DNA of 64,000 nt from Blastocladiella emersonii ATCC 22665 (GCA_025594325.1 JANHCV010000001.1:3534001-3598000), one strand, 5' to 3'. Numbered from the stretch's first letter, positions 1 through 64,000 are shown. The notes: generated by a model not told the origin, from the letters alone. Made by a program: numbers and translations.

Positions 1-1169
1 TTCCTGAATCCTGCCTCCGTTTGATCGACGCGTCGCGCGTGGGTTTCGCACGCAACAGCAGCCGCATGAGTTGCGAATGGGTCAGGCTTCCTGGGTGTGC
101 GCGCCACGCTGCCTTAATTCCTTCGACCAACATCTCGTCATTCTTTTTGTGCGTTAGGTTTTTATCATTTCGTGCAGTCGGTCGTGATCGCCGCGATTTT
201 GAGCGGCGCGCGCGATGGCCACGGCCGCGAAATCCTTTTCGCTCAAACAAGATGTGACCCTGTTCCACATGCTCGCTCAGCGTATCGAACACCCACCAGT
301 TAGTGACGTGCTTAGCGTGAAAACCTTCAAGTTACAGAGGAACTTGAAGTTCGAAGCGATGCGCCGCGCGTTTGCCATGGCCACGGTCGCAGCGCGCCGC
401 CATCACCAAGGTCGCTTGGTTGGCCGTCGTTCGTCTGCTCAATGAATGAAAGCCTGATCCCGCTGCTGCTCACACATGTTAGTAGTGCTTCGGCACCGTT
501 TAGCGGTATCGCGCCCAATGGGATGGCGATCGAGCTGGCAAAGAGTGCGAATCGACTCGTTGCGCGATGCGCCACAGTCACCGTCCCACCGCGGCCATCA
601 CTACCGCTGTTTGCTGGGTTGTGGCTAGCCTGCCTGATGGTGAAAAACCTGCGCATGTTGCTTCTTAGAAGGTTTACAACTATATCAGAGGCGATCCTAC
701 CGCTTGGCATCAACCCAAGGTCGACCCCGCTTGGCCTCGACAGCAACTACATGCATCAATTTTCTTGCTGCAGAATCGCGCTTAGCCCGCTCGAGGTGAC
801 TCGTCTCGCTTTCAAGGCCCGGACCTTCGGCCCTGCTTCAGAGGATGCGACATGAAATATGTGCGATCTCATGTTATTGGGCTCCAAGCCCTTCCACAGA
901 GCCTGGAGTCCTTGGGGGCCTCCCTTGACGCCGTCCTCAAACAGATTTTCCGTCCGGCGATCTCAGAAGCACCTTTTACGACAAGTTACGCATCGTGTAC
1001 AACCAGATCTCATCGCAGGATCGCTCATCCAACAGTCTCGGCTGTGGCCGTTCGCGCGGATCAGCTGAACTGGCCTCACGTGTCTCGAGTCGTCCCTGCA
1101 GCTCCTCATCGTCCGTTCGCTCTATCCACGCGCTCCTTCTGCATCAAGTTCCATGGTGGCGCAGCGCAT

Positions 1170-3187
1170 ATGTATTCAGTTCCGAGCAGAGTAGCGGCAA
1201 CGCGAGCGCTGCTCGCTCGAGCGCCCGTGGCGATGCGTCACGTGTGCCGCTCAACAAGGCTGATTGCGACGCCGCCCGCGTCGCCCTCGCCTCCACCACT
1301 GCCACAACGACGACGTCGACATCTGTCGAGCACCCTAGTCTTTGCAACGTCATCAACGCCAGTCGCGGCACCGCGCGCTCCACCCCATCTCCCCGTCGAC
1401 AACCTCGAACACCCGGAAATGGCGCAGGGCACGACCACGTTCAACGACCAGGCGTTTGCCACGATCACCGAGGGCCAGGCGACGATCCTGTTCCCGACCA
1501 ACAACGAGGTGTTCTACAACCCGGTGCAGCAGTTCAACCGCGACATGTCGATTGCGGCGATCCGCACGTGGCGCGACCTGGTGTCGCAGGAGAAGTGGGC
1601 CAAGGCGCTCAAGAAGGAGGGCCGCACCGTCGAGGAGGCCACGGCGGCCGGCGAGACGGCGCCCGTGTTCAAGCCCAAGATCCTCGAGGCGCTCGCCGCG
1701 TCGGGCCTGCGCTCGGTGCGCTACGCCAAGGAGATCCCGGACCTCGACCACATCCTGTGCAACGACCTCGACGCCGAGGCCGTCGCGTCCATCAAGCGCA
1801 ACGTCGAGTACAACGGGCTGTCCGAGGAGCTCGTCCGCCCGAACCTCGGCGACGCCAAGTACGGTCCCCGATACGTCAGGCGTGAGGTATCGCCGACGAG
1901 GCTGACCGCGTCCCATTGTGTCTAGGATCGTCATGTACCAGCACCTGCCGCCGCAGCTCAACTACCACGTGGTGGACCTCGACCCGTACGGCAGCGCGAC
2001 GCCGTTCATCGACGCTGGCGTGCAGTCCGTGTCGGACGGCGGCCTGATGCTCATCACCTGCACCGACCTGCAAGTGCTCGCCGGGACCAACTTCACCGAG
2101 ACCTGGTACGCCATTTTATGATCATCGAGGTAACGAGCGCAGCTGGCTGATGACGCGCGTGCGACGGCGACGTGTGACGTGTAGCTTCACCAAGTACGGC
2201 GGCATGACGCTCAAGGCCGACTTCTGCCACGAGATGGCGCTGCGGCTGGTGCTGAACCTGGTGACGCAGACGGCGGCCAAGCACCGGCGGTACGTGGAGC
2301 CGCTCATGTCGTGCAGCATCGACTTTTACGTGCGCATCTTCGTGCGGGTGCACGCGTCGCCCATCGACGTGAAGAAGACGGCGTCGCGCACGTCGCTCGT
2401 GTACCTGTGCCAGGGGTGCAAGGACTTCACGCACCAGCCGCTGGGCAAGGTGTCCGAGGACGGCAAGAAGTTCATGTTCGCGACGCACAAGGCGGGCGGC
2501 GAGTGCTCGCAGTGCGGGCGGCAGTTCCACATTGGCGGGCCCATCTACAACGGCCCGCTGCACAACAAGGCGTTTGTGCGGTCGATGCTCGAGCACGTCA
2601 AGGCCAACAAGACGAGCTACGGGACCAGCACGCGCATGGAGGGGATGCTGACGGTGATTGGCGAGGAGATTGACGCGCCGCTGTACTACTCGCTGCGGTC
2701 GCTGACGACGGGCGTGCACAGCAACAGCATCGGGCTCAAGGAGATTGGCAGCGCGCTGGTCAACGCCGGGTTCGAGTTCTCCATCTCGCACGCCAACCCG
2801 ACGTCGGTCAAGACGAGCGCGCCGTCGCACGTGGTGTGGGACATTATGCGGGCGCACGTCAAGAAGGACGCCAAGGCCAAGGAGCAGCCCGAGGGGTCGG
2901 TGGCGCGCGCGATCCGCGACAAGGCCATGACCATCACGCCCGACTTTACGTACAACAAGGCGGCCAACCCGCCGAGCCGCAAGATCAAGCTGGTGCGGTT
3001 CCAGGAGAACCCCGAGAAGAACTGGGGCCCCAAGGCGCGCGCGGGCAAGAAGCGCAAGAACGAGGACGCGGGCGCCGACACGGCCGTGGTCAAGAAGAAG
3101 GCCAAGGCCGAGGCGGCCGAGCCGGCGGGTGAGGCGACCGAGGCGACCGAGGCCGCGACGGAGGCCACGGCCGAGACGGAGGCGTGA
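1170..3187 (+). CDS. TRM1: tRNA (guanine26-N2)-dimethyltransferase Trm1. Exons 1170(or 1419)-1858, 1926-2105, 2185-3187
   Basis: Motifs VFYNPVQQFNRDMS, ILEALAASGLRSVRYAKE, VVDLDPYGS, GGLMLITCTD and C-terminal basic NLS-like KKRK. Two GT-AG introns (1859-1925, 2106-2184) keep the frame. Start is ambiguous: in-frame ATGs at 1170, 1233 and 1419. Confidence 0.95.
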
Positions 3188-3840
3188 GGCTGGTGTTGGT
3201 GTTAGGTTAGAATGATGCACTAGTTCCTGTAATTTCTCGAGGCAGTGGGGAGAGGAGAGCGACGCGACGCGAGCGGTGATGCAACGGGCTGAAACGCAGG
3301 GCAAAAAGCGTCACGCGGCGGAATCTCGCGGGTTCTCGCGTCACGTGCGCGTGCCACCATCCGTGTCTCTCGTCTCGCGCGAGGCGGAGTCGCCGGCGTC
3401 GCGCCGTGGGGGACGTCAACTAGAGCTTTGATTGTGCTGCATTATCTCTAGGACTCGGTTGACGGTGGCGACGGCGGATCCGTGGCCGGCGGCCGAGGGC
3501 AGGGCAGGAGAGCGCGAGGAAGGCGCGGCGGCGGGATTGGTTCGCGAAGCTCGCTGGGATGGGAGAGGGGACTCGCTGGAGGGAGGCAGCGCGAAATTTG
3601 TCCTTTTGGGTGTGGGCGATAAATTACGTTCGGGCCGCGAGCAGCGAGCGGGCAGCATTCGCCCAGCTCAGAAGGCCGCCACCGACAAGCGCGCCCGATT
3701 CCGCGCCGGCCGCCGCCCCGACCTCGCCACACTCCCCTCCCGCTCCCCCCGCTCCCCCCGCTCCCTCGTCCGGCTAAGCGCGCCTCCCGCAACGCATCGC
3801 CACCCGCCCCGCACTCCCCGCAAACTGAACCGCCCCCACC

Positions 3841-5372
3841 ATGCAGGCCATCAAGTGTGTCGTCGTTGGCGACGGGTGCGTGCTGCTCTCCTCTGCCGCC
3901 GCCGCCGCCCTGACTGCGCCCGCCGCACGCGCACTCCCCCCTGCTCGCTCGCTCGCACACGCATGCATGCACACACACATGTTCGGGCCGCTACGCTCAA
4001 CTCGTCGCCGTCGGTCCTCGGTCGCTCAACGGGATTGCCGGTTTTGGGTCCACTTGGGCTCGCTCGCTGCCGCCACGCGCGGCCCGTTCCGCCTGCTCGC
4101 CGGTCAGCTACGCCACCACGTCGACTTTTTCGCCCCATGCGCTCTCTCCGGCCCTGCTGCTGCTGCGCTGAGCACTCGCGCGGCCGACCGACCCGACTCG
4201 GGTGAGTGGTGGCGCGCTCCTGTGGCTGGGTTGCGACCGTGCGCGCTTGTCTTCGCCACGCCTCGGCCCTCGGCCCTCGCCACCCACCACCTCTACACCC
4301 CGCGTGCTGCCGACTCGCGATGGCGTCCCGTCGTGGCGCGTCGCGAACGGGGCCAGCGTGCTGCTCGGAATCCGACCGCCGTGTCGGCGCGACCGGGCCC
4401 AAGTGTGGCGTTCGACCTCGACTCGGTCTCGGTTTCTCGCTGCGCTCGTGCGCGTCCTACGGGCTCCACGTCGTGTGCCCGCCGATGCGCGCGATGCCCG
4501 GCGTCCACCGTGCGCCCCGTGGTGGCGCTGGTGGTGACGGCTCGGGTCTGTCATACGGCCGGCGTGACCGCGACTCGACCAACCCCTCGTCCGCGTGTGC
4601 CCTGTGTGTGTGCATGCATCCGTGCGCGCGTGGGTGTGTGCCCGCGTGTGTGTGTGCCCGCGTCCTATGTGCAGCGATTGGCCGGCGGCGTGCTCGTCCT
4701 CGACTCGAGACCTCTCCCGTACTGACCACCTCCTTCCCACCTCCCTCTTAGCGCCGTCGGCAAGACTTGCCTGCTCATCAGCTACACGACAAATGCCTTC
4801 CCCGGCGAGTACATCCCCACCGTGTACGCTTCCACCCTCTGCGTGGACCCGCCCGAGACCCGCTCGCTCACACCCCACTCCCACTCCCACCCCCGCGTAG
4901 CTTTGACAACTACTCGGCCAACGTCATGGTTGACGGCAAGCCCATCAACCTCGGCCTGTGGGATACCGCCGGCCAGGAGGACTACGACCGCCTGCGCCCG
5001 CTGTCGTACCCGCAGACGGACGTGTTCCTCATCTGCTTCTCGCTCGTGTCGCCGCCCTCGTTCGAGAACGTGCGCACCAAGTGGCACCCCGAGATCCACC
5101 ACCACGCCCCGAACGCCCCGCTCATCCTCGTCGGCACCAAGCTCGATCTCCGCGAGGACCGCGACACGGTCGACAAGCTGCGCGAGAAGCGCATGCAGCC
5201 CATCAACTACACCCAGGGCCTCCAGATGGCCAAGGAGATTGGCGCCGTCAAGTACCTCGAGTGCTCGGCCCTCACCCAGAAGGGCCTCAAGACCGTCTTC
5301 GACGAGGCCATCCGGGCAGTCCTCACCCCGCCCCCGCCCCCGCCCCGCAAGAAGCCCTGCCTCATCCTGTAA
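3841..5372 (+). CDS. RAC1: Rac-family small GTPase, 192 aa. Exons 3841-3875, 4752-4823, 4901-5372
   Basis: [65 protein letters not shown]-terminal CAAX CLIL. Exon lengths 35+72+472 = 579 nt. Confidence 0.98.
3951..4631. repeat. Long-range inverted repeat in RAC1 intron 1 (AC-rich arm / GT-rich arm)
   Basis: 3963-3979 ATGCATGCACACACACA is the exact reverse complement of 4603-4619 TGTGTGTGTGCATGCAT. Pairing extends imperfectly to 3951/4631. Confidence 0.85.
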
Positions 5373-5771
5373 TTTGCCCCTCCTCGGTTCCTCGCGCGTG
5401 CGCCTCGCATCGCGCCGCCGTACCGTACCGCGCTTGCCTTCTTGCTCCTCCTCCCTCCTCTTCCGCCGCCGTCGCCCGTCTCTGCTGCTCCACTGGTCCG
5501 ATGAGTCCCCTCGCGTCTGACCTCCGCTGCTGAGCGCCGACCGCGCCTCCCCATTTCCCTCCCCTCGTTTTGCTGTTGGCGGCTGGGCTCGCTCCCACTA
5601 CCCCCTCCTTCCCCTCTTACTCTCGGTTGTACACCTCGTTTCTTTGGCACACACAGTTCTAGTCGATTGATTTCTGGTCTCGCTCTCTCTCGTCAGGCAC
5701 CGCCACCACCGCTGCTGGCAACAAGTCATCAGTGTACACTGAGAACAAGCAAAACAAAGCTACTACTACTT

Positions 5772-8700
5772 CTACGAGTCAAGCTGCAGCAGGACCGCGC
5801 ACCCGCGGTTGATCCAGTGTCGCTGCGGCAGGTCCGACAGCAGCTCGATGTTCATGACGAAATTGGTCGAGTGACCCGTCGTTGACAGCGTGCCGCGGCG
5901 CGCCGACGTCTTGTACACGGGCGAAATGTACTTGAACACCTCGGCCGGGATCACCACGGCGCCGCCCGGCTGCACCGTCGGGCCCGCCAGCTTCCCACTC
6001 TGCTGGTTCGGGCCCGCGGGCACGACGTGGACGATGGGCATGGCGTCGAACAGAATCTTGGGCTTGGACTCGGTGAGCCTGCCCGCGTCGCGGTCCCACC
6101 GTGCGCCCTCGAGGAACATGCCGTGGATGTACACGCCGTCCTCGGGGCTGGCCTCCATGGAGTCCACGGGCAGCACGTTGAACTGCATGACGAGCAGGTC
6201 GATCGGGATCGCGTACTTGCGTGCGTAGTTCTGCAGCGTGCCCGTGAGGAACGACTGGGTGAAGAAGAAGCCCGAGATCCAGAACACGACGGGGGTGCCC
6301 GACTCGATCCACGTCGCAAAGAACTGCAGCCGCTTGCAGAAGTCGGACACGTACGACCCGAGGCTCTTGAGCGACGGGTAGCTCTTGCCCAGCCACATGT
6401 CCGGGATCTTGGCGATCAGCAGGCTCTGCACCACCTGCTCCAGGTCCGCGCTCATCACGATCAGGCCCTTGACCGCCTTGACCACCTGCTGCAGGCTGTC
6501 GCGGATGATCACCAGCAGCTTGTTGAACCGGACGAGTTCCTGGATGATGTGGCGCGAGGCGGCGGAGGTCACGCGGACATGATCAGTTTCGTGATCCGAT
6601 CACGGACGGACGCGTCGACGAGCAAAAACGAGAAACGCACCTGGATCAGCACCGTGTTCATGCTCTCCATGTAGTTGACGGGGTACTTGAGCTGCACGTC
6701 GGGCACGTCAAAGTTGGGCGGCAGCTTGCTGAGGATCTCGAGCGCGATCTCGCGCACGCGGTCGTCCGACGACCCGCTGGCCGACCCGCCGGACATGCGG
6801 CCCTGCGTCAGCAGCACGCTGTTGATCATGAACGAGGTTTCGTTGAGGTCCTTGGTGATGTCGCCGTTCTCGTGGATCCCAAACACCTCGGGGTACTGGT
6901 TGAGCGGGAACTGCTTGATGTGCTCGAGGATCGCGTCGTGCGCGTTGGACGGCGGGATCGTGTAGATGCCGCTCGAGCTGAGCTTGTGCCCGTCCGCGAG
7001 CAGGTCTGGGTTGTAGAACAGCGACAGCAGCGACATGAGGCACCGGCGGTCGCGGTCGTCCGTGACACGGCCGCCGTAGTTGCACTCGCCCGTCAGGTAC
7101 GTCAGCGCCTTAAACGGGATCTCGTCGTACTCGTTGAGGAACTTGTGCAGCTGGCGCGTCGAGATGTTCAGGTCCGTCTCGTTGAACTCGTACGGCACGT
7201 TCCACCCGAGCGGGCCAAAGTTGCGCCGCTCCTGCACCACGGCGTGGAAGAAGCACAGCCCGAAAAGCAGCGCGCGCCACGCCTTCTCGTTCTTCTTGAC
7301 GCCCTTGAAGAAGGCCTCGTCCGAGATCGGGTCACCAATGTACGACCGGATCATGTTGGCCCGCAGCCCCGCCGGCGGCTCGTTGGTCATCTTGATCCCG
7401 TTCTGCAGGATCGTCACGGGGAACTTCTCGGACGGGTACGACGTGAGCCACAGACGGAAGTCGTGGTGCGTGCCGGCCTCGGGACCGAGTTCCTCGACAA
7501 TCTTCTCGAGACTCGGCAGCCAACTGACCGCGAGATGGCAGTTCTGCAGCACGACCCACGACCCGTTGCGCGCCGCCGACTTGATCATGTTGGCCGCGAT
7601 CGGGCCCTGGCCCTGCCCGAGCGAGATGGCGTTGCACTTGTTCCCGCCGAACCCCTTGGTGTCGGCGAACCGCAGCAGGCCGCCCGTCGGATCGGCTCCG
7701 GGCGACAGGATGAAGATGAGCGGGGTCACGCTGTTCGAGTCGTTGTACGACGCCTGCAGGTCGAACGGCGGGAACTCGATGAACTTCTGGCCCATCTTGA
7801 GCTTAACGTAGTCCTGGATCGCGAGCACGAGCTTGTCGGGGCGGAACGCGCGGACGACGAGCAGGCGCTGCATCGGCGATACCTTGGCCTCGATGCCGGC
7901 CGGGAGCACGGCGCGGTGAGGGTCCTGGCTGTCGTACAGGGCCTTCCACTCGGCGAGGTGATTGGTGATGAGGTCGGGCAGGCCCGCGAACGGCGGGATC
8001 TGCGCCAGCGAGTTGAGCTCGATCCACGACTTTTCCGTGAGCCACTCGCGCGCCGGGTTGTCGGCCATGTTCTTGGCCACGCCGATCCCGCCCGTGAGCA
8101 GGAACGCCCACTCGGTCGGGTCCACCTCCTTGCTTCCGCGCCCGATGCCGATCGACAGCAGGAACGAGAAGAGCAGCTTGTCCTTCTTGAACAGCGACCG
8201 GCACACGTTGCAGAACAGCGAGTACGTGAAGTGCGCGCGCAGGTTCTCGAGGCGCGTCGCGAGGTCGGCCGACTTCTCGCTGTCCTGGATCGACGAAAGG
8301 TACAGACCCAGGAACCACGTCAGCGAGTACTGGTACATGGGCTCGATGTTGGCCATGTCGGCGACGGCGAAGAAGAGGATCGACGAGTGGAACGCGATCG
8401 GCTTGTAACCCGCGCGCGTCTCGTCGATCTCGCGCTCGGTCGCCTCGGCAATCTGCTGCTTCTGCGCAATGTCGTCCGACAGCACCTTGGACGACGACAG
8501 CGCCGTGATGGCGCTCTCGTCCTCGAGAATGTTGCCCTCGCTCGACAGGATCTCGAGGATCTTGTCCTCGATCTCCTTGAGCTGCCGCTTGTTCTGCGCC
8601 GACGCCAGCACGAGCTTGTTCTTCTCCTCCTCGAGCTCGGGCCGCTCCTTGGCCGCGACGATGCCGAGCAGCTGGTCCTCGAGGCCCTCGGGCGTGATCA

Positions 8701-11700
8701 TGAAGTTGAGGATGGTGACCTTGGTCGACAGCTCGGGCATGTAGTGCGGGTTGCGCAGCTTGGTCGTAATGTAGAAGCGGAACTCGGGCGAGAACTCGAC
8801 AATCGAGTCGCCGAGCCGGATGCACGTCACGCCGCCCTGCTTGAACAGCTGTTTGGTGAGCAGCGGCTCGAGCACCGAGTCGATCTCCTCGTTGATGTTC
8901 TCGAGCAGCACCGGCGTGCCGAACTGGATCGCGTTCTCGAGCGTCCGCACGTAGTCGCCGTCCGACAGCTTGATCACCGACAGCCGGTTGTTCTTCTCCA
9001 TGTTCTTGATCCACCGGTTCGCCTGGCCCTGCGGGTCGATGAACAGCGGCCACCGGCGCGTCTTGGACATGACGATGCCGTTGTCGATCGAGAACGAGTC
9101 GTTGGGCAGCCCGGCAATCGTCCACGACCGGATCTGGATCGGGTCGCCCAGCGTCGACGCCAGCGTGAACGTGGCCGAGCACGGGATGTTCTTGGCCACG
9201 CACTCCGTGTTCCACCGCGTCACGGCGTCGAGGCGGTACTGCGATGTGAAGGCGCCGAGGTACGCGATCACGCCCGACGACAGCAGCACGTCGCCCGTGA
9301 GGTTGCGGTACGTCTGCGCGAGCTGGAACGCCATCTCGCTCCACCGCTGCTTCTCGCCGCCGAGCCCGCCAATCAGCTTCTCGGCGCGGATCAGCTTCTT
9401 GGACACCATGTCGACCTGCGCCTCGAGCTCGGCCTTCTTGGTCATCATCTCCTTGAACTGCGCCTGCAGCGTGTTCATCTTGTCCTCGACCTCCTTGAGC
9501 TCGGCCTGCTTGGCGTTGAGCTTGGCCATCTCGGTCGCGAGCTCGAGCTCGGCTTTCGCCAGCGCCTCCTTCTTGGGCGCCACGACCTTGGCCACCACGT
9601 CGTACGAGTCGAGTGCGCGGACCCATCGGCACAGGCCCTCGGCGGCCGTCGACGCGTTCTTGATCACGTTCGGGTCAAAGTCGGGGTTCGGAATGTACTC
9701 TTTTCGGATGCGCTGGATGATCTTGGGCGCGATATTGTCCTTGTCGTAGGTCTTGAGGTTCTGGAGGAACTTGGAGTCGGCGAGCACCTTCTGCGCGGGG
9801 CCCCAGTAGTCCTCGACCATCTTGCCGCTCGAGTCCTTGACGCGGGCGGCCTTGACGTCGAGCATGATGCAGATGGCCTCCATGGCGACCTTGACACCGC
9901 CGGGCGGGTTCTTCATCGACTTGATGAGCGTGATGTCCTGCGGCTTGAGCGTGTCGAGGGCGGCCAGCGCCGACTCGAGCACGGGCAGCGCCTGGCCGAG
10001 ATCGGCCTCGCACTCCTCCTTGATGGCCTTGGCCTCGCTCGCCTTCTTGTTGGCCACGGCCTCGTCGGCCTTGACGAGCTCGCGCTTCTTCTCGACCTCG
10101 ACCGAGTCGCGCTGGATGATGAGCAGCAGGTCGTCCGTCTCCTTCTGTGTCACGATCAGCTTGGGCTTGAGGTCGTTGAGCTCGACCTGCATCGTGGCGA
10201 CCTGGCCGGCCGCGGACGCGAGCTGGTCTAGCCCCGTCTCGTATCGGTTGCGCAGCAGCTGGATCTCGCGGCGCTTGGCGGCGAGCAGCACCTTGAACGT
10301 CTGGATGAGCTCGAGGTAGCTGGTCGGCGTCACGTAGTTGAACCGGCGGACCTCGTTGAAGAAGCGCGTCGACAGCGCAATCGTGTCCTGGTGGAACGTC
10401 TTGCACATGTCGACGACGGCGCCGCGCACCGCCGCGTCGAGCTCCACGTCCTCGAGGAACTTGTTGGCCACCACCTGCAGCGCATCGTCGGGCCACTTCT
10501 GGAACCAGTCGATGGTGCAGCAGTTGACGAGCGACGGGAACATGCGCAGGCGGTTGCGGAACGCGTCGCCGATGGGCGACATGGCGAGGATGACGTGCAG
10601 GTTCTCCTTGCACCGCTGCACAAAGATGTTGTACACGGCGGCCGCGGTCATCTCGGTCTTGGAGTCGCGCAGCACCGTGTTGCGGATGTTGTCGCACAGC
10701 TGCGCCTTCTCGTCGGGCGGGAACAGGTTGGGCACCTCGCCCGAGTTGAGCATGTTGTTGATGTCCTCGAGGAACGACTCCTGCTTGATCTGCGTGTCGC
10801 TGAACAGGAACACGGACGGCTTGCCCTCGACGCCGGCCTTGAGCAGCACCTTCTTCAGGTCCTCGAACCACTCCTTGCGCGAGTAGTTCTTGCTGATCTC
10901 GACCTGGAACAGCAGGCACTCGGACACGGACGCGGCAAGCTTGGTCAGCGATTGGCGCCCGCTGCCGCCGACTCCCACGAGCAGCGCGTGGCCGCTCGGC
11001 TGGTTGAGGATGCGGCAGATACGCGACACGTGCTCGACGGCGAACCGGAAGATGACCAGGTTCATGGGCGACTTGCTCAGCTGGTTGTACTCGTCGAGCT
11101 TGAGCTTGAACACGTCGATGGCCTGGTCGACCGTGGCCACCTCGTCGTAGAACCGGATCGCCGCGTTCGGGTTCATGTAGTCGCCGAACATGAGACTGCG
11201 CAGGTCGTCGTCCGTGACCTTGCCGTCGGCGTTCGAGTCGAGGTGCCCGCACGCCGCATCCATGGACGTGCGGAAGAAGCGCGCGCACACGTCGGCGATC
11301 TGGGCAAAGAAGCCCTGCCGGTCCGTGTCGTCAACGAGGCGGTCGTAGAAGACGCGGTACACCTCGTGGATCCACAGCCGCACTACCTTCTGCTTGTCGG
11401 GGAACTTCTCGCCCTTGGCGAGCAGCAGGCCCTGCACCACGCGCGAGAAGTCGCGCAGGTTGAACACGTAGTGCGACTTGGCCGGCGTCGGCAGCAGCGT
11501 CTGCATGGCCGTCACGTACACCTCGTGCGTCGCGTCGATGAGGCTGCTGGTGAGCTCAAGCACCTCGGCCGGGAACCCCTTGCGCAGGTGCCAGGTGACG
11601 ATGGTGCTGAATATGCGCTTAAGCGTGACCTGGTCAAAGGTCGCCACGCCAATCGTGTTGAAGTGGCGCAGGAACCGCGGCGTGACGGGGTTGCGGCCAC

Positions 11701-14700
11701 CGCCGGGCGGGCCCATGGCCGCGACAAACTGCAGGTCGACGAGCTCGAGCTTGCTCGTGTCCTTGAGATCGAACCAGTTGCCGTGGTCCATCCACTGGCG
11801 CAGCAGCTCGATGGGCGGCTGCGCGCCGTACTTTTCGCGCGCGGGCATGTTCAGGTCGTCGACGAAGATGATGGCGCGCTTGCCGTGCGGCGGGCCGAGC
11901 GTGCCCTTCTTGCGCTTGTCGAGCTTGCTCAGTACAATGTCCTGGACCTGGTTAGCGCTGGTCTGCGCCGAGAAGTTGATGAACAGCGGCGTGTACTTGT
12001 CGTTCGGGATCCCCGTGAGCAGCTTGTTGGCGATGTACACGGACTTGCCGGTGCCCGTCGGCCCGACGAACAGCGAGTGCATGTTGTGCGTGATGAACAG
12101 GTCGAACAGGTACGTGTACCGCGCCGTGTCGACAGTCGGCACGATGATCTGGCTGAACTTGGCCGCGGCTGGGATCACGTAGTCGCCAAGCGAGTCGATC
12201 CACAGCTTCCAGGACCCGCCAGACTGGCTCTTGGGGTCGCGCACAAAGTAGTAGTCGAAGACGAGGCTCTGGTCCGGGATCGACTTCTCGACCAGCGCCG
12301 TATTCTTGGCCAGCTCCTCGCGCAGAAACTTGTCGAACTTGGCGCGGTCCTCGGCGTCCATGTTCCCGCCCATGGCCCACGTCAGCGCGAACAGGAAATA
12401 CGCCGCGAGCACGTTCTTCCACACCGACTCGCCGAGGTTGAGCGTCGTCGACGCAAACTCGTCGACCTGGCAGTACACGAGGCTCATGAGGCAGTTGACC
12501 GAGTCCATGACGGGCAGCGGCACAAACTCCTTGACCGTCTTCTTGAACGCGAGGCACGGCGGCACGAACGCGTCGAAGAGTTGTACAATGAACTCGCGCT
12601 CGGCCTCCTTGATCCCGGCCGGCAGCGTCGCGGTCCACGAGATGAGCAGCGGCCGCCAGCCGAGGGCCATGGGCTCCATGTAGATCATGCCGCAGCGACT
12701 GACCGTGGCCGGCTACACATGTTTGGAGTGCGAGCGTGAGTCGCGGGTCGCAGATGAGGGACAGCACAGTGAACGACGTACCGAAGCGACAGCGAGATCC
12801 TTGACCTCGAACATGACACTCATGACGTTGGTCAGCTGCATGATCTCGCCCGACGTGAGGCACAGCTTCTTGTTGTCGTCGAGCACCGTGTTCATGTTCT
12901 CGATCCAGATCGCGTCGACGGGGCCGTCAAAGATGACCCACTTGCGGTCGGGCGTCTGCGACGACGAGAAGGTGCGGAACGTGGTGGCGAGGATGCCGTC
13001 GGACCACTCGTGCGTGACGGGGTCGAACTGGCCGTACAGCTGGCCCATGGTGATGGACTTGGGGTTGAGCGCCTTGTACTCGACGCGGCGCTCGACGCCG
13101 TTGGTCAGCGCATGCATCTCGGTCAGCGCCTCAGCGAGCACGCGGTACGCGACCGTCTTGCCAGCCCACGGCTCGCCGACGATCATGAAACCGTGGCGAA
13201 TCAGCATCATCTCGTAGATCTGGATCGTCTTCTCGATGATCACCTTGGCGGGCTGCAGGTTCAGCCGCTTCATGGCGTTGTCGATGCACCCGAGCAGCTG
13301 CGTGTAGTCGAGCTTGGGCAGGTTGACCTTGGGGAACAGGTCGGCCGTGATGGCCGAGAACAGCGGCACGTCTTGCTCGAGGAACTTGGGCAGGTTCACG
13401 TCCGTGATGGACCGCAGCATGATGATCTGCTCGTCCTCGTTCGGGAACTTGAGCTTGAGGTTGCCGGCCGCCGTGAGCACGGCCTTGACGGCGCGCATAC
13501 CATAGTCGTAGTGGTCCTGCGACGAGAGCTGCTCGGAGCAGAGTCGGTACGTCGCTACGCGAATCAAGATCGTTAGTTTTCATTGTCGTGCACGAGACGT
13601 GGAGAAGGTGTAGCGCACCGACGATCTTGCGCGCGAGGTTGCGCGCGTCAACGAACCCGTACGAGAAGAGCGAGATTTCGGCGATTAGCGCGTAGTCGGG
13701 GACCATCATGGCCACGGGGCGGAACAGGGCCTTGAGGTTGTCGGGCAGCTCGGAACGGCCAGCGTAACCGGGGTTCATAGTGATGAACACGGCGCAGCCC
13801 GGGTTGAGCGACAGCGTCGTGCCCTCGAAGAGCAGCGTCTTGGCCTTGGCCGCGACGGCGCGCTGGATGGTGAGCACCTGCTGCGCGACGACCGAGAGGA
13901 CCTCGAGGTCGATACGGTTGAACTCGTCAAAGCACGCCCACGCGCCCGACGACGCGAGGCCCTTGAAGAACTTGCCCATGGCGAGGTAGTCGAGCTGGTC
14001 CGAGCAGTTGAACACGACGCACACCTTGGCGAGCGCCTTGGCCAGATCCTTGGTCGTCTCGGTCTTGCCCGTGCCGGCGGGGCCCTCGGGCGCGCCGCCG
14101 AGGTTGAGGTCGAGCGCGCCGATCAGCGTGCGGTAGCACCGATCCGTGAGCGGTGTGATGACGAGGCGGCCGGAGTTGCCGAGGTACTCGTAGCCGTACT
14201 TGGTCGTGGCGTTGATCATGCGGACCTGCACGTCGTTGTGCTCCCAGTAGTAGCGCAGCTGGCTGAGCCACTCAAAGTCGTTGGTCGACGTGAGCCCGGC
14301 GGCCTCGAGCTGGCCGACCACGTCGCGCGCGTGCACGTCGATGACGATGAGCGCCGACAGCGTGAAGCGGGCCATGGTCGTGAGCTCGCCGCGCACGAGC
14401 TCGGCGATCTTCTCGAGCTGCTTGACGCACACCTGGCGGTACGCCGCGAGCCCCTGCGGGCCGCCGTTGGCGATGGCGTCCTGGACCTCCTTGGTCCAGA
14501 AGATCTGGCCGACGCAGATGACGACCTGGCCGGGCCACTCGAGGACCCACCGCTCGCGCGGCGTCTCCGTGTACGCCTTGAGGGCCTTGCCCATCTGCTC
14601 GTGCACGCTGCTCTGCATGACGCGCTCGACCTGCAGCAGCCACTTTTCGACGGCGCCCTTGGCCTGAGCGGGCTCGATCACCTCCTTGAGCCGCACCTTC

Positions 14701-17700
14701 TCGCCCTCGCCCGAGCACATGGCAACGATGCGCTGGTCGTCGTGGAACACGAGCGAGTTGATGCCCTCGAAGCACTTTTTCAGGTGCGGCTGCACGCGCG
14801 TCGGGTCCTTGGTCTCGGCGAGGATCTCGAGCAGCTCGTCGTTGGACAGGAAGAAGAAGCGCGGGAACGCGATGCGCTTCTTCTCGAGGTACTCGTTGAG
14901 CCCCTTCTGGATCTCCTCGAGCGTCACGTTCGACTCCTTGAGCTTGGTGAGCAGGCCGGGCGTCGCCGAGAAGGACAGGATCAGCGGGTTCTCGGAGCAG
15001 CTGCGCATGATGTCGCGCCAGGTGCGGTCGACGACCTTGAACTTCTTGCCCTCGATGGGCATCTGCGCCATAATGTCCTCGGACGTGAAGATGGGCTCGA
15101 GGTACAGCCACGTCGCCTGCACCTGGAGCCACTCGTCGAGGATCTCCTGGATGAGCACGAGCTTGCCCTCCCACGTCGCCACCTCCTCCTCGATGGGCTT
15201 GGCGAAGGGCGACGACCGCATCGTCTGCACCTTGACGATCTGGTCGTCGAGCAGCGCCTGCACCTCCTCGAGCGACGACAGGATCTTGGTGCCCGTGTCG
15301 CGGTAGTCGACGCAGTTGAAGACGAGCCCGTTCCACTCGTCCTTCATCTTGGACAGGGCCTTCTGGAGCGAGTACTCCTTGGTCGCCGACTCGCTGACCG
15401 CCTCGAGCGCGGCGAGGTGCGGCGCGAGGTTGAACTCGATCATCTTGGCCAGCGTGGTCTCGGCCGTGGGCTGGATGGCGTGGCCGACGATCTGCGCCAT
15501 GCGGTCCCAGTGGCGCTGGCACAGGCCCGGGTTGCGCAGCACCGAGATGAGCGGCAGGTGCACCTTGAACTTGTCGAGCTTGTTCTTGATGCCCTCGGCG
15601 ACTTTGCGCGGGACGGCCTGCTCGACAAACACCTTGGTGAGCTTGAACAGCGTGCGCCACATGGTGTTGACCGACTCGTCGACGGCCTCGGACTGCAGCT
15701 CGAGGAACGAGCCCGACATCCACTTGGCGTGCTCGGTCTGGAACGCGCCGACCGTCTCCCACAGCTTCTTGTACGGCTCGAGCAGGTCGGCGACCTGCTG
15801 GAACTTTTCGAACGGCGTCTTGTCCCACTCGAGCAGCTCCTCCTCGGCGTTTATGCGCGAGATGGTGGTCGAGAGGTCGAGCATCTTGGCCTCAAGCTTC
15901 TTGATGCGCTTGAGGTACTCGCCGAGCTCGGACACGATGCCGTAGTCCTTGAACTGCATCACGTCGTTGTAGCACTCGTCCATGAGCGTGCCGGCCTGCG
16001 TTTGCTTGTCCTTGAGCTCCTCCTGCGCCTTGACCTTGCGCTGCGCCATGCGCTTCTTGCTGAGGTCGAGGATCGGCAGGATGCGCGACGGCCACGTGAA
16101 GGTGACGCCGTTGAGCTTGATCTCGTCCTCGGACATGAACGCGTAGTTGAGCAGCAGGTCGAGCCGCTTCTTGCCGCGCGTGATCTCGTCGCGCAGCTGC
16201 GCAATCTCACGGTCCTTGACCGCGTCCACGTACTTGATCAGGTCGACGAGCTCCTCGGTGTCCTGCGGCGTCTTCATGAGCTTGGTCGAGATCTTCTCGT
16301 ACTGGTCGCAGATGGACTGGTTCTGCTTGCGGTGGATGTCCGAGACCTGGTCAATGAGCCGCTGCACAAGGGCGTTGGCGCGGCCGACGAGCTCGAGCTT
16401 GAGCGCGCTCGTGTCGAGGTGGACGAGCGCGAGCCGCACGACGGGCGGGCTGCTCGAGATCTCCTCGATGAGCTTGAGCAGGCGCTTGATCTCGAGCTCG
16501 AACTCGTCGAGGTCCGTCTTCTCGCGCAGGAAATCGTCGATCTTCTTCTCGGCCTTTTGCGTCAGCAGCGGCTTGTACTTTTCGAACGTGAGCAGGTGCC
16601 GCTGCGGCGCGACGCAGTTGCGCTGGATCACGGCGCGCATCGCCTTGCCCTCGCCGATGCGCGAGTCGGACAGCGACATGGAGAAGAGGTACAGCGGCTC
16701 GTTGGCCAGGCTCGTGAACAGCTTGGTCTCGACGCGCGGCACCTCGCGCACCGTGTTGACCATGTCCTCGAGGATCCGCATCAGCGTCGTCTCGATCTCG
16801 TTGAGCGGCGGGTCGAACCGGATCTGCCCGCCCTGCAGCTTGAGCGACACGGAGAAGACGCTCGACTCGTTGCTCGCGCCGCTGAACGTGGCCGCGGCGG
16901 CTGCGGCGGCTACCGAGGCCGGCGTGGATGGCGACGCGGCGGCAGCAGAGGAAGAGGAACTGGACGTGGCCGTGTCCTGGAACCGCATGAAGAAGCCCTC
17001 GAGGGTGGCGAGCGAGCGCTCCGTGAGGTGCCACAGCTGGTTCGAGACGAGGACGGCGACCGACTTAAAGAAGGCGTCGAGGCGGCGGAACCCGAGGTCC
17101 ATGTCGGGCGCGCGGGTGGCGATCGAGTACCACATCTCCTTGGTCTCGATGAACATGTCGACGATCTCGGGGATCCACTCGTTGATGACGCGGGCGCGGA
17201 AGACGTGGCACTGCGACCGCAGGATGTTGTGGAACTCGTCGAGCGTGATGGGCAGCGTGTCCTCGCTGAAGACGCGCAGGTCGAACATGGTCATGTCCTG
17301 GTACTTTTGGAAGATGTGCAGGACCTTGACCATGGCCGGGTTGGTGAGGAACAGGTTCTCGGCGATGAAGCGCTTAGTCGCAGCGACGCCGTCGTGCCAC
17401 GGGAACGGCGCTCGCGCGATGCGCGGCGCGTACGTGTTGGGGACGCGCGGGATCATGAGGCGCGCGCGCTCGGTCGGGTCGAGCAGGATGTAGTCGACAA
17501 TCGATTTCTTGAAGTAGAGCGCGTAGTCGGTGCGCACCTCCTTGAACAGCGTCGACACGGTGCGCTCGTAGGACGCGGCCTGGTCGTCGTTGTGCGGGAC
17601 GGGGAGGTACTCTTCGATGCGCGCCACGGCGTCGCCGCTCAGCTCGGACACGACCGTGTCGGGGACGCCCTCCTTGACGTAGTGCCAGTAGCGGTCGAGC

Positions 17701-18752
17701 GGCGTGAACTGGTTGCGCGGGTTGTCGGGGTCCTCGTCGTACAGGTCGGCGATGACGGGCGTCTCGAGGTCCGACGTCGAGTAGGCGTGGGCCATGCGCG
17801 GGAAGTCGGCGTCGATGCGCTCGCCGGGACTCAGCGGGCGCGAGCCGTGGATGTCCTCGAGCGGCTGTCGACGGTTGCTGTCATTTTCGGGAGGTCGTAG
17901 AGTGAGCATCGACGCGTCGCGAAATCACGGGACGGATGCGAGACAGGGTGCGAGACAAAAACGTACAGCCGTGGTCCCTGGGCGTGCGGCGGCGTGACGT
18001 GGACTGGAGCATGGAAAACGGGGACCGCGTGAGCCACACCGGTGCGGACATTGAGGAAGGCGGGAACACCCGAAACCGTACCGACGTGGGGCCGCATCTC
18101 CCGAACGGACAGGTGCGAGGCGGCGGGTGAATAGTTGTTGGCGATCGAGTCGGACGTCATGCGCGAGAAGCGCTCCTCCTTGAGCGGGGCGGCTTGCGTC
18201 CACGAGAAACGCTTCAATATTGGCGGGAAAACGGCGTTGATGCCGTCGGGACCGTCGGCGTCGAGGTTGCTCTACGAGTGATGGGCGCGCGGCGGTGGTT
18301 AGCCCCATATTCGCAGCGGGCCACGGGCGGCGGCAGATCCTCGTGCGGGAAGGCGGCGGCGGCCGCGCATGGGCAAGCTTTCGTCGCCGGCTCCTCGGGT
18401 GGGAGCTAATTCGCTGCCACTCGAGCTCGCGCGCGCGCGTGGGGCCAGCTCGCCGTTGCGCGGCGGCCATGGTTCGGCCGGAACGGGCAGGCACCGGGTC
18501 CGCGCGCCACCGTTCCCATGACCCCCCGCCAACCACCACACCGGGCGTCGGTTGGGGAGGGCATGGATCGTCGCGCGCCCACACGTTTTGAGGGGAGGCA
18601 GGGACGGAGACAAGAGACAGAGAGCAGCACACCTTGTCAGCGCCGCCGAATCGTGGTGGTGCATGGCCGTTCCCGATGCCGCCGCCGCTGGCTGCGGACG
18701 GCCCGCCGTAGGGTTGCTGGGGCGCCGGCGGGATCGAGCGCCTTGACGCCAT
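5772..18752 (-). CDS. Axonemal inner-arm dynein heavy chain (DNAH3/7/12 class), about 4098 aa. Exons 18752-18633, 18271-17967, 17877-13619, 13554-12782, 12712-6641, 6539-5772
   Basis: P-loops [24 protein letters not shown] and GVGGSGRQS; CFDEFNRI; [12 protein letters not shown]; C-terminus [11 protein letters not shown]...HWINRG. Spliced length 12297 nt is divisible by 3. The two 5' exons are less certain than the rest. Confidence 0.95.
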
Positions 18753-19333
18753 GCTGGTGGTGGTGATGCCGGGCGTCCAGGATCAGTCGCGCGGGTCGAG
18801 GCGCGTTGTGTGCGTTGCTGGTGGTGGGAATCCCGAAGGAGCGAGCGAGGCGCGATGGTGGCGGCGCGCGCGCGTCGCTTAGCCGATGGTTGATTGCATG
18901 CAATGGCCGCTGCGTTGCGGCGTCTAGTTCCGTGTGTGTGCTCAAGTGAGTCGACCTCTGTGCGGGGTCGTCGTCGGCGGTGGTGGCACCGGCACGGTGG
19001 CGGTCAGTCGTCGCGAGACGCGTCATACGACGCGGCGCGACGCGTCTCGCATGCGCACATGACCGGCGCCCCGGCCCGAGGAGGCGGATCGCGCTTTCCC
19101 ACGCACCCTACATATCCGAATATGGACGTAGGCCCTCATCGGCGCAAAAAGGAAATGTTGGGGAGGGCGGCAGCTCGGCGATTGGTTCCCGCGGCGTCGG
19201 ACCCACGAGGCCACGCGCGCGACCCGAGGCGGCGGAAGCAAAGCTGCTGCTCACCGCTGCGCCCGCGCCGCGCCGCTCCGCGGAGAGACTCCTTGAACCC
19301 GACCCCGCTCCTCCACAGGGCTCCCGGCCGCAC

Positions 19334-19340
19334 TATAAAA
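19334..19340 (+). promoter_or_regulatory. TATA box candidate upstream of ACAD8, in the divergent dynein/ACAD8 intergenic region
   Basis: TATAAAA in GC-rich context, about 125 nt before the ACAD8 ATG. Confidence 0.55.
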
Positions 19341-19463
19341 CCTCCACGGCACCCTCGCACACCGTGGCAGCTTCGCGCACGCGCACACGCACCGACGACG
19401 CATCAACGACCAGCGCCTCGCTCCCAGTGCCTGTCCTTCTGCTCAATCCGTCCCTTGCACACC

Positions 19464-20873
19464 ATGCTCGCTCGCTCCGCTCTCCTGTCGGCCTCGCGCT
19501 CGGCTGCGCGCCCCGCCGCCCGCCCCATGGCCGCCCGCGCCATGTCGTCGATCATTGACCGTACGTGGGACCCGCGGTCGCCGTCCCGCTCGCCTCGCCT
19601 CGCCTCGCCGCACGGCTCACGCCTCGTTTCGATCGACGTGTGTAGCGACCATGGGCCTGACCGAGGAGCAGTGCCAGATTTTCGAGACGTCGCGCGCCTT
19701 CGCCAAGGCCGAGATGGGCCCGCGCGCCTACGAGCTCGACATGAAGGAGACGGAGCTCCCGCGCGACCTGTTCAAGGCCGCTGGCGAGCTCGGCTTCGGC
19801 GGCGTCTACGCCGACCCCGACTTTGGCGGCGCCGGTATGACCCGCATGGACGCGGCGCTCATTTTCGAGGCCCTCAGCACCGTCGACGTCTCGACCTCGG
19901 CTTTCATCTCGATCCACAACATGGCCCTTTACATTCTCGACTCGTTCGGCAGCCAGGGTGCGTCTCTTCTCTCTGCTCGCGTCCTGCTGGTCGACGAAGA
20001 TGTGGTTCTGACGCTCGTGACCGCACATACGTAGAGCTCAAGCAGAAGTACCTCCCCTCGCTCACCACCATGGACCACGTCGCCTCGTACTGCCTGACCG
20101 AGCCCGGTGCCGGCTCTGACGCGGGCAACCTCGCCACCACCGCCAAGCGCGACGGCAAGAACTGGAAGCTCAACGGCTCCAAGCAGTTCATCAGCAACGC
20201 CGGCGGCAGCGACATCTACATCGTCATGGCCCGCACCGGCGGCCCTGGGCCCTCGGGCATCAGCGCCTTCGTCGTCGACGCCAACGACGCCGTGACCAAG
20301 AAGGGCCTGTCGTTCGGCAAGAAGGAGCGCAAGGTCGGATGGAACTCGCAGCCGACGCGCGCCGTGATCATGGAGGACATGCTGATCCCCGCCGAGAACC
20401 TGATCGGCGAGGAGGGCAAGGGCTTCAAGTACGCCATGAAGGCGCTCGACGGCGGCCGCGTCAACATCGCCGCGTCGTCGGTCGGCGGCGCGCAGGGCGC
20501 GCTCGAGACCACGCTCGACTACGTCGGCCAGCGCAAGCAGTTCGGCAAGACCATCTCCACGTTCCAGAACACGCAGTTCCGCCTCGCCGAGATGGCGACC
20601 GCCCTCACGTCGTCGCGCCTCATGGTCCGCCACGCCGCCACGCTCCTCGACGAGGGCTCGCCCATGGCGCCCGCCGTCTGCGCCATGGCCAAGATCGAGG
20701 CCACCGAGAAGTGCTTCGACATCTGCGACCAGGCCATGCAGCTCCACGGCGGCTACGGCTACCTCCGCGAGTACACCGTGCAGCAGTTCCAGCGCGACCT
20801 CCGCGTCCACCGCATCCTCGAGGGCACCAACGAGATCATGCGCCTCATTGTCGGCCGTGAGCTCCTCAAGTAG
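19464..20873 (+). CDS. ACAD8: Mitochondrial isobutyryl-CoA dehydrogenase (acyl-CoA dehydrogenase family), 415 aa. Exons 19464-19560, 19646-19957, 20035-20873
   Basis: Arg/Ser/Ala presequence; DPTMGLTEEQ, FISIHNM, ASYCLTEPGAGSDA, GWNSQPTRAVI, GGRVNIA, QLHGGYGYL, RVHRILEGTNEIMR. Confidence 0.9.
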   Translation: MLARSALLSASRSAARPAARPMAARAMSSIIDRTWDPRSPSRSPRLASPHGSRLVSIDVCSDHGPDRGAVPDFRDVARLRQGRDGPARLRARHEGDGAPARPVQGRWRARLRRRLRRPRLWRRRYDPHGRGAHFRGPQHRRRLDLGFHLDPQHGPLHSRLVRQPGCVSSLCSRPAGRRRCGSDARDRTYVELKQKYLPSLTTMDHVASYCLTEPGAGSDAGNLATTAKRDGKNWKLNGSKQFISNAGGSDIYIVMARTGGPGPSGISAFVVDANDAVTKKGLSFGKKERKVGWNSQPTRAVIMEDMLIPAENLIGEEGKGFKYAMKALDGGRVNIAASSVGGAQGALETTLDYVGQRKQFGKTISTFQNTQFRLAEMATALTSSRLMVRHAATLLDEGSPMAPAVCAMAKIEATEKCFDICDQAMQLHGGYGYLREYTVQQFQRDLRVHRILEGTNEIMRLIVGRELLK

Positions 20874-21989
20874 ATTGCGAGAGCGTGTGTGTGTGTTTTG
20901 CATCCCTCCAGCCGCCGTGTTGGCGGCTCGTACTCCTAATCTCCCTATATATCAGCCTGTACATCGTCCTTGCTTTCGCCTTCGCCTATTCTGATGAGCA
21001 CTCCGCGGTTGCCTCAGTTGCTGAACTGGAAGCGAGACGGGTGAACTGCTCGAGGAGCGATTCCGCGAGCGGGCTGAAACCCCGCGCGTTTCGAACCACG
21101 TGGTGGCGCAACGCGTCCATCGACGATCGCCGCTTCTTGAACGCCCGAGCCTCAGCCGTCGCCGAGATGACAATCATTCTCGCTCACAGGCGACTGCTTG
21201 CGAGAGCGAAGACTCGGACGCCACGGCCGCCAAATGAGCAACGAGCAAGCGTATTGTCTTCAGCACACAAGCCCAACACGTCTCGCCTCACGCGACACGG
21301 CAGACCGGCATTGCGAACTCCCAACCAGTTTCTAGCGTGGCGAGCGCAACGGTCCTTGATCCAGACTCGCGCACAAAAGAGCTTCCTCTCCCTGCGCACG
21401 GTGCGCACTTTTTCACAGCAGGCGCAGGGAGAGGAAGAGAGCACGGCGGAGACTGGAACGGCTTCCGAAACATTGCACCGCCGTCTTGGTTAGGTTGGAC
21501 TTAGATAAGCTCAGAAATTGTGAACACCACTCGGCTGGAGCGTCGGCCGTGAAAGCGCAGTCCGGCGTAGTAGGCAAAGTCGCTGTGAGCACGCAACGGC
21601 GGCAAGTTTGATGTGAATCGGCTCGAAGTTGTGGCCGGAGGTTGCCGCCGTCACATTGGAAACAACAAACACAACCGCTACCGCGAGCAAGGAGATGCGC
21701 TCCGGATTCGGAATCATGTGTGTGAGACGGATATCGGCTTGGTCACCGCAGCGCGATATCGTGAACCAGGGAGGTCACTCCCGCCCGCTGTGTTGAGGAG
21801 GAAGGAAAGCGAGTTGCCGGCGTCGAGGTCGTTACGTCGCCACACGATGGCATGATTGAGTCGCGGAGGGCGGTGGCCGATAGGCGGGTGAAAGCGTTGC
21901 AACGGGGTGGAGAGCACAACGAGGAGCGCTCGCTGTGCTCGTCGACCTCCGCCGCGCCGCTCCGCCGCTCGCGTCGCTCACTCGCGACT

Positions 21990-22320
21990 CGGCTCACGTG
22001 ACACGACTTAGACATGTAAATTCAAAGTGTCACATAATAATTTTTCTGAGCATCGGATCGTGGTCAGGGACCACCAGGGACCTCACATATGTAAAAATCC
22101 CGATGTCGTATGGTGGGGTGGTCGAGAAGTTGTCCGAGCGTGCAAAGTTGAAAAAAACTTTCGGTTTGGTCGCTCGGACGAAAAACGCACTTAAGACTTA
22201 GCTTCTTGAATTGAGCCAAATTAGCCAACTACCTCAAATTACACCCAGTAACTTGGAATGTGATAAAAGTAATTTTCGAGGTATCCGGACAATATCATAA
22301 ATTTATTTGAGTGAGCATCG
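21990..22320. other. AT-rich non-coding island with nested palindromes and short repeats (possible transposon-end remnant or regulatory element)
   Basis: About 42% GC by hand count over 22021-22320. Stem GTCCGAGCG (22132-22140) / CGCTCGGAC (22171-22179). Direct repeat TGAGCATCG at 22047 and 22312. Confidence 0.5.
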
Positions 22321-22527
22321 TGGCCGAAAGAGTTAGTGAACTGATTTGGCCGGTGTCGCTTCAGGAGGCTTCATCGCTGGGCCGCTGCCCCGAACGACCA
22401 CCCACCACCGGTGCGCTAGTCTATACTCTCGCCTGTCTACACCATGTAACTGGCACGCCTAACGCACGCTTTCAGAGCACCGGAAATCACAACAGGTCGA
22501 CGCTGAAGAAGTATATTACTCAAAGCA

Positions 22528-23090
22528 TCACGACTGGGGCTGCTCCTGCTCTGCTGGCCGCTCGGCGTGGTGGCAGGGCGCGATCATGCGCTGTTGGTCG
22601 AGCACTCGGAGCGTTAGCTAGATCTCCTCCAAGAGCTCGGCCCAGTAGCGTACCTGCTTGAGCATGTGCCGCGTGCGGGCGATCGACTCGTTCTCGGCGA
22701 GCGCCATGAACGACGACAGGTGGTTGTAGCCGATCACGCTCGCGAGGGTGTCGCGGTGCTGGTTGACCATCCACTCGCTACACGAGAACCCAGTGGGCGG
22801 GTCAGCAGTGCGCTCGCGCGAGCAAGTTCGCCAAGAACGCACTAGCGGGTCGTGTCGGCGTGGCCGGTGCCGACGTGCTTCGACTGAACTAAAAGTGGTC
22901 GCAGAGACATGAGCGGGCCACTCGGAAACGCCTCCGACAAGACTCGTGGGCGTACGGTGCTCGAGCTGGCTGTTTAGGGTCGTGCGATCCTACGGGCGGT
23001 GCGATCCAGAGTTGAGCACTCCCGTTCCATGGCATAGCGCTGCGTCTGATTCATGAATTCATCGCAGTTGCATAGAGTCAAGCTTACCAT
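22528..23090 (-). CDS. SF3B5: Splicing factor 3B subunit 5 (Ysf3/SF3b10), 89 aa. Exons 23090-23088, 22989-22956, 22888-22843, 22777-22654, 22590-22528
   Basis: Hand-spliced: MDRTTLNSQLEHLQSKHVGTGHADTTRYEWMVNQHRDTLAS...AENESIARTR. Four GT-AG introns give a 270-nt CDS. Only a fragment appears in the ORF track. Confidence 0.93.
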
Positions 23091-23363
23091 GGCGGGAGTC
23101 TGGGTTCCTGGTTGAAGGCGGAGGAGGAAGCGTCGAACTGCATCGGGCACGGGACCGGTCGCGTCGCGTGCGTGGTGGCGCCTCGCTGTGAACGTTTCCA
23201 CGCTTGTGCGTGGGGTTCCCAGTCCTCCGAGCCCCTCTCTCCCTCGCTCTCTCTAGAGTTCCCTGCCAAAGCACAAAATCAGCCTCACACGGCCTCCATG
23301 TAACTTGTTGCACTCAGCTCGACCACCGCACCACGCACTCTCGTCCCTCCACGTCGCGCTGCC

Positions 23364-24680
23364 ATGTCTTCCAGCACCCCTCCACAACCGCCACCGGGCT
23401 CGGGCCTGGGTTCGGGCGCATCTCCGCCCAACGTCCCCGCCGCACCACAATGTGAGCTCATGGACGGCTTCGCGATTGGCGTGCAGCTGCTCATGGGCTC
23501 GGCGGCGTTCCTGTCGCTGCTGTTCAAGCGGCACCGCGAGTCGCCGCGGCGCCCGATGCGCGTGTGGCTGTGCGACGTGTCCAAGCAGGGCTTTGGCGCG
23601 TCGTTCGTGCACGGGCTCAACGTGCTCGTGTCGCTCGTCGCGGGCGCCAACCCGGAGAGCCACTCGCAGAACCCGTGCGTCTACTACTTCCTCAACGTGG
23701 TACGGTCCGGCCGCGCGCTTGCCTGCGGGGGGAACCGTGCACCGGCTGACAGTCATTGTCGGTCGACTAGGGTATCGACACGACGGTCGGCGTCTACATC
23801 CTGTTCCTGTGGCTGCGGCTCGCACACGGCGTCGTGGTGCGGCTCGGCATCGAGCGCGACCTGCGGTCGGGCCACTACGGCGACCCGCCGCGGTTCCTCG
23901 CGTGGCTCAAGCAGACGATCCTGTTCAGCTTCTGCCTCTTCATGATGAAGGTGTGCGTCGCGCTCGCCATCTACCTGTTCCCGGTCCTCGAGTGGGTCGG
24001 CAAGATTGCCCTCGCGCCGTTCAAGGACCCGCGCACCGAGGTGCTCTTCGTCATGCTGGTGTTCCCCATGATCATGAACAGTACTACGTTCTGGCGCTCC
24101 TCCCGACGCGGCACGCCGAACGCTAACTCGCCCGTCCCGCCCGCCCATAGTCGTCCAGTTCTGGCTCGTCGACCACGTCATCAAGCACAAGGGCCCCCTG
24201 CCACCCTCCGCCGCAGGGGGCGAGAACGGGACGCTCGACGTGTTCTCGCCGCCGAGCAGACGCACCTCGCTCGACTCGTACCTGTTCGAGGACGAGTACC
24301 TGAGCGACACGTCGCTGCTGACCACGTCGGCCGACCTGCCCCACGCCGGCAACCCCGTGGGCTGCGGCGGCACCAACACCCCGCCATTACCGCGCCCGCT
24401 GTCGTCGGGCCGCCGCTGGCTCGCCAAGCTCGCGGGGAACCGCGCCGGGTACATGCCCGTCGGCACGTCGTCGTCCGGCTCGCTCGCGGACGCGGCCGTC
24501 GCAGAACATGCGGCGACGGGGCGGGTGTCGCGCGGATCCCTCGACCACGTCGCCATGACGCCCACGGGATCGCCGCTGCAGGCGGCCGCGGTGCTGGGGT
24601 TCGGGTCGCCCGTCGTGGACGCGAGGGTCGTGGACTCGGCGATCGTGCCGTCCACGAACACGGACGACGCGGACAAGTAG
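23364..24680 (+). CDS. STIMATE/TMEM110-family multi-pass membrane protein, about 391 aa. Exons 23364-23699, 23771-24080, 24151-24680
   Basis: SLLFKRHRESPRRPMRVWLCDVSKQ, NPCVYYFLNVGIDTTVG, SGHYGDPP...WLKQ, FVMLVFPMIMNIVQFWLVDHVIK. Confidence 0.85.
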
Positions 24681-24865
24681 ATTCGCTCTCAATGGACAAA
24701 CTGTTACCTTGCGAACCAGCGAGCGGAGTGAGATGGTGAGGCTATATTTTGGTGTAGGGTAGAGTGGGGTAGGGGACAGAGCAAGAAAGGAGGAGCGAGA
24801 GGAGAGAGTCGACCCGGTTCAGGTCGCGCAACAACGAACAAAAAGGGGGGGAGCACAGCAGTTCC

Positions 24866-26140
24866 TTAGAACTCGACGGCGCGGCGGATGCCCTCGTAGC
24901 ACCGGACCATGTCGGGGACGTAGAACTTCTCGTAGATGAGCGGGAACGGCGTGTCCCAGCCGCACACGCGCTGGATCGGGGCCTCGAGGCGGAGGAAGCA
25001 CTCCTTCTGGATGGTGGCGGCGATCTCGGACGCGAACCCGCCCGTGAGCGGGGCCTCGTGGGCGACGACGAGGCGGCCCGTCTTGTTGACCGAGTTGACG
25101 ACCGTCTCAATGTCCCACGGCGCAATGGTGCGCAGGTCAATCAGCTCGCACGACAGGCCGGGTATCCGCTGCTCGGCCATCTGGATCGCGTTCTCGAGCA
25201 CGTACAGCTGCGAGCCCCACCCGACCACGGTCACGTCCTTGCCCTCCTTGAGCACCTCGGCCTGGCCGATGGGCAGCTCGTAGTCGCCCGTCGGCACCTG
25301 CTCGACGGCGGCGCGGTACAGGATCTTGGGCTCCATGAAGATGACGGGGTTGTCCTCGCGGATCGCCCGCAGCAGCAGGCCCTTGGCCTGGATGGGCGAC
25401 CGCGGGATCACGATCTTGAGCCCCGGCGTGTGGGCAAAGTAGGCCTCGGGCGACTGCGAGTGGTAGTGGCCGCCGTGGCCGACGGCCATGATGGGCATGC
25501 GCACCGTGAGCCCGCCGCAGCTGAACTCGTTGCCCGAGCGGTACCGGAACTTGGCCGCCTCGTTGACGAGCTGGTCGAACGCCGGGAACATGTAGTCGCC
25601 GAACTGGATCTCGGCAATGGCCGTGTGGCCCATGGACGCGAGCCCGACGGCGAACCCGGCGATCCCCTGCTCGACGAGCGGCGTGTTGAAGACGCGGTCG
25701 CCGCCGTACTTTTCCTTGAGCCCCATGGTGCACCGGAACACGCCGCCAAAGGCCACGTCCTCGCCGAACACGACCGCGGTCGGGTCGGTGCCGAGCGCCG
25801 TGTCCATGGCGTTGTTGACGGCCTGGAACAGGTTCATCTTGGTGGTCGCGCCCGACTTGACGATCTCGGCGGGCAGCCCGGGCGTCGCCAGCGCCAGCTC
25901 GGGCGTGCCGCGGATGAACTTGGAGTGCGCGACGCCGGGCATGAACCCGCCCGCGGGCGGCGGCGAGCCCGACGCCTGGGCGGCGCGCGCCGAGGCGTGG
26001 AACTAGAGACAGAAGATCGGCAGCGCGGCGGCGTCAGCGGTCCATCGTCCCTGCTGCCGCGACGGCGCGTGCTCGCGTACCGAGCGCAGGCCCTGGCGCG
26101 CGGCCTGGACGAGGGTGGACTGGCGCAGCATGGAGGCCAT
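24866..26140 (-). CDS. BCKDHB: Branched-chain 2-oxoacid dehydrogenase E1 beta subunit, mitochondrial, 398 aa. Exons 26140-26081, 26002-24866
   Basis: [88 protein letters not shown]; presequence in exon 1. Confidence 0.96.
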
Positions 26141-26495
26141 AGTCGTCAGGAGTCGTGCGAGGCGGGGGACGAGGAGTCGATGCGTGGGTGCAAGTTCGTA
26201 GCAAATCGGGGAGTGGCCGGGCCCTGCGAGGAGGAGAGGAGAGGAAGGGAGCGGCGGTGGCGGCCGCTAAGCTGCGACCAAGCGCGGCTGTGGGGGCCGC
26301 CCCACTCACGTGGGCGTTGGGGGTCGGGCGCCGCCGGGTCGCTCGGCGCGTCTCGCGCCCGCCGCGAGACACTTTGGTTTGCCTGCGACGCGTCGCAATC
26401 TCGCCAAGGAACTGGTTGGTTAACAGACTAATGTGTATCATAAATGTAGAGAGCAACAACAGCAACACCACTCAGACCACTCCTCCTACCCGCGC

Positions 26496-29310
26496 TCAGT
26501 TGCGCACAAAGTCGAGCAGGCAGTTGCAGTACCGCAGCTCGCGCTGGACGCGGCCCCACTCGGCGTCGAGCGCGTCGAGCAGCGCTTGGAGCTCGCCGGC
26601 GACCTCGGGCGTGCGCGACAGCGCCTCGCCGTGGCACTTGAGGAACACGTTGATCCACGACTGCCCGAGCTCGAACGTGCGGCGCGCCGCGACGTGCTCG
26701 AGCATGGCGCGCATGAACGCGCCGAGGTGCAGCTCCGACAGCATGCGGATCTCGAGGTCAATCGCCGCGGGACCCATGTCGACCAGACTCGCCAGGAACA
26801 CGCCGTACTCGCGCTTGGCGTCGCACTCCTGCAGCAGCACCGTGAAGTCGGACTCGAGCGTCAGCTTGTTGAGCCCGAGGCTGCCAACGTCGTTGTCCTT
26901 GGCGCCGTCGGCCGCGAACGTGGGCATCAGGCCCGCCACCGTCGGCAGGAAGAAGGGCGCCATCTCGGGCTTCTTTGGCGGCTCCTTGGGCTTGTTGCGG
27001 GTCTTGAGCGAGTCGAGGTTGAGCAGCGACTGCCACCGCGACTTGGGGTACGTCGACAGCGTCACCATCTGCGCCGCGATCTGCACCGGCGTCACGTAGT
27101 CCGAGTACGTGATCTCGGCCGCCACCACCACGTCGCCCGCGTTGCCCTCGCCGTCCGCGTCCGCGTCGGCGAGCGCCGCCGCCGCCGCCTCGGCCTCGTC
27201 GTCCTCGCCCGCCGCCGACGGCAGCGCGAGCTCCGTCACCTCGTCCTCGTCCGTGAGCGGGCGCAGGCTGAGGTTGACAAACTGCGACCGGTTCGCCCAC
27301 AGGAACACGGCCAGGTTGTCGACGTGCGTGGTCGCGAGGTAGTCGCCGTGCGGCGAGAAGGCGAGCGACGTGACCACGTGGTCGACGCGGAACTGGTCGA
27401 TCAGGCACCCGGTCGGCAGGTCCCACGTCTTGACCGTGGCGTCGAGCGACGCCGACACGAGCCACCGGCCGTCGGGCGAGAAGGCCACGTCCGTGATGCG
27501 GTTGCGGTGGCCCCAGAACTCACGCACGATGCGCCGCGTCTCGAGGTCGAACACGCGCACCGCGAGGTCGTCGGCGACGATCGCGATCAGCTCGTTGTCG
27601 GCGTGGCACGCGAGCTGCGTCACGGGCGCCGGCACGGGGAGCGTGTACAGCTCCTTGCCCGTCTTGAAGTCCCACACCTTGATGGTCGCGTCGAGCGACG
27701 ACGACACCACAAACCGGTTGATGCGGTCGACCACGACCCCCGTCACGGCCTTGCGGTGACCCGCGATCGTGCGCCGGTGCTGGCCCGACTGCATGTTGTA
27801 CACGTCGAGGGCGCCCTGCGCCGACCCGATCACGGCAAAGTTGCCGCACCCGGACATGGCCACCGCCTTGACGGCGCCGCCGTCCGTCGCCACGAGCTTG
27901 TGGTCGCCGAGCGCCTTGCGGCGGAACGACCAGGTGCGCGCCTCCGGGTGGTTGTCGTGCGCCGTGATCACATTGTCCCAGTCGCGCTCCGTGAGCGGGT
28001 TGGCCGCGAGCGACGTCACGGGCGGCAGGCGCAGCTGGTCGAGCGTGATGCCGTGGCGCTTGGCGCCCTTGGTGGCGTGGGTGCCCGTGGCGGCCGCGGT
28101 GCCGGTGCCGGCACCCTGGCTCATCTCCGTGGACTGGGCGTCACGCACGACCGAGAATGTGCGCAGGGCGCGGTCCTTGGCGGCGGTGATGAGGGTGCGG
28201 CCGTGCTCGTCGTAGAAGCGGACCTGGGTCGGCGGCTGCGAGTGGCCCGAGCGGAACTTGAGCAGGCGCGGCACGCCGTCGGGCGAGTCGAAGATGAACT
28301 GCTTGATGGCGTTGTCGGCGCCCGACGTGACGAGCAGCGGCTGGCCGTTGAGGAAGTGCATGGACGGGATCAGGCCGTCGTGCGCGCCCTTGACCTGGTG
28401 CACGAGGCGGCGCTTGGCGAGGTCCCAGATGGCAATGTCGCCCTGGTGGTTGGCCGAGGCGAGCATGCTGGCGTCCTTGTCGGAACGGAAGGCGAGTGCC
28501 GTGACGCGGGCCTCCTGGTGGTAGCGGCCGATGCGCTCGTCGAGCTTGAGGTTGTGCAGGTGGATGTGGCCGTCGAGCGTGCCAATGGCGACCACGTCGA
28601 TGACGGGCGACTGCACGATGGTGGTGACGGCGGACCCGAGCGGGTCAAACTCGTAGATGAGCTTGCCCGTCTTGATGTTCCAGATCTGCATGGTGCCCTG
28701 CGAGGACCCAACCAGCACCTTGTTGAGGTACGTGTGCGGGTGCATGAAGCACGTCGCCGAGAAGGCGGCGCCGAACTCGAGGCTCGAGTAGACCTCGCCG
28801 GAGGCGTGGACCCACACGGTCAGCTGGTTGTCGTCGCTCAGGGCCAGGACGTAGTCGCCCAGGACCATGATCTGGAAGATGGTGCCGTCGATGCTCGGGT
28901 GGGCGAGCTCGCCGACCTGGTAACGGGAGGTGATTCGTTAGGATCGTCGCCTACTCCTCCTCGATGTAGAGCCGAGTGCAGTTGCGTACCCGCTTTCCGC
29001 GCTTGAAGACGTGCACGATGTTGCGGCACGCGGCGAAGGTCGTCTCCTTGAAGGCGCCGACGGCCGAGATGGGTTCTGGCGTCTGGGCGCTGGCGCTCAT
29101 GAGGCGGAACTTGTCGACATTGTAGACGTGGAAGGCGGTGCCGACGCAGGTGGTGAGGAAGGCCTCGGTGCCGAGCGTCTGCAGGTTGGTGGCGACATCG
29201 TTGCACACGGTGCCGATGGCGCGGAACGGCGCAAACACGTTCGACGGCGCGGGCTTCGCTGTTGCAGCAGGCTCGTCGCCGCGGCGGGCCTTCTTGACGT
29301 GATGCATCAT
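26496..29310 (-). CDS. UTP21: U3 snoRNP WD40 protein Utp21/WDR36, about 913 aa. Exons 29310-28990, 28916-26496
   Basis: FAPFRAIG, HPHTYLNKVLVGS, LVTSGADNAIKQFIFDSPDG, REFWGHRNRITDVAFSPDGRW, SRWQSLLNLDSLKTRNKPKEPPKKPEMAPFFLPT. Confidence 0.95.
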
Positions 29311-29692
29311 GATTCGCGTGGGTAGAGAGCACGGCGTCGCGCCGGACGCGCCTTGGGCCGCGGCCAGTCACACGCGGTCACGCCGCCCGTCGCGAGGGGC
29401 CCGGGCGGTCAGCTGACCCGGCCCATCACGCGGTTCTGAGTTCCGGCGCGACGCGCCGTGGCCTGCGCCGTGGCTGCCCGCTGTCGCATCGCCCGCTCTC
29501 CCACCCTCTGCTAACGACCATCGGACCCGCCGCCCTGCAACGTATCAAACTAGCCGAGCTCTCGCATAGCTACCCTCACGCGCCAGAAACCCGCCGCCAC
29601 CGTCGCCTGTACGGACCTTGCGCTTGTCAAGGACCGACCACCGCTTCGACCCTTGACTCTCCCCTCACTCCACCACAGGACTCGAGCCCGCC

Positions 29693-32439
29693 ATGAAGTT
29701 CTCGCACCAGCTGCGGCTGAACAGCGTGCCCGACTGGGCTGACGCGTACATCAGCTACTCGAACCTCAAGAAGCTCATCTATGCCATCGAAAAGTACGAG
29801 TCGGCGTCGCGCTACGGCGCCACGGGCGCGCCCTCGGGCAGCATCCTCGACCTCGAGGCCGCCGCGGGCGCGGGCGCTGCCGCTGCTGCCGCCGCCACCG
29901 CCGCCTCGACCGAGCAGACCCCGCTGATCGGCAGCCCCGGCGCCGGCACCCCGCAGGTCACGGCCGAGAACTTTCTGCGCGCCCTCGACGGCGAGCTCGA
30001 GCGCATCGTCGCCTTCTACGTCAAGACCGAGAAGGAGCTGTACGACCAGGTCGACGCCCTCAAGTCCGAAACCCACTACGCCGAGACCACGTACCACTCG
30101 CGCACCGGCCTCTCGGGCCTCTCGTCGCGCCTCACCTCGCAGAATATGAGCGGCCCCGCCAGCCCGCTCCTCGGCCCCAACTCCGCCGTCCGCACCGACG
30201 CCGAGGACGTGGAGCACGACTACGGCGCCGACGCCGAGGACACGGGGCTCGAGGACAACACGGGCGCCGCGCATCGTCCCACGTCGCTCGCCCCGCCCGC
30301 GTTCGGCGGCCTCCCGCCGCAGTCGCCCGTGCTCGCGCCGCTGGTCCCGCTGCAGACGCCGCTGTCGCCGATGCGCGCCGGCGACCCGTCCATGATCTCG
30401 CCCGGGGGCCACTCGTCGCCCACGTCGCCGCGCCGCGGCGTCAGCGCGCGCGGTGCGCTGCGGTCCAACACGGGCACTGCCATCTCCGGCATGGGCCCGA
30501 GCATCTGGGCGCGCCGCTCGATGCAGGGCCACCGCATCCGGCTCGGCCGCCGCGCCATCGACGTGTACGTATCGCTGTGCGACCTGCGCGACTACGTCCA
30601 GCTCAACTTCACGGGCTTCACCAAGATCCTGAAGAAGTTTGACAAGATTACGGGCTCGTCGACGCGCAAGGCGTACCTCGCCACCGTGTCGCAGACGTAC
30701 CCGTTCAGCCTCGACACGCAGTCGCGGCTGCTCGAGCGCATCGAGCAGATCGAGCAGCTGTACTCGCACATCATGGCGTTTGAGGACGTCGAGACTGCCG
30801 TCGCCGAGCTCAAGTCCAACCTGCGCCAGCACGTTGCCTTCGAGCGCAACACCGTGTGGCGGGACATGGTCTCGCGCGAGCGCCGCCACCTCGCCATCGA
30901 GATGAACAAGCCCGAGGACACGGGCGAGCCGCTGCTCGACACGTCGGTCGCCGGCATGCGCATCGTGGTCCCGCGCCCGACCATGGCGTCCGTGTTCCTG
31001 CTCGTCGGCGTCGCCATCTTCATCGCCATCCTGCAGAACCCGATCTTCGAGTCGGACGAGCAGCAGGCGTGCTTCGCGATCCTCGTCGCGGCGTCGTGGC
31101 TGTGGGCGACCGAGGCGCTCCCGCTTTTTGTCACGGCCATGTGCATCCCGCTGTGCGTCGTCACGCTGCGCGTCCTGCGCGACCCCGTCACGCTCGTCCG
31201 CCTCGACACGCACGCCGCGACCAAGGCCGTGTTCGGGTCCATGTTCTCGCCCGTCATCATGCTGCTACTCGGCGGCTTCTCGATTGCGGCGGCGCTGTCC
31301 AAGCACCACATTGCCAAGTCGTTTGCCGTCTCCATCCTGGCGCGCGCCGGGACCCGGACCATCTGGGTGCTGCTCGCCAACATGCTGGTGGCGACGTTTG
31401 CGAGCATGTGGATCAGCAACGTGGCGGCGCCCGTGCTGTGCTTCTCGATCATCCAGCCGATCCTGCGCACGTTGCCGCCCAACAGCACGTTTGCGCCGGC
31501 GCTGATTCTCGGGATCGCGCTCGCGTCCAACATTGGCGGCGCGGCGTCGCCCATCTCGTCGCCGCAGTCGGCGCTCGCCATGGAGAACATGAAGCCGGCG
31601 CCGTCGTGGGTCGAGTGGTTCATTGTGTCTCTCCCGCTGTGTATCGTGACCAACCTCATCACCTGGGTCATCCTGCTCGTCGTGTACCAGCCGCACGTCA
31701 ACACGCCCGAGATCGTGCCGCTGCGCCGCACCGACGACAAGCTCAGCACCAAGCAGTGGGCAATCCTGGCCGTCACGCTGCTCACGATCGTGCTGTGGTG
31801 CATCGAGTCGTCCATCGAGGCGTGGGTCGGCGACATGGGCATCATCGCCATCTTCCCGATCGTCGTCTTCTTCGGCACGGGGATCCTGACCAAGGACGAC
31901 TTCAACAATTTCCTGTGGTCGGTCATCATGCTCGCCATGGGCGGCATCGCGCTCGGCAAGGCCGTCGAGAACAGCGGCCTGCTCGCGGTCATCGCCACGT
32001 CCATCAAGTCGTTTGTCCACGGCATGTCGCTGTGGGGCGTCCTGTTCACGTTTTCGGGCCTGGTCCTCGTCGTCGCCACGTTCATCTCGCACACGGTCGC
32101 GGCGCTCATCGTCCTCCCGATCGTCGCCGAGGTCGGCAACCAGATGGCCGACCCGCACCCGCGCCTCCTCGTCATGGGCGCCGCGCTCATGTGCTCGGGC
32201 GCCATGGGGCTGCCCGTCAGGTACGCTCGTTCTTTGCTGACTCTCACCTCACTCGTGCTGACCTTGACTTCTCTCGTAGTGGATTCCCGAACATGAACGC
32301 CATCTCGCAGGAGGACGCGACGGGCAAGCCGTACCTGCGTTCGTGGGACTTTATCAAGAGCGGCGTGCCTGCGTCGATCGGGTTCTGGCTCGCCGTCCTG
32401 ACCATGGGCTACGGCACCACGTACTTCCTCGGGTTTTGA
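29693..32439 (+). CDS. SPX-domain low-affinity phosphate permease (Pho87/Pho90/Pho91 family, SLC13-like), about 895 aa. Exons 29693-32220, 32280-32439
   Basis: SPX motifs MKFSHQL...YISYSNLKKLIY and LNFTGFTKILKKFDK; LWATEALPLFVT, SMWISNVAAPVLC, ASNIGG..SPISSPQ, MGLPVSGFPNMNA. Confidence 0.93.
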
Positions 32440-32650
32440 TGACCTGCAGCCGAGGAAGGATTAATAAAAGTACTTGATTCGCGTCAGTCTGGACCACACG
32501 TGCGGCTGAGCGACGCGCCGCGGTGACGCGCAGCCTGAACTTGTTGCGGTCACCCAGATTCCCACCATCGCTTCGAACGTTTCTCTTCTTCTCCCCCTTA
32601 ACGAACAACCAACTGACCACGAAACTACGAATCAACACCTGCACTCAACC

Positions 32651-34185
32651 ATGGGCCAAGTCACCAGCCAGACGCTCGAACGCGCGCGCGCCGCGCTCCC
32701 GCTGATCCCGCGTCCCGGCGGCGCGCCCGGCGCACCCGCGACCGGCGGCCAGCAGCAGCAGCAGCAACAGGAGCGCATCGACTCGGGCCTGTGGTCGGGC
32801 AACTCCATGTACTTTGGCCCGCACTTTGTGCTGCGGTACCCGGCGCCGCGCGGGGCCGTGGCGACCGCGGGCCCGACGCCCGGCGAGGGCCAGATCATCA
32901 ACACGCAGCTCGCGGCGGCCGCCGCGGGCGTCACGGGAGACACGGCGATGGCGGCGGCGGCGGGCGTCACGCCTGAGATGATTGCCGCGTGGCGCGCGGG
33001 GCGGGGTGAGCTGGTACGACGCGACGCGTGACGCGTTTTGCAGGTCCCGCGAGCTGACGACCGTGAGTGGTGTATAGACCGCGGCGCCGGGCGAGTTCCA
33101 CGTCCTGTGCACGACGCTGCAGTGTCTCGTGAACGTCAAGCGCGCCTCGATCCTGCTCGAGGCGCTGCCGGCGGCGCAGGACCTGGGCGCCGCCGAGGGG
33201 ACAGACCCGCAGTCGCCCGGGTCGCGGCACTCGATCAAGTTCACGCTCGACTCGGTCATCCCGTGCGTCGTCAAGGTCATGATGGTGGTCCAGGAGCTCG
33301 ACGGGAAAGTGTACGTGACCCGCTCTCGCGCCGTGATGATGGACCAAAGACTGACTGACGGCAGCCGAGCGTAGTCTCAACCCCATGGCCGGCGCGCACT
33401 TCTCGCACCCGCTCGTCACGGTGCCGCTCCCCGCGGGGCTCGGGCAGACGTTTGACCTCGCGGCGCACTACCCGGCGGGGTTCGACCTCGGCGAGCTCAT
33501 GCAGTGCTACAGCAACGCCGTGGCCACGGTGTCGCCGCTCCCGCCGCCGCCCTCCTCGCCGACCTCGCCGACATCAACCGCGGCCAGCCCTCGCTCTGCC
33601 TCGCCCACCACCGCCGCCGAGGCACCCGCGCCGGTGCCCGTGTACCACATTGCGGTGACGGTGAGCGCGGACCCTTCGTACCCGCTGGTGACGGGCGGCG
33701 CGGACCCGGCGACGCTGGCGACCGAACAGTGGACGTTCCTGGCCGTGGACCCGCGCGACCGCGAGGTGCGCGTCGTCAAGCAGAAGATGTGGCTGCCCGG
33801 CGTTTCTGGGACTGCGCCCACGAGCTTCCTGCTGCAGGAGATCTACGGGTTCACCGAGACGGCGCCATCGGGCAGCCCTATCGCCGCCACCGACGACGCG
33901 GCGGGTAGTGGGCAACAGCCCGAGTGCATCGTGTGCATGGCCGACCCCAAGGACACGATGGTGCTGCCGTGCCGCCACCTGTGCCTGTGCAAGGACTGCG
34001 CGCAGCAGCTGCGCAAGCAGAGCGATAAGTGCCCCATGTGCCGCCAGCCGTACCACTCGATGCTCCACATTGCGCGGCCGCCCGAGGGCGGTGCTGCTGC
34101 CGACAAGGAGATCGACGGCGACGGGAAGCCCGGGTCGAGCGCGGCGGCCGGCGCGCCGCCCGTGTTGCGGACCGCGGCCATGTGA
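32651..34185 (+). CDS. MGRN1/RNF157/LOG2-like RING-HC E3 ubiquitin ligase, about 468 aa. Exons 32651-33013, 33078-33310, 33375-34185
   Basis: N-myristoylation consensus MGQVTS; TLQCLVNVKRAS; VVKQKMW...FLLQEIYG; RING CIVCMADPKDTMVLPCRHLCLCKDCAQQLRKQSDKCPMCR. Confidence 0.85.
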
Positions 34186-34709
34186 AACGCGATTGAGCGC
34201 GAAAGGAGGCCGCGATAACCCGTTCATACACTCTAATCTGTTTGCAAACCGACGGCGGAGCGGCGCGGATACGGCGATGAGGCGCGACGCGTCGAGATCA
34301 GCGATACGATCACGGCCTCAATTCAACACAAAGAGTTCGTTGATGGGGGAATTGAATGTATGAGTAAGCTAGGCATGGTTATAAACTGTACATGTGCTTC
34401 AAGAGAAAATGTCAAAATGGGTGAGGGTGGGGTAGGGTGTCAAAGGATCAAAAGAGCGGGGAAGGAGGAGTGCGAAGATCCCGGGCCCCACACACACAGC
34501 GACATCACGGACCCGGGTACAGGATGAGTTTACAAGGAAGGGGGAGAGAGGGGAGAGAATGGTACGCCTCGCGCGAACGTCAGAGATACGCGCGGACCAG
34601 CCGGCAAGGGTAGAGGAGAGAGGGTAGCGGAATGGGGGGAAGGCGAGGCGAGGACGTCTCCCGAGGACAGACGGACGGGGGGGTGTTCTTGTACACGATG
34701 CGTGCGGAC

Positions 34710-36237
34710 TTAGTCGCGCGACGGCTTCTTGGGCGCGTACGAAGACATCTCGTCTGCTAAAGCGGGCACGTGAAAAGTGGGAGACACGGGCCGAACGGAG
34801 GGCGTGAGGGAGGGGAGGGGAGCGAGGTCAAGTCAGTCATCGAGTTCAAGTAAAAGCGGATTTCCATGAGCGAGGGAGGCAGCGAGCGGAGGGGGACACA
34901 TCATCACAAACTCTTGCCCCAGGGCGTCGAGAAGACGAGCGTCGATCCCGACGAGGCCTCGGACGGGTCCAGCGAGTAGGCGAGGGCCATGGACCCGTGC
35001 GTGGCCACCATCGTCGGGTGATGGTGGACCAGCAGCGGCGTCGTCTCGGAGATCTCGACTGCTGCTGCTGCCTCGGTCGGTGGACATGGTTGAGAAGGAG
35101 GAGAGTGAGACGCACCAATCGTCGGGCGGTCGCGCCACATGAGCCACTGGATGAGGATGACGACGTCCTGCATGACGACGCCGGCCGAGCCAGCAATGAA
35201 GGGCGCCGAAGAGATGAGGTAGGCCTTCTGGTCGTCCTGCGAGAACGAGCGCAGCACCACGGAGATGGCGTAGGTGGCGTTGCCGCCGAGCGCGAAGGCG
35301 AACATGGCCGGCGAAAGGCCCTCGACGGAGCGGCGGCGGTAGTTGAGCAGGATTTGCGGGAAGCGCGACGACAGGTACATGACGGTGCAGATGTACGAGA
35401 TGACGGTGCCGACCTTGTAGGCGGTGGTGGTGGTGTCGACCTCGCCGGCGGCGAGCGCGGGCTGCAGCAGGGCCAGCACGGCGATGGCCACGACCATGTG
35501 CTTGGGGACGCGGGCGCCGTTGGCGGCCACGGGCGACGCGGCGCGGTGGCGCGACGGCGACGTGACCTCGGTCGTCTGCATCGTCTCCGGGTACAGGCGC
35601 GCCTTGATGTAGTTGTACCACAGGCACTGCGAGAAGAGCAGGATGTCGACGAAGACGAAGTAGCACGCCAGGTAGATCTGGAACGGCAGCTGCTGCGTCA
35701 GCAGCGACCCGACCAGGTTGGAGATGTCGCCGACGAGCCAGATGGCGATGAAGGTGATGGCGAGCGAGTTGGCGCTGCCCTTCTTGTAGTTGGAGTAGAC
35801 CTGGCTGTGGACATGACGAGGGGTGTGTGTCAGTCTAGTTTAAGTGGAAGGGTTCTCGAAGGTAGTGGTCGCGAAGGAGGCAGCGGGTGGGCGGCGGTGG
35901 GACCGCGTGGGCCGCTGCCGCCGTTGCCAGGCAAGGCAAATGAAAAGGCGATGCACAGGAACAACTCGCGGGTGCTCGCGGACGCGCGCGCGTCGCGCGT
36001 GGGCCACGCCGCGCGGTGCAGCTGCAGCTGGTGCAGTTGGCGAGCGAGGGACGGAGGGAGGAGGGGCAATCGCGAAGAAGCAACGTACGGGAACTGGGCA
36101 AAGAGCCAGAAGCCCATGGACAGGTAGCCGAAGACTACGCCGGCCGCATCCGCCTTGGTGTAGACGCACTCGCGGAAGATCGTGTAGATGAACCGGTGGT
36201 AGCCGAGCTTGCAGCCGGTCGCCGAAAGTGCCTCCAT
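34710..36237 (-). CDS. PQ-loop vacuolar/lysosomal basic amino-acid transporter (PQLC2/Ypq1 family). Exons 36237-36089, 35804-35116, about 35067-34912, optional 34756-34710
   Basis: Two PQ loops (WLFAQFPQVYSNYK; YLSSRFPQILLNYRRRSVEGLS), WLVGDISNLVG, dileucine ETTPLL. The 3' end is uncertain (stop at 34904 if the last intron is not spliced). Confidence 0.88.
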
Positions 36238-36870
36238 GTCGTCTTGGTGTAGTGTTGGGGAGGGAGGAAGAGGAGGAGGGAGGGAAGGAGCAGCGCGATC
36301 AACGGCGGCCGTGCAAACGTTGGTGGGAGATCGTATCGGGGCCGGGGGAGCGCCGAGATCTTATACGTTCGCCGCGGCGGGCTGGCCTTGATCCTCGCCT
36401 CGGGAGTTTGCGACGAGAAGAGGCGGATCTTCGAGCAGCGATGGGTTGTGAAACATTCATCTATCCAAGCCTGTGCTATTCTTACAACCGATCATGGGGT
36501 GCGCCGGACCGTTTTGAGCCTCGCGCCGGGCCGCGGGTCGCGATGCGCCACGTCGCGAGCAGTCAGGCGAGCAGCCTCGAAGCCGAGAACCCGGCCGTGC
36601 TCGGGAGCCCCTGCGAAGCTTTCTCGTACTGTAATTGAGGAATTGAAAATGAAATCCACTCCTCCGTCTCAACCTGAGAATTGGTTGCGCGGTGACTGAT
36701 GAGGAGGTCGGTCGAGAGGAGGAGCAAGAGGCCACGGCGGCCAGGCCGTGGCCCTCGCGGGAGGCGCTGACCACTCAACTTGCTCGCCTCATGTGCTCTC
36801 GGGCGAACGAGGAACAGACCGCCTAAGAAATCTACCGGAAAAGAACTTCATTTCATTTCATGCAGAACGG

Positions 36871-38658
36871 TCACGCGGCGGCCAGGCCAAAACCGAAGAA
36901 CAAGGCCGCGGCCGCCGCAAGACCCCATGACGTCGTCCTCTTCACGGGCGCCGCGTTCCACAAACTCTTGCCGCCGCCGGCCGGTGCGCTCGAAGCCGCG
37001 ACGGGAGTCGGATGCTGCTCGACGAGGGGCTGGCTGGGCAGGTTAATCGCAAAGGCGCCGGCGCCGAGCGGGGGCGGCTGCGTCAGCATCGGGTCCATGA
37101 GCCCCGGCGCCGAGGGCAGCAGGCGGTAGCCGAGCGCACGCAGCGCGTCCAGCGTCTTGGACCCGATCCCGGTCCACGGCGCGGCCGTCTTGGCCACGAG
37201 CTGCGCCAGCGTCGTGCCGTGCGGCAGCGAGTAGATCATGAGGAACTCGGCGGTATCGCCGTGCCGCCGATAGGAAACGTGGTCGAGCGACGACCCGGCC
37301 TCGTACGGCGCGAGGCTCGACTCGATCCAGATTGTTGACGACGTGGTCGTATCCGCCGCTATCACGGTCAAGCCGCCGGTGCCGGCGGCCGCCGCGCCCG
37401 TTCCCGTGGTCGCTGCCGCCGCGTCAGCTGAGGCGGCGGTGCCAGATCCGGTCCCCGCGAGTGGTGCGTCCTGCACGACCGGTGGCTTACCGCGCGGGCT
37501 GCTTCCCACGGCCTTCCCCAACGCGGGGGACGCGAACACCACCGCGTCGGGCGACGTGGCGAGCTCGTACAGCCGCAGCGCGGGCTCGGCCGCCTTGCCG
37601 TTGGCCAGGATCCGGTTGACGCGGTCGAGCGCCGCGGGCGGCCGCGCCGACTTGACGACCGTCGCGTTGATGGCCGTCGTGAACGACGACAGCGCGTCGT
37701 CGCGCGGGACCAGGCCCGCGTACGCGGCCGCCCGCGATGACTCGGACATGCTGATCAGCAGCTCGCGGTCGACCTCGGCCAGCCGCGCCTGGTACACGGT
37801 CGGTGGCCGGAACCCGAGGAACGTGGTGCCGCCGTCGGTCGTCTCGGGCACGGGCACGAGCATCTGGTTCTCGACAGCGCCGACCAGGTTCACGGTGCCC
37901 CAGCCGAGCCCGTGCAGCAGCTCGTGTAGGCACACGAGCTCAAAGTCGTACTGGTCGGGACCGATCGCGGGCGGCTGCTGGGCGGTGCGGTTCCCCGCCG
38001 CCGCCGGCGTCGCGGGTGCCGCGGGCGCGCTGCCGGGCGGCGTCACGGGCGTGCCCGAAAAGTACCAGTCGAAGAGCGAGTTGAACCGCGCCGTGACGTC
38101 AAACTCGGCGAGCTGGAGGCCCTCGAGGCTCAGGCCCTGCTGGACCTGGAGCTGGCGGAGTAGCGGCTGCGGGTAGTCGATGAGCATGCCGCCCGAGTCG
38201 CCGTCGCTCGGCATCGCGGGGGACCCGTCGTCCTTGGCCTCGGGGACCCACACCGGGTAGTACCGCGTCGGCGTAGCGTAGCCGAGCGTGTTCATCATCT
38301 TGCACGACGACGCCGGGTCGTACCGCGTCTCGTTGCACGGCAGGAACAGCGTCACGTTGATCTTGATGGGCACGGCGATATCGAGCACCGACTCGAGCCG
38401 CCGGCCCACGTTCTCGAGCGCGCGCTCGGCGTTGCGGCAGAAGGCCGGTTCGCGGTCGCACGCAAACTCCATGGCCACGGCGCGGTTCGTCACCCGGCCA
38501 ATGTACCGCGTCGACGCCGCCGCGATCGGGCGCGTCGTCACGTTGCGCATCTGGCCGCGGTGCGCGACGCCCGCGACCGCGGGCGCGGGGCCGAGTACCG
38601 CGGCCAGCAGCGCGGCGGCGACCAGGAGCGTGATGGCCGCGCGGAGGTGGCTGAGCAT
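36871..38658 (-). CDS. Intronless secreted, probably GPI-anchored zinc-metalloprotease-like protein, about 595 aa, uncharacterised family
   Basis: Signal peptide MLSHLRAAITLLVAAALLAAVLGPAPAVAG; HELLHGLG at 37926-37903; downstream GSSLDH and EFLM; hydrophobic C-terminal tail. Confidence 0.75.
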   Translation of the reverse strand: MLSHLRAAITLLVAAALLAAVLGPAPAVAGVAHRGQMRNVTTRPIAAASTRYIGRVTNRAVAMEFACDREPAFCRNAERALENVGRRLESVLDIAVPIKINVTLFLPCNETRYDPASSCKMMNTLGYATPTRYYPVWVPEAKDDGSPAMPSDGDSGGMLIDYPQPLLRQLQVQQGLSLEGLQLAEFDVTARFNSLFDWYFSGTPVTPPGSAPAAPATPAAAGNRTAQQPPAIGPDQYDFELVCLHELLHGLGWGTVNLVGAVENQMLVPVPETTDGGTTFLGFRPPTVYQARLAEVDRELLISMSESSRAAAYAGLVPRDDALSSFTTAINATVVKSARPPAALDRVNRILANGKAAEPALRLYELATSPDAVVFASPALGKAVGSSPRGKPPVVQDAPLAGTGSGTAASADAAAATTGTGAAAAGTGGLTVIAADTTTSSTIWIESSLAPYEAGSSLDHVSYRRHGDTAEFLMIYSLPHGTTLAQLVAKTAAPWTGIGSKTLDALRALGYRLLPSAPGLMDPMLTQPPPLGAGAFAINLPSQPLVEQHPTPVAASSAPAGGGKSLWNAAPVKRTTSWGLAAAAALFFGFGLAAA

Positions 38659-38920
38659 GTACTGAAGCAGCGCCGTCCGGAGGGTCGGAAGATGTCGTTG
38701 AGCCGGTGGAGACGCAAGTGCGGCGAGTTGCAAGTGTGCTTAGCTTGATACAAGTTACATGAACACGGAACACGTCGGTCGGGCGAGGTCGGTGGTGGCG
38801 TCGAGGAGAGCGGCGCCACCGACTGTGATCGAAGCCTGATCTTCAGCCACGCGGATATCGCACTCATCGGTATCAGTCATTCGGATGGGCAGTAAGAGAA
38901 AATATATCGCGCGTCAACCA

Positions 38921-39987
38921 CTATTCTCGCAGGGGCTTCAGACCGAGCTTGATCCGCATCGCGTTGGTCTCCTCGATGGACATGCTGTCGCGGAACCCGC
39001 CCGACGGGGCGCCGCCGTCGTCGCTGTCGCCGCCCGCGGGTGCCTCCTCGCGCGCCTTGGACTTGGGTTTGGACGAGGATGCGCCCGACTTGTCCTTGAA
39101 CAGCTTGGCGACCTTCTTCTTGCTGACCTTGACCTTGCCGAGATCTACGTCGGGGTCGACGGGCGCGGCGCGCGGGGATCGTGGGACCTCGCCGTCGTCG
39201 CGACTGTCGTCGTCGTCGTGAGGCTGCGGCGGCGCGCTACCGTCCTCGTCGCGGACCTCCTCGTCCACGTCCATGTCGGCATCGCTGCCGCCGTCCTTCC
39301 GCGCGGCGTCCTCGGCATCGACCATGGCGTCAAACTCGTCCTGGATGGCGCTGACGCGGGGCTCGAGCTCGCCGGCGTCCTCGAGGATGTAGCGCTTGGG
39401 TAACCGGGGCAGGATCACGTCGCAGACGCGCTCCTCGGTGAGCAGCTGGTCGACAAACTCGTCCATGAACGTGAGGTCGAACCCGGCGCCGCCCGGCATG
39501 CGTCGGCGCAGCTTGCGCGCGTCGTTGAGCAGCGGCTCGAGCTCCGTGTAGATGTCGACGGGCGACCCGACCACGCGCAGGTAGAAGGCGCCGAGCGCGC
39601 GCAGGTATTTGAACTCCGGGTCGCGGATGTACTCGAGCACGATGTCGGGCGTCGGGTCGATCTGTAGCAGCTTCAGTACCAGGCACAGGAAGGGTGTCGG
39701 GACCTGGTTCCCGTACTGACCGCCGATCGCGTCGAGCTCAACGGCTTTGTCGATCAGGGTTTCGGCTACACACGAGTGGGGTCAGCGGGGGCTACTTCAC
39801 GGTTGCGAGTCCGAGTGCGCGTACCGTTGAGGCCGAAGCACTCTTCCTTCCAGTACCGCGTCTCGTAGACGCGACTCCGGATGATCTTCTCGATCTTGAG
39901 CTGCAGGGCGCCTTCAAACTCCTACGGGCCGTGTCCCTGATCAGCGTCCGTGACGACGGCGAGCGCATCTTCTCGGTAACCCACCAT
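38921..39987 (-). CDS. PRP38: Pre-mRNA splicing factor Prp38 with C-terminal HIND motif, about 314 aa. Exons 39987-39985, 39921-39825, 39765-38921
   Basis: IEKIIRSRVYETRYWKEECFGLNAETLIDKA, PTPFLCLVLKLLQI, FKYLRALGAFYLR, FMDEFVDQLLTEERVCDVILPRL; tail SMSIEETNAMRIKLGLKPL. Confidence 0.95.
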
Positions 39988-40171
39988 GTCGACGGTCTCT
40001 CAGTCTCTCCGATAAACGTTGCAGCAAGTAGTAGACGCGCTCAGTCCGCGCAGAGGCGAGATTTCATGAGAATGGCATGCGGTTGGAGGAGCCGGCCTGC
40101 GTCGACGTGTTCACCTCGGCAAAGTCCCCGCGCTTCACTCTCTCTCTCTCTCCCTCACGCAGCAACCGGCC

Positions 40172-42172
40172 ATGACGCTTCCCATGAAACCAAATGTATC
40201 GCCCGACGGAGTGCCGGGCAACACCAGCGCACCACCGTCATCGTCATCGTCGCCCGCCCCTCCCGCCGCCGCCGGCGCTGCAACGACCCTCCCGCCTCGC
40301 CCCGCCGACACGAACCCGTCCGAGATCCGCGTCCCGTCGCACGGGTGGACGGTGCACGTCGGTCCGACGGGCCACCTGTACGCGTGGAACCACCTGACGA
40401 AGCGGGCGACGTGGAAGCTGCCGCTGGTGCGGCCCGAGCCGCCGTTCGTGCCGTTCCCGCCGCCCGTCCCCAAGTACCACGTCCCGCAGCCGCTGCCCGA
40501 GCGGGTCGTGCGCAAGTTCCGCCTCGGCACGTCCCAGTACTACGCGTGCGAGACGGACGCGGGGAACCGGTTCTTCTACCACAAAAAGAATGGGACCAGC
40601 ACGTGGCGCGCGCCGGGCGACGTCAAGGACGAGATCAAGGCGCTCGATGCGAGGTTGGCTGAGGAGAAGCGGCGGCGCAAGGAGGAGGAGGAGGCTAAGG
40701 CGGCGGAGGCTAAGGCGGCCGACGCTGCAGTAGCTAAGGAGAAGGCGGTCGTGGAACCCGAGGACGAGGAGGTGGTCCACGAGCAGGAGCAGGCGCAGGA
40801 CGATGCCGATCTCGAGTGGGAGCTCATGCAGCTCGAGGCCGAGGCCGAGGCGCTCGACGCGGCGTCCGAGGAGCCGCCCGCCGCCACCACCGGCAACGGT
40901 GACGTTCTCATGGCCGACGCCGACGGCGACGCGATCCAGGACAACGACGACGACGTGATCCACGAGTACACGTTCGAGGAGCGCGCGACGCTGTTCTTGC
41001 AGCACCTGCGATCCGAGGACGTGAGTCCGTTTGCGCCGTGGGAGACGATCGCCGAGGCGCTGCCGGACCTCGAGCTGTCGGACCGCGAGAAGCGCGAGCT
41101 GTTCGACCGGTACTGCGAGCAGCGCGCCGCCGAGAAGCGCGCGGCGCGCGAACGGCTCGACCCGCGCGTCGCCTTCCTCTCCCTCATCGCCGAGAACCGC
41201 AAGCTGTTCTGGGAAGAGTTCAAGCGCAAGTACCGCCGCGAGCCGCGCTTCTACAACTTTGGCGCCACGGACCGCGACCGCGAGAAGCTGTTTAAGGACG
41301 GCAAGAAGATGAAGCCCGCGGAGCTCACCAAGCTGATCCGCGACGCCGAGGCCGCGCTGCTCGCCGGGAACACAGCGACGGCGGCGTCGGCGCCGTCATC
41401 CGACGCGGCCGCATCCATCGCCAAGCTCGCCGAGGACGCGCGCGAGCGCAAACGCCGCGCGCAAGAAGAAGCCATCAAGGCGCGCGAGGCGCAGGTCCGC
41501 GCCGAGCTCGGGCACGCGCAGCGGCAGGTAGACGCGAGCCGGCGCCACGCGCTGCGCGAGGAAGCCTCCGCGACGCTCGCGGCGCTGCTCGTCGACTACG
41601 CGCGCGCCGGCGACTCGGTGGACGCGGCCCTCGACGCGGTCTCGCGCGACCCGCGGTTCGCCACGGCGGTCCGCCCACACCTCGGCCCGCGCGAGCTCGA
41701 CGAGGCCGCGCGTGCGCGACTCGACCACCTGCGCGACCGCGCCGAGGCGGCGGTCCGGGACCGCGTTGACTTGGCGCTCCCGCTCGCCGAGGTCGGGCGC
41801 GCGGACGCGCGGGACGTGCTCCAGCGCGGCGAGTTTGCCGCGGACCTCGCCACGCTCACGCGGTCCGTCGGCGGGCGCGACGCGCTGTACCGTGTCGTCG
41901 AGCGGCACCTCGACGCGCGCCGCGCGCACCTCCGCCAGCTCGGTGCCGAGGCGCTCGACGCCGCGCGTGTCGCGGTCGAGGCGTGGGTCATTGACAAGAT
42001 CGGCAGCGGCGTCGAGCCCGGCGACGCGCTCGACGAGGTGCACGAGTTCCTCGCCGCGGACCCGCGGTGGGCGGGGATGGCCGGAATGCCCGGCGAGGCC
42101 CAGCGGATGGTCCGCGCCAACGTCGAAGATGTCATGGCGGAGGTCCTCAAGAAGGAGGCCGGGCAGGTGTAG
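40172..42172 (+). CDS. WW + FF domain protein (TCERG1/Urn1/Dre4-like), 666 aa, intronless
   Basis: WW motifs GWTVHVGPTGHLYAWNHLTKRATWKLP and FFYHKKNGTSTWRAP; FF-like repeats FLQHLRSEDVSPFAPWE, LFDRYC, WEEFKRKYRREPRF. Confidence 0.8.
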   Translation: MTLPMKPNVSPDGVPGNTSAPPSSSSSPAPPAAAGAATTLPPRPADTNPSEIRVPSHGWTVHVGPTGHLYAWNHLTKRATWKLPLVRPEPPFVPFPPPVPKYHVPQPLPERVVRKFRLGTSQYYACETDAGNRFFYHKKNGTSTWRAPGDVKDEIKALDARLAEEKRRRKEEEEAKAAEAKAADAAVAKEKAVVEPEDEEVVHEQEQAQDDADLEWELMQLEAEAEALDAASEEPPAATTGNGDVLMADADGDAIQDNDDDVIHEYTFEERATLFLQHLRSEDVSPFAPWETIAEALPDLELSDREKRELFDRYCEQRAAEKRAARERLDPRVAFLSLIAENRKLFWEEFKRKYRREPRFYNFGATDRDREKLFKDGKKMKPAELTKLIRDAEAALLAGNTATAASAPSSDAAASIAKLAEDARERKRRAQEEAIKAREAQVRAELGHAQRQVDASRRHALREEASATLAALLVDYARAGDSVDAALDAVSRDPRFATAVRPHLGPRELDEAARARLDHLRDRAEAAVRDRVDLALPLAEVGRADARDVLQRGEFAADLATLTRSVGGRDALYRVVERHLDARRAHLRQLGAEALDAARVAVEAWVIDKIGSGVEPGDALDEVHEFLAADPRWAGMAGMPGEAQRMVRANVEDVMAEVLKKEAGQV

Positions 42173-42289
42173 TGTGATAAATTTTCTGACTCCCACGGCT
42201 CCCGCTCGCTGGTCGCGACGAGGGGGACGCGGACGAAGTTGACCCCGTCCCCACTCCCCTCGCTCTCTCCCAACCACACACACACTGCA

Positions 42290-43666
42290 ATGAAGTCAAA
42301 GAAACACGCCACCGACAACACCAGCGACAGCGAGGGCGAGGGCGCCGTGCCGTCTCTGTACGTCGATCTCGGCGTGGCCGAGGACGCGAGCGACGACGAC
42401 ATCAAGCGCGCGTACCGCAAGCTGGCAATGCGGTTCCACGTACGTCCTCGTGCCGGACGTGAGGCTGAACGGGTCCTGATCCGCCCGATCCGCCGGTGTA
42501 GCCCGACAAGCTCGTCAACGCGACGGCCGACGAGCAGGCGGCGGCCAAGGCCAAGGTACTGCCCGCCCACCGTGCCCTGCCCCTCTCGCCGCTGACCCGT
42601 CGTCGATCCGCACTAGTTCCAAGCCGTGAGCTTCGCATACACGGTCCTGAGCGACCCGTCGAAGCGCAAGCGGTACGACGCGACGGGCTCGGCCGACGAC
42701 CTCCCCGCGGGCCTCACGGGTCTCGACAGCGACGACGCCGAGGCGTACTTCCGGGACCTGTACGCGTCGTGCGTGACGGCCGAGACCATCGCGGCGTTCC
42801 ACGCCGAGTACGCCGGGTCGCCCGAGGAGCGCGCCGACATCCTCGCCGCGTACGCGCAGGGCGAGGGGTCCATGGCGTTCATCCTCGAGAACGTGCCGTG
42901 CACGTCGGTCGACGACGAGGACCGGATCCGCGCGCTGGTCATGGCGGCGATCGAGGGCGGCGAGGTGCCGGCGCACCGCGCGTTCACGCACGAGGATAAG
43001 CGCGAGCGCGCCAAGCGGAAGCGCGAGGCCGACGAGGAGGCCATGGAGGCCGAGGCGCTCGCCAAGGAGATGGGGCTGCGAGGCGGCGCGAGCAAGCGCG
43101 CCAAGACGGCCAAGGCAAGCAAGGGCAAGGACGGTGACGAGGATGATGATGAGGACCTCGACGCGCTCCGCCAGCTGATCCACCGCCGCCAAAACCAGCG
43201 CGAGGCCCAGTTCGGCTCCCTCGTCGACCGGCTCGAGGCCAAGGTACACTACTCTGTTTGCGCGTTCGCGCGACCGCCGCTGACGTGACGGATTCGCGAG
43301 TAGTACGCGTCGGGCCCGTGCTCGAGCAAGTCCAAGGCCAAGGCCAAGAAGCCCGCCCCTGCGCCCGCGCCGGCCAAAAAGAAGGCGGCAGCACCCGCGC
43401 GCAAGGCTGGCAAGCCCGTGGCCAAGTCGTCGAGCGACATGGACGAGGAGGACGAGGTCTCGGCCGGCGCCGGCAGCGACGAGAGCGACGACGGCGGGAG
43501 CGACTGGGAGTCGGCGTCGTCGGGCGGCGACCTCGACGAGGAGGACGAGGTGACGGACGACGAGCCTGCGGTCCCCCGTCGGCGGTCGTCGGCGGCGCGC
43601 AAGTTGGCCGCGGCCGCTCCAGCTGCCGCCGCTGCGAGCACACGGCCGCGTCGTCGTGGCCGGTGA
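42290..43666 (+). CDS. DNAJC9: DnaJ (class C) protein, DNAJC9-like, about 397 aa. Exons 42290-42439, 42502-42555, 42617-43243, 43304-43666
   Basis: J domain with the HPD motif split by intron 1 (H|PDK); YAGSPEERADILAAY...MAFILENV...DEDRIRALV..AIEGGEVP; LEAKY. Confidence 0.85.
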
Positions 43667-43758
43667 TTCACTTCACTGTTCTCCCCCCGCGCCCGCTTAC
43701 ATGCACCTCGCCCACCACCCATGAATACACGTCCCCGCTCCCGCCCGACTCAGTGCAA

Positions 43759-44640
43759 ATGAACGTCCACGGGGCCACGACCTTTGCGCGCGTCGAGCTG
43801 CCGTCGCGCCGCGCCCACACGCACGCCATGACCGCCATCGACGCGGCGGTGCGCCGCCACGCCGAGGCCAAGCGCGAGGATATCATGAAAAAGTACCACG
43901 CCGAGCGCGCGCGCCGCCGCCGATCGCTCCAGCGCACGGGCAGCAGCGGCAGTGCCGCCGGCAGCGCGGCTGGGTCCGCGTCGGCGTCCGGGACCGCGTC
44001 GCCCGCCAACGAGCCGTCCGAGGACGAGGTGTGGGAGGCGATTCTGCGGAAACTGCAGAAGGTGCGACGGGGTTGCCGCTCTCCTCGCGGACGGCGCGGG
44101 TGCTAACCGGCGTGTGCGATGCGACGTTGCTTAGGAATGGCTCATCGAGACCAAGCAGATCGTCGACATGAACGCGGCCATCGGGAGCGTGCCCATCAAG
44201 GACTGCGAGAGTACGCTCTCCCTCTCCCTCTCGCACTCACACCCCACATCCTCACCCCCTCTCGCACGCATGTAGTCCTGGAACCCGTCGACCTGGTCTC
44301 CCACGCGCGCCTGATGGAGCAAAAGCACGAGCTCGCGCGCCTGCAGGCGACGGTGCTCCCGATGCGCGCGTCGCGGCCGGGCACGCTCGAGCTGCTGGCG
44401 CGCGACCGGCTGGCGGCCGTGGCCAAGAACCGCCGCGAGGCGGCCGCGCGCGCGACCGTCGCCGGGAAACCGCCCGCACCCGCGGGCACCCGCGCGGCCG
44501 TCGGACCGTACATGGTGCGCACGGAGCTCGTCTGCATGGAGGAGAGCGCGCTGGAGCTTGAGGTCATGGCGCGCGACGCGGCGCCGGTTCTGGCGGGCGC
44601 GGGGGTGCCCGGGATCGTCGTGGACCGGACAGAGACGTGA
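43759..44640 (+). CDS. Probable kinetochore MIS12-complex subunit Nsl1/Mis14-like protein, about 247 aa. Exons 43759-44061, 44135-44210, 44276-44640
   Basis: Clean GT-AG splicing. The pattern RVEL...WLIETKQIVDMN...EPVD...ARLMEQKHELARLQATVLPMRASRP resembles fungal Mis14 (N..EPFD..L..R.......va.lRr..P) from recall only. Confidence 0.55.
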
Positions 44641-44709
44641 GGGAGAGGATGGGATAAGAGATACATTTTTGTTTGTCTCGTTGCACACGCAAAACAACAA
44701 CGACAGCGC

Positions 44710-46464
44710 TCAGAGCTCGGCCTCGTCGACGACGGCGCGCACCATGAGCGCGTCGCGGACGGCCGCCATGACCTTGTGCATGTCGACGACGCCGCGATGA
44801 CGGCGGCGAGCAGCACCCGTCCCCTTGCTCTCCTTCTGGACCGTGGTCACCTCCTGGAGCCGGGCGAGCACGGGCGCAAACGGCGTGACGGGCTCCATGG
44901 CGGACCCGGGCCCGATGCGCACCGTGACGGGTTTCCCGGCCTCGTAGTCGCGCACGAGCTGGAACACGCGCGGGAGCTGGGTCGCCGGGATGTGGATGGT
45001 GAGCGGGACGCGGGCGCGGCCGCTTGGGATCACGAGCCCCGGGTCGGCCCAGTCGCCGACGACGCGCACGAGCGGGTCCGCGTCCAGCGGGTCGGCGGGG
45101 TCGAACACGGGCACCGTGGCGGCGAGCGGGATCTCGGCCGTCACGGGCAGCGGGTTCTTGAGCGTCACGTTCAGGTGCGCAACGTACTCGTCGAGGCCCG
45201 ACGCGCACCACAGCCCCGCGTCGAAGGCGAGCGAGCCGGGCTGGAACGAGAAGTCGGGCACCTTGAGGTGGTAGTCCTCGCGGAACACGGCGGCCACGTC
45301 CACGTCAATGTCGACGGCGAGGTCGCGCAGGGCGCGGCGGACGTGGAGCGGGCGCGACCCGAGCACGACCATGGGCGACCCGACGAACCGCAGCTGCATG
45401 CGCGGCGCGTCCTTGGCGCGCTGCAGGAACGGCGGCAGCCACGACTCGACGAGGTCCGGGTCGAGCGCCACGGTCGTGTCCTCGAGGTGCGCCGAGAACT
45501 GCGGATCGCCGCGGGACACGAGCGGGTGGAACGCGGGAACCGTCGCGGTGCCGATCCACAGGCCGGGCGAGTCGTCGTCGTCACCGTCGTCGCCGTTCTC
45601 GCCGTCGTCATCGCTACCGTTGGAAGGCGGCGGCGAGTCGGCGAGCGCGTCGGCAATGACCATGTCCGCGACACGGTGGCGCTGCGCAGCGCCGTGATGC
45701 GGGCCGTGATGGCAGTCTGGGCACGGCGTCTCGCGACGGGCGAGCGGCGGGCGCGGGCCGAAATGGGCGAGGCGCGCGGTGCCGTGGTACACCTTGCCGT
45801 CAACGACGGGCGCATCGGCCGGGTGCGGAACGGGCGGGAGCGGGTTGCGGAGGTAGATCTGAAAGTCGGTGGCCTCGACGAGGACGCGGCCCTGGAGCAG
45901 GCCGGCGACGCGGCGCCACGCGGCGCGCTTCTGCGGGTCCTGCTGCAGGTGGTCGAGGTAGATGGTGGTGTCGACGTTGGCGACGGGGTCGCCGTCGGGC
46001 GTCCACGCGTGCACGTGGACCCAGTCGATGGACGCGCGCGGGACCGCCCCGCCACCCCCGCCGCCGAGGTCGAGGTCGAGCAGCGACGCGGGCCGCAGCA
46101 CCGCGTACGCGACCAGCGACGTCAGCACCGTCAGCGCCACGGCCGCCGCCACCGTGTACCCGCACCCGCGCACCCACGCCCACGGCACCGCCATGCGCCG
46201 CCGCGCGTACCCGGCGCCCGTCAGCGTCGGGTCGTTGATCGCGTGGTACGTCGCGCCGCCGAGCCGCCGCGCGCCGATGCTGCGCGGGCGCGCGTCGGGA
46301 GCAGGCGACGGCGCGGCAGAGGCCGACTCGGCGGCGCGGGGACCGTCGGCGAAGCGCGCCTTGGCCGTGCGCCGCGCAGGGTCCACGTTCGGGTCGAGCA
46401 GCCGCTTGCGCTCGGCCGCATCGTTCTGGTTGCTGTTGTTGCGATGGTCGTCGTTGCCGTCCAT
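44710..46464 (-). CDS. Type II single-pass membrane protein, Tag1/LEA_2-like vacuolar protein candidate, 584 aa, intronless
   Basis: N-terminal dileucine ERKRLL, one TM (YTVAAAVALTVLTSLVAYAVL), then beta-rich segments SIDWVHVHAWTPDG and LWIGTATVP; strong GC3 codon bias. Confidence 0.55.
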   Translation of the reverse strand: MDGNDDHRNNSNQNDAAERKRLLDPNVDPARRTAKARFADGPRAAESASAAPSPAPDARPRSIGARRLGGATYHAINDPTLTGAGYARRRMAVPWAWVRGCGYTVAAAVALTVLTSLVAYAVLRPASLLDLDLGGGGGGAVPRASIDWVHVHAWTPDGDPVANVDTTIYLDHLQQDPQKRAAWRRVAGLLQGRVLVEATDFQIYLRNPLPPVPHPADAPVVDGKVYHGTARLAHFGPRPPLARRETPCPDCHHGPHHGAAQRHRVADMVIADALADSPPPSNGSDDDGENGDDGDDDDSPGLWIGTATVPAFHPLVSRGDPQFSAHLEDTTVALDPDLVESWLPPFLQRAKDAPRMQLRFVGSPMVVLGSRPLHVRRALRDLAVDIDVDVAAVFREDYHLKVPDFSFQPGSLAFDAGLWCASGLDEYVAHLNVTLKNPLPVTAEIPLAATVPVFDPADPLDADPLVRVVGDWADPGLVIPSGRARVPLTIHIPATQLPRVFQLVRDYEAGKPVTVRIGPGSAMEPVTPFAPVLARLQEVTTVQKESKGTGAARRRHRGVVDMHKVMAAVRDALMVRAVVDEAEL

Positions 46465-46872
46465 GGTGGCGGTGGTCGAGCGATTCTGCTGTTTCGCTGG
46501 CGCTGGCGAGAGCGCGGACCGGAAGCGTCCCTTTCAGCAGGATGGTCTCGCATCCATCGCATCCATCGCGCGCGGGCGGAATCACGGCGGCCGGCGGCCA
46601 TCGAGTCTGGATGACGCAGCAGGCGGGTGGGAACCGACTGCGCATCCCAAGCGTCGGTCAGCGGGTACGGTGCGGTGTGGGTTGCGGCCAGGGTCGGCGG
46701 CGGGAACAGGAGCGGGAGCCTGGCACGGAATCGACGCGTCGCTCACGCGGTCGCCGCGCTTCAGCCAAGCCGACGCGTTCGCTCGCCGAGCCTTGGCCGG
46801 TCCTGCCTCGCAGCCACTCCGCTACCGACTCTTGCAGGGAAACGACAGCGAGTACACCTCCCACTCGCCGCA

Positions 46873-47603
46873 ATGAATCCATATGCATCGCAGGGCAGCC
46901 TCGCGACGACCGGGCCAACGGCGGCGGCGGGGTCCGCGCCGGTGCGGCTGTGGGCGAGCAACGCGGAGCGCGAGCAGGTGGAGAACCTGGCCGACCTGTT
47001 TGCCATCATCGTGACCGTGGACCGGCTCGAGAAGCAGTACATTCGCGACAACATCTCGCCCGCCGAGTACACGCCGGCGTGCACCAAGCTGATTGCCCAG
47101 TTCAAGACGGCGCTCAACCTCGTGCACGACCAGGTGCCGAGCGTCGAGGCGTTTATCAAGGAGTACGGGGTGCGCTGCTCTTGCTGTGTACGCTCTCGCG
47201 ACTGGGCACTCACACCATCTCGCACGCATAGCTCAACTGCCCGCTCGCCGTGAACCGGCTGCTCAAGATCGGGGTGCCGGCGACGGTCGAGCACTCGAAC
47301 CCGACGCGCGAGGCGGGCAACTCGGCCAAGTCGGTGGCCGAGACGGTGCAGCACTTCATCACGCTCATGGACAGCGTCAAGCTCGGCATGGTGGCGGTCG
47401 ACCAGCTGCACCCGCTGCTGTCGGACCTCATGTCGTCCATGAACAACATCCCGCGCGAATTTGACGGCAAGGCCAAGATCAAGTCCTGGCTCATCACGCT
47501 CAACCAGATGAAGGCCAGCGACATGCTGTCCGAGGACCAGGCGCGCCAGCTGCACTTTGACCTCGAGTCGGCCCACACCGAGTTTTACCGCAGCCTGCAA
47601 TAG
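46873..47603 (+). CDS. VPS28: ESCRT-I subunit Vps28, 222 aa. Exons 46873-47169, 47232-47603
   Basis: EREQVENLADLFAIIVTVDRLEKQYIRD, EYTPACTKLIAQFK, GVPATVEH, VQHFITLMD, DQLHPLL, RQLHFDLESAH. Confidence 0.96.
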
Positions 47604-47631
47604 AAGAACACTATGTACATTTATCATCGGT

Positions 47632-47952
47632 CTACTCGCGGCGGTGGAACGGCGTGCCCCTTGGTGCTGATGCGCCGCCGGCAGCAGGGTGGGCGGGGCA
47701 CGGCTGCTTGGCCAGGGCCTCGGCGTAGACAAACTCGGGGGCGCGGGCGATCGGGCGGCCCAGCGCGTCGTAGACGGGCGTCACCTCGACGGCGGGCTGG
47801 CCGCGGCACCGGCGGAACAGGCGCACGAGCGGCACGCACACCACCTCGGCGCGGTGCAGCTCGCACTGGTACTGGATGATCTCGTCGATGACGCAGTCGC
47901 CCGCGAGCTTGGGCGGCGTGTTGGGCCCGTCGTGGGCGTGGTGATGCGTCAT
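47632..47952 (-). CDS. SOM1: Mitochondrial inner-membrane peptidase accessory subunit Som1-like, about 106 aa
   Basis: CVIDEIIQYQCELHRAEVVCVPLVRLFRRC...VEVT matches the Som1 cysteine/QYxC/RLFRRC pattern. Confidence 0.7.
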   Translation of the reverse strand: MTHHHAHDGPNTPPKLAGDCVIDEIIQYQCELHRAEVVCVPLVRLFRRCRGQPAVEVTPVYDALGRPIARAPEFVYAEALAKQPCPAHPAAGGASAPRGTPFHRRE

Positions 47953-48409
47953 GGTCTCTTCTTGAGTGTGCTTCGTGGACTTGCTTTGGGGAAGGAGAGG
48001 ACGCTTGCGCCGGCGCAACAGAGCAAGACGAGAAGAAAGACGACGCGCCTCAGCATCACGTGCGCGATGATGCACGAGCGTCCCGCCCGGCGCGCGCCCG
48101 TCGTCTCGGTCTTCTCCGCCGCCGCCGCCGACGCGTTCGCCAGCGCCGACGAAGCATACGGACACGGCCACTTGCTGCACTGCTCTGCCACCGCGCGCAC
48201 GCGCCCGAACTGCGTGCCACCGACCGGCCCCCTCCCCGTTTTGGATCCCGCCCGAGAGCGCGCGACCACCCTCTTGCACACCGCGCCGCCCGCCGCCAAC
48301 ACTCGCGCGCGCGCCCAACGACCACTACTCGCGCACTCCCTCCCCGCATTGCGTGACTCGCCTACATCCGCCTGCGCCGCGCCGACTACCCTCCACTCCC
48401 TGTACCACC

Positions 48410-49658
48410 ATGTACGCCGGCCTCGGCGGCCAAGACCCGCGGGGCTACGGCCAACCGCCGCAGTTCTCGCAGTACGCCGCTGCCGCCGCCGCCGCGGCCG
48501 CCGCCAACCAGGCCATGGGCTCGCCGCACGGCAGCTACGGCAACCTCATGCTGCCCAACGCAGGCGCCGCCGGCGGCAACGCGGGACCCGACAACGGCGC
48601 GTTCCCGCCCATGCAGTACCCGGGCATGAAGCCGCCAGGCGCGCTCCAGCACCAGCAGCACCAGCAGCACCACGCTCAGCAGCAGCACCAGGCCCAGCAG
48701 CAGGCGCACGCCCAGCAGCAGCACGCCCAGCAGCAGCAGCAGCAGCAGGCGGGCGGCAACGACAATATCATTGACGAGTCGCAGATCTACGCGCTGGTCG
48801 TCGAGATGCTCGACCCGAAGCTGCGCGAGCAGGCGCTGCTCGAGCTCAGCAAGAAGCGCGAGCAGTACGACGACCTGGCGCCGATCCTGTGGCACTCGTT
48901 CGGCGTCATGGCGATCCTGATCCAGGAGATCATCGGCGTGTACCCGCTGCTGTCGCCAGCGACGCTCAGCTCCAACGCGTCCAACCGTGTGTGCAACGCG
49001 CTCGCCCTGCTGCAGTGCATTGCGTCGCACCCCGAGACCCGCGCCCTGTTCCTCAACGCCCACTTCCCGCTGTTCCTCTACCCATTCCTCAACACCACGT
49101 CCAAGGCCCGCCCCTTCGAGTACCTGCGCCTCACCTCGCTCGGCGTCATCGGCGCCCTCGTCAAGAACGACTCGACCGACGTCATCACCTTCCTCCTCAC
49201 CACCGAAATCATCCCGCTGTGCCTGCGCATCATGGAGACGGGCTCCGAGCTGTCCAAGATCGTCGCCATCTTCATTGTCCAGAAGATCCTCCTCGACGAC
49301 ATTGGCCTCTCCTACATCTGCCAGACCTACGAGCGCTTCTACGCCGTCGGCACCGTCCTCGGCGCCATGGTCGCCCAGCTCGTCGAGACCCAGTCCGTGC
49401 GCCTGCTCAAGCACGTCGTCCGCTGCTACCTCCGCCTCAGCGACAACCCGCGGTACGTTTGCTCGACTGACGTGCGCACGCGCGGTGATCACACTCACAC
49501 CTCTCGCGTCTCCCCCATATAGCGCGCGCGAGGCCCTGCGCCAGTGCCTCCCCGAGCCCCTGCGCGACGCCACCTTCTCGTCGGTCCTCAAGGACGACCT
49601 GACGTCGCGCCGGTGCCTCGCCCAGCTGCTTATCAACCTCACCGACAACATGATGTGA
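48410..49658 (+). CDS. CNOT9: CCR4-NOT subunit CNOT9/Rcd1/Caf40, about 392 aa. Exons 48410-49452, 49523-49658
   Basis: [80 protein letters not shown]; N-terminal polyA/Q/H tract. Confidence 0.97.
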
Positions 49659-49894
49659 TCGGGTTCCCCCCTCCCCACCACCATCAACGACGCCGCAACC
49701 ATTCCCTCCTCCTCCCCTCTCTTGTGTAAAGAACCGCTCGCCCTTCCTCTCGCCTTGTCGCTCCATTCGCCGCCATACCTCACCGTCCCGCGCCTCCTTA
49801 GTCCCGCCATTTTCCTCCCACCTCTCTTTCCTCCACATCACCTCACCGTCACCTAACATCCTTATACAGAGCATGATGACTATCTAACCGAGTC

Positions 49895-52881
49895 CTATGA
49901 TTTGAGTAACGACTGGATCGCCACCGACAACAGCGCGCCCATCAGCGTCGCAAACGACGACAGCAGCTCCCGGTTCGCCAGCACGCCAAGGACACGAAGC
50001 CCGCTCACCTCCAGGTCCTCGCGGCAGTTCTCGGCCAGCACCCAGCAGAAGTTGGCCGCACGCTGCATCTCCGACGCGGTCACCGCCGCGGCGGCGGCTG
50101 CGCTTGCGGCCGCCGTGGCTGCGGGTGGTGGGATCCCGGCCGCCGCCGCCGCCGTGTCGTGGAACTGCTGCTGCTGTGCGTGCAGCGCGGCCGACCCGCG
50201 CAGACTGCCCATGGACGTCGGGCCCATGCCGGGCGGCGGGACGAGGAACACGTTGCCGTTCGCGCCCGCGAGCGACGCGTGGCTCGCCGAGACGTGATCG
50301 TGCGCCGCCGCCGCGGGTGGTGCGCGGAGCAGAATCCGCTCGGCGCGCGTCGAGATATCGATCGCCTTCTTGAGCAGCGTGAGCGCGTGCTCCTTGCGCG
50401 CGTCGTTGGCGAGGACGCCGTAGTACAGCGTGTGGGCGATACTCGCGAACAGGTACGCGAGGTTGGCCATGGCGAGGAGCATCCCCGCGCTCGTGTTCAT
50501 CGGCAGGTACTTGAGCAGCAGCAGGATCAGGATGCACGCGACGCCGAGCGCGTACACGATGAAGTACCCCGTGTACACGGAGATGCGCTGCAGGAACCCG
50601 TACCCGTACGCTTGCAGCACCGAGCGGCAGAACCACCACAGCAGCAGGTTGTGCGACCGGTGCATGTCCAGGCGGATCGTGCGCAGATCGACCAGCTGCG
50701 CCGCTGCCGGGTTCACGGACGCCGCCGCCGCGATGCTCCCCGGCAGGCCCGCGTGCGCTGCGTTCACGGCGCGCTTCGCTGTGCTCTTGCCGTCCGGCTT
50801 AGCCGCCGCCGCCGCAGATACCGGCGCGGGGGCTGCCGTGGTCAGCCGAGGCCGCGCCCGCGGCGGCGTCGTCGCGAGCATCGGCTTCTTGGCGAGCCGC
50901 ACGCCCGTCCCGACGTCGCTGCCGTCGGGGTCCGGGTCGGGGTCCGACTTGGCTGCCTCGTCCTCGGCGTCGTTCTCGGCCACCGAGATGAACGGTACGG
51001 GCGGCGGCGGCGGTGGGTGCGCACCTGCGGCGGCCGCAGCGTCGTCGCCGTCCTCCTCGTCAGCGGTCGGCTTGCGCACGAACCCATCGATCAGGATCGC
51101 GTTGAGGCGCATGAAGAGGTAGTGCCGCCTCTGGAAGTCGACCATGCTACAAGATCAGGTCGTGAATGGGTCAGGTCGTGAATGGTGAGCGTTGGTGCTC
51201 GCGGCCGCGGCAACCGAGCCGTACCAGACGATCACGAACGCGAGATTCGACATGACGAGGAAATAACTGAGGCAGAAGTAGCACACCGTGTACACGACAG
51301 CAGTCCACCGCGACCCGCCGAACGGCGAGACGTGCTCGGTGAACCGCGTCACGATCGGGATGATCGAGTAGATGAAGGCTACAATCCCAACCAGCGTTAG
51401 TCGACTGCGCCGCCGCCAACCTCGCTGTGTCGTACCGGACCCGAGGAAGAGGATCGGGCTAGCCTTGAGCTCGTTGCTCTCGTCGACGAGCCCGTTGACC
51501 ACGGCCCACGCCGAGACGCGCGGCACGGGCGGCGGGACTGGCGGCGGGGGCTGCGCCTGTGGCTGCGGGTGGCCTGACGCGAGGAGGTTCCCCGACCCGC
51601 GCAGCCCGCTCCCGCCGCGCACCGTCGGCGGCGACGCCATGGTCGGGACATGCTGCTGCGGCGCAGGCGCGAGCGCGGGCGGGAACTCGCTCGTCGGCGT
51701 GCTCGGTTGCGGCGGCGACCCCGGGCCCGCGCCCGGCCCTGCGATAGGCGACGCGGGCAGCGGCGACACGAGCGCCGTGTCGACGATCTTGTCGAGGAAC
51801 GGGTTGTACCGGTTGTGGATCTCCTGCAGCGCCGAGTTCTCGGACGCACCCGAGACAGCCTTGGGCATGAGCGGGACCGGGTGCGGCGCGGCTGATGGCG
51901 GCGGCAGGGTGTCGGGCGGTACGGCAAAGAACTGGCCGCGCGTCAGGTCGGCCGACTGGCGCGTCGACGCGAGCAGGATCTGTGTCTCGACCAGGTTCTT
52001 GGACGGGTTGATCCAGCCCGTAATGACTACGCGGGAGCCAGGGTGAGTTGGCGGTCGTGCTCGTGTACGGGAGAGAGGGACGTACTCTGCCGTGCCTCGC
52101 GCGCCTCGAGCGGCTCGACGCGCTCCTCCATCTCCTTTTGCTCAAGCGGGCTACATGGCAGCGGTCACGATGAGCTCCACTCTTCGCCGGCCGCGCCACC
52201 AGCGTACCTCGTGAATGCATGCTTGGTTGCGACCACGAGCTGGCGGAACACCCAGAGCCCAACGAGGATCGCCTGCTGCTCAAGCCCAATGTGCTCGGGC
52301 GTGTCGTAGACGTAGATGACACAGCACGCGGTCATCATGAAGAACAGAACCCACTGGACGTAGAACGACCTCGTGTTCCCGATAAAGTCGCGGTTGCGCG
52401 CGCGCAGGCGGCCCGTGTGCGTGAACAGCGTCAACAGGACCACGGGCTGGAAGACGTGGTACACGAACTCGCGCAGAAAGACCCACGGCTGGAAGTAACA
52501 CACGGACAGCGCCACGAGGTACGGGTCCAGCCGCGTCGGATCGACCATGACGTCCTCGTCAAAATCGGAGCGCTCGGGCACGGGTGCCGCACCTGCTGCT
52601 GCCGCCGCCGCCGCCGCGAGATCCGTGTCGAGCAGGCGCCGTGGCGACCGGCGGTTGTGCAGGCGCGTGCGGTGCGCGATGGTCGGGATATACAGCGACC
52701 CGTTGAGTGAGGCGACGGACCCGTTCATGCCGCCGCCGCTGCCCATGCCCGCGGCGCCGCTGATGCTCCCGATCTGGCGCGCGACGCGCTGCACGGTCGC
52801 CGACCCGCGGCGGCCCGCGCTCGCGAGGCTCGACACCGACGCCGCGCCGTGGTCCATGGAGGCGGCGGCAATCCGTTGCAT
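49895..52881 (-). CDS. Multi-pass membrane protein, PHTF/gustatory-receptor-like 7TM ion-channel candidate (paralog A), about 911 aa. Exons 52881-52208, 52150-52086, 52026-51436, 51378-51225, 51146-49895
   Basis: Spliced CDS of 2736 nt is in frame. About 7 hydrophobic segments, two large soluble loops, and a split terminal helix LRVLGVLAN/RELLSSFATLMGALLSVAIQ. Colinear with paralog B. The CDS is firm; the family call is inference. Confidence 0.8.
51155..51185. repeat. Tandem 15-nt duplication (TCAGGTCGTGAATGG x2) in intron 4 of paralog A
   Basis: Exact copies at 51155-51169 and 51171-51185. Confidence 0.9.
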
Positions 52882-53244
52882 CGTGTCACGGCGTCGTCAT
52901 GCGTTCATGGGATGGGGAGCGGGTGGAGGGATCGAAACGATGCGGGGACCGTTGTGACAGCTCCAACTCGGGTGGCGCAACGCGTCAACTGTTTCGAGGC
53001 ACGCCGGGCTAACTCTGGTGCTCCTGCTGGCCTCGCGACGCGAGCCGCGCGAGACATGAGGCGAGGGAGACACGTTTCGGCAGAAGAGACTCAATTGAAT
53101 TTTTACAGGATGGGATGGCATGGGATGGATGCTTCTGCCACTTCAAGGGGAATCAAACACAGACGACAACAGCGAGACCTTGAGCGCGCGGGTCGCGCGG
53201 GAGCACGAGCGCGAGCTTGGCATGGATGTGGCGGCGGCAGCGCC

Positions 53245-53697
53245 TTACTTGTCGCCCATGACAAAGTGCTTGGCCTTCTCGTACAGGCCCTCCTGGTTGG
53301 CGCCCGTGGTGGCGCCCGTGGTGGTGCCCGACGACGACTGCATGCCCGAGGTACCCGTGCCCGTGCCCGACTGCATGCCCGACGTGTCCATGCCCGTCGA
53401 CGAGCGCATGCCGGTGGTGTCCGTGCCCTCGGTCATGTCGCGGATCGAGTCGGCCGCTTTCTGCATATAGCTTTTCTCAGACTCGGGCTCCAGGTGGGCC
53501 TGGGCCGTGTCGGCAGCGCCGCGGGCCTGCGTGCGACGGGGTGATCACGCGTCAGATCACCGTCATGGCCACGGTCGAGGTCGAGGTCGAGCGTCGCGCA
53601 CCTTCTCCTGCATGATCGTCGAGTCGTCCTTCATGCCCTGCGGCATGGCGGCCGCCTTGGCGCGGTCCGAGAGGCTCTGGCGGGTCGTGTCCGACAT
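53245..53697 (-). CDS. HSP12: Hsp12/Hsp9-family LEA-like stress protein, 125 aa. Exons 53697-53602, 53526-53245
   Basis: MSDTTRQSLSDRAKAAAMP...AHLEPESEKSYMQKAADS matches the Hsp12 pattern MSD.GR..l.dKa...P...KS...qPe.eKSy.Q...Ds; upstream TATA box. Confidence 0.75.
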
Positions 53698-53802
53698 GGT
53701 GGTATTGATGCGTAGAGGGTGGGGTGGGTGTGGTGTCGATGCGTAGCAGCTCGAGTGATCCGTCGATGCGAGAGTGGGGATGGCGCGGGGGTCCGTCGCA
53801 GC

Positions 53803-53808
53803 TTTATA
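53803..53808 (-). promoter_or_regulatory. TATA box candidate for HSP12
   Basis: TATAAA on the minus strand about 105 nt before the ATG. Confidence 0.55.
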
Positions 53809-54261
53809 GGTCTCGCTCCGCGACCGACGGCGGGCGGGGAGAGGAGGGCGAGGGAGGGAGGGCGGGCGTGCGCGCCAGCGTGGCACGGCGGCCACGTTGC
53901 CCGCCTCGGTCTGACCTGCTGAGACCAGGGGTGCTGAGACCGCACGGTGCTGCTGCGCGCGTCGAGTTGATGAGGCGGGTGTTCCTGGCCCACCCTGCCC
54001 GCCGGTTCCCGAGCGGGTTCCGCCCGCGTGTGCTGCGCGTTGACGGACCGCGTGGTCGGCTGAGCCACCCTTGCGTGTGCGTTCCCACGCGGCACGCCCA
54101 CATCGGCGATTGCCGTCCATCTGTCCACCACCATCCCATCCATTCGTCCAATCGGGCCACGCATGGGGGTATACGAATGAGTTGGATTGATTGCGGCAGC
54201 AGGACGAGTCTCGGGGAAAATCAAAAGAGCAGCCGGCCCACGCGCGCGCACGCGCCGACGC

Positions 54262-54815
54262 CTACATAATCGTACAACACTTGTTCGGCGACACTTCCCG
54301 CGCCGCAGGCTTGGGCGAGTCGGCCGGCGCCGCGGCCGCGGGCTCGTGCGCCTTGATGACAACGTGCACCACCGTGGCCTCGCCGGGCGTCAGCTTGTGC
54401 GCTACACACGGCGCGCGCGCGCAGCGGGGCGGGGCGTCAGGAACCGTGGCCGTGGCGGCGGAGAGGGAGGGAGCGGGACGCACCTGCCAAGGATCCGGGT
54501 CCCTCGAGGAACCGGCCGCGGAGCAGCAGCCGGATCTGCGCCTGCGCCACGGGCTTCTCGACCGTCAAGTCTACACAGGGGCGGCGGTGGCCGCGCGTCA
54601 GCAGTCGGTCGAGCGGTGCGCCATGCCGACGACGGCGGCAACGCACCTGACGGCCACTCGGCCATGATCCGGCCCGTCACGGAGTCCAGCGTCGCCTCGG
54701 GGTCGAAAATCCACCCGTCCTTGCGCTGCCCGTTCACGAACAGGAGGTTGAGCGCCACCTTGCCCGCGGGCACGGCGGGGCCGGCGGCCGGCGACGTTGC
54801 AGCGGGGTCCGACAT
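54262..54815 (-). CDS. UBL3: Membrane-anchored ubiquitin-fold protein (UBL3/MUB), 131 aa. Exons 54815-54647, 54570-54484, 54401-54262
   Basis: VALNLLFVNG...WIFDPEATLDSV...AEWP, IRLLLRGRFLE, TVVHVVIK, C-terminal CCTIM (palmitoylation Cys + CAAX). Confidence 0.85.
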
Positions 54816-55258
54816 GGCGAGCGTGTAGTGATGTTGCGCCCAGTCCTCGGGTCTGGCGGGCCGAGATGGTGGTTGTGGTGGAAGTGGCGGAGCGGGTCGT
54901 GTGCTCCTAGTTCCAGAGTGATGCCGTGGGATCAATGCGTTGATGCGTAGCAGTGGTGGTGGAGGCGACCATGCAGGCGAGGAGAGAGCGAGGAGACTCG
55001 CGGCAGGTGGGGCCAAGGCCCGACCTTCCCTTCCGAGGCGAGGAGCAGGGCGAGGTGCCTGTGGCGGGCAGGTGACCGAAAGCGCGTCTCCAAAACGCGA
55101 CGCGTCGCGTGGCTGCGAGACGCGAGACGACGACGCGTCGCGCCGCACCGCCGCCTCGAACCGCCTGCGCTGGCCGATCACCCAGGTCCCCCAGCTTCGG
55201 CTGCAGACATGGCCTCCGCTCACCCTTGGCAACTCATGAATGTAATGATACCAACGCC

Positions 55259-57715
55259 ATGGAACCGATTCGGGAAGCCATCCGCCGCATGAGCGTGGAC
55301 CGCCTCGATCCTTCGTCGCCGGTAGGTGAAAAGCTCCTCAACGCAACATCGCCCGTTCTCGATGCACTCGCAACAGTTCGAGTTTCCGCGAGCCAGCTGG
55401 TCGAGGGCCGCCGGCCGTCGCAATCGCAGCTCGAGCAGGTGCCGCCGGTCGTGTCGCGCACGGCCGCGAGCGGGAGCGTGTCCAATGTCTCCTCCATCCA
55501 CGCCCAGGAGGGATCGCTGTACAGCGCTCACGTTACACGGCCCGCTGTCTTCGCCCTCCGAAGGGTACGTCGTCGCCACGCGTGCACTTAAGCTCAGCCC
55601 GTCGCTTACCCGGCCCCGGCCGATCGCAGAGCCCGCGCCGACTCGATCCGCGCAAGCAGTCCGACTACCTGCCCGAGCTCACCGAGGATATCGACATGTC
55701 CGTCGATCCGGCCTCGCTGGACCCGTTCCTGCTCGCGCTCTCGGTTGTCGAATTCCAGCCGCTCGTTTTTCTGCGCGAGTTCTGCCTCCACGCGATGCAG
55801 CATCTTTCTCTCCTCCTGCTCCTGACACACCGGAAACGCGTATTAGCCTACAACCGCGAGTTCATCGGCTGGACCTTTGGGTGCTTCCTCCAGTGGACCA
55901 TGTTTGGATTCATGATGACTTGCGTCGCCATCTTCTTTTGGGACCGTCCCGAGCAGCTCGGGTGGGACGAGCTCGCCATCACCGGTCTTCTTTTCGTGTT
56001 CCGCCACGCCGTCATCGCCTTCAAGTACGCCTTTACGTCGCCCATCGAGCTGCAGCGCATGGAGGAGGAGCTCGAGTCGACCGAGGCCAAGAAGCAGCGT
56101 CAGGGTACGGTTCTACTCCTCGCCGCTCCGCTCGTCGCGCTGACCAGGTACAACTGATCGTATAGTTCTCACGGGATGGAGTCGCCCCAACAAGGAGCTT
56201 GTGCAACGCGAGATCCTGCTCGCGTCCGTGCGCCAGTGGCTCGACCTCACGCAGGGCTACTTTTACGTCAAGAAGGAGCGAGGTAGCGAGCCGAGTCGCA
56301 CCGATGGCGCCGCGCCAGTCCGCCCCGAGGACATTGCCGTCGTCAACGACCTCCACGTACGGTACGCGGCGTACCTCGAGCAACACCAGCAGGCGCCCTG
56401 TGCCACGCCTACGCCCATGGCCAACTGCGGAAAGCCGCGCGACCTGCGCGAGGTGCCCGACCGCGTCGCCGTGTGGAACGTGATCAACGAGCTGATCGAA
56501 GAGTGCCATCGCTCGGTCAAGTCCATGGAGACGAGGTTAATTCCAGGTACGACCACGCCTACAGCGACCCGCAACCGCTGCGATCTGACTATACGCTCGG
56601 TTCTCGATCTAGCCGTCATCTTCTGCGCTATCCCGTTCGCCGTCCGATGGTGGTACGGGCAGTACGTGGTCGCGGGAACGCGGTGGACGGCGTACGCTTA
56701 CGCAGTCGCCTCGGTCTCGGTCAACTTCCTGATGGTCATGTCCAACGTGGGCTTCGTGCACGTTTGGTACGCTCTCGAACATGCAATATAGCGTCCCGAG
56801 CTGACTCGCGACATGTAGCCTGATCGACTTCCAGCGGCGCGAGTACCTCTTCACGCGGCTCAAGGCGATCCTGCTCGACGGCTTCGTTCGCGACGGCCTC
56901 ACGTCGAGCACGCGAACCAGCGACGGGAATCAGGAGAGCACCTCCGTCGTATCGGACCGCAAGGAGCCGACGGCCGTGTCCAACGGCGAGCCACCAGCAG
57001 CAACGGCTGACGGCGAGCCTAGCGCGTCAGGCGGCTCGAGTCCGGACGACCAGTGCAACCTCATCCAACTCGACATGGACTCGAGCCACAACCTTTTGAT
57101 GTGGTGGTACACCCGCCAGATCCTCCAGGACTACGGCAAAGTGTACCTGATGAGGCTGCAGTGTTACTGTGGCACTTTCATCGTCCTCGCGCTGATTCTT
57201 GGGATCATCTTGCTACTGTTCGTGTTCGACAAGCTCAAGACGGTCACGGCGGCGGGCCTCTACTGCGCCGTGTGGATCGTCATCGTCATCTTCGTCGCGC
57301 TCTTCCGCGCGCTGTACGACGGCCTCAACGCCAACTACGTCCGCAAGCAACACTCGCACGTCCTGTTCCGCAAGTCGGTCCGTGCACGCCTCGCGGTCCG
57401 TTGCGCTCGAGCAAGCTGACCGTCCACCGAAACATATAGATCATCCTGTCGACGCGTGCCGAACGCATGCGCGCCAAGAACCGCGAGCGGTCGGCCGAGG
57501 TCAAGGATGCGGCCAACCTGTGCTGGGTCCTCGCGCAGGCGTGTCAAGACGACGAAGAGGCGGGTGCGCTACGCGTCCTCGGGCTACCGTGTAGCCCCGA
57601 GCTTGTCACGTCGTTCGGGAGTATAGCAGTTGCGGCGCTGTCGGCCGGGATGCAGACGATCAGGTCGGGCTCGTTTGGGGTCGTGCCACCTCCGGGTCTC
57701 GGCGGCACGTCTTAG
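55259..57715 (+). CDS. Multi-pass membrane protein, PHTF/gustatory-receptor-like 7TM ion-channel candidate (paralog B), about 716 aa. Exons 55259-55564, 55630-56104, 56166-56546, 56613-56766, 56819-57377, 57440-57715
   Basis: Spliced CDS of 2151 nt is in frame. Shares VDP..LDP.L.ALSV, FLREF, TGW..P.K.LV...ILLAS.RQ, DFQRR.YLF.RL.AIL.DGFVR, LDM..SHNLL.WW..R, AAN.CWVLA..C..D.E...LRVLG with paralog A. Confidence 0.8.
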
Positions 57716-58409
57716 CCACGAATACATTGCGTGGGTCATGAACCAACCTGGCCGCGCTCGAGGGGGCCGAGCCGACGCGTCGAACAAACACGTGAGCGGG
57801 GGCGAGACAGTGTGCTGACAGGGGGAGCCGACTCGGCCTCGATCTGGACATGGCAAGTCCGGATTCCCCGGCGACAGCCGGGTGACTCCAACGCGTCGAA
57901 CAGGGCTGATGGGTGTGACAGGGGCCTGTCGGCCCCGCCTGGTGTGCTGATCGGCTGGCGTTCGGTTTCGCTGGCCGCGAACGACTTTTATGCTCCCTCA
58001 CTTGCTCCCACCACCCCGCAACCATGAAGTCGCCTGCTCCCTGCAATGCACTCGAATGGATCACGGCCGTCGCCTGCGCCACACCACGATGAGGGCCATC
58101 CTGCGCTATGGAGAGGAAACGGCATCCACCTGCTCTAGCTCGGCTGTTCGTCAGCAGCGGCGGCTTGAAGAACTTGACACGACACCGAGCAGTGATCCGC
58201 AGCGCTTCCGCAGCGAGTCCACTCGTGTGGGTCGGTGCTGCCGAACCGCGGACCGCTGCGCGCCTTGCGGTGAGCGGTCGAGCTCGACGGGTCGGTCGGC
58301 CGCTGCTGAAACGACGCGACGGCTTCGTGGGGGTGAGCGACAATTTTTAGCGACGCGTCTCTCTACTCCGAGTCGGAATCGTCGGTGAGCGAACGAACGA
58401 GCGAAGAAG

Positions 58410-58417
58410 TATAAGAA
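58410..58417 (+). promoter_or_regulatory. TATA box candidate for the Gln-Ser repeat gene
   Basis: TATAAGAA about 110 nt upstream of ATG 58522, followed by a (CAC)n leader ending in CCAAG-ATG. Confidence 0.5.
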
Positions 58418-58521
58418 CATGGCGTGCCCCGGCTTCCCCTTCCACTTGATCAGCACCCTCAGCAGCTTTCTTGACCACCGCTCGCTCCCTCAACACTGCC
58501 ACCACCACCACCACCACCAAG

Positions 58522-59307
58522 ATGACCTTCTGCGCCCCGATCCACGTCCCCGCCGTCCAGACCCAGTCGCAGTCGCAGTCGCAGGCCCAGTTTGGCGGCC
58601 ACGGCGCTCAGTCGCAGTCGCAGTCGCAGTCGCAGACCCAGTTCGGCCACGGCTCGGGCGCCCAGCAGCAGTCGCAGTCGCAGTCGCAGTCGCAGTCGCA
58701 GTCGCAGTCCCAGTTTGGCGGCGACGCCGTGCAGTCGCAGTCCCAGTCGCAGTCGCAGTCGCAGTTCCAGGGCCACCACTCGGTCGACCAGGCCCAGTCC
58801 CAGTCGCAGACCCAGTTCGGCCACGGCCACGGTGCCCAGCAGCAGTCGCAGTCGCAGTCCCAGTCGCAGTGGGGCAACGGCCACGGCGACGCCGCTCAGT
58901 CGCAGTCGCAGTCGCAGTTCCAGGGCAACTGGGGCAACCATCACTCGGTCGACCAGACCCAGTCGCAGTCGCAGGCCCAGTTCGGCGGTCACGGTGCTCA
59001 GTCGCAGTCCCAGCAGCAGTCGCAGACTCAGTGGGGCACCGGCCACGGCGACGCCGCGCAGCACCAGTCGCAGTCGCAGGGCCAGTGGTCCAACGGCCAC
59101 GGCGACGCGTTCCAGTCGCAGTCGCAGTCGCAGACCCAGTTCCAGGGCCACCACTCGGCCGACGGCTTCGTTGGCGGCAACCCCGCCACCTGGGGTCCCT
59201 CGGGCGACTGCAGCACCACCGGCAACGGCGGCGACATGCACATCATGCCCATCAACAACAACGACTGCGACGTGACGATCCTGCCCATCAACCACGGCTG
59301 CTGCTAA
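58522..59307 (+). CDS. Uncharacterised Gln-Ser/Gly-His repeat protein, 261 aa, intronless
   Basis: ATG in good context; 11 units of (QS)n-Q-[F/W]-G-x-(G/H)-H; unique N- and C-terminal caps with 5 Cys, ending in GCC; GC3-biased codons. Confidence 0.8.
   Translation: MTFCAPIHVPAVQTQSQSQSQAQFGGHGAQSQSQSQSQTQFGHGSGAQQQSQSQSQSQSQSQSQFGGDAVQSQSQSQSQSQFQGHHSVDQAQSQSQTQFGHGHGAQQQSQSQSQSQWGNGHGDAAQSQSQSQFQGNWGNHHSVDQTQSQSQAQFGGHGAQSQSQQQSQTQWGTGHGDAAQHQSQSQGQWSNGHGDAFQSQSQSQTQFQGHHSADGFVGGNPATWGPSGDCSTTGNGGDMHIMPINNNDCDVTILPINHGCC
58558..59163 (+). repeat. Coding tandem repeats built on the CAGTCG hexamer
   Basis: Runs of CAGTCG/CAGTCC separated by CAGTT[C/T]GGC/CAGTGGGGC...GGCCAC spacers. Confidence 0.9.
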
Positions 59308-59941
59308 GCGAAGTGGTCGACGGTCGAATCAGTCGCGGACCAGCTTTTCGACCTCGTAGTCGCGATCTTGTTGTCCCATACTTGTCCGCAAAGTAATCCA
59401 TAGCCCCCTGTTCCCCGCAATCTATGTTCTTCCTTGCTCACTCCCCTCCTGCTCCTTGATCATGCCCAGTCCCGCTCACCTTTGGCCTCCCTCTCGAGCA
59501 GGCTCACCGCGATGGACGACCGTGTGTGACGACACGGATCAGGTTACGCGCAACGTGCTCGAAGCCATGATCGTCAGCAAGGCGTTGCGAACAACACGGG
59601 CAGTGGAGAGCGGGAGAGAAGCGCGCCCTTGGCGGTGGCGTCGCACTCAAAACAGACGCGTCGAGGCGGCCGGCGTGACCGCGAACATGAACGCCCAGCC
59701 TGAGGCGCCCCCGCTCCTCGATCCTCCCCACATACTCCTCCGCCCCTAACCCCTCTCGACGCAAGGGCCTCTCGCTGACTTGCTGCACTGAATCCGTCTG
59801 CGCGCGGCCGCCCAACTCGACTAATCCGACGCGTGCACCGATCGCACGGGTGCGGTCTCCCGCCGCGCCACATGATGTATTACGCGCCTGATCCGAGCTC
59901 TTGCTGCCATATAGCCCCCACCACTACACACTTCAGCCACC

Positions 59942-62905
59942 ATGGACGACCTCGCCGACCTCGTCTGGCAGAGCGCCGGCGTCAAGAAACCGCCATCGTC
60001 GACGGCGGGCGTGCCGCTCTCGCAGCTCGCCGCCGCGGGTCCCCGCGCGCCCGCCATGGGCGCCGGCGTGCCGATGCAGCCCGCAACGGGCTCGAGCCCG
60101 CGCTACGCTGGCGCCGGGATCTCGCCCTCGGCCATGTCCGCGCTCCCGAGCATGACCGCGCAGCCCGTGCCCGCGCCCATGTCGGCCGCCGCCATGGGCG
60201 GTGCTGCGCCACAGTACGGCGCGGCGCCCTCGGCCGCGTCCAACTTCCGCCCAACCGGCGCCCTCGGGCTCTCGGGCACCTCGGTCGCGGCCGCCGCCGT
60301 GCGCCCCGTCGCAGCTGCTGCCCCAGCACCCGCCTCGACGTCCTCGGGCGACCCGTTCGGCTCTCTCGTCAGCTTCGGCGGTAACGCCAAGCCCACGGCC
60401 AACATGTCGCTCGCCGAGCAGATGCGCCTCAAGCAGCAGCAGCAACAGCAGCAGCAGATGCAGCCCATGGGCTTCGCCATGGTCCGCGGCCCGTCGCCCG
60501 CGGTCGGCGGGCAGTCAGCGTCGCCGAGCTCGCTCGCGAACGCGGACCTCAGCTTCCTCGACTCGCTCGGCGGCGGCGGTACCGCCACGACGACCGCGAC
60601 GTCGGCCGGTCCGTCCAAGGCCGGAAGCCCGCTCGCGCCCATGAACGGCGGCGGGTTTGCGCCCCCGCCCGGCTCCAGCGCTCTGCTGTTCGCTGCGCCC
60701 GCTGCCCCTGCTGCTCCCGCCGCGGCTGCCGATCCGTGGGACCTGCTCCTCGGCGGCGCGCCTCCCGCGACCGTCGCTGCCCCACCCGCTCCCGTCGCGC
60801 CGCTGACCGGCGGCCGCATGACGCCGCCCGGCTCATCGACGCCCGGCGCGAACGACGTGCAGCTCCTCGACGACTTTTTCGGCAGCCCGATCAAGAAGCC
60901 GCCAGTCCCCGCGCCCGCGCCTGCTCCCGCGCCGGCTCCCGTGGCGGCGGCGGCACCCGTCATCCCACCGCGCCCCTCGTCGGCTGGCCGCGCGACCCCG
61001 CCCTCGCGCCAGTCGCCGCCCGTCCCGCGCCGTGCCGCCCCCGCTGCGACACGCGACGAGCCCCCGCGCACAGCCGCCGCGTCGCCCAAGCCGCCTGCCT
61101 TCGACGAGAAGCTCGCCAAGATGATCGAGATCGGGTTCGACCCCGAGATGTCGGCCGAGGCGCTGCGCGCGTGCGAAGGGAACCTCGAGGCCGCCGTGCA
61201 GCTCGTCTTCAACCAGATGCCCACGCGCGGCGCCTCGCCCGGGCCCTCCAAGCAGTCGTCGAGCGGCGGCGGTAGCGGTGGTGGGTCCCTGTTTGGCAAG
61301 GCCACGTCGCTGCTCAACAAGTCCAAGGCCATGGTGCAGTCCAAGGTCGGCGAGCTCAAGGAGCAGGGCGCCGGCACCGTGTTCGCGAACGTCGTCAACG
61401 TCGTCCAGTCCAAGCTCGAGCAGCTCAACACGGCCGGCAGCCCGTCGTCGGGGTCGCGCCGCGACGGCGACTACGGGTACGGCCACGACGACGAGGACGA
61501 CGAGGGCGACTGGGAGCGCCGCCGCGACCCCGGATACCGCCCGTACTCGGACAACCCCGCGTCCGCCGGCGCGTCTAACGAAAACCTCGGCGGCTACGGC
61601 CTGCAGCAGCAGCAGGCGTCCCCGCCCACATCCCGCGCACCTGCACCGGCACCGGCCGGGGCACGGCCTAAGCCTGCTGCCGCGCAGCCGCCGCAGGCCA
61701 ACCTCCTCGACACGGCCGCCGACTCGCCGTCGTCGGGCTACGTCCCGCCGACCGCTGCCGCCGCTGCTGCTGCCCCTCGCGCCGCGACGCCCGCTCCGGC
61801 CCCCACGCCCGCGCCCGCGCCCAAGGTCCGCCCGGCGCCTGTCGCGTGCGACCCGATGTCGTGGGACCAGTGCACGCTGACCAAGACGCGGGGCAACGAC
61901 GCGTACAAGCTCGGGCAGTACCACGACGCGGTGGCCGAGTACGCGGCGGCCATCGCGCTTCTCCCGGCCAACCACCTCGCGCTCGTCGCCCTGTACAACA
62001 ACCGCGCCGCCGCCGAGCTCAAGACGGGCGAGTACAAGGAGTGCATCGCCGACGCCGAAGCCGTGCGCCGCATCGTCGACTTCTACGGCGGGATCGCCGG
62101 AAACGACGACGCCATCAACGACCCCGCGTCGCAGACCGCCGTCGCCTACGCCGACGTCGCCAAGTCGCTCCTCCGCCAGGCCGCCGCGCTCGAGGCCCTC
62201 GAAAAGTACCAGGCCGCCAAGGACATGTACGCCGGCGTCCTCGCCCACGACGCGCGGAACAAGGTCGCCATGGAGGGCATGGCGCGCTGCTCCCGTGCCC
62301 TCAACCCGTCGCCCGTCGCGCAGCAGAAGTCGGCCGCCGCGTCCCCGGCGCCCACGTCGCTGCTCGGACCCGAGCCCGCTGCCGCAACCGCGGCGCCGTC
62401 GGTCGTGTCCATGTTCGACACCCTCGCTCCTCCCGCCGCCTCCACCGCGACCACCGCCCCGGCGGGCGTCGCGCTGAATCCGGACGGCCAGCCGGCAGCG
62501 CCCGAGGCCAAGGAGATGTCGCACGCCGAGGTCGCGCAGTCGACGGCGGTGCAGGAGATGCGCGCCGCGGACCGCGCGGCCGAGGTCGAGGCGGACCGCG
62601 CCTTCGCGCTCAAGGACCAGGTCGACGCGGCCATCGCGGCGTGGCGCACGGGCAAGGAGGGCAACCTGCGCGCGCTCCTCGCGTCGCTCGAGACGGTGCT
62701 GTGGGCTGACCTCAAGTGGCAGAAGGTGACGCTCGCCGAGCTCATCACGCCCGCCCAGGTCAAGGTGCGCTACCTCAAGGCGATCGCCAAGCTGCACCCG
62801 GACAAGCTCGCGACGACCGACGTCGAGCACAAGCTGATCGCCGCCGCCGTGTTCGTGTCGCTCAACGAGGCGTGGGACGCGTTCCGCGCTCAGAACGGCA
62901 TGTGA
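59942..62905 (+). CDS. SWA2: Auxilin-like clathrin-uncoating factor Swa2 (UBA-TPR-J), 987 aa, intronless
   Basis: MDDLADLVW, DPFGSL/DPW motifs, UBA (LAKMIEIGFDPEMSAEAL), TPR (KTRGNDAYKLGQY...LYNNRAAA), J domain GKEGNLRALLASL...AIAKLHPDKL. Confidence 0.92.
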   Translation: MDDLADLVWQSAGVKKPPSSTAGVPLSQLAAAGPRAPAMGAGVPMQPATGSSPRYAGAGISPSAMSALPSMTAQPVPAPMSAAAMGGAAPQYGAAPSAASNFRPTGALGLSGTSVAAAAVRPVAAAAPAPASTSSGDPFGSLVSFGGNAKPTANMSLAEQMRLKQQQQQQQQMQPMGFAMVRGPSPAVGGQSASPSSLANADLSFLDSLGGGGTATTTATSAGPSKAGSPLAPMNGGGFAPPPGSSALLFAAPAAPAAPAAAADPWDLLLGGAPPATVAAPPAPVAPLTGGRMTPPGSSTPGANDVQLLDDFFGSPIKKPPVPAPAPAPAPAPVAAAAPVIPPRPSSAGRATPPSRQSPPVPRRAAPAATRDEPPRTAAASPKPPAFDEKLAKMIEIGFDPEMSAEALRACEGNLEAAVQLVFNQMPTRGASPGPSKQSSSGGGSGGGSLFGKATSLLNKSKAMVQSKVGELKEQGAGTVFANVVNVVQSKLEQLNTAGSPSSGSRRDGDYGYGHDDEDDEGDWERRRDPGYRPYSDNPASAGASNENLGGYGLQQQQASPPTSRAPAPAPAGARPKPAAAQPPQANLLDTAADSPSSGYVPPTAAAAAAAPRAATPAPAPTPAPAPKVRPAPVACDPMSWDQCTLTKTRGNDAYKLGQYHDAVAEYAAAIALLPANHLALVALYNNRAAAELKTGEYKECIADAEAVRRIVDFYGGIAGNDDAINDPASQTAVAYADVAKSLLRQAAALEALEKYQAAKDMYAGVLAHDARNKVAMEGMARCSRALNPSPVAQQKSAAASPAPTSLLGPEPAAATAAPSVVSMFDTLAPPAASTATTAPAGVALNPDGQPAAPEAKEMSHAEVAQSTAVQEMRAADRAAEVEADRAFALKDQVDAAIAAWRTGKEGNLRALLASLETVLWADLKWQKVTLAELITPAQVKVRYLKAIAKLHPDKLATTDVEHKLIAAAVFVSLNEAWDAFRAQNGM

Positions 62906-63023
62906 TGACGATGGATCGAGACGATAGTCGGATGGAGACTAAGAAACATATATGCGCAACACAATATAAACAAGCACAAAATCACATACACTACTACGGC
63001 GCGCCGCCGGGCCGGGCCAGGCC

Positions 63024-64000
63024 TCAGTGCGCGCGGACCGCCTGCAGGGGCTGCAGCACGTCGAACGAGCCGGTTCCGCCCTCGACGACCTTGCCGACGA
63101 CGATGCGGGCCGACGGCGAGTTGATGGCGTCGAAATCGCCGGCCATGGTCGCGGACGTGAGGAACCCGCACGTGGTCTCGTACGACATCTGGAGGAACGG
63201 CGACGGGTTGGAGCCCATGCCGATGCGGTTGAAGGGCTTGTAGCCGCCCTCGAACGTCATGTAGTCGGCGATGAGCGACAGGTGGCGCTTGTCGACCGAG
63301 ATGCCGTACACGTCGAAGACGCCGCCGATCTCGCGGATGATGGCGGCGCGCGCCGCCTCGACACCGTACACGCGCAGGATCGCCGCAATGTCGTTGGTGT
63401 AGATGGACGTCTCGTCGATCACGTCGGCGTGCTCCCACATGCCGTGGATGTTGACGCCCTCGGTCGCCACGCGCATCGCCGTGTCGTCGGCCGCCTCGTT
63501 CTGCGACGCAAAGCACCGGTCGATGCCCTCGAGCTCGTGCAGGATCGTCTTGTGCACCGCCTGCTCGGCGAGCTGCACCATCATGAGCTTCTTCCACTCG
63601 CCCGGCAGCGACAGCTCCACCTCGAACCACGCGCCGTCCTTGAGGTCAAACGACATGGCCGTCACGAACGACGTGGCCGCCATGGCCATGTTGGTCTTGG
63701 CCTTGTCCTCGGCCGACTCGGTCGCGGGGGCAGCCGACTCGTCGTCCTCGCTGTCCGAGTCCGAGTCCGAGTCGCGGTTGATCTGCTTGCGGATCTCGAC
63801 ATCCTCGTCGTCCTCCTCGTACGACGCGAGCTCCTTGCGGCGGCTCGAGTACTTGGACGCGGACGCGTCGCCGTCGCCGCCCTCGTCGTCCGAGTTGTCC
63901 TCGTCCTCGTCGTCGACGTTGGCCGCGTCGGCCTTGGCGGCGGCGCGCTTGGACTTGGGCGCGGGGGCCGCGTCCTCGTCGTCGCTGTCGGCGCCGGCGG
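63024..64000 (-). CDS. RPA1: RNA polymerase I largest subunit, C-terminal part (5' truncated by window edge)
   Basis: Acidic loop, TEGVNI, YTNDIAAILRVYGVEAARAAIIREI..VF.VYGI.VD.RHLSLIADYMTFEGGYKPFNR, MSYETT, SPSARIVVG..V.GGTGSFD. Confidence 0.96.
   Translation of the reverse strand, partial: AGADSDDEDAAPAPKSKRAAAKADAANVDDEDEDNSDDEGGDGDASASKYSSRRKELASYEEDDEDVEIRKQINRDSDSDSDSEDDESAAPATESAEDKAKTNMAMAATSFVTAMSFDLKDGAWFEVELSLPGEWKKLMMVQLAEQAVHKTILHELEGIDRCFASQNEAADDTAMRVATEGVNIHGMWEHADVIDETSIYTNDIAAILRVYGVEAARAAIIREIGGVFDVYGISVDKRHLSLIADYMTFEGGYKPFNRIGMGSNPSPFLQMSYETTCGFLTSATMAGDFDAINSPSARIVVGKVVEGGTGSFDVLQPLQAVRAH

What the first reader, a model, noticed from the sequence alone, without database searches (positions are those of the whole stretch)
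49895..57715. Two divergent paralogs that look like PHTF / insect odorant-gustatory-receptor (7TM ion channel) proteins: candidate zoospore or gamete chemoreceptors
SEEN: two intron-split genes (about 911 and 716 aa) that the ORF track breaks into unrecognisable fragments. Both have the same layout: a short N-terminal hydrophobic stretch (PxVFLREF), TM1-TM2, a large loop, TM3-TM4 ending in DFQRRxYLFxRL, a second loop ending in LDMxxSHNLLxWWxxRxxLxxYG, TM5-TM6 ending in GxxAN, a helical linker (AANxCWVLAxxCxxD), then a split last helix (LRVLG / ELxxSF...LS(V/A)xxQ). KNOWN: a split TM7a/7b, long helical intracellular extensions and a large first loop characterise the Or/Gr 7TM-ion-channel superfamily. 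Structural screens have placed vertebrate PHTF1/2, plant DUF3537 and some protist and chytrid proteins in that superfamily. The order of motifs matches human PHTF as I recall it (TYKQRLLF..LF; NIKMWLSLRSYL..RG; LGSET; FRLYG). INFERENCE: these may be ligand-gated cation channels in a flagellated fungus. Allomyces-type gametes (sirenin, Ca2+-dependent) and zoospores (amino acids) are chemotactic, and to my knowledge the receptors have not been identified. Two diverged copies could be subunits of a heteromer or differ in specificity.
Basis: partly seen in the sequence, partly recalled or inferred. Interest (0 to 1): 0.9.

Follow-up and report, generated by a model that had tools for sequence, protein, structure and literature searches.

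The report
Two PHTF-like seven-helix channel-family genes
A zoospore-forming fungus (Blastocladiella emersonii) carries two old, diverged gene copies whose predicted proteins have the same fold as insect smell and taste receptor channels and human PHTF proteins; the fold is well supported, but any role as a chemoreceptor is untested.

Summary
Window 49895-52881 (minus strand) and 55259-57715 (plus strand) hold two intron-split paralogs of 911 aa (5 exons) and 716 aa (6 exons). The genome is Blastocladiella emersonii ATCC 22665, and both genes are annotated only as hypothetical proteins.

No Pfam family matches. Sequence similarity to PHTF is only at motif level (shuffle p about 0.004).

Seven-helix channel (7TMIC) proteins were already reported in Blastocladiomycota in 2023, so these are new members of a known kind. 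The channel and chemoreceptor roles are untested. Low copy number and conservation concentrated on the cytoplasmic side argue against a diversified chemoreceptor repertoire.

The parts
49895..52881 (-). [quoted passage not shown] Exons 52881-52208, 52150-52086, 52026-51436, 51378-51225, 51146-49895.
55259..57715 (+). Gene B (H9P43_001361): 6 exons, 716 aa in my model (626 aa in the public annotation). Exons 55259-55564, 55630-56104, 56166-56546, 56613-56766, 56819-57377, 57440-57715.
52465..52527 (-). Gene A N-terminal hydrophobic helix-break-helix (DPYLVALSVCYFQPWVFLREF), the candidate re-entrant TM0.
   Evidence: Hydropathy peak. Short helices 120-126 and 132-143 in the model.
55720..55782 (+). 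Gene B candidate TM0 (DPFLLALSVVEFQPLVFLREF).
   Evidence: Model helices 44-50 and 56-67 in P0004 numbering. Some VIA alignments start at model residue 39-44, matching chain residue 14-27.
51944..52024 (-). Gene A conserved start of IL1 (ITGW..P..QILLAS.RQ..DL), the family's cytoplasmic signature after TM2.
   Evidence: W, R and A columns are 95-100% conserved across the family.
56168..56248 (+). Gene B conserved start of IL1 (LTGWSRPNKELVQREILLASVRQWLDL).
51083..51307 (-). Gene A TM4 with its long cytoplasmic extension ending in DFQRRHYLFMRLNAILIDG (crosses intron 51224-51147).
   Evidence: Continuous helix 468-515 in the model. D and RR are nearly invariant.
56684..56882 (+). Gene B TM4 plus extension ending in DFQRREYLFTRLKAILLDG (crosses intron 56767-56818).
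   Evidence: Helix 322-369 in P0004 numbering. Conservation.
50507..50674 (-). Gene A cytoplasmic start of TM5 and its membrane span (RLDMHRSHNLLLWWFCRSVLQAYG, then the TM span). This is the most conserved block and matches the PHTF motif N..MW...R..L...G in register.
57066..57224 (+). Gene B TM5 block (QLDMDSSHNLLMWWYTRQILQDYG, then the TM span).
50387..50491 (-). Gene A TM6 with cytoplasmic extension and the G...N motif (GVLAND).
   Evidence: Helix 714-769. G and N are 96-100% conserved.
57249..57353 (+). Gene B TM6 with extension (..YDGLNANYVRKQH).
   Evidence: Helix 493-545 in P0004 numbering. Conservation.
49898..50071 (-). Gene A split last helix: TM7a (EMQRAANFCWVLAENCREDLE), break at LRVLG, then TM7b (RELLSSFATLMGALLSVAIQSLLKS).
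   Evidence: DSSP helices 837-876 and 887-910 with a break at 877-886, pLDDT about 90 or above.
57497..57664 (+). Gene B split last helix: TM7a, break at LRVLGLPCS, then TM7b (PELVTSFGSIAVAALSAGMQTIR).
   Evidence: DSSP helices 550-576 and 588-610 with a break at 577-587, pLDDT 92-96. The G of LRVLG is 95% conserved.
51379..51435 (-). Gene A in-frame, stop-free 57-nt intron (GTACGA..CTAAC..TGTAG). It shares its position with gene B, just before TM3.
56547..56612 (+). Gene B in-frame, stop-free 66-nt intron (GTACGA..CTGAC..TCTAG) at the same position.

Best explanation
The two genes are old paralogs. [quoted passage not shown]

Shown: each predicted protein has
- an N-terminal hydrophobic hairpin (candidate TM0);
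- seven membrane helices packed as in Or/Gr structures;
- short outer loops;
- a long first intracellular loop whose start is conserved;
- long cytoplasmic extensions of TM4, TM5 and TM6;
- a last helix split into TM7a and TM7b.

Inferred from solved Or/Gr channels: four subunits (homo- or hetero-tetramers of A and B) would assemble through the conserved cytoplasmic 'anchor' made of the TM4-6 extensions and TM7a. TM7b would line a central cation pore.

The gating signal is unknown. Conservation is concentrated on the cytoplasmic side and the family is low-copy. I therefore think a conserved cell-biological role, gated or regulated from inside the cell, is more likely than a diversified external chemoreceptor role. 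That role may be tied to making or operating the flagellated zoospore.
For: Paralogy and gene models.

Confident AF2 models from a 29-30 sequence family alignment: B has pLDDT 83.8 and pTM 0.83; A has 427 residues above pLDDT 90.

Fold:
- In Foldseek against PDB, 13 of the 13 best hits are insect Gr/Or/Orco.

Predicted-structure libraries: in Swiss-Prot AFDB, PHTF2 and PHTF1 are best (E 1.4e-4 to 2e-3), followed by Gr, Or and Orco. In AFDB clusters the top hits are an unnamed transmembrane protein A0A078AVP9 (E 7e-13, TM 0.56), T. brucei GRL1 (Q57U78), protist 'gustatory receptor' entries and PHTF.

Protein-language-model neighbours include DUF3537 (0.90) and 7tm_7 clusters (0.85).

Anatomy: helix lengths, the split TM7 and loop lengths come.

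Conservation falls on the cytoplasmic ends of TM2/4/5/6, the start of IL1 and the TM7a-7b junction. This matches the anchor-domain conservation pattern described for 7TMICs in bioRxiv 10.1101/2023.08.30.555482.

PHTF motifs are colinear with the family motifs. A PHTF2 fragment aligns to the homologous profile position, and 7 of 2000 shuffles reach its score.
Against: - No Pfam family (7tm_6, 7tm_7, DUF3537, PHTF N-terminal domain) matches any of the 29 family members.
- A family profile finds no Or/Gr in PDB sequences.
- The PHTF sequence signal is only 2.2 bits.
- Global TM-scores to Or/Gr and PHTF are 0.25-0.49 because of the long loops.
- The Gr pore motif TYhhhhhQF is absent. Only a Q near the end of TM7b is kept, and only within Blastocladiomycota.
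- Tetramer formation, a pore, ion conduction, membrane orientation, localisation and expression were not tested.
- A positive-inside count is weak: 16 K+R in 105 inner flank residues against 5 in 42 outer residues.
- Both structures are predictions, and convergence of the fold cannot be excluded.
Confidence: 0.8

Rival explanations
1. One reading: A and B are ligand-gated cation channels in the zoospore plasma or flagellar membrane. They sense external chemicals (for example amino acids) and drive chemotaxis or settlement. The two copies would be heteromer subunits or differ in specificity.
For: The proteins share the fold of insect chemoreceptor channels. Zoospores of the related genus Allomyces are chemotactic to amino acids, and the 2017 preprint read names no receptor. 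Every named taxon with the family has a flagellated stage: Blastocladiomycota, chytrids, Marchantia, Mesostigma and Lapot. The Blastocladiomycota members keep a Q near the outer end of TM7b, roughly where the Gr gating Q lies; this position is known only to within about one residue.
Against: I saw one to three proteins per species and no expansion. Conserved columns are cytoplasmic, while the outer halves of the helices, where Or/Gr ligands bind, are not conserved. The TM7b motif is not kept outside Blastocladiomycota. There are no expression or localisation data. The closest named relatives, PHTF proteins, are reported in the endoplasmic reticulum of male germ cells and have no known ligand. 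CatSper is the candidate discussed for sirenin.
Confidence: 0.12
2. A and B are PHTF-type proteins of internal membranes (ER). They act mainly as scaffolds or regulators through their long cytoplasmic loops, for example by recruiting partners as PHTF1 recruits FEM1B. They would not be sensory channels and perhaps not channels at all.
For: PHTF2 and PHTF1 are the best Swiss-Prot structural matches, and the motifs are colinear with PHTF. IL1 is long and has a strongly conserved start. Rat PHTF1 is reported at the ER and binds FEM1B.
Against: The PHTF N-terminal FEM1B-binding domain (PF12129) is not detected. The anchor and TM7 architecture typical of the channels is fully kept with high model confidence. 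No function is established for any PHTF.
Confidence: 0.3
3. The resemblance is convergent, or an artefact of prediction on a shallow alignment: a lineage-restricted multi-pass membrane protein family unrelated to 7TMICs.
Against: All solved Or/Gr/Orco representatives, and nothing else, occupy the top ranks in two independent aligners, with about 320 of about 380 residues aligned and a clear gap to the next hits. The unusual split TM7 and the long TM4-6 are reproduced in both paralogs. The PHTF motif aligns at the homologous position. Protein-language-model neighbours point independently to DUF3537 and 7tm_7.
Confidence: 0.05

Closest known systems
PHTF1/PHTF2/Phtf ('Class-B' eukaryotic 7TMICs; Benton & Himmel 2023, eLife e85537; Himmel et al. 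2023, bioRxiv 10.1101/2023.08.30.555482)
   Same: They share the seven-helix core with a split TM7 and a long first intracellular loop, and both are low-copy and strongly conserved. PHTF2 and PHTF1 are the best Swiss-Prot structural hits. The motifs are colinear: an acidic-basic cluster followed by LFxKL/LFxRL at the TM4 end; N..MW...R..L...G at the TM5 start, in register; G...N after TM6 (PHTF1); and xRxxGL...P at the TM7a-7b break.
   Different: The PF12129 N-terminal domain is not detected. IL1 is shorter (about 145-210 aa against more than 300 aa). A long, disordered IL2 is present here, whereas the PHTF sequences printed have only about 35 residues there. Sequence similarity is marginal, and orthology was not tested by phylogeny.
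Insect gustatory and odorant receptors and Orco (BmGr9, Gr43a, Gr64a, MhOr5, OR28, OR10, Orco)
   Different: Identity is 6-11%, and there is no 7tm_6 or 7tm_7 Pfam match. The TYhhhhhQF motif is absent. The proteins are much longer because of IL1 and IL2. There is no family expansion, and conservation is cytoplasmic rather than in a ligand pocket.
Chytrid GRLs (Spizellomyces SpunGRL1/SpalGRL1; Benton et al. 2020, eLife e62507) and plant DUF3537
   Same: They belong to the same superfamily and occur in zoosporic fungi and plants. DUF3537 clusters appear among the protein-language-model neighbours (score 0.90).
   Different: Those proteins are 350-500 aa 'Class-A' proteins that were found by sequence similarity to Grs. 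The family here is 600-900 aa, has no Pfam DUF3537 or 7tm_7 hit, and was not listed in that survey.
Unnamed protist 7TMIC-like proteins (AFDB cluster A0A078AVP9; ESM Atlas cluster of 177 members, mostly ciliates) and T. brucei GRL1 (Q57U78)
   Same: These are the closest structural neighbours overall: E 7e-13 with TM 0.56/0.57, and TM 0.58/0.76 over 415 residues at 3.8 A. The protein-language-model feature score is 0.97.
   Different: No sequence-level link was found by HMMER. Their function is unknown.

Membership tests
7TMIC superfamily (Or/Gr/GRL/DUF3537/PHTF fold) | Seven TM helices with the characteristic Or/Gr packing | tested here: met
7TMIC superfamily (Or/Gr/GRL/DUF3537/PHTF fold) | TM7 split into a cytoplasmic TM7a and a membrane TM7b | tested here: met
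   B has helices 550-576 and 588-610 with a break at 577-587. A has helices 837-876 and 887-910. pLDDT is above 90.
7TMIC superfamily (Or/Gr/GRL/DUF3537/PHTF fold) | Long TM4, TM5 and TM6 helices projecting into the cytoplasm (anchor domain) | tested here: met
   B has continuous helices 322-369 (48 aa), 456-484 preceded by 438-453, and 493-545 (53 aa). A has helices 468-515, 677-705 and 714-769. Conservation is concentrated there.
7TMIC superfamily (Or/Gr/GRL/DUF3537/PHTF fold) | Shorter extracellular than intracellular loops | tested here: met
   In B the loops TM1-2, TM3-4 and TM5-6 are 7, 10 and 8 aa, whereas IL1 is 145 aa and IL2 about 68 aa or more.
7TMIC superfamily (Or/Gr/GRL/DUF3537/PHTF fold) | N-terminal re-entrant loop (TM0) | tested here: inconclusive
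   A hydrophobic helix-break-helix lies at P0004 residues 42-67. Some alignments include it (model 39-44 matched to chain 14-27). Re-entrant geometry was not inspected.
7TMIC superfamily (Or/Gr/GRL/DUF3537/PHTF fold) | [quoted passage not shown] | tested here: inconclusive
   The K+R count is 16 in the inner flanks against 5 in the outer loops, but the densities are similar. The loop-length pattern fits. No topology predictor or experiment was available.
7TMIC superfamily (Or/Gr/GRL/DUF3537/PHTF fold) | Tetramer with a TM7b-lined cation pore; channel activity | not testable with these tools
   Only single-chain prediction was available, and there is no electrophysiology.
PHTF / Class-B 7TMICs | [quoted passage not shown] | tested here: met
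   IL1 is about 145 aa in B and about 210 aa in A. The criterion is as stated in bioRxiv 10.1101/2023.08.30.555482.
PHTF / Class-B 7TMICs | PHTF1/2 N-terminal domain (Pfam PF12129) | tested here: not met
   No Pfam hit at E up to 1 for the exon pieces or for any of the 29 family members.
PHTF / Class-B 7TMICs | Sequence similarity to PHTF over the TM4-TM7 core | tested here: inconclusive
   The motifs are colinear, and one is in register (N..MW...R..L...G). A 45-aa PHTF2 fragment aligns at the homologous profile position with 2.2 bits, reached by 7 of 2000 shuffles. Foldseek gives E 1.4e-4 at 12-13% identity.
PHTF / Class-B 7TMICs | Placement inside the PHTF or Class-B clade in a phylogeny | not tested
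   No PHTF or Class-A sequence set could be loaded by reference. The tree holds this family only.
Insect-type Gr/GRL (Pfam 7tm_7) and DUF3537 | Pfam 7tm_7, 7tm_6, Trehalose_recp or DUF3537 match; length 350-500 aa | tested here: not met
   No such Pfam hit. The lengths are 716 and 911 aa.
Insect-type Gr/GRL (Pfam 7tm_7) and DUF3537 | TM7 motif TYhhhhhQF | tested here: not met
   TM7b reads ..SFGSIAVAALSAGMQTI in B and ..SFATLMGALLSVAIQSL in A. Only a Q near the end is kept, and only within Blastocladiomycota; chytrid and plant members have K, R or L there.

The most novel reading that the evidence does not exclude
This family, together with animal PHTF, may be an ancestral 7TMIC lineage tied to flagellated cells (sperm and zoospores).

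In an exhaustive HMMER scan of 1.84 billion representatives it has only 28 hits. Every named source has a flagellated stage: Blastocladiomycota, chytrids, the liverwort Marchantia, Mesostigma and the flagellate Lapot. No non-flagellated fungus and no seed plant appears among the named hits. The closest named structural relatives, PHTFs, are most highly expressed in spermatocytes and spermatids.

If this reading is correct, the two Blastocladiella genes would encode a conserved channel needed to build or steer the zoospore. They would also offer a simple microbial model for the unknown function of human PHTF1/2.
Probability: 0.15. Interest if true: 0.75.

Novelty: new member of a known kind. 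Interest (0 to 1): 0.42.

Why it matters
The 7TMIC fold underlies insect smell and taste. Its PHTF branch is conserved up to humans, yet no PHTF has a known function. These two genes give that branch confidently modelled members in a unicellular, synchronously differentiating fungus, with clear motifs to mutate (DFQRR, N..WW..R...Q..G, G...N, LRVLG, and the TM7b Q).

This does not open a new category: 7TMICs in Blastocladiomycota and chytrids were already reported collectively in 2023. What it adds:
- corrected gene models;
- evidence that the A/B duplication predates the Blastocladiella-Catenaria split;
- a distribution limited, as far as seen, to lineages with flagellated cells, which suggests where to look for function.

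The genes are only weak candidates for the still-unidentified zoospore chemoreceptors.

Tried and rejected
1. Pfam on the seven ORF pieces and on 29 full-length family members gave nothing relevant.

2. Word-indexed homolog searches with P0001, with P0004 and with a trimmed 13-sequence core alignment were saturated by low-complexity words. They returned only 1, 3 and 6 proteins and added just two Allomyces proteins, P0031 (A. arbusculus) and P0035 (AMAG_02516).

3. A family profile against PDB sequences gave only somatostatin-receptor noise at E 0.04-0.4 over one hydrophobic stretch. I rejected this as a GPCR signal because no GPCR appears in either structural search.

4. RNA-seq support was not available. 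No RNA run was listed, only three DNA runs from the likely source sample.

5. My first exon models read through an in-frame intron (930 and 738 aa). I corrected them after comparison with the database proteins and the splice consensus.

6. The positive-inside count was too weak to fix the membrane orientation.

7. A match to the Gr TM7 motif was rejected.

8. I searched the 182 supplement files of eLife e85537 for Allomyces, Catenaria, Marchantia, Mesostigma, Stylonychia and 'chytri' and found no occurrence. The one supplement file held for the 2023 preprint had no match either. I therefore could not confirm that these exact proteins are in the published sets.

9. The published Current Biology version is not held in the library.

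10. A literature search for the gene and locus identifiers found nothing.

Only one 45-aa fragment printed was scored.

Full report
**Observation**

Six-frame translation of 49800-53000 (minus strand) and 55200-57900 (plus strand) shows two colinear sets of ORF pieces. I joined them at GT..AG sites that fit the local consensus: GTACG donor, CTRAC branch point, YAG acceptor. This gave two paralogous proteins.

I then compared them with database proteins recovered later. Both genes carry a further in-frame, stop-free intron at the same position: A 51435-51379 (57 nt) and B 56547-56612 (66 nt). Both start GTACGA, have CTAAC or CTGAC, and end TAG.

- Gene A final model: 5 exons and 911 aa, identical to KAI9189925.1 (H9P43_001358).
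- Gene B final model: 6 exons and 716 aa.
- The public model for B (H9P43_001361, 626 aa) drops 90 N-terminal residues through a weak GTGGAC donor. The 716-aa model uses a consensus GTACGT donor and keeps residues similar to A (GSLY, RRSPRRL).

The proteins are about 40% identical. Three introns are shared, one is private to A and two are private to B. No RNA run was listed, so the models lack transcript support.

**Source and family**

The genome is Blastocladiella emersonii ATCC 22665. I ran an exhaustive HMMER scan of 1.84 billion representative proteins with A's last exon (416 aa). It found only 28 proteins at E up to 0.001. The named sources are:

- B. emersonii (both genes) and B. britannica;
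- Catenaria anguillulae, including two adjacent genes, ORZ33636 and ORZ33637;
- Allomyces javanicus; two more Allomyces proteins, A. arbusculus and A. macrogynus AMAG_02516, came from the word-indexed searches;
- the chytrids Dinochytrium, Chytridium lagenaria, Chytridiales sp. JEL0842 and Blyttiomyces;
- Marchantia polymorpha, Mesostigma viride and Lapot gusevi.

The remainder are unnamed metagenomic or Logan proteins. All are 'hypothetical', and no paper mentions the identifiers.

A maximum-likelihood tree gives a Blastocladiomycota clade with 100/100 support. Gene B groups with both Catenaria proteins and the B. britannica protein (100/99), to the exclusion of gene A. The A/B duplication is therefore older than the Blastocladiella-Catenaria split.

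No Pfam model matches the exon pieces or any of the 29 members. A family profile finds nothing meaningful among PDB sequences.

**Fold**

AlphaFold2 on gene B's annotated protein with the 29-sequence alignment gave mean pLDDT 83.8 and pTM 0.83, with 427 residues above 90. Gene A gave pLDDT 69.5 overall. Its core is also above 90, and the low values are confined to the loops.

| Search | Result |
|---|---|
| Foldseek, PDB | The 13 best hits are all insect Gr43a, OR28, BmGr9, Gr64a, OR10, OR5-Orco or Orco |
| Foldseek, Swiss-Prot AFDB | PHTF2 and PHTF1 first (E 1.4e-4 to 2e-3, residues about 206-611), then Gr, Or and Orco |
| Foldseek, AFDB clusters | Unnamed A0A078AVP9 (E 7e-13, TM 0.56/0.57), T. 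brucei GRL1, protist 'gustatory receptor' entries, PHTF |
| ESM Atlas, by shape | One real match: an unnamed, mostly ciliate cluster (TM 0.58/0.76, 415 residues, 3.8 A) |

Protein-language-model neighbours include DUF3537 (0.90) and 7tm_7 clusters (0.85). No transporter or GPCR fold competes.

**Anatomy (annotated gene B protein, P0004 numbering)**

- Candidate TM0: 42-67.
- TM1 95-116 and TM2 124-146.
- IL1 147-291, with a conserved start (KYA..SP.E...RQ.LTGW..P...QLLAS.RQ..DL) and an amphipathic helix before TM3.
- TM3 292-311.
- TM4 322-369, one 48-residue helix ending in DFQRREYLFTRLKAILLDG.
- IL2 370-437, disordered.
- TM5 438-484, starting N..WW..R...Q..G.....R.
- TM6 493-545, 53 residues, containing G...N.
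- TM7a 550-576, a break at 577-587 (LRVLG), and TM7b 588-610.

The outer loops are 7, 10 and 8 residues long. Columns conserved at 75% or more across the family lie almost entirely at the cytoplasmic ends of TM2, TM4, TM5 and TM6, at the start of IL1, and at the G of the TM7a-7b break. Published work describes conservation for 7TMICs in the anchor domain, TM7b and TM5-TM6. This family matches the anchor-domain part of that pattern.

A positive-inside count is only weakly consistent with an N-in topology.

**Relation to PHTF**

They are printed in the PHTF FASTA supplements of eLife e85537. They line up in the same order with the family motifs:

| Position | PHTF | This family |
|---|---|---|
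| TM4 end | ERTYKQRLLFAKLF | DFQRREYLFTRLK |
| TM5 start | NIKMWLSLRSYLKRRG | NLLMWWYTRQILQDYG |
| After TM6 | LGSETN | DGLNAN |
| TM7a-7b break | FRLYGLTMNP | LRVLGLPCSP |

At the TM5 start, N, M, W, R, L and G are in register.

I scored one 45-aa PHTF2 fragment against the family HMM. It aligned at exactly the homologous profile position with 2.2 bits, a score reached by 7 of 2000 shuffles. That is supportive but marginal, and the PF12129 N-terminal domain is absent.

I therefore call the family PHTF-like by architecture and motifs. I do not call it a proven PHTF ortholog.

The Gr pore motif TYhhhhhQF is not present. Only a Q near the outer end of TM7b is kept, and only within Blastocladiomycota. 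From the ends of the alignment ranges it falls within about one residue of the Gr gating Q. I could not check this residue by residue.

**Prior knowledge**

- Benton et al. 2020 found fungal GRLs only in Spizellomyces. Their criteria (350-500 aa) would have excluded this family.
- Benton & Himmel 2023 placed PHTFs in the 7TMIC fold, and their supplements do not name these taxa.
- Himmel et al. 2023 screened AlphaFold DB widely, defined Class-A and the PHTF-like Class-B, and state that their 'Fungi' are Chytridiomycota and Blastocladiomycota.

The Allomyces macrogynus and Catenaria proteins are in UniProt, so they were probably within reach of that screen. I could not confirm this. The kind is therefore known, and these specific genes are undescribed.

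**Function**

Shown: the fold, the architecture, the conservation pattern, the paralogy and the taxonomic range.

Inferred by analogy with solved Or/Gr channels: tetramers held by the cytoplasmic anchor, with TM7b lining a cation pore.

Untested: everything about ligand, localisation, timing of expression and heteromer formation.

The chemoreceptor idea remains possible. Allomyces zoospores respond to amino acids, and the 2017 preprint read names no receptor. Several points count against it:

- the copy number is low;
- conservation is on the cytoplasmic side;
- PHTF1 is reported in the endoplasmic reticulum;
- for sirenin, CatSper is the candidate discussed in the literature.

One pattern is worth following. 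Every named taxon with the family has flagellated cells, and animal PHTFs are enriched in spermatocytes and spermatids. This rests on a single-sequence search, so absence from other taxa is not secure.

**Verdict**

The 7TMIC/PHTF-like reading is supported, and the chemoreceptor reading is untested and less likely than a conserved non-sensory or internally gated role. These are new members of a known kind, of moderate interest.

Noticed in passing
window 55259-55629: The public model of gene B (H9P43_001361, 626 aa) splices from a weak GTGGAC donor after MEPIREAIRRMS straight to SPRRLD. A consensus GTACGT donor at 55565 gives a 716-aa protein whose extra 90 residues resemble gene A's N-terminus. 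Transcript data are needed to decide between the two.
   Followed up: partly
window 51379-51435 and 56547-56612: Both paralogs have an in-frame, stop-free intron (57 and 66 nt) at the same site just before TM3. If the intron were retained, 19 or 22 residues would be inserted without breaking the frame, which could yield an alternative isoform.
   Followed up: partly
window 57378-57439: Gene B alone has a phase-0 intron between TM6 and the exon encoding TM7a/7b. This recalls the conserved phase-0 intron before the TM7 exon of animal Gr genes. Positional equivalence was not tested, and gene A lacks the intron.
   Followed up: no
window 51147-51224: Gene A's last intron (78 nt) contains a tandem duplication of CCATTCACGACCTGA, which doubles the branch-point-like CTGAC region. 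An earlier scan note records the same thing.
   Followed up: partly
P0002 and P0006 (Catenaria ORZ33636 and ORZ33637); P0011, P0016 and P0018 (Chytridium lagenaria KAI8847756, KAI8847761, KAI8847762): Family members sit next to each other on one contig in Catenaria, and three lie close together on one contig in Chytridium lagenaria. These may be local duplications or split gene models. The C-terminus of Catenaria P0006 departs from the family alignment at TM7 as if frameshifted or mis-spliced.
   Followed up: no
window 48353-49522 (+): The neighbouring gene is a CNOT9/Rcd1 homolog (Pfam Rcd1, E 3e-107) with a long Ala/Gln/His-rich N-terminal extension.
   Followed up: partly
window 53245-55232 (-): Two small genes lie between the head-to-head paralogs. 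By eye they look like an HSP12-type protein (MSDTTRQSLSDRAKAA...) and a UBL3/MUB-type ubiquitin-fold protein (..KVALNLLFVNGQRKDGWIFDPEATL..). The raw ORFs gave no Pfam hit, and exon models were not built.
   Followed up: partly
window 58471-59307 (+): An ORF of 278 aa is made of (QS)n-rich repeats with Gly, His and aromatic residues. It has no Pfam match.
   Followed up: no
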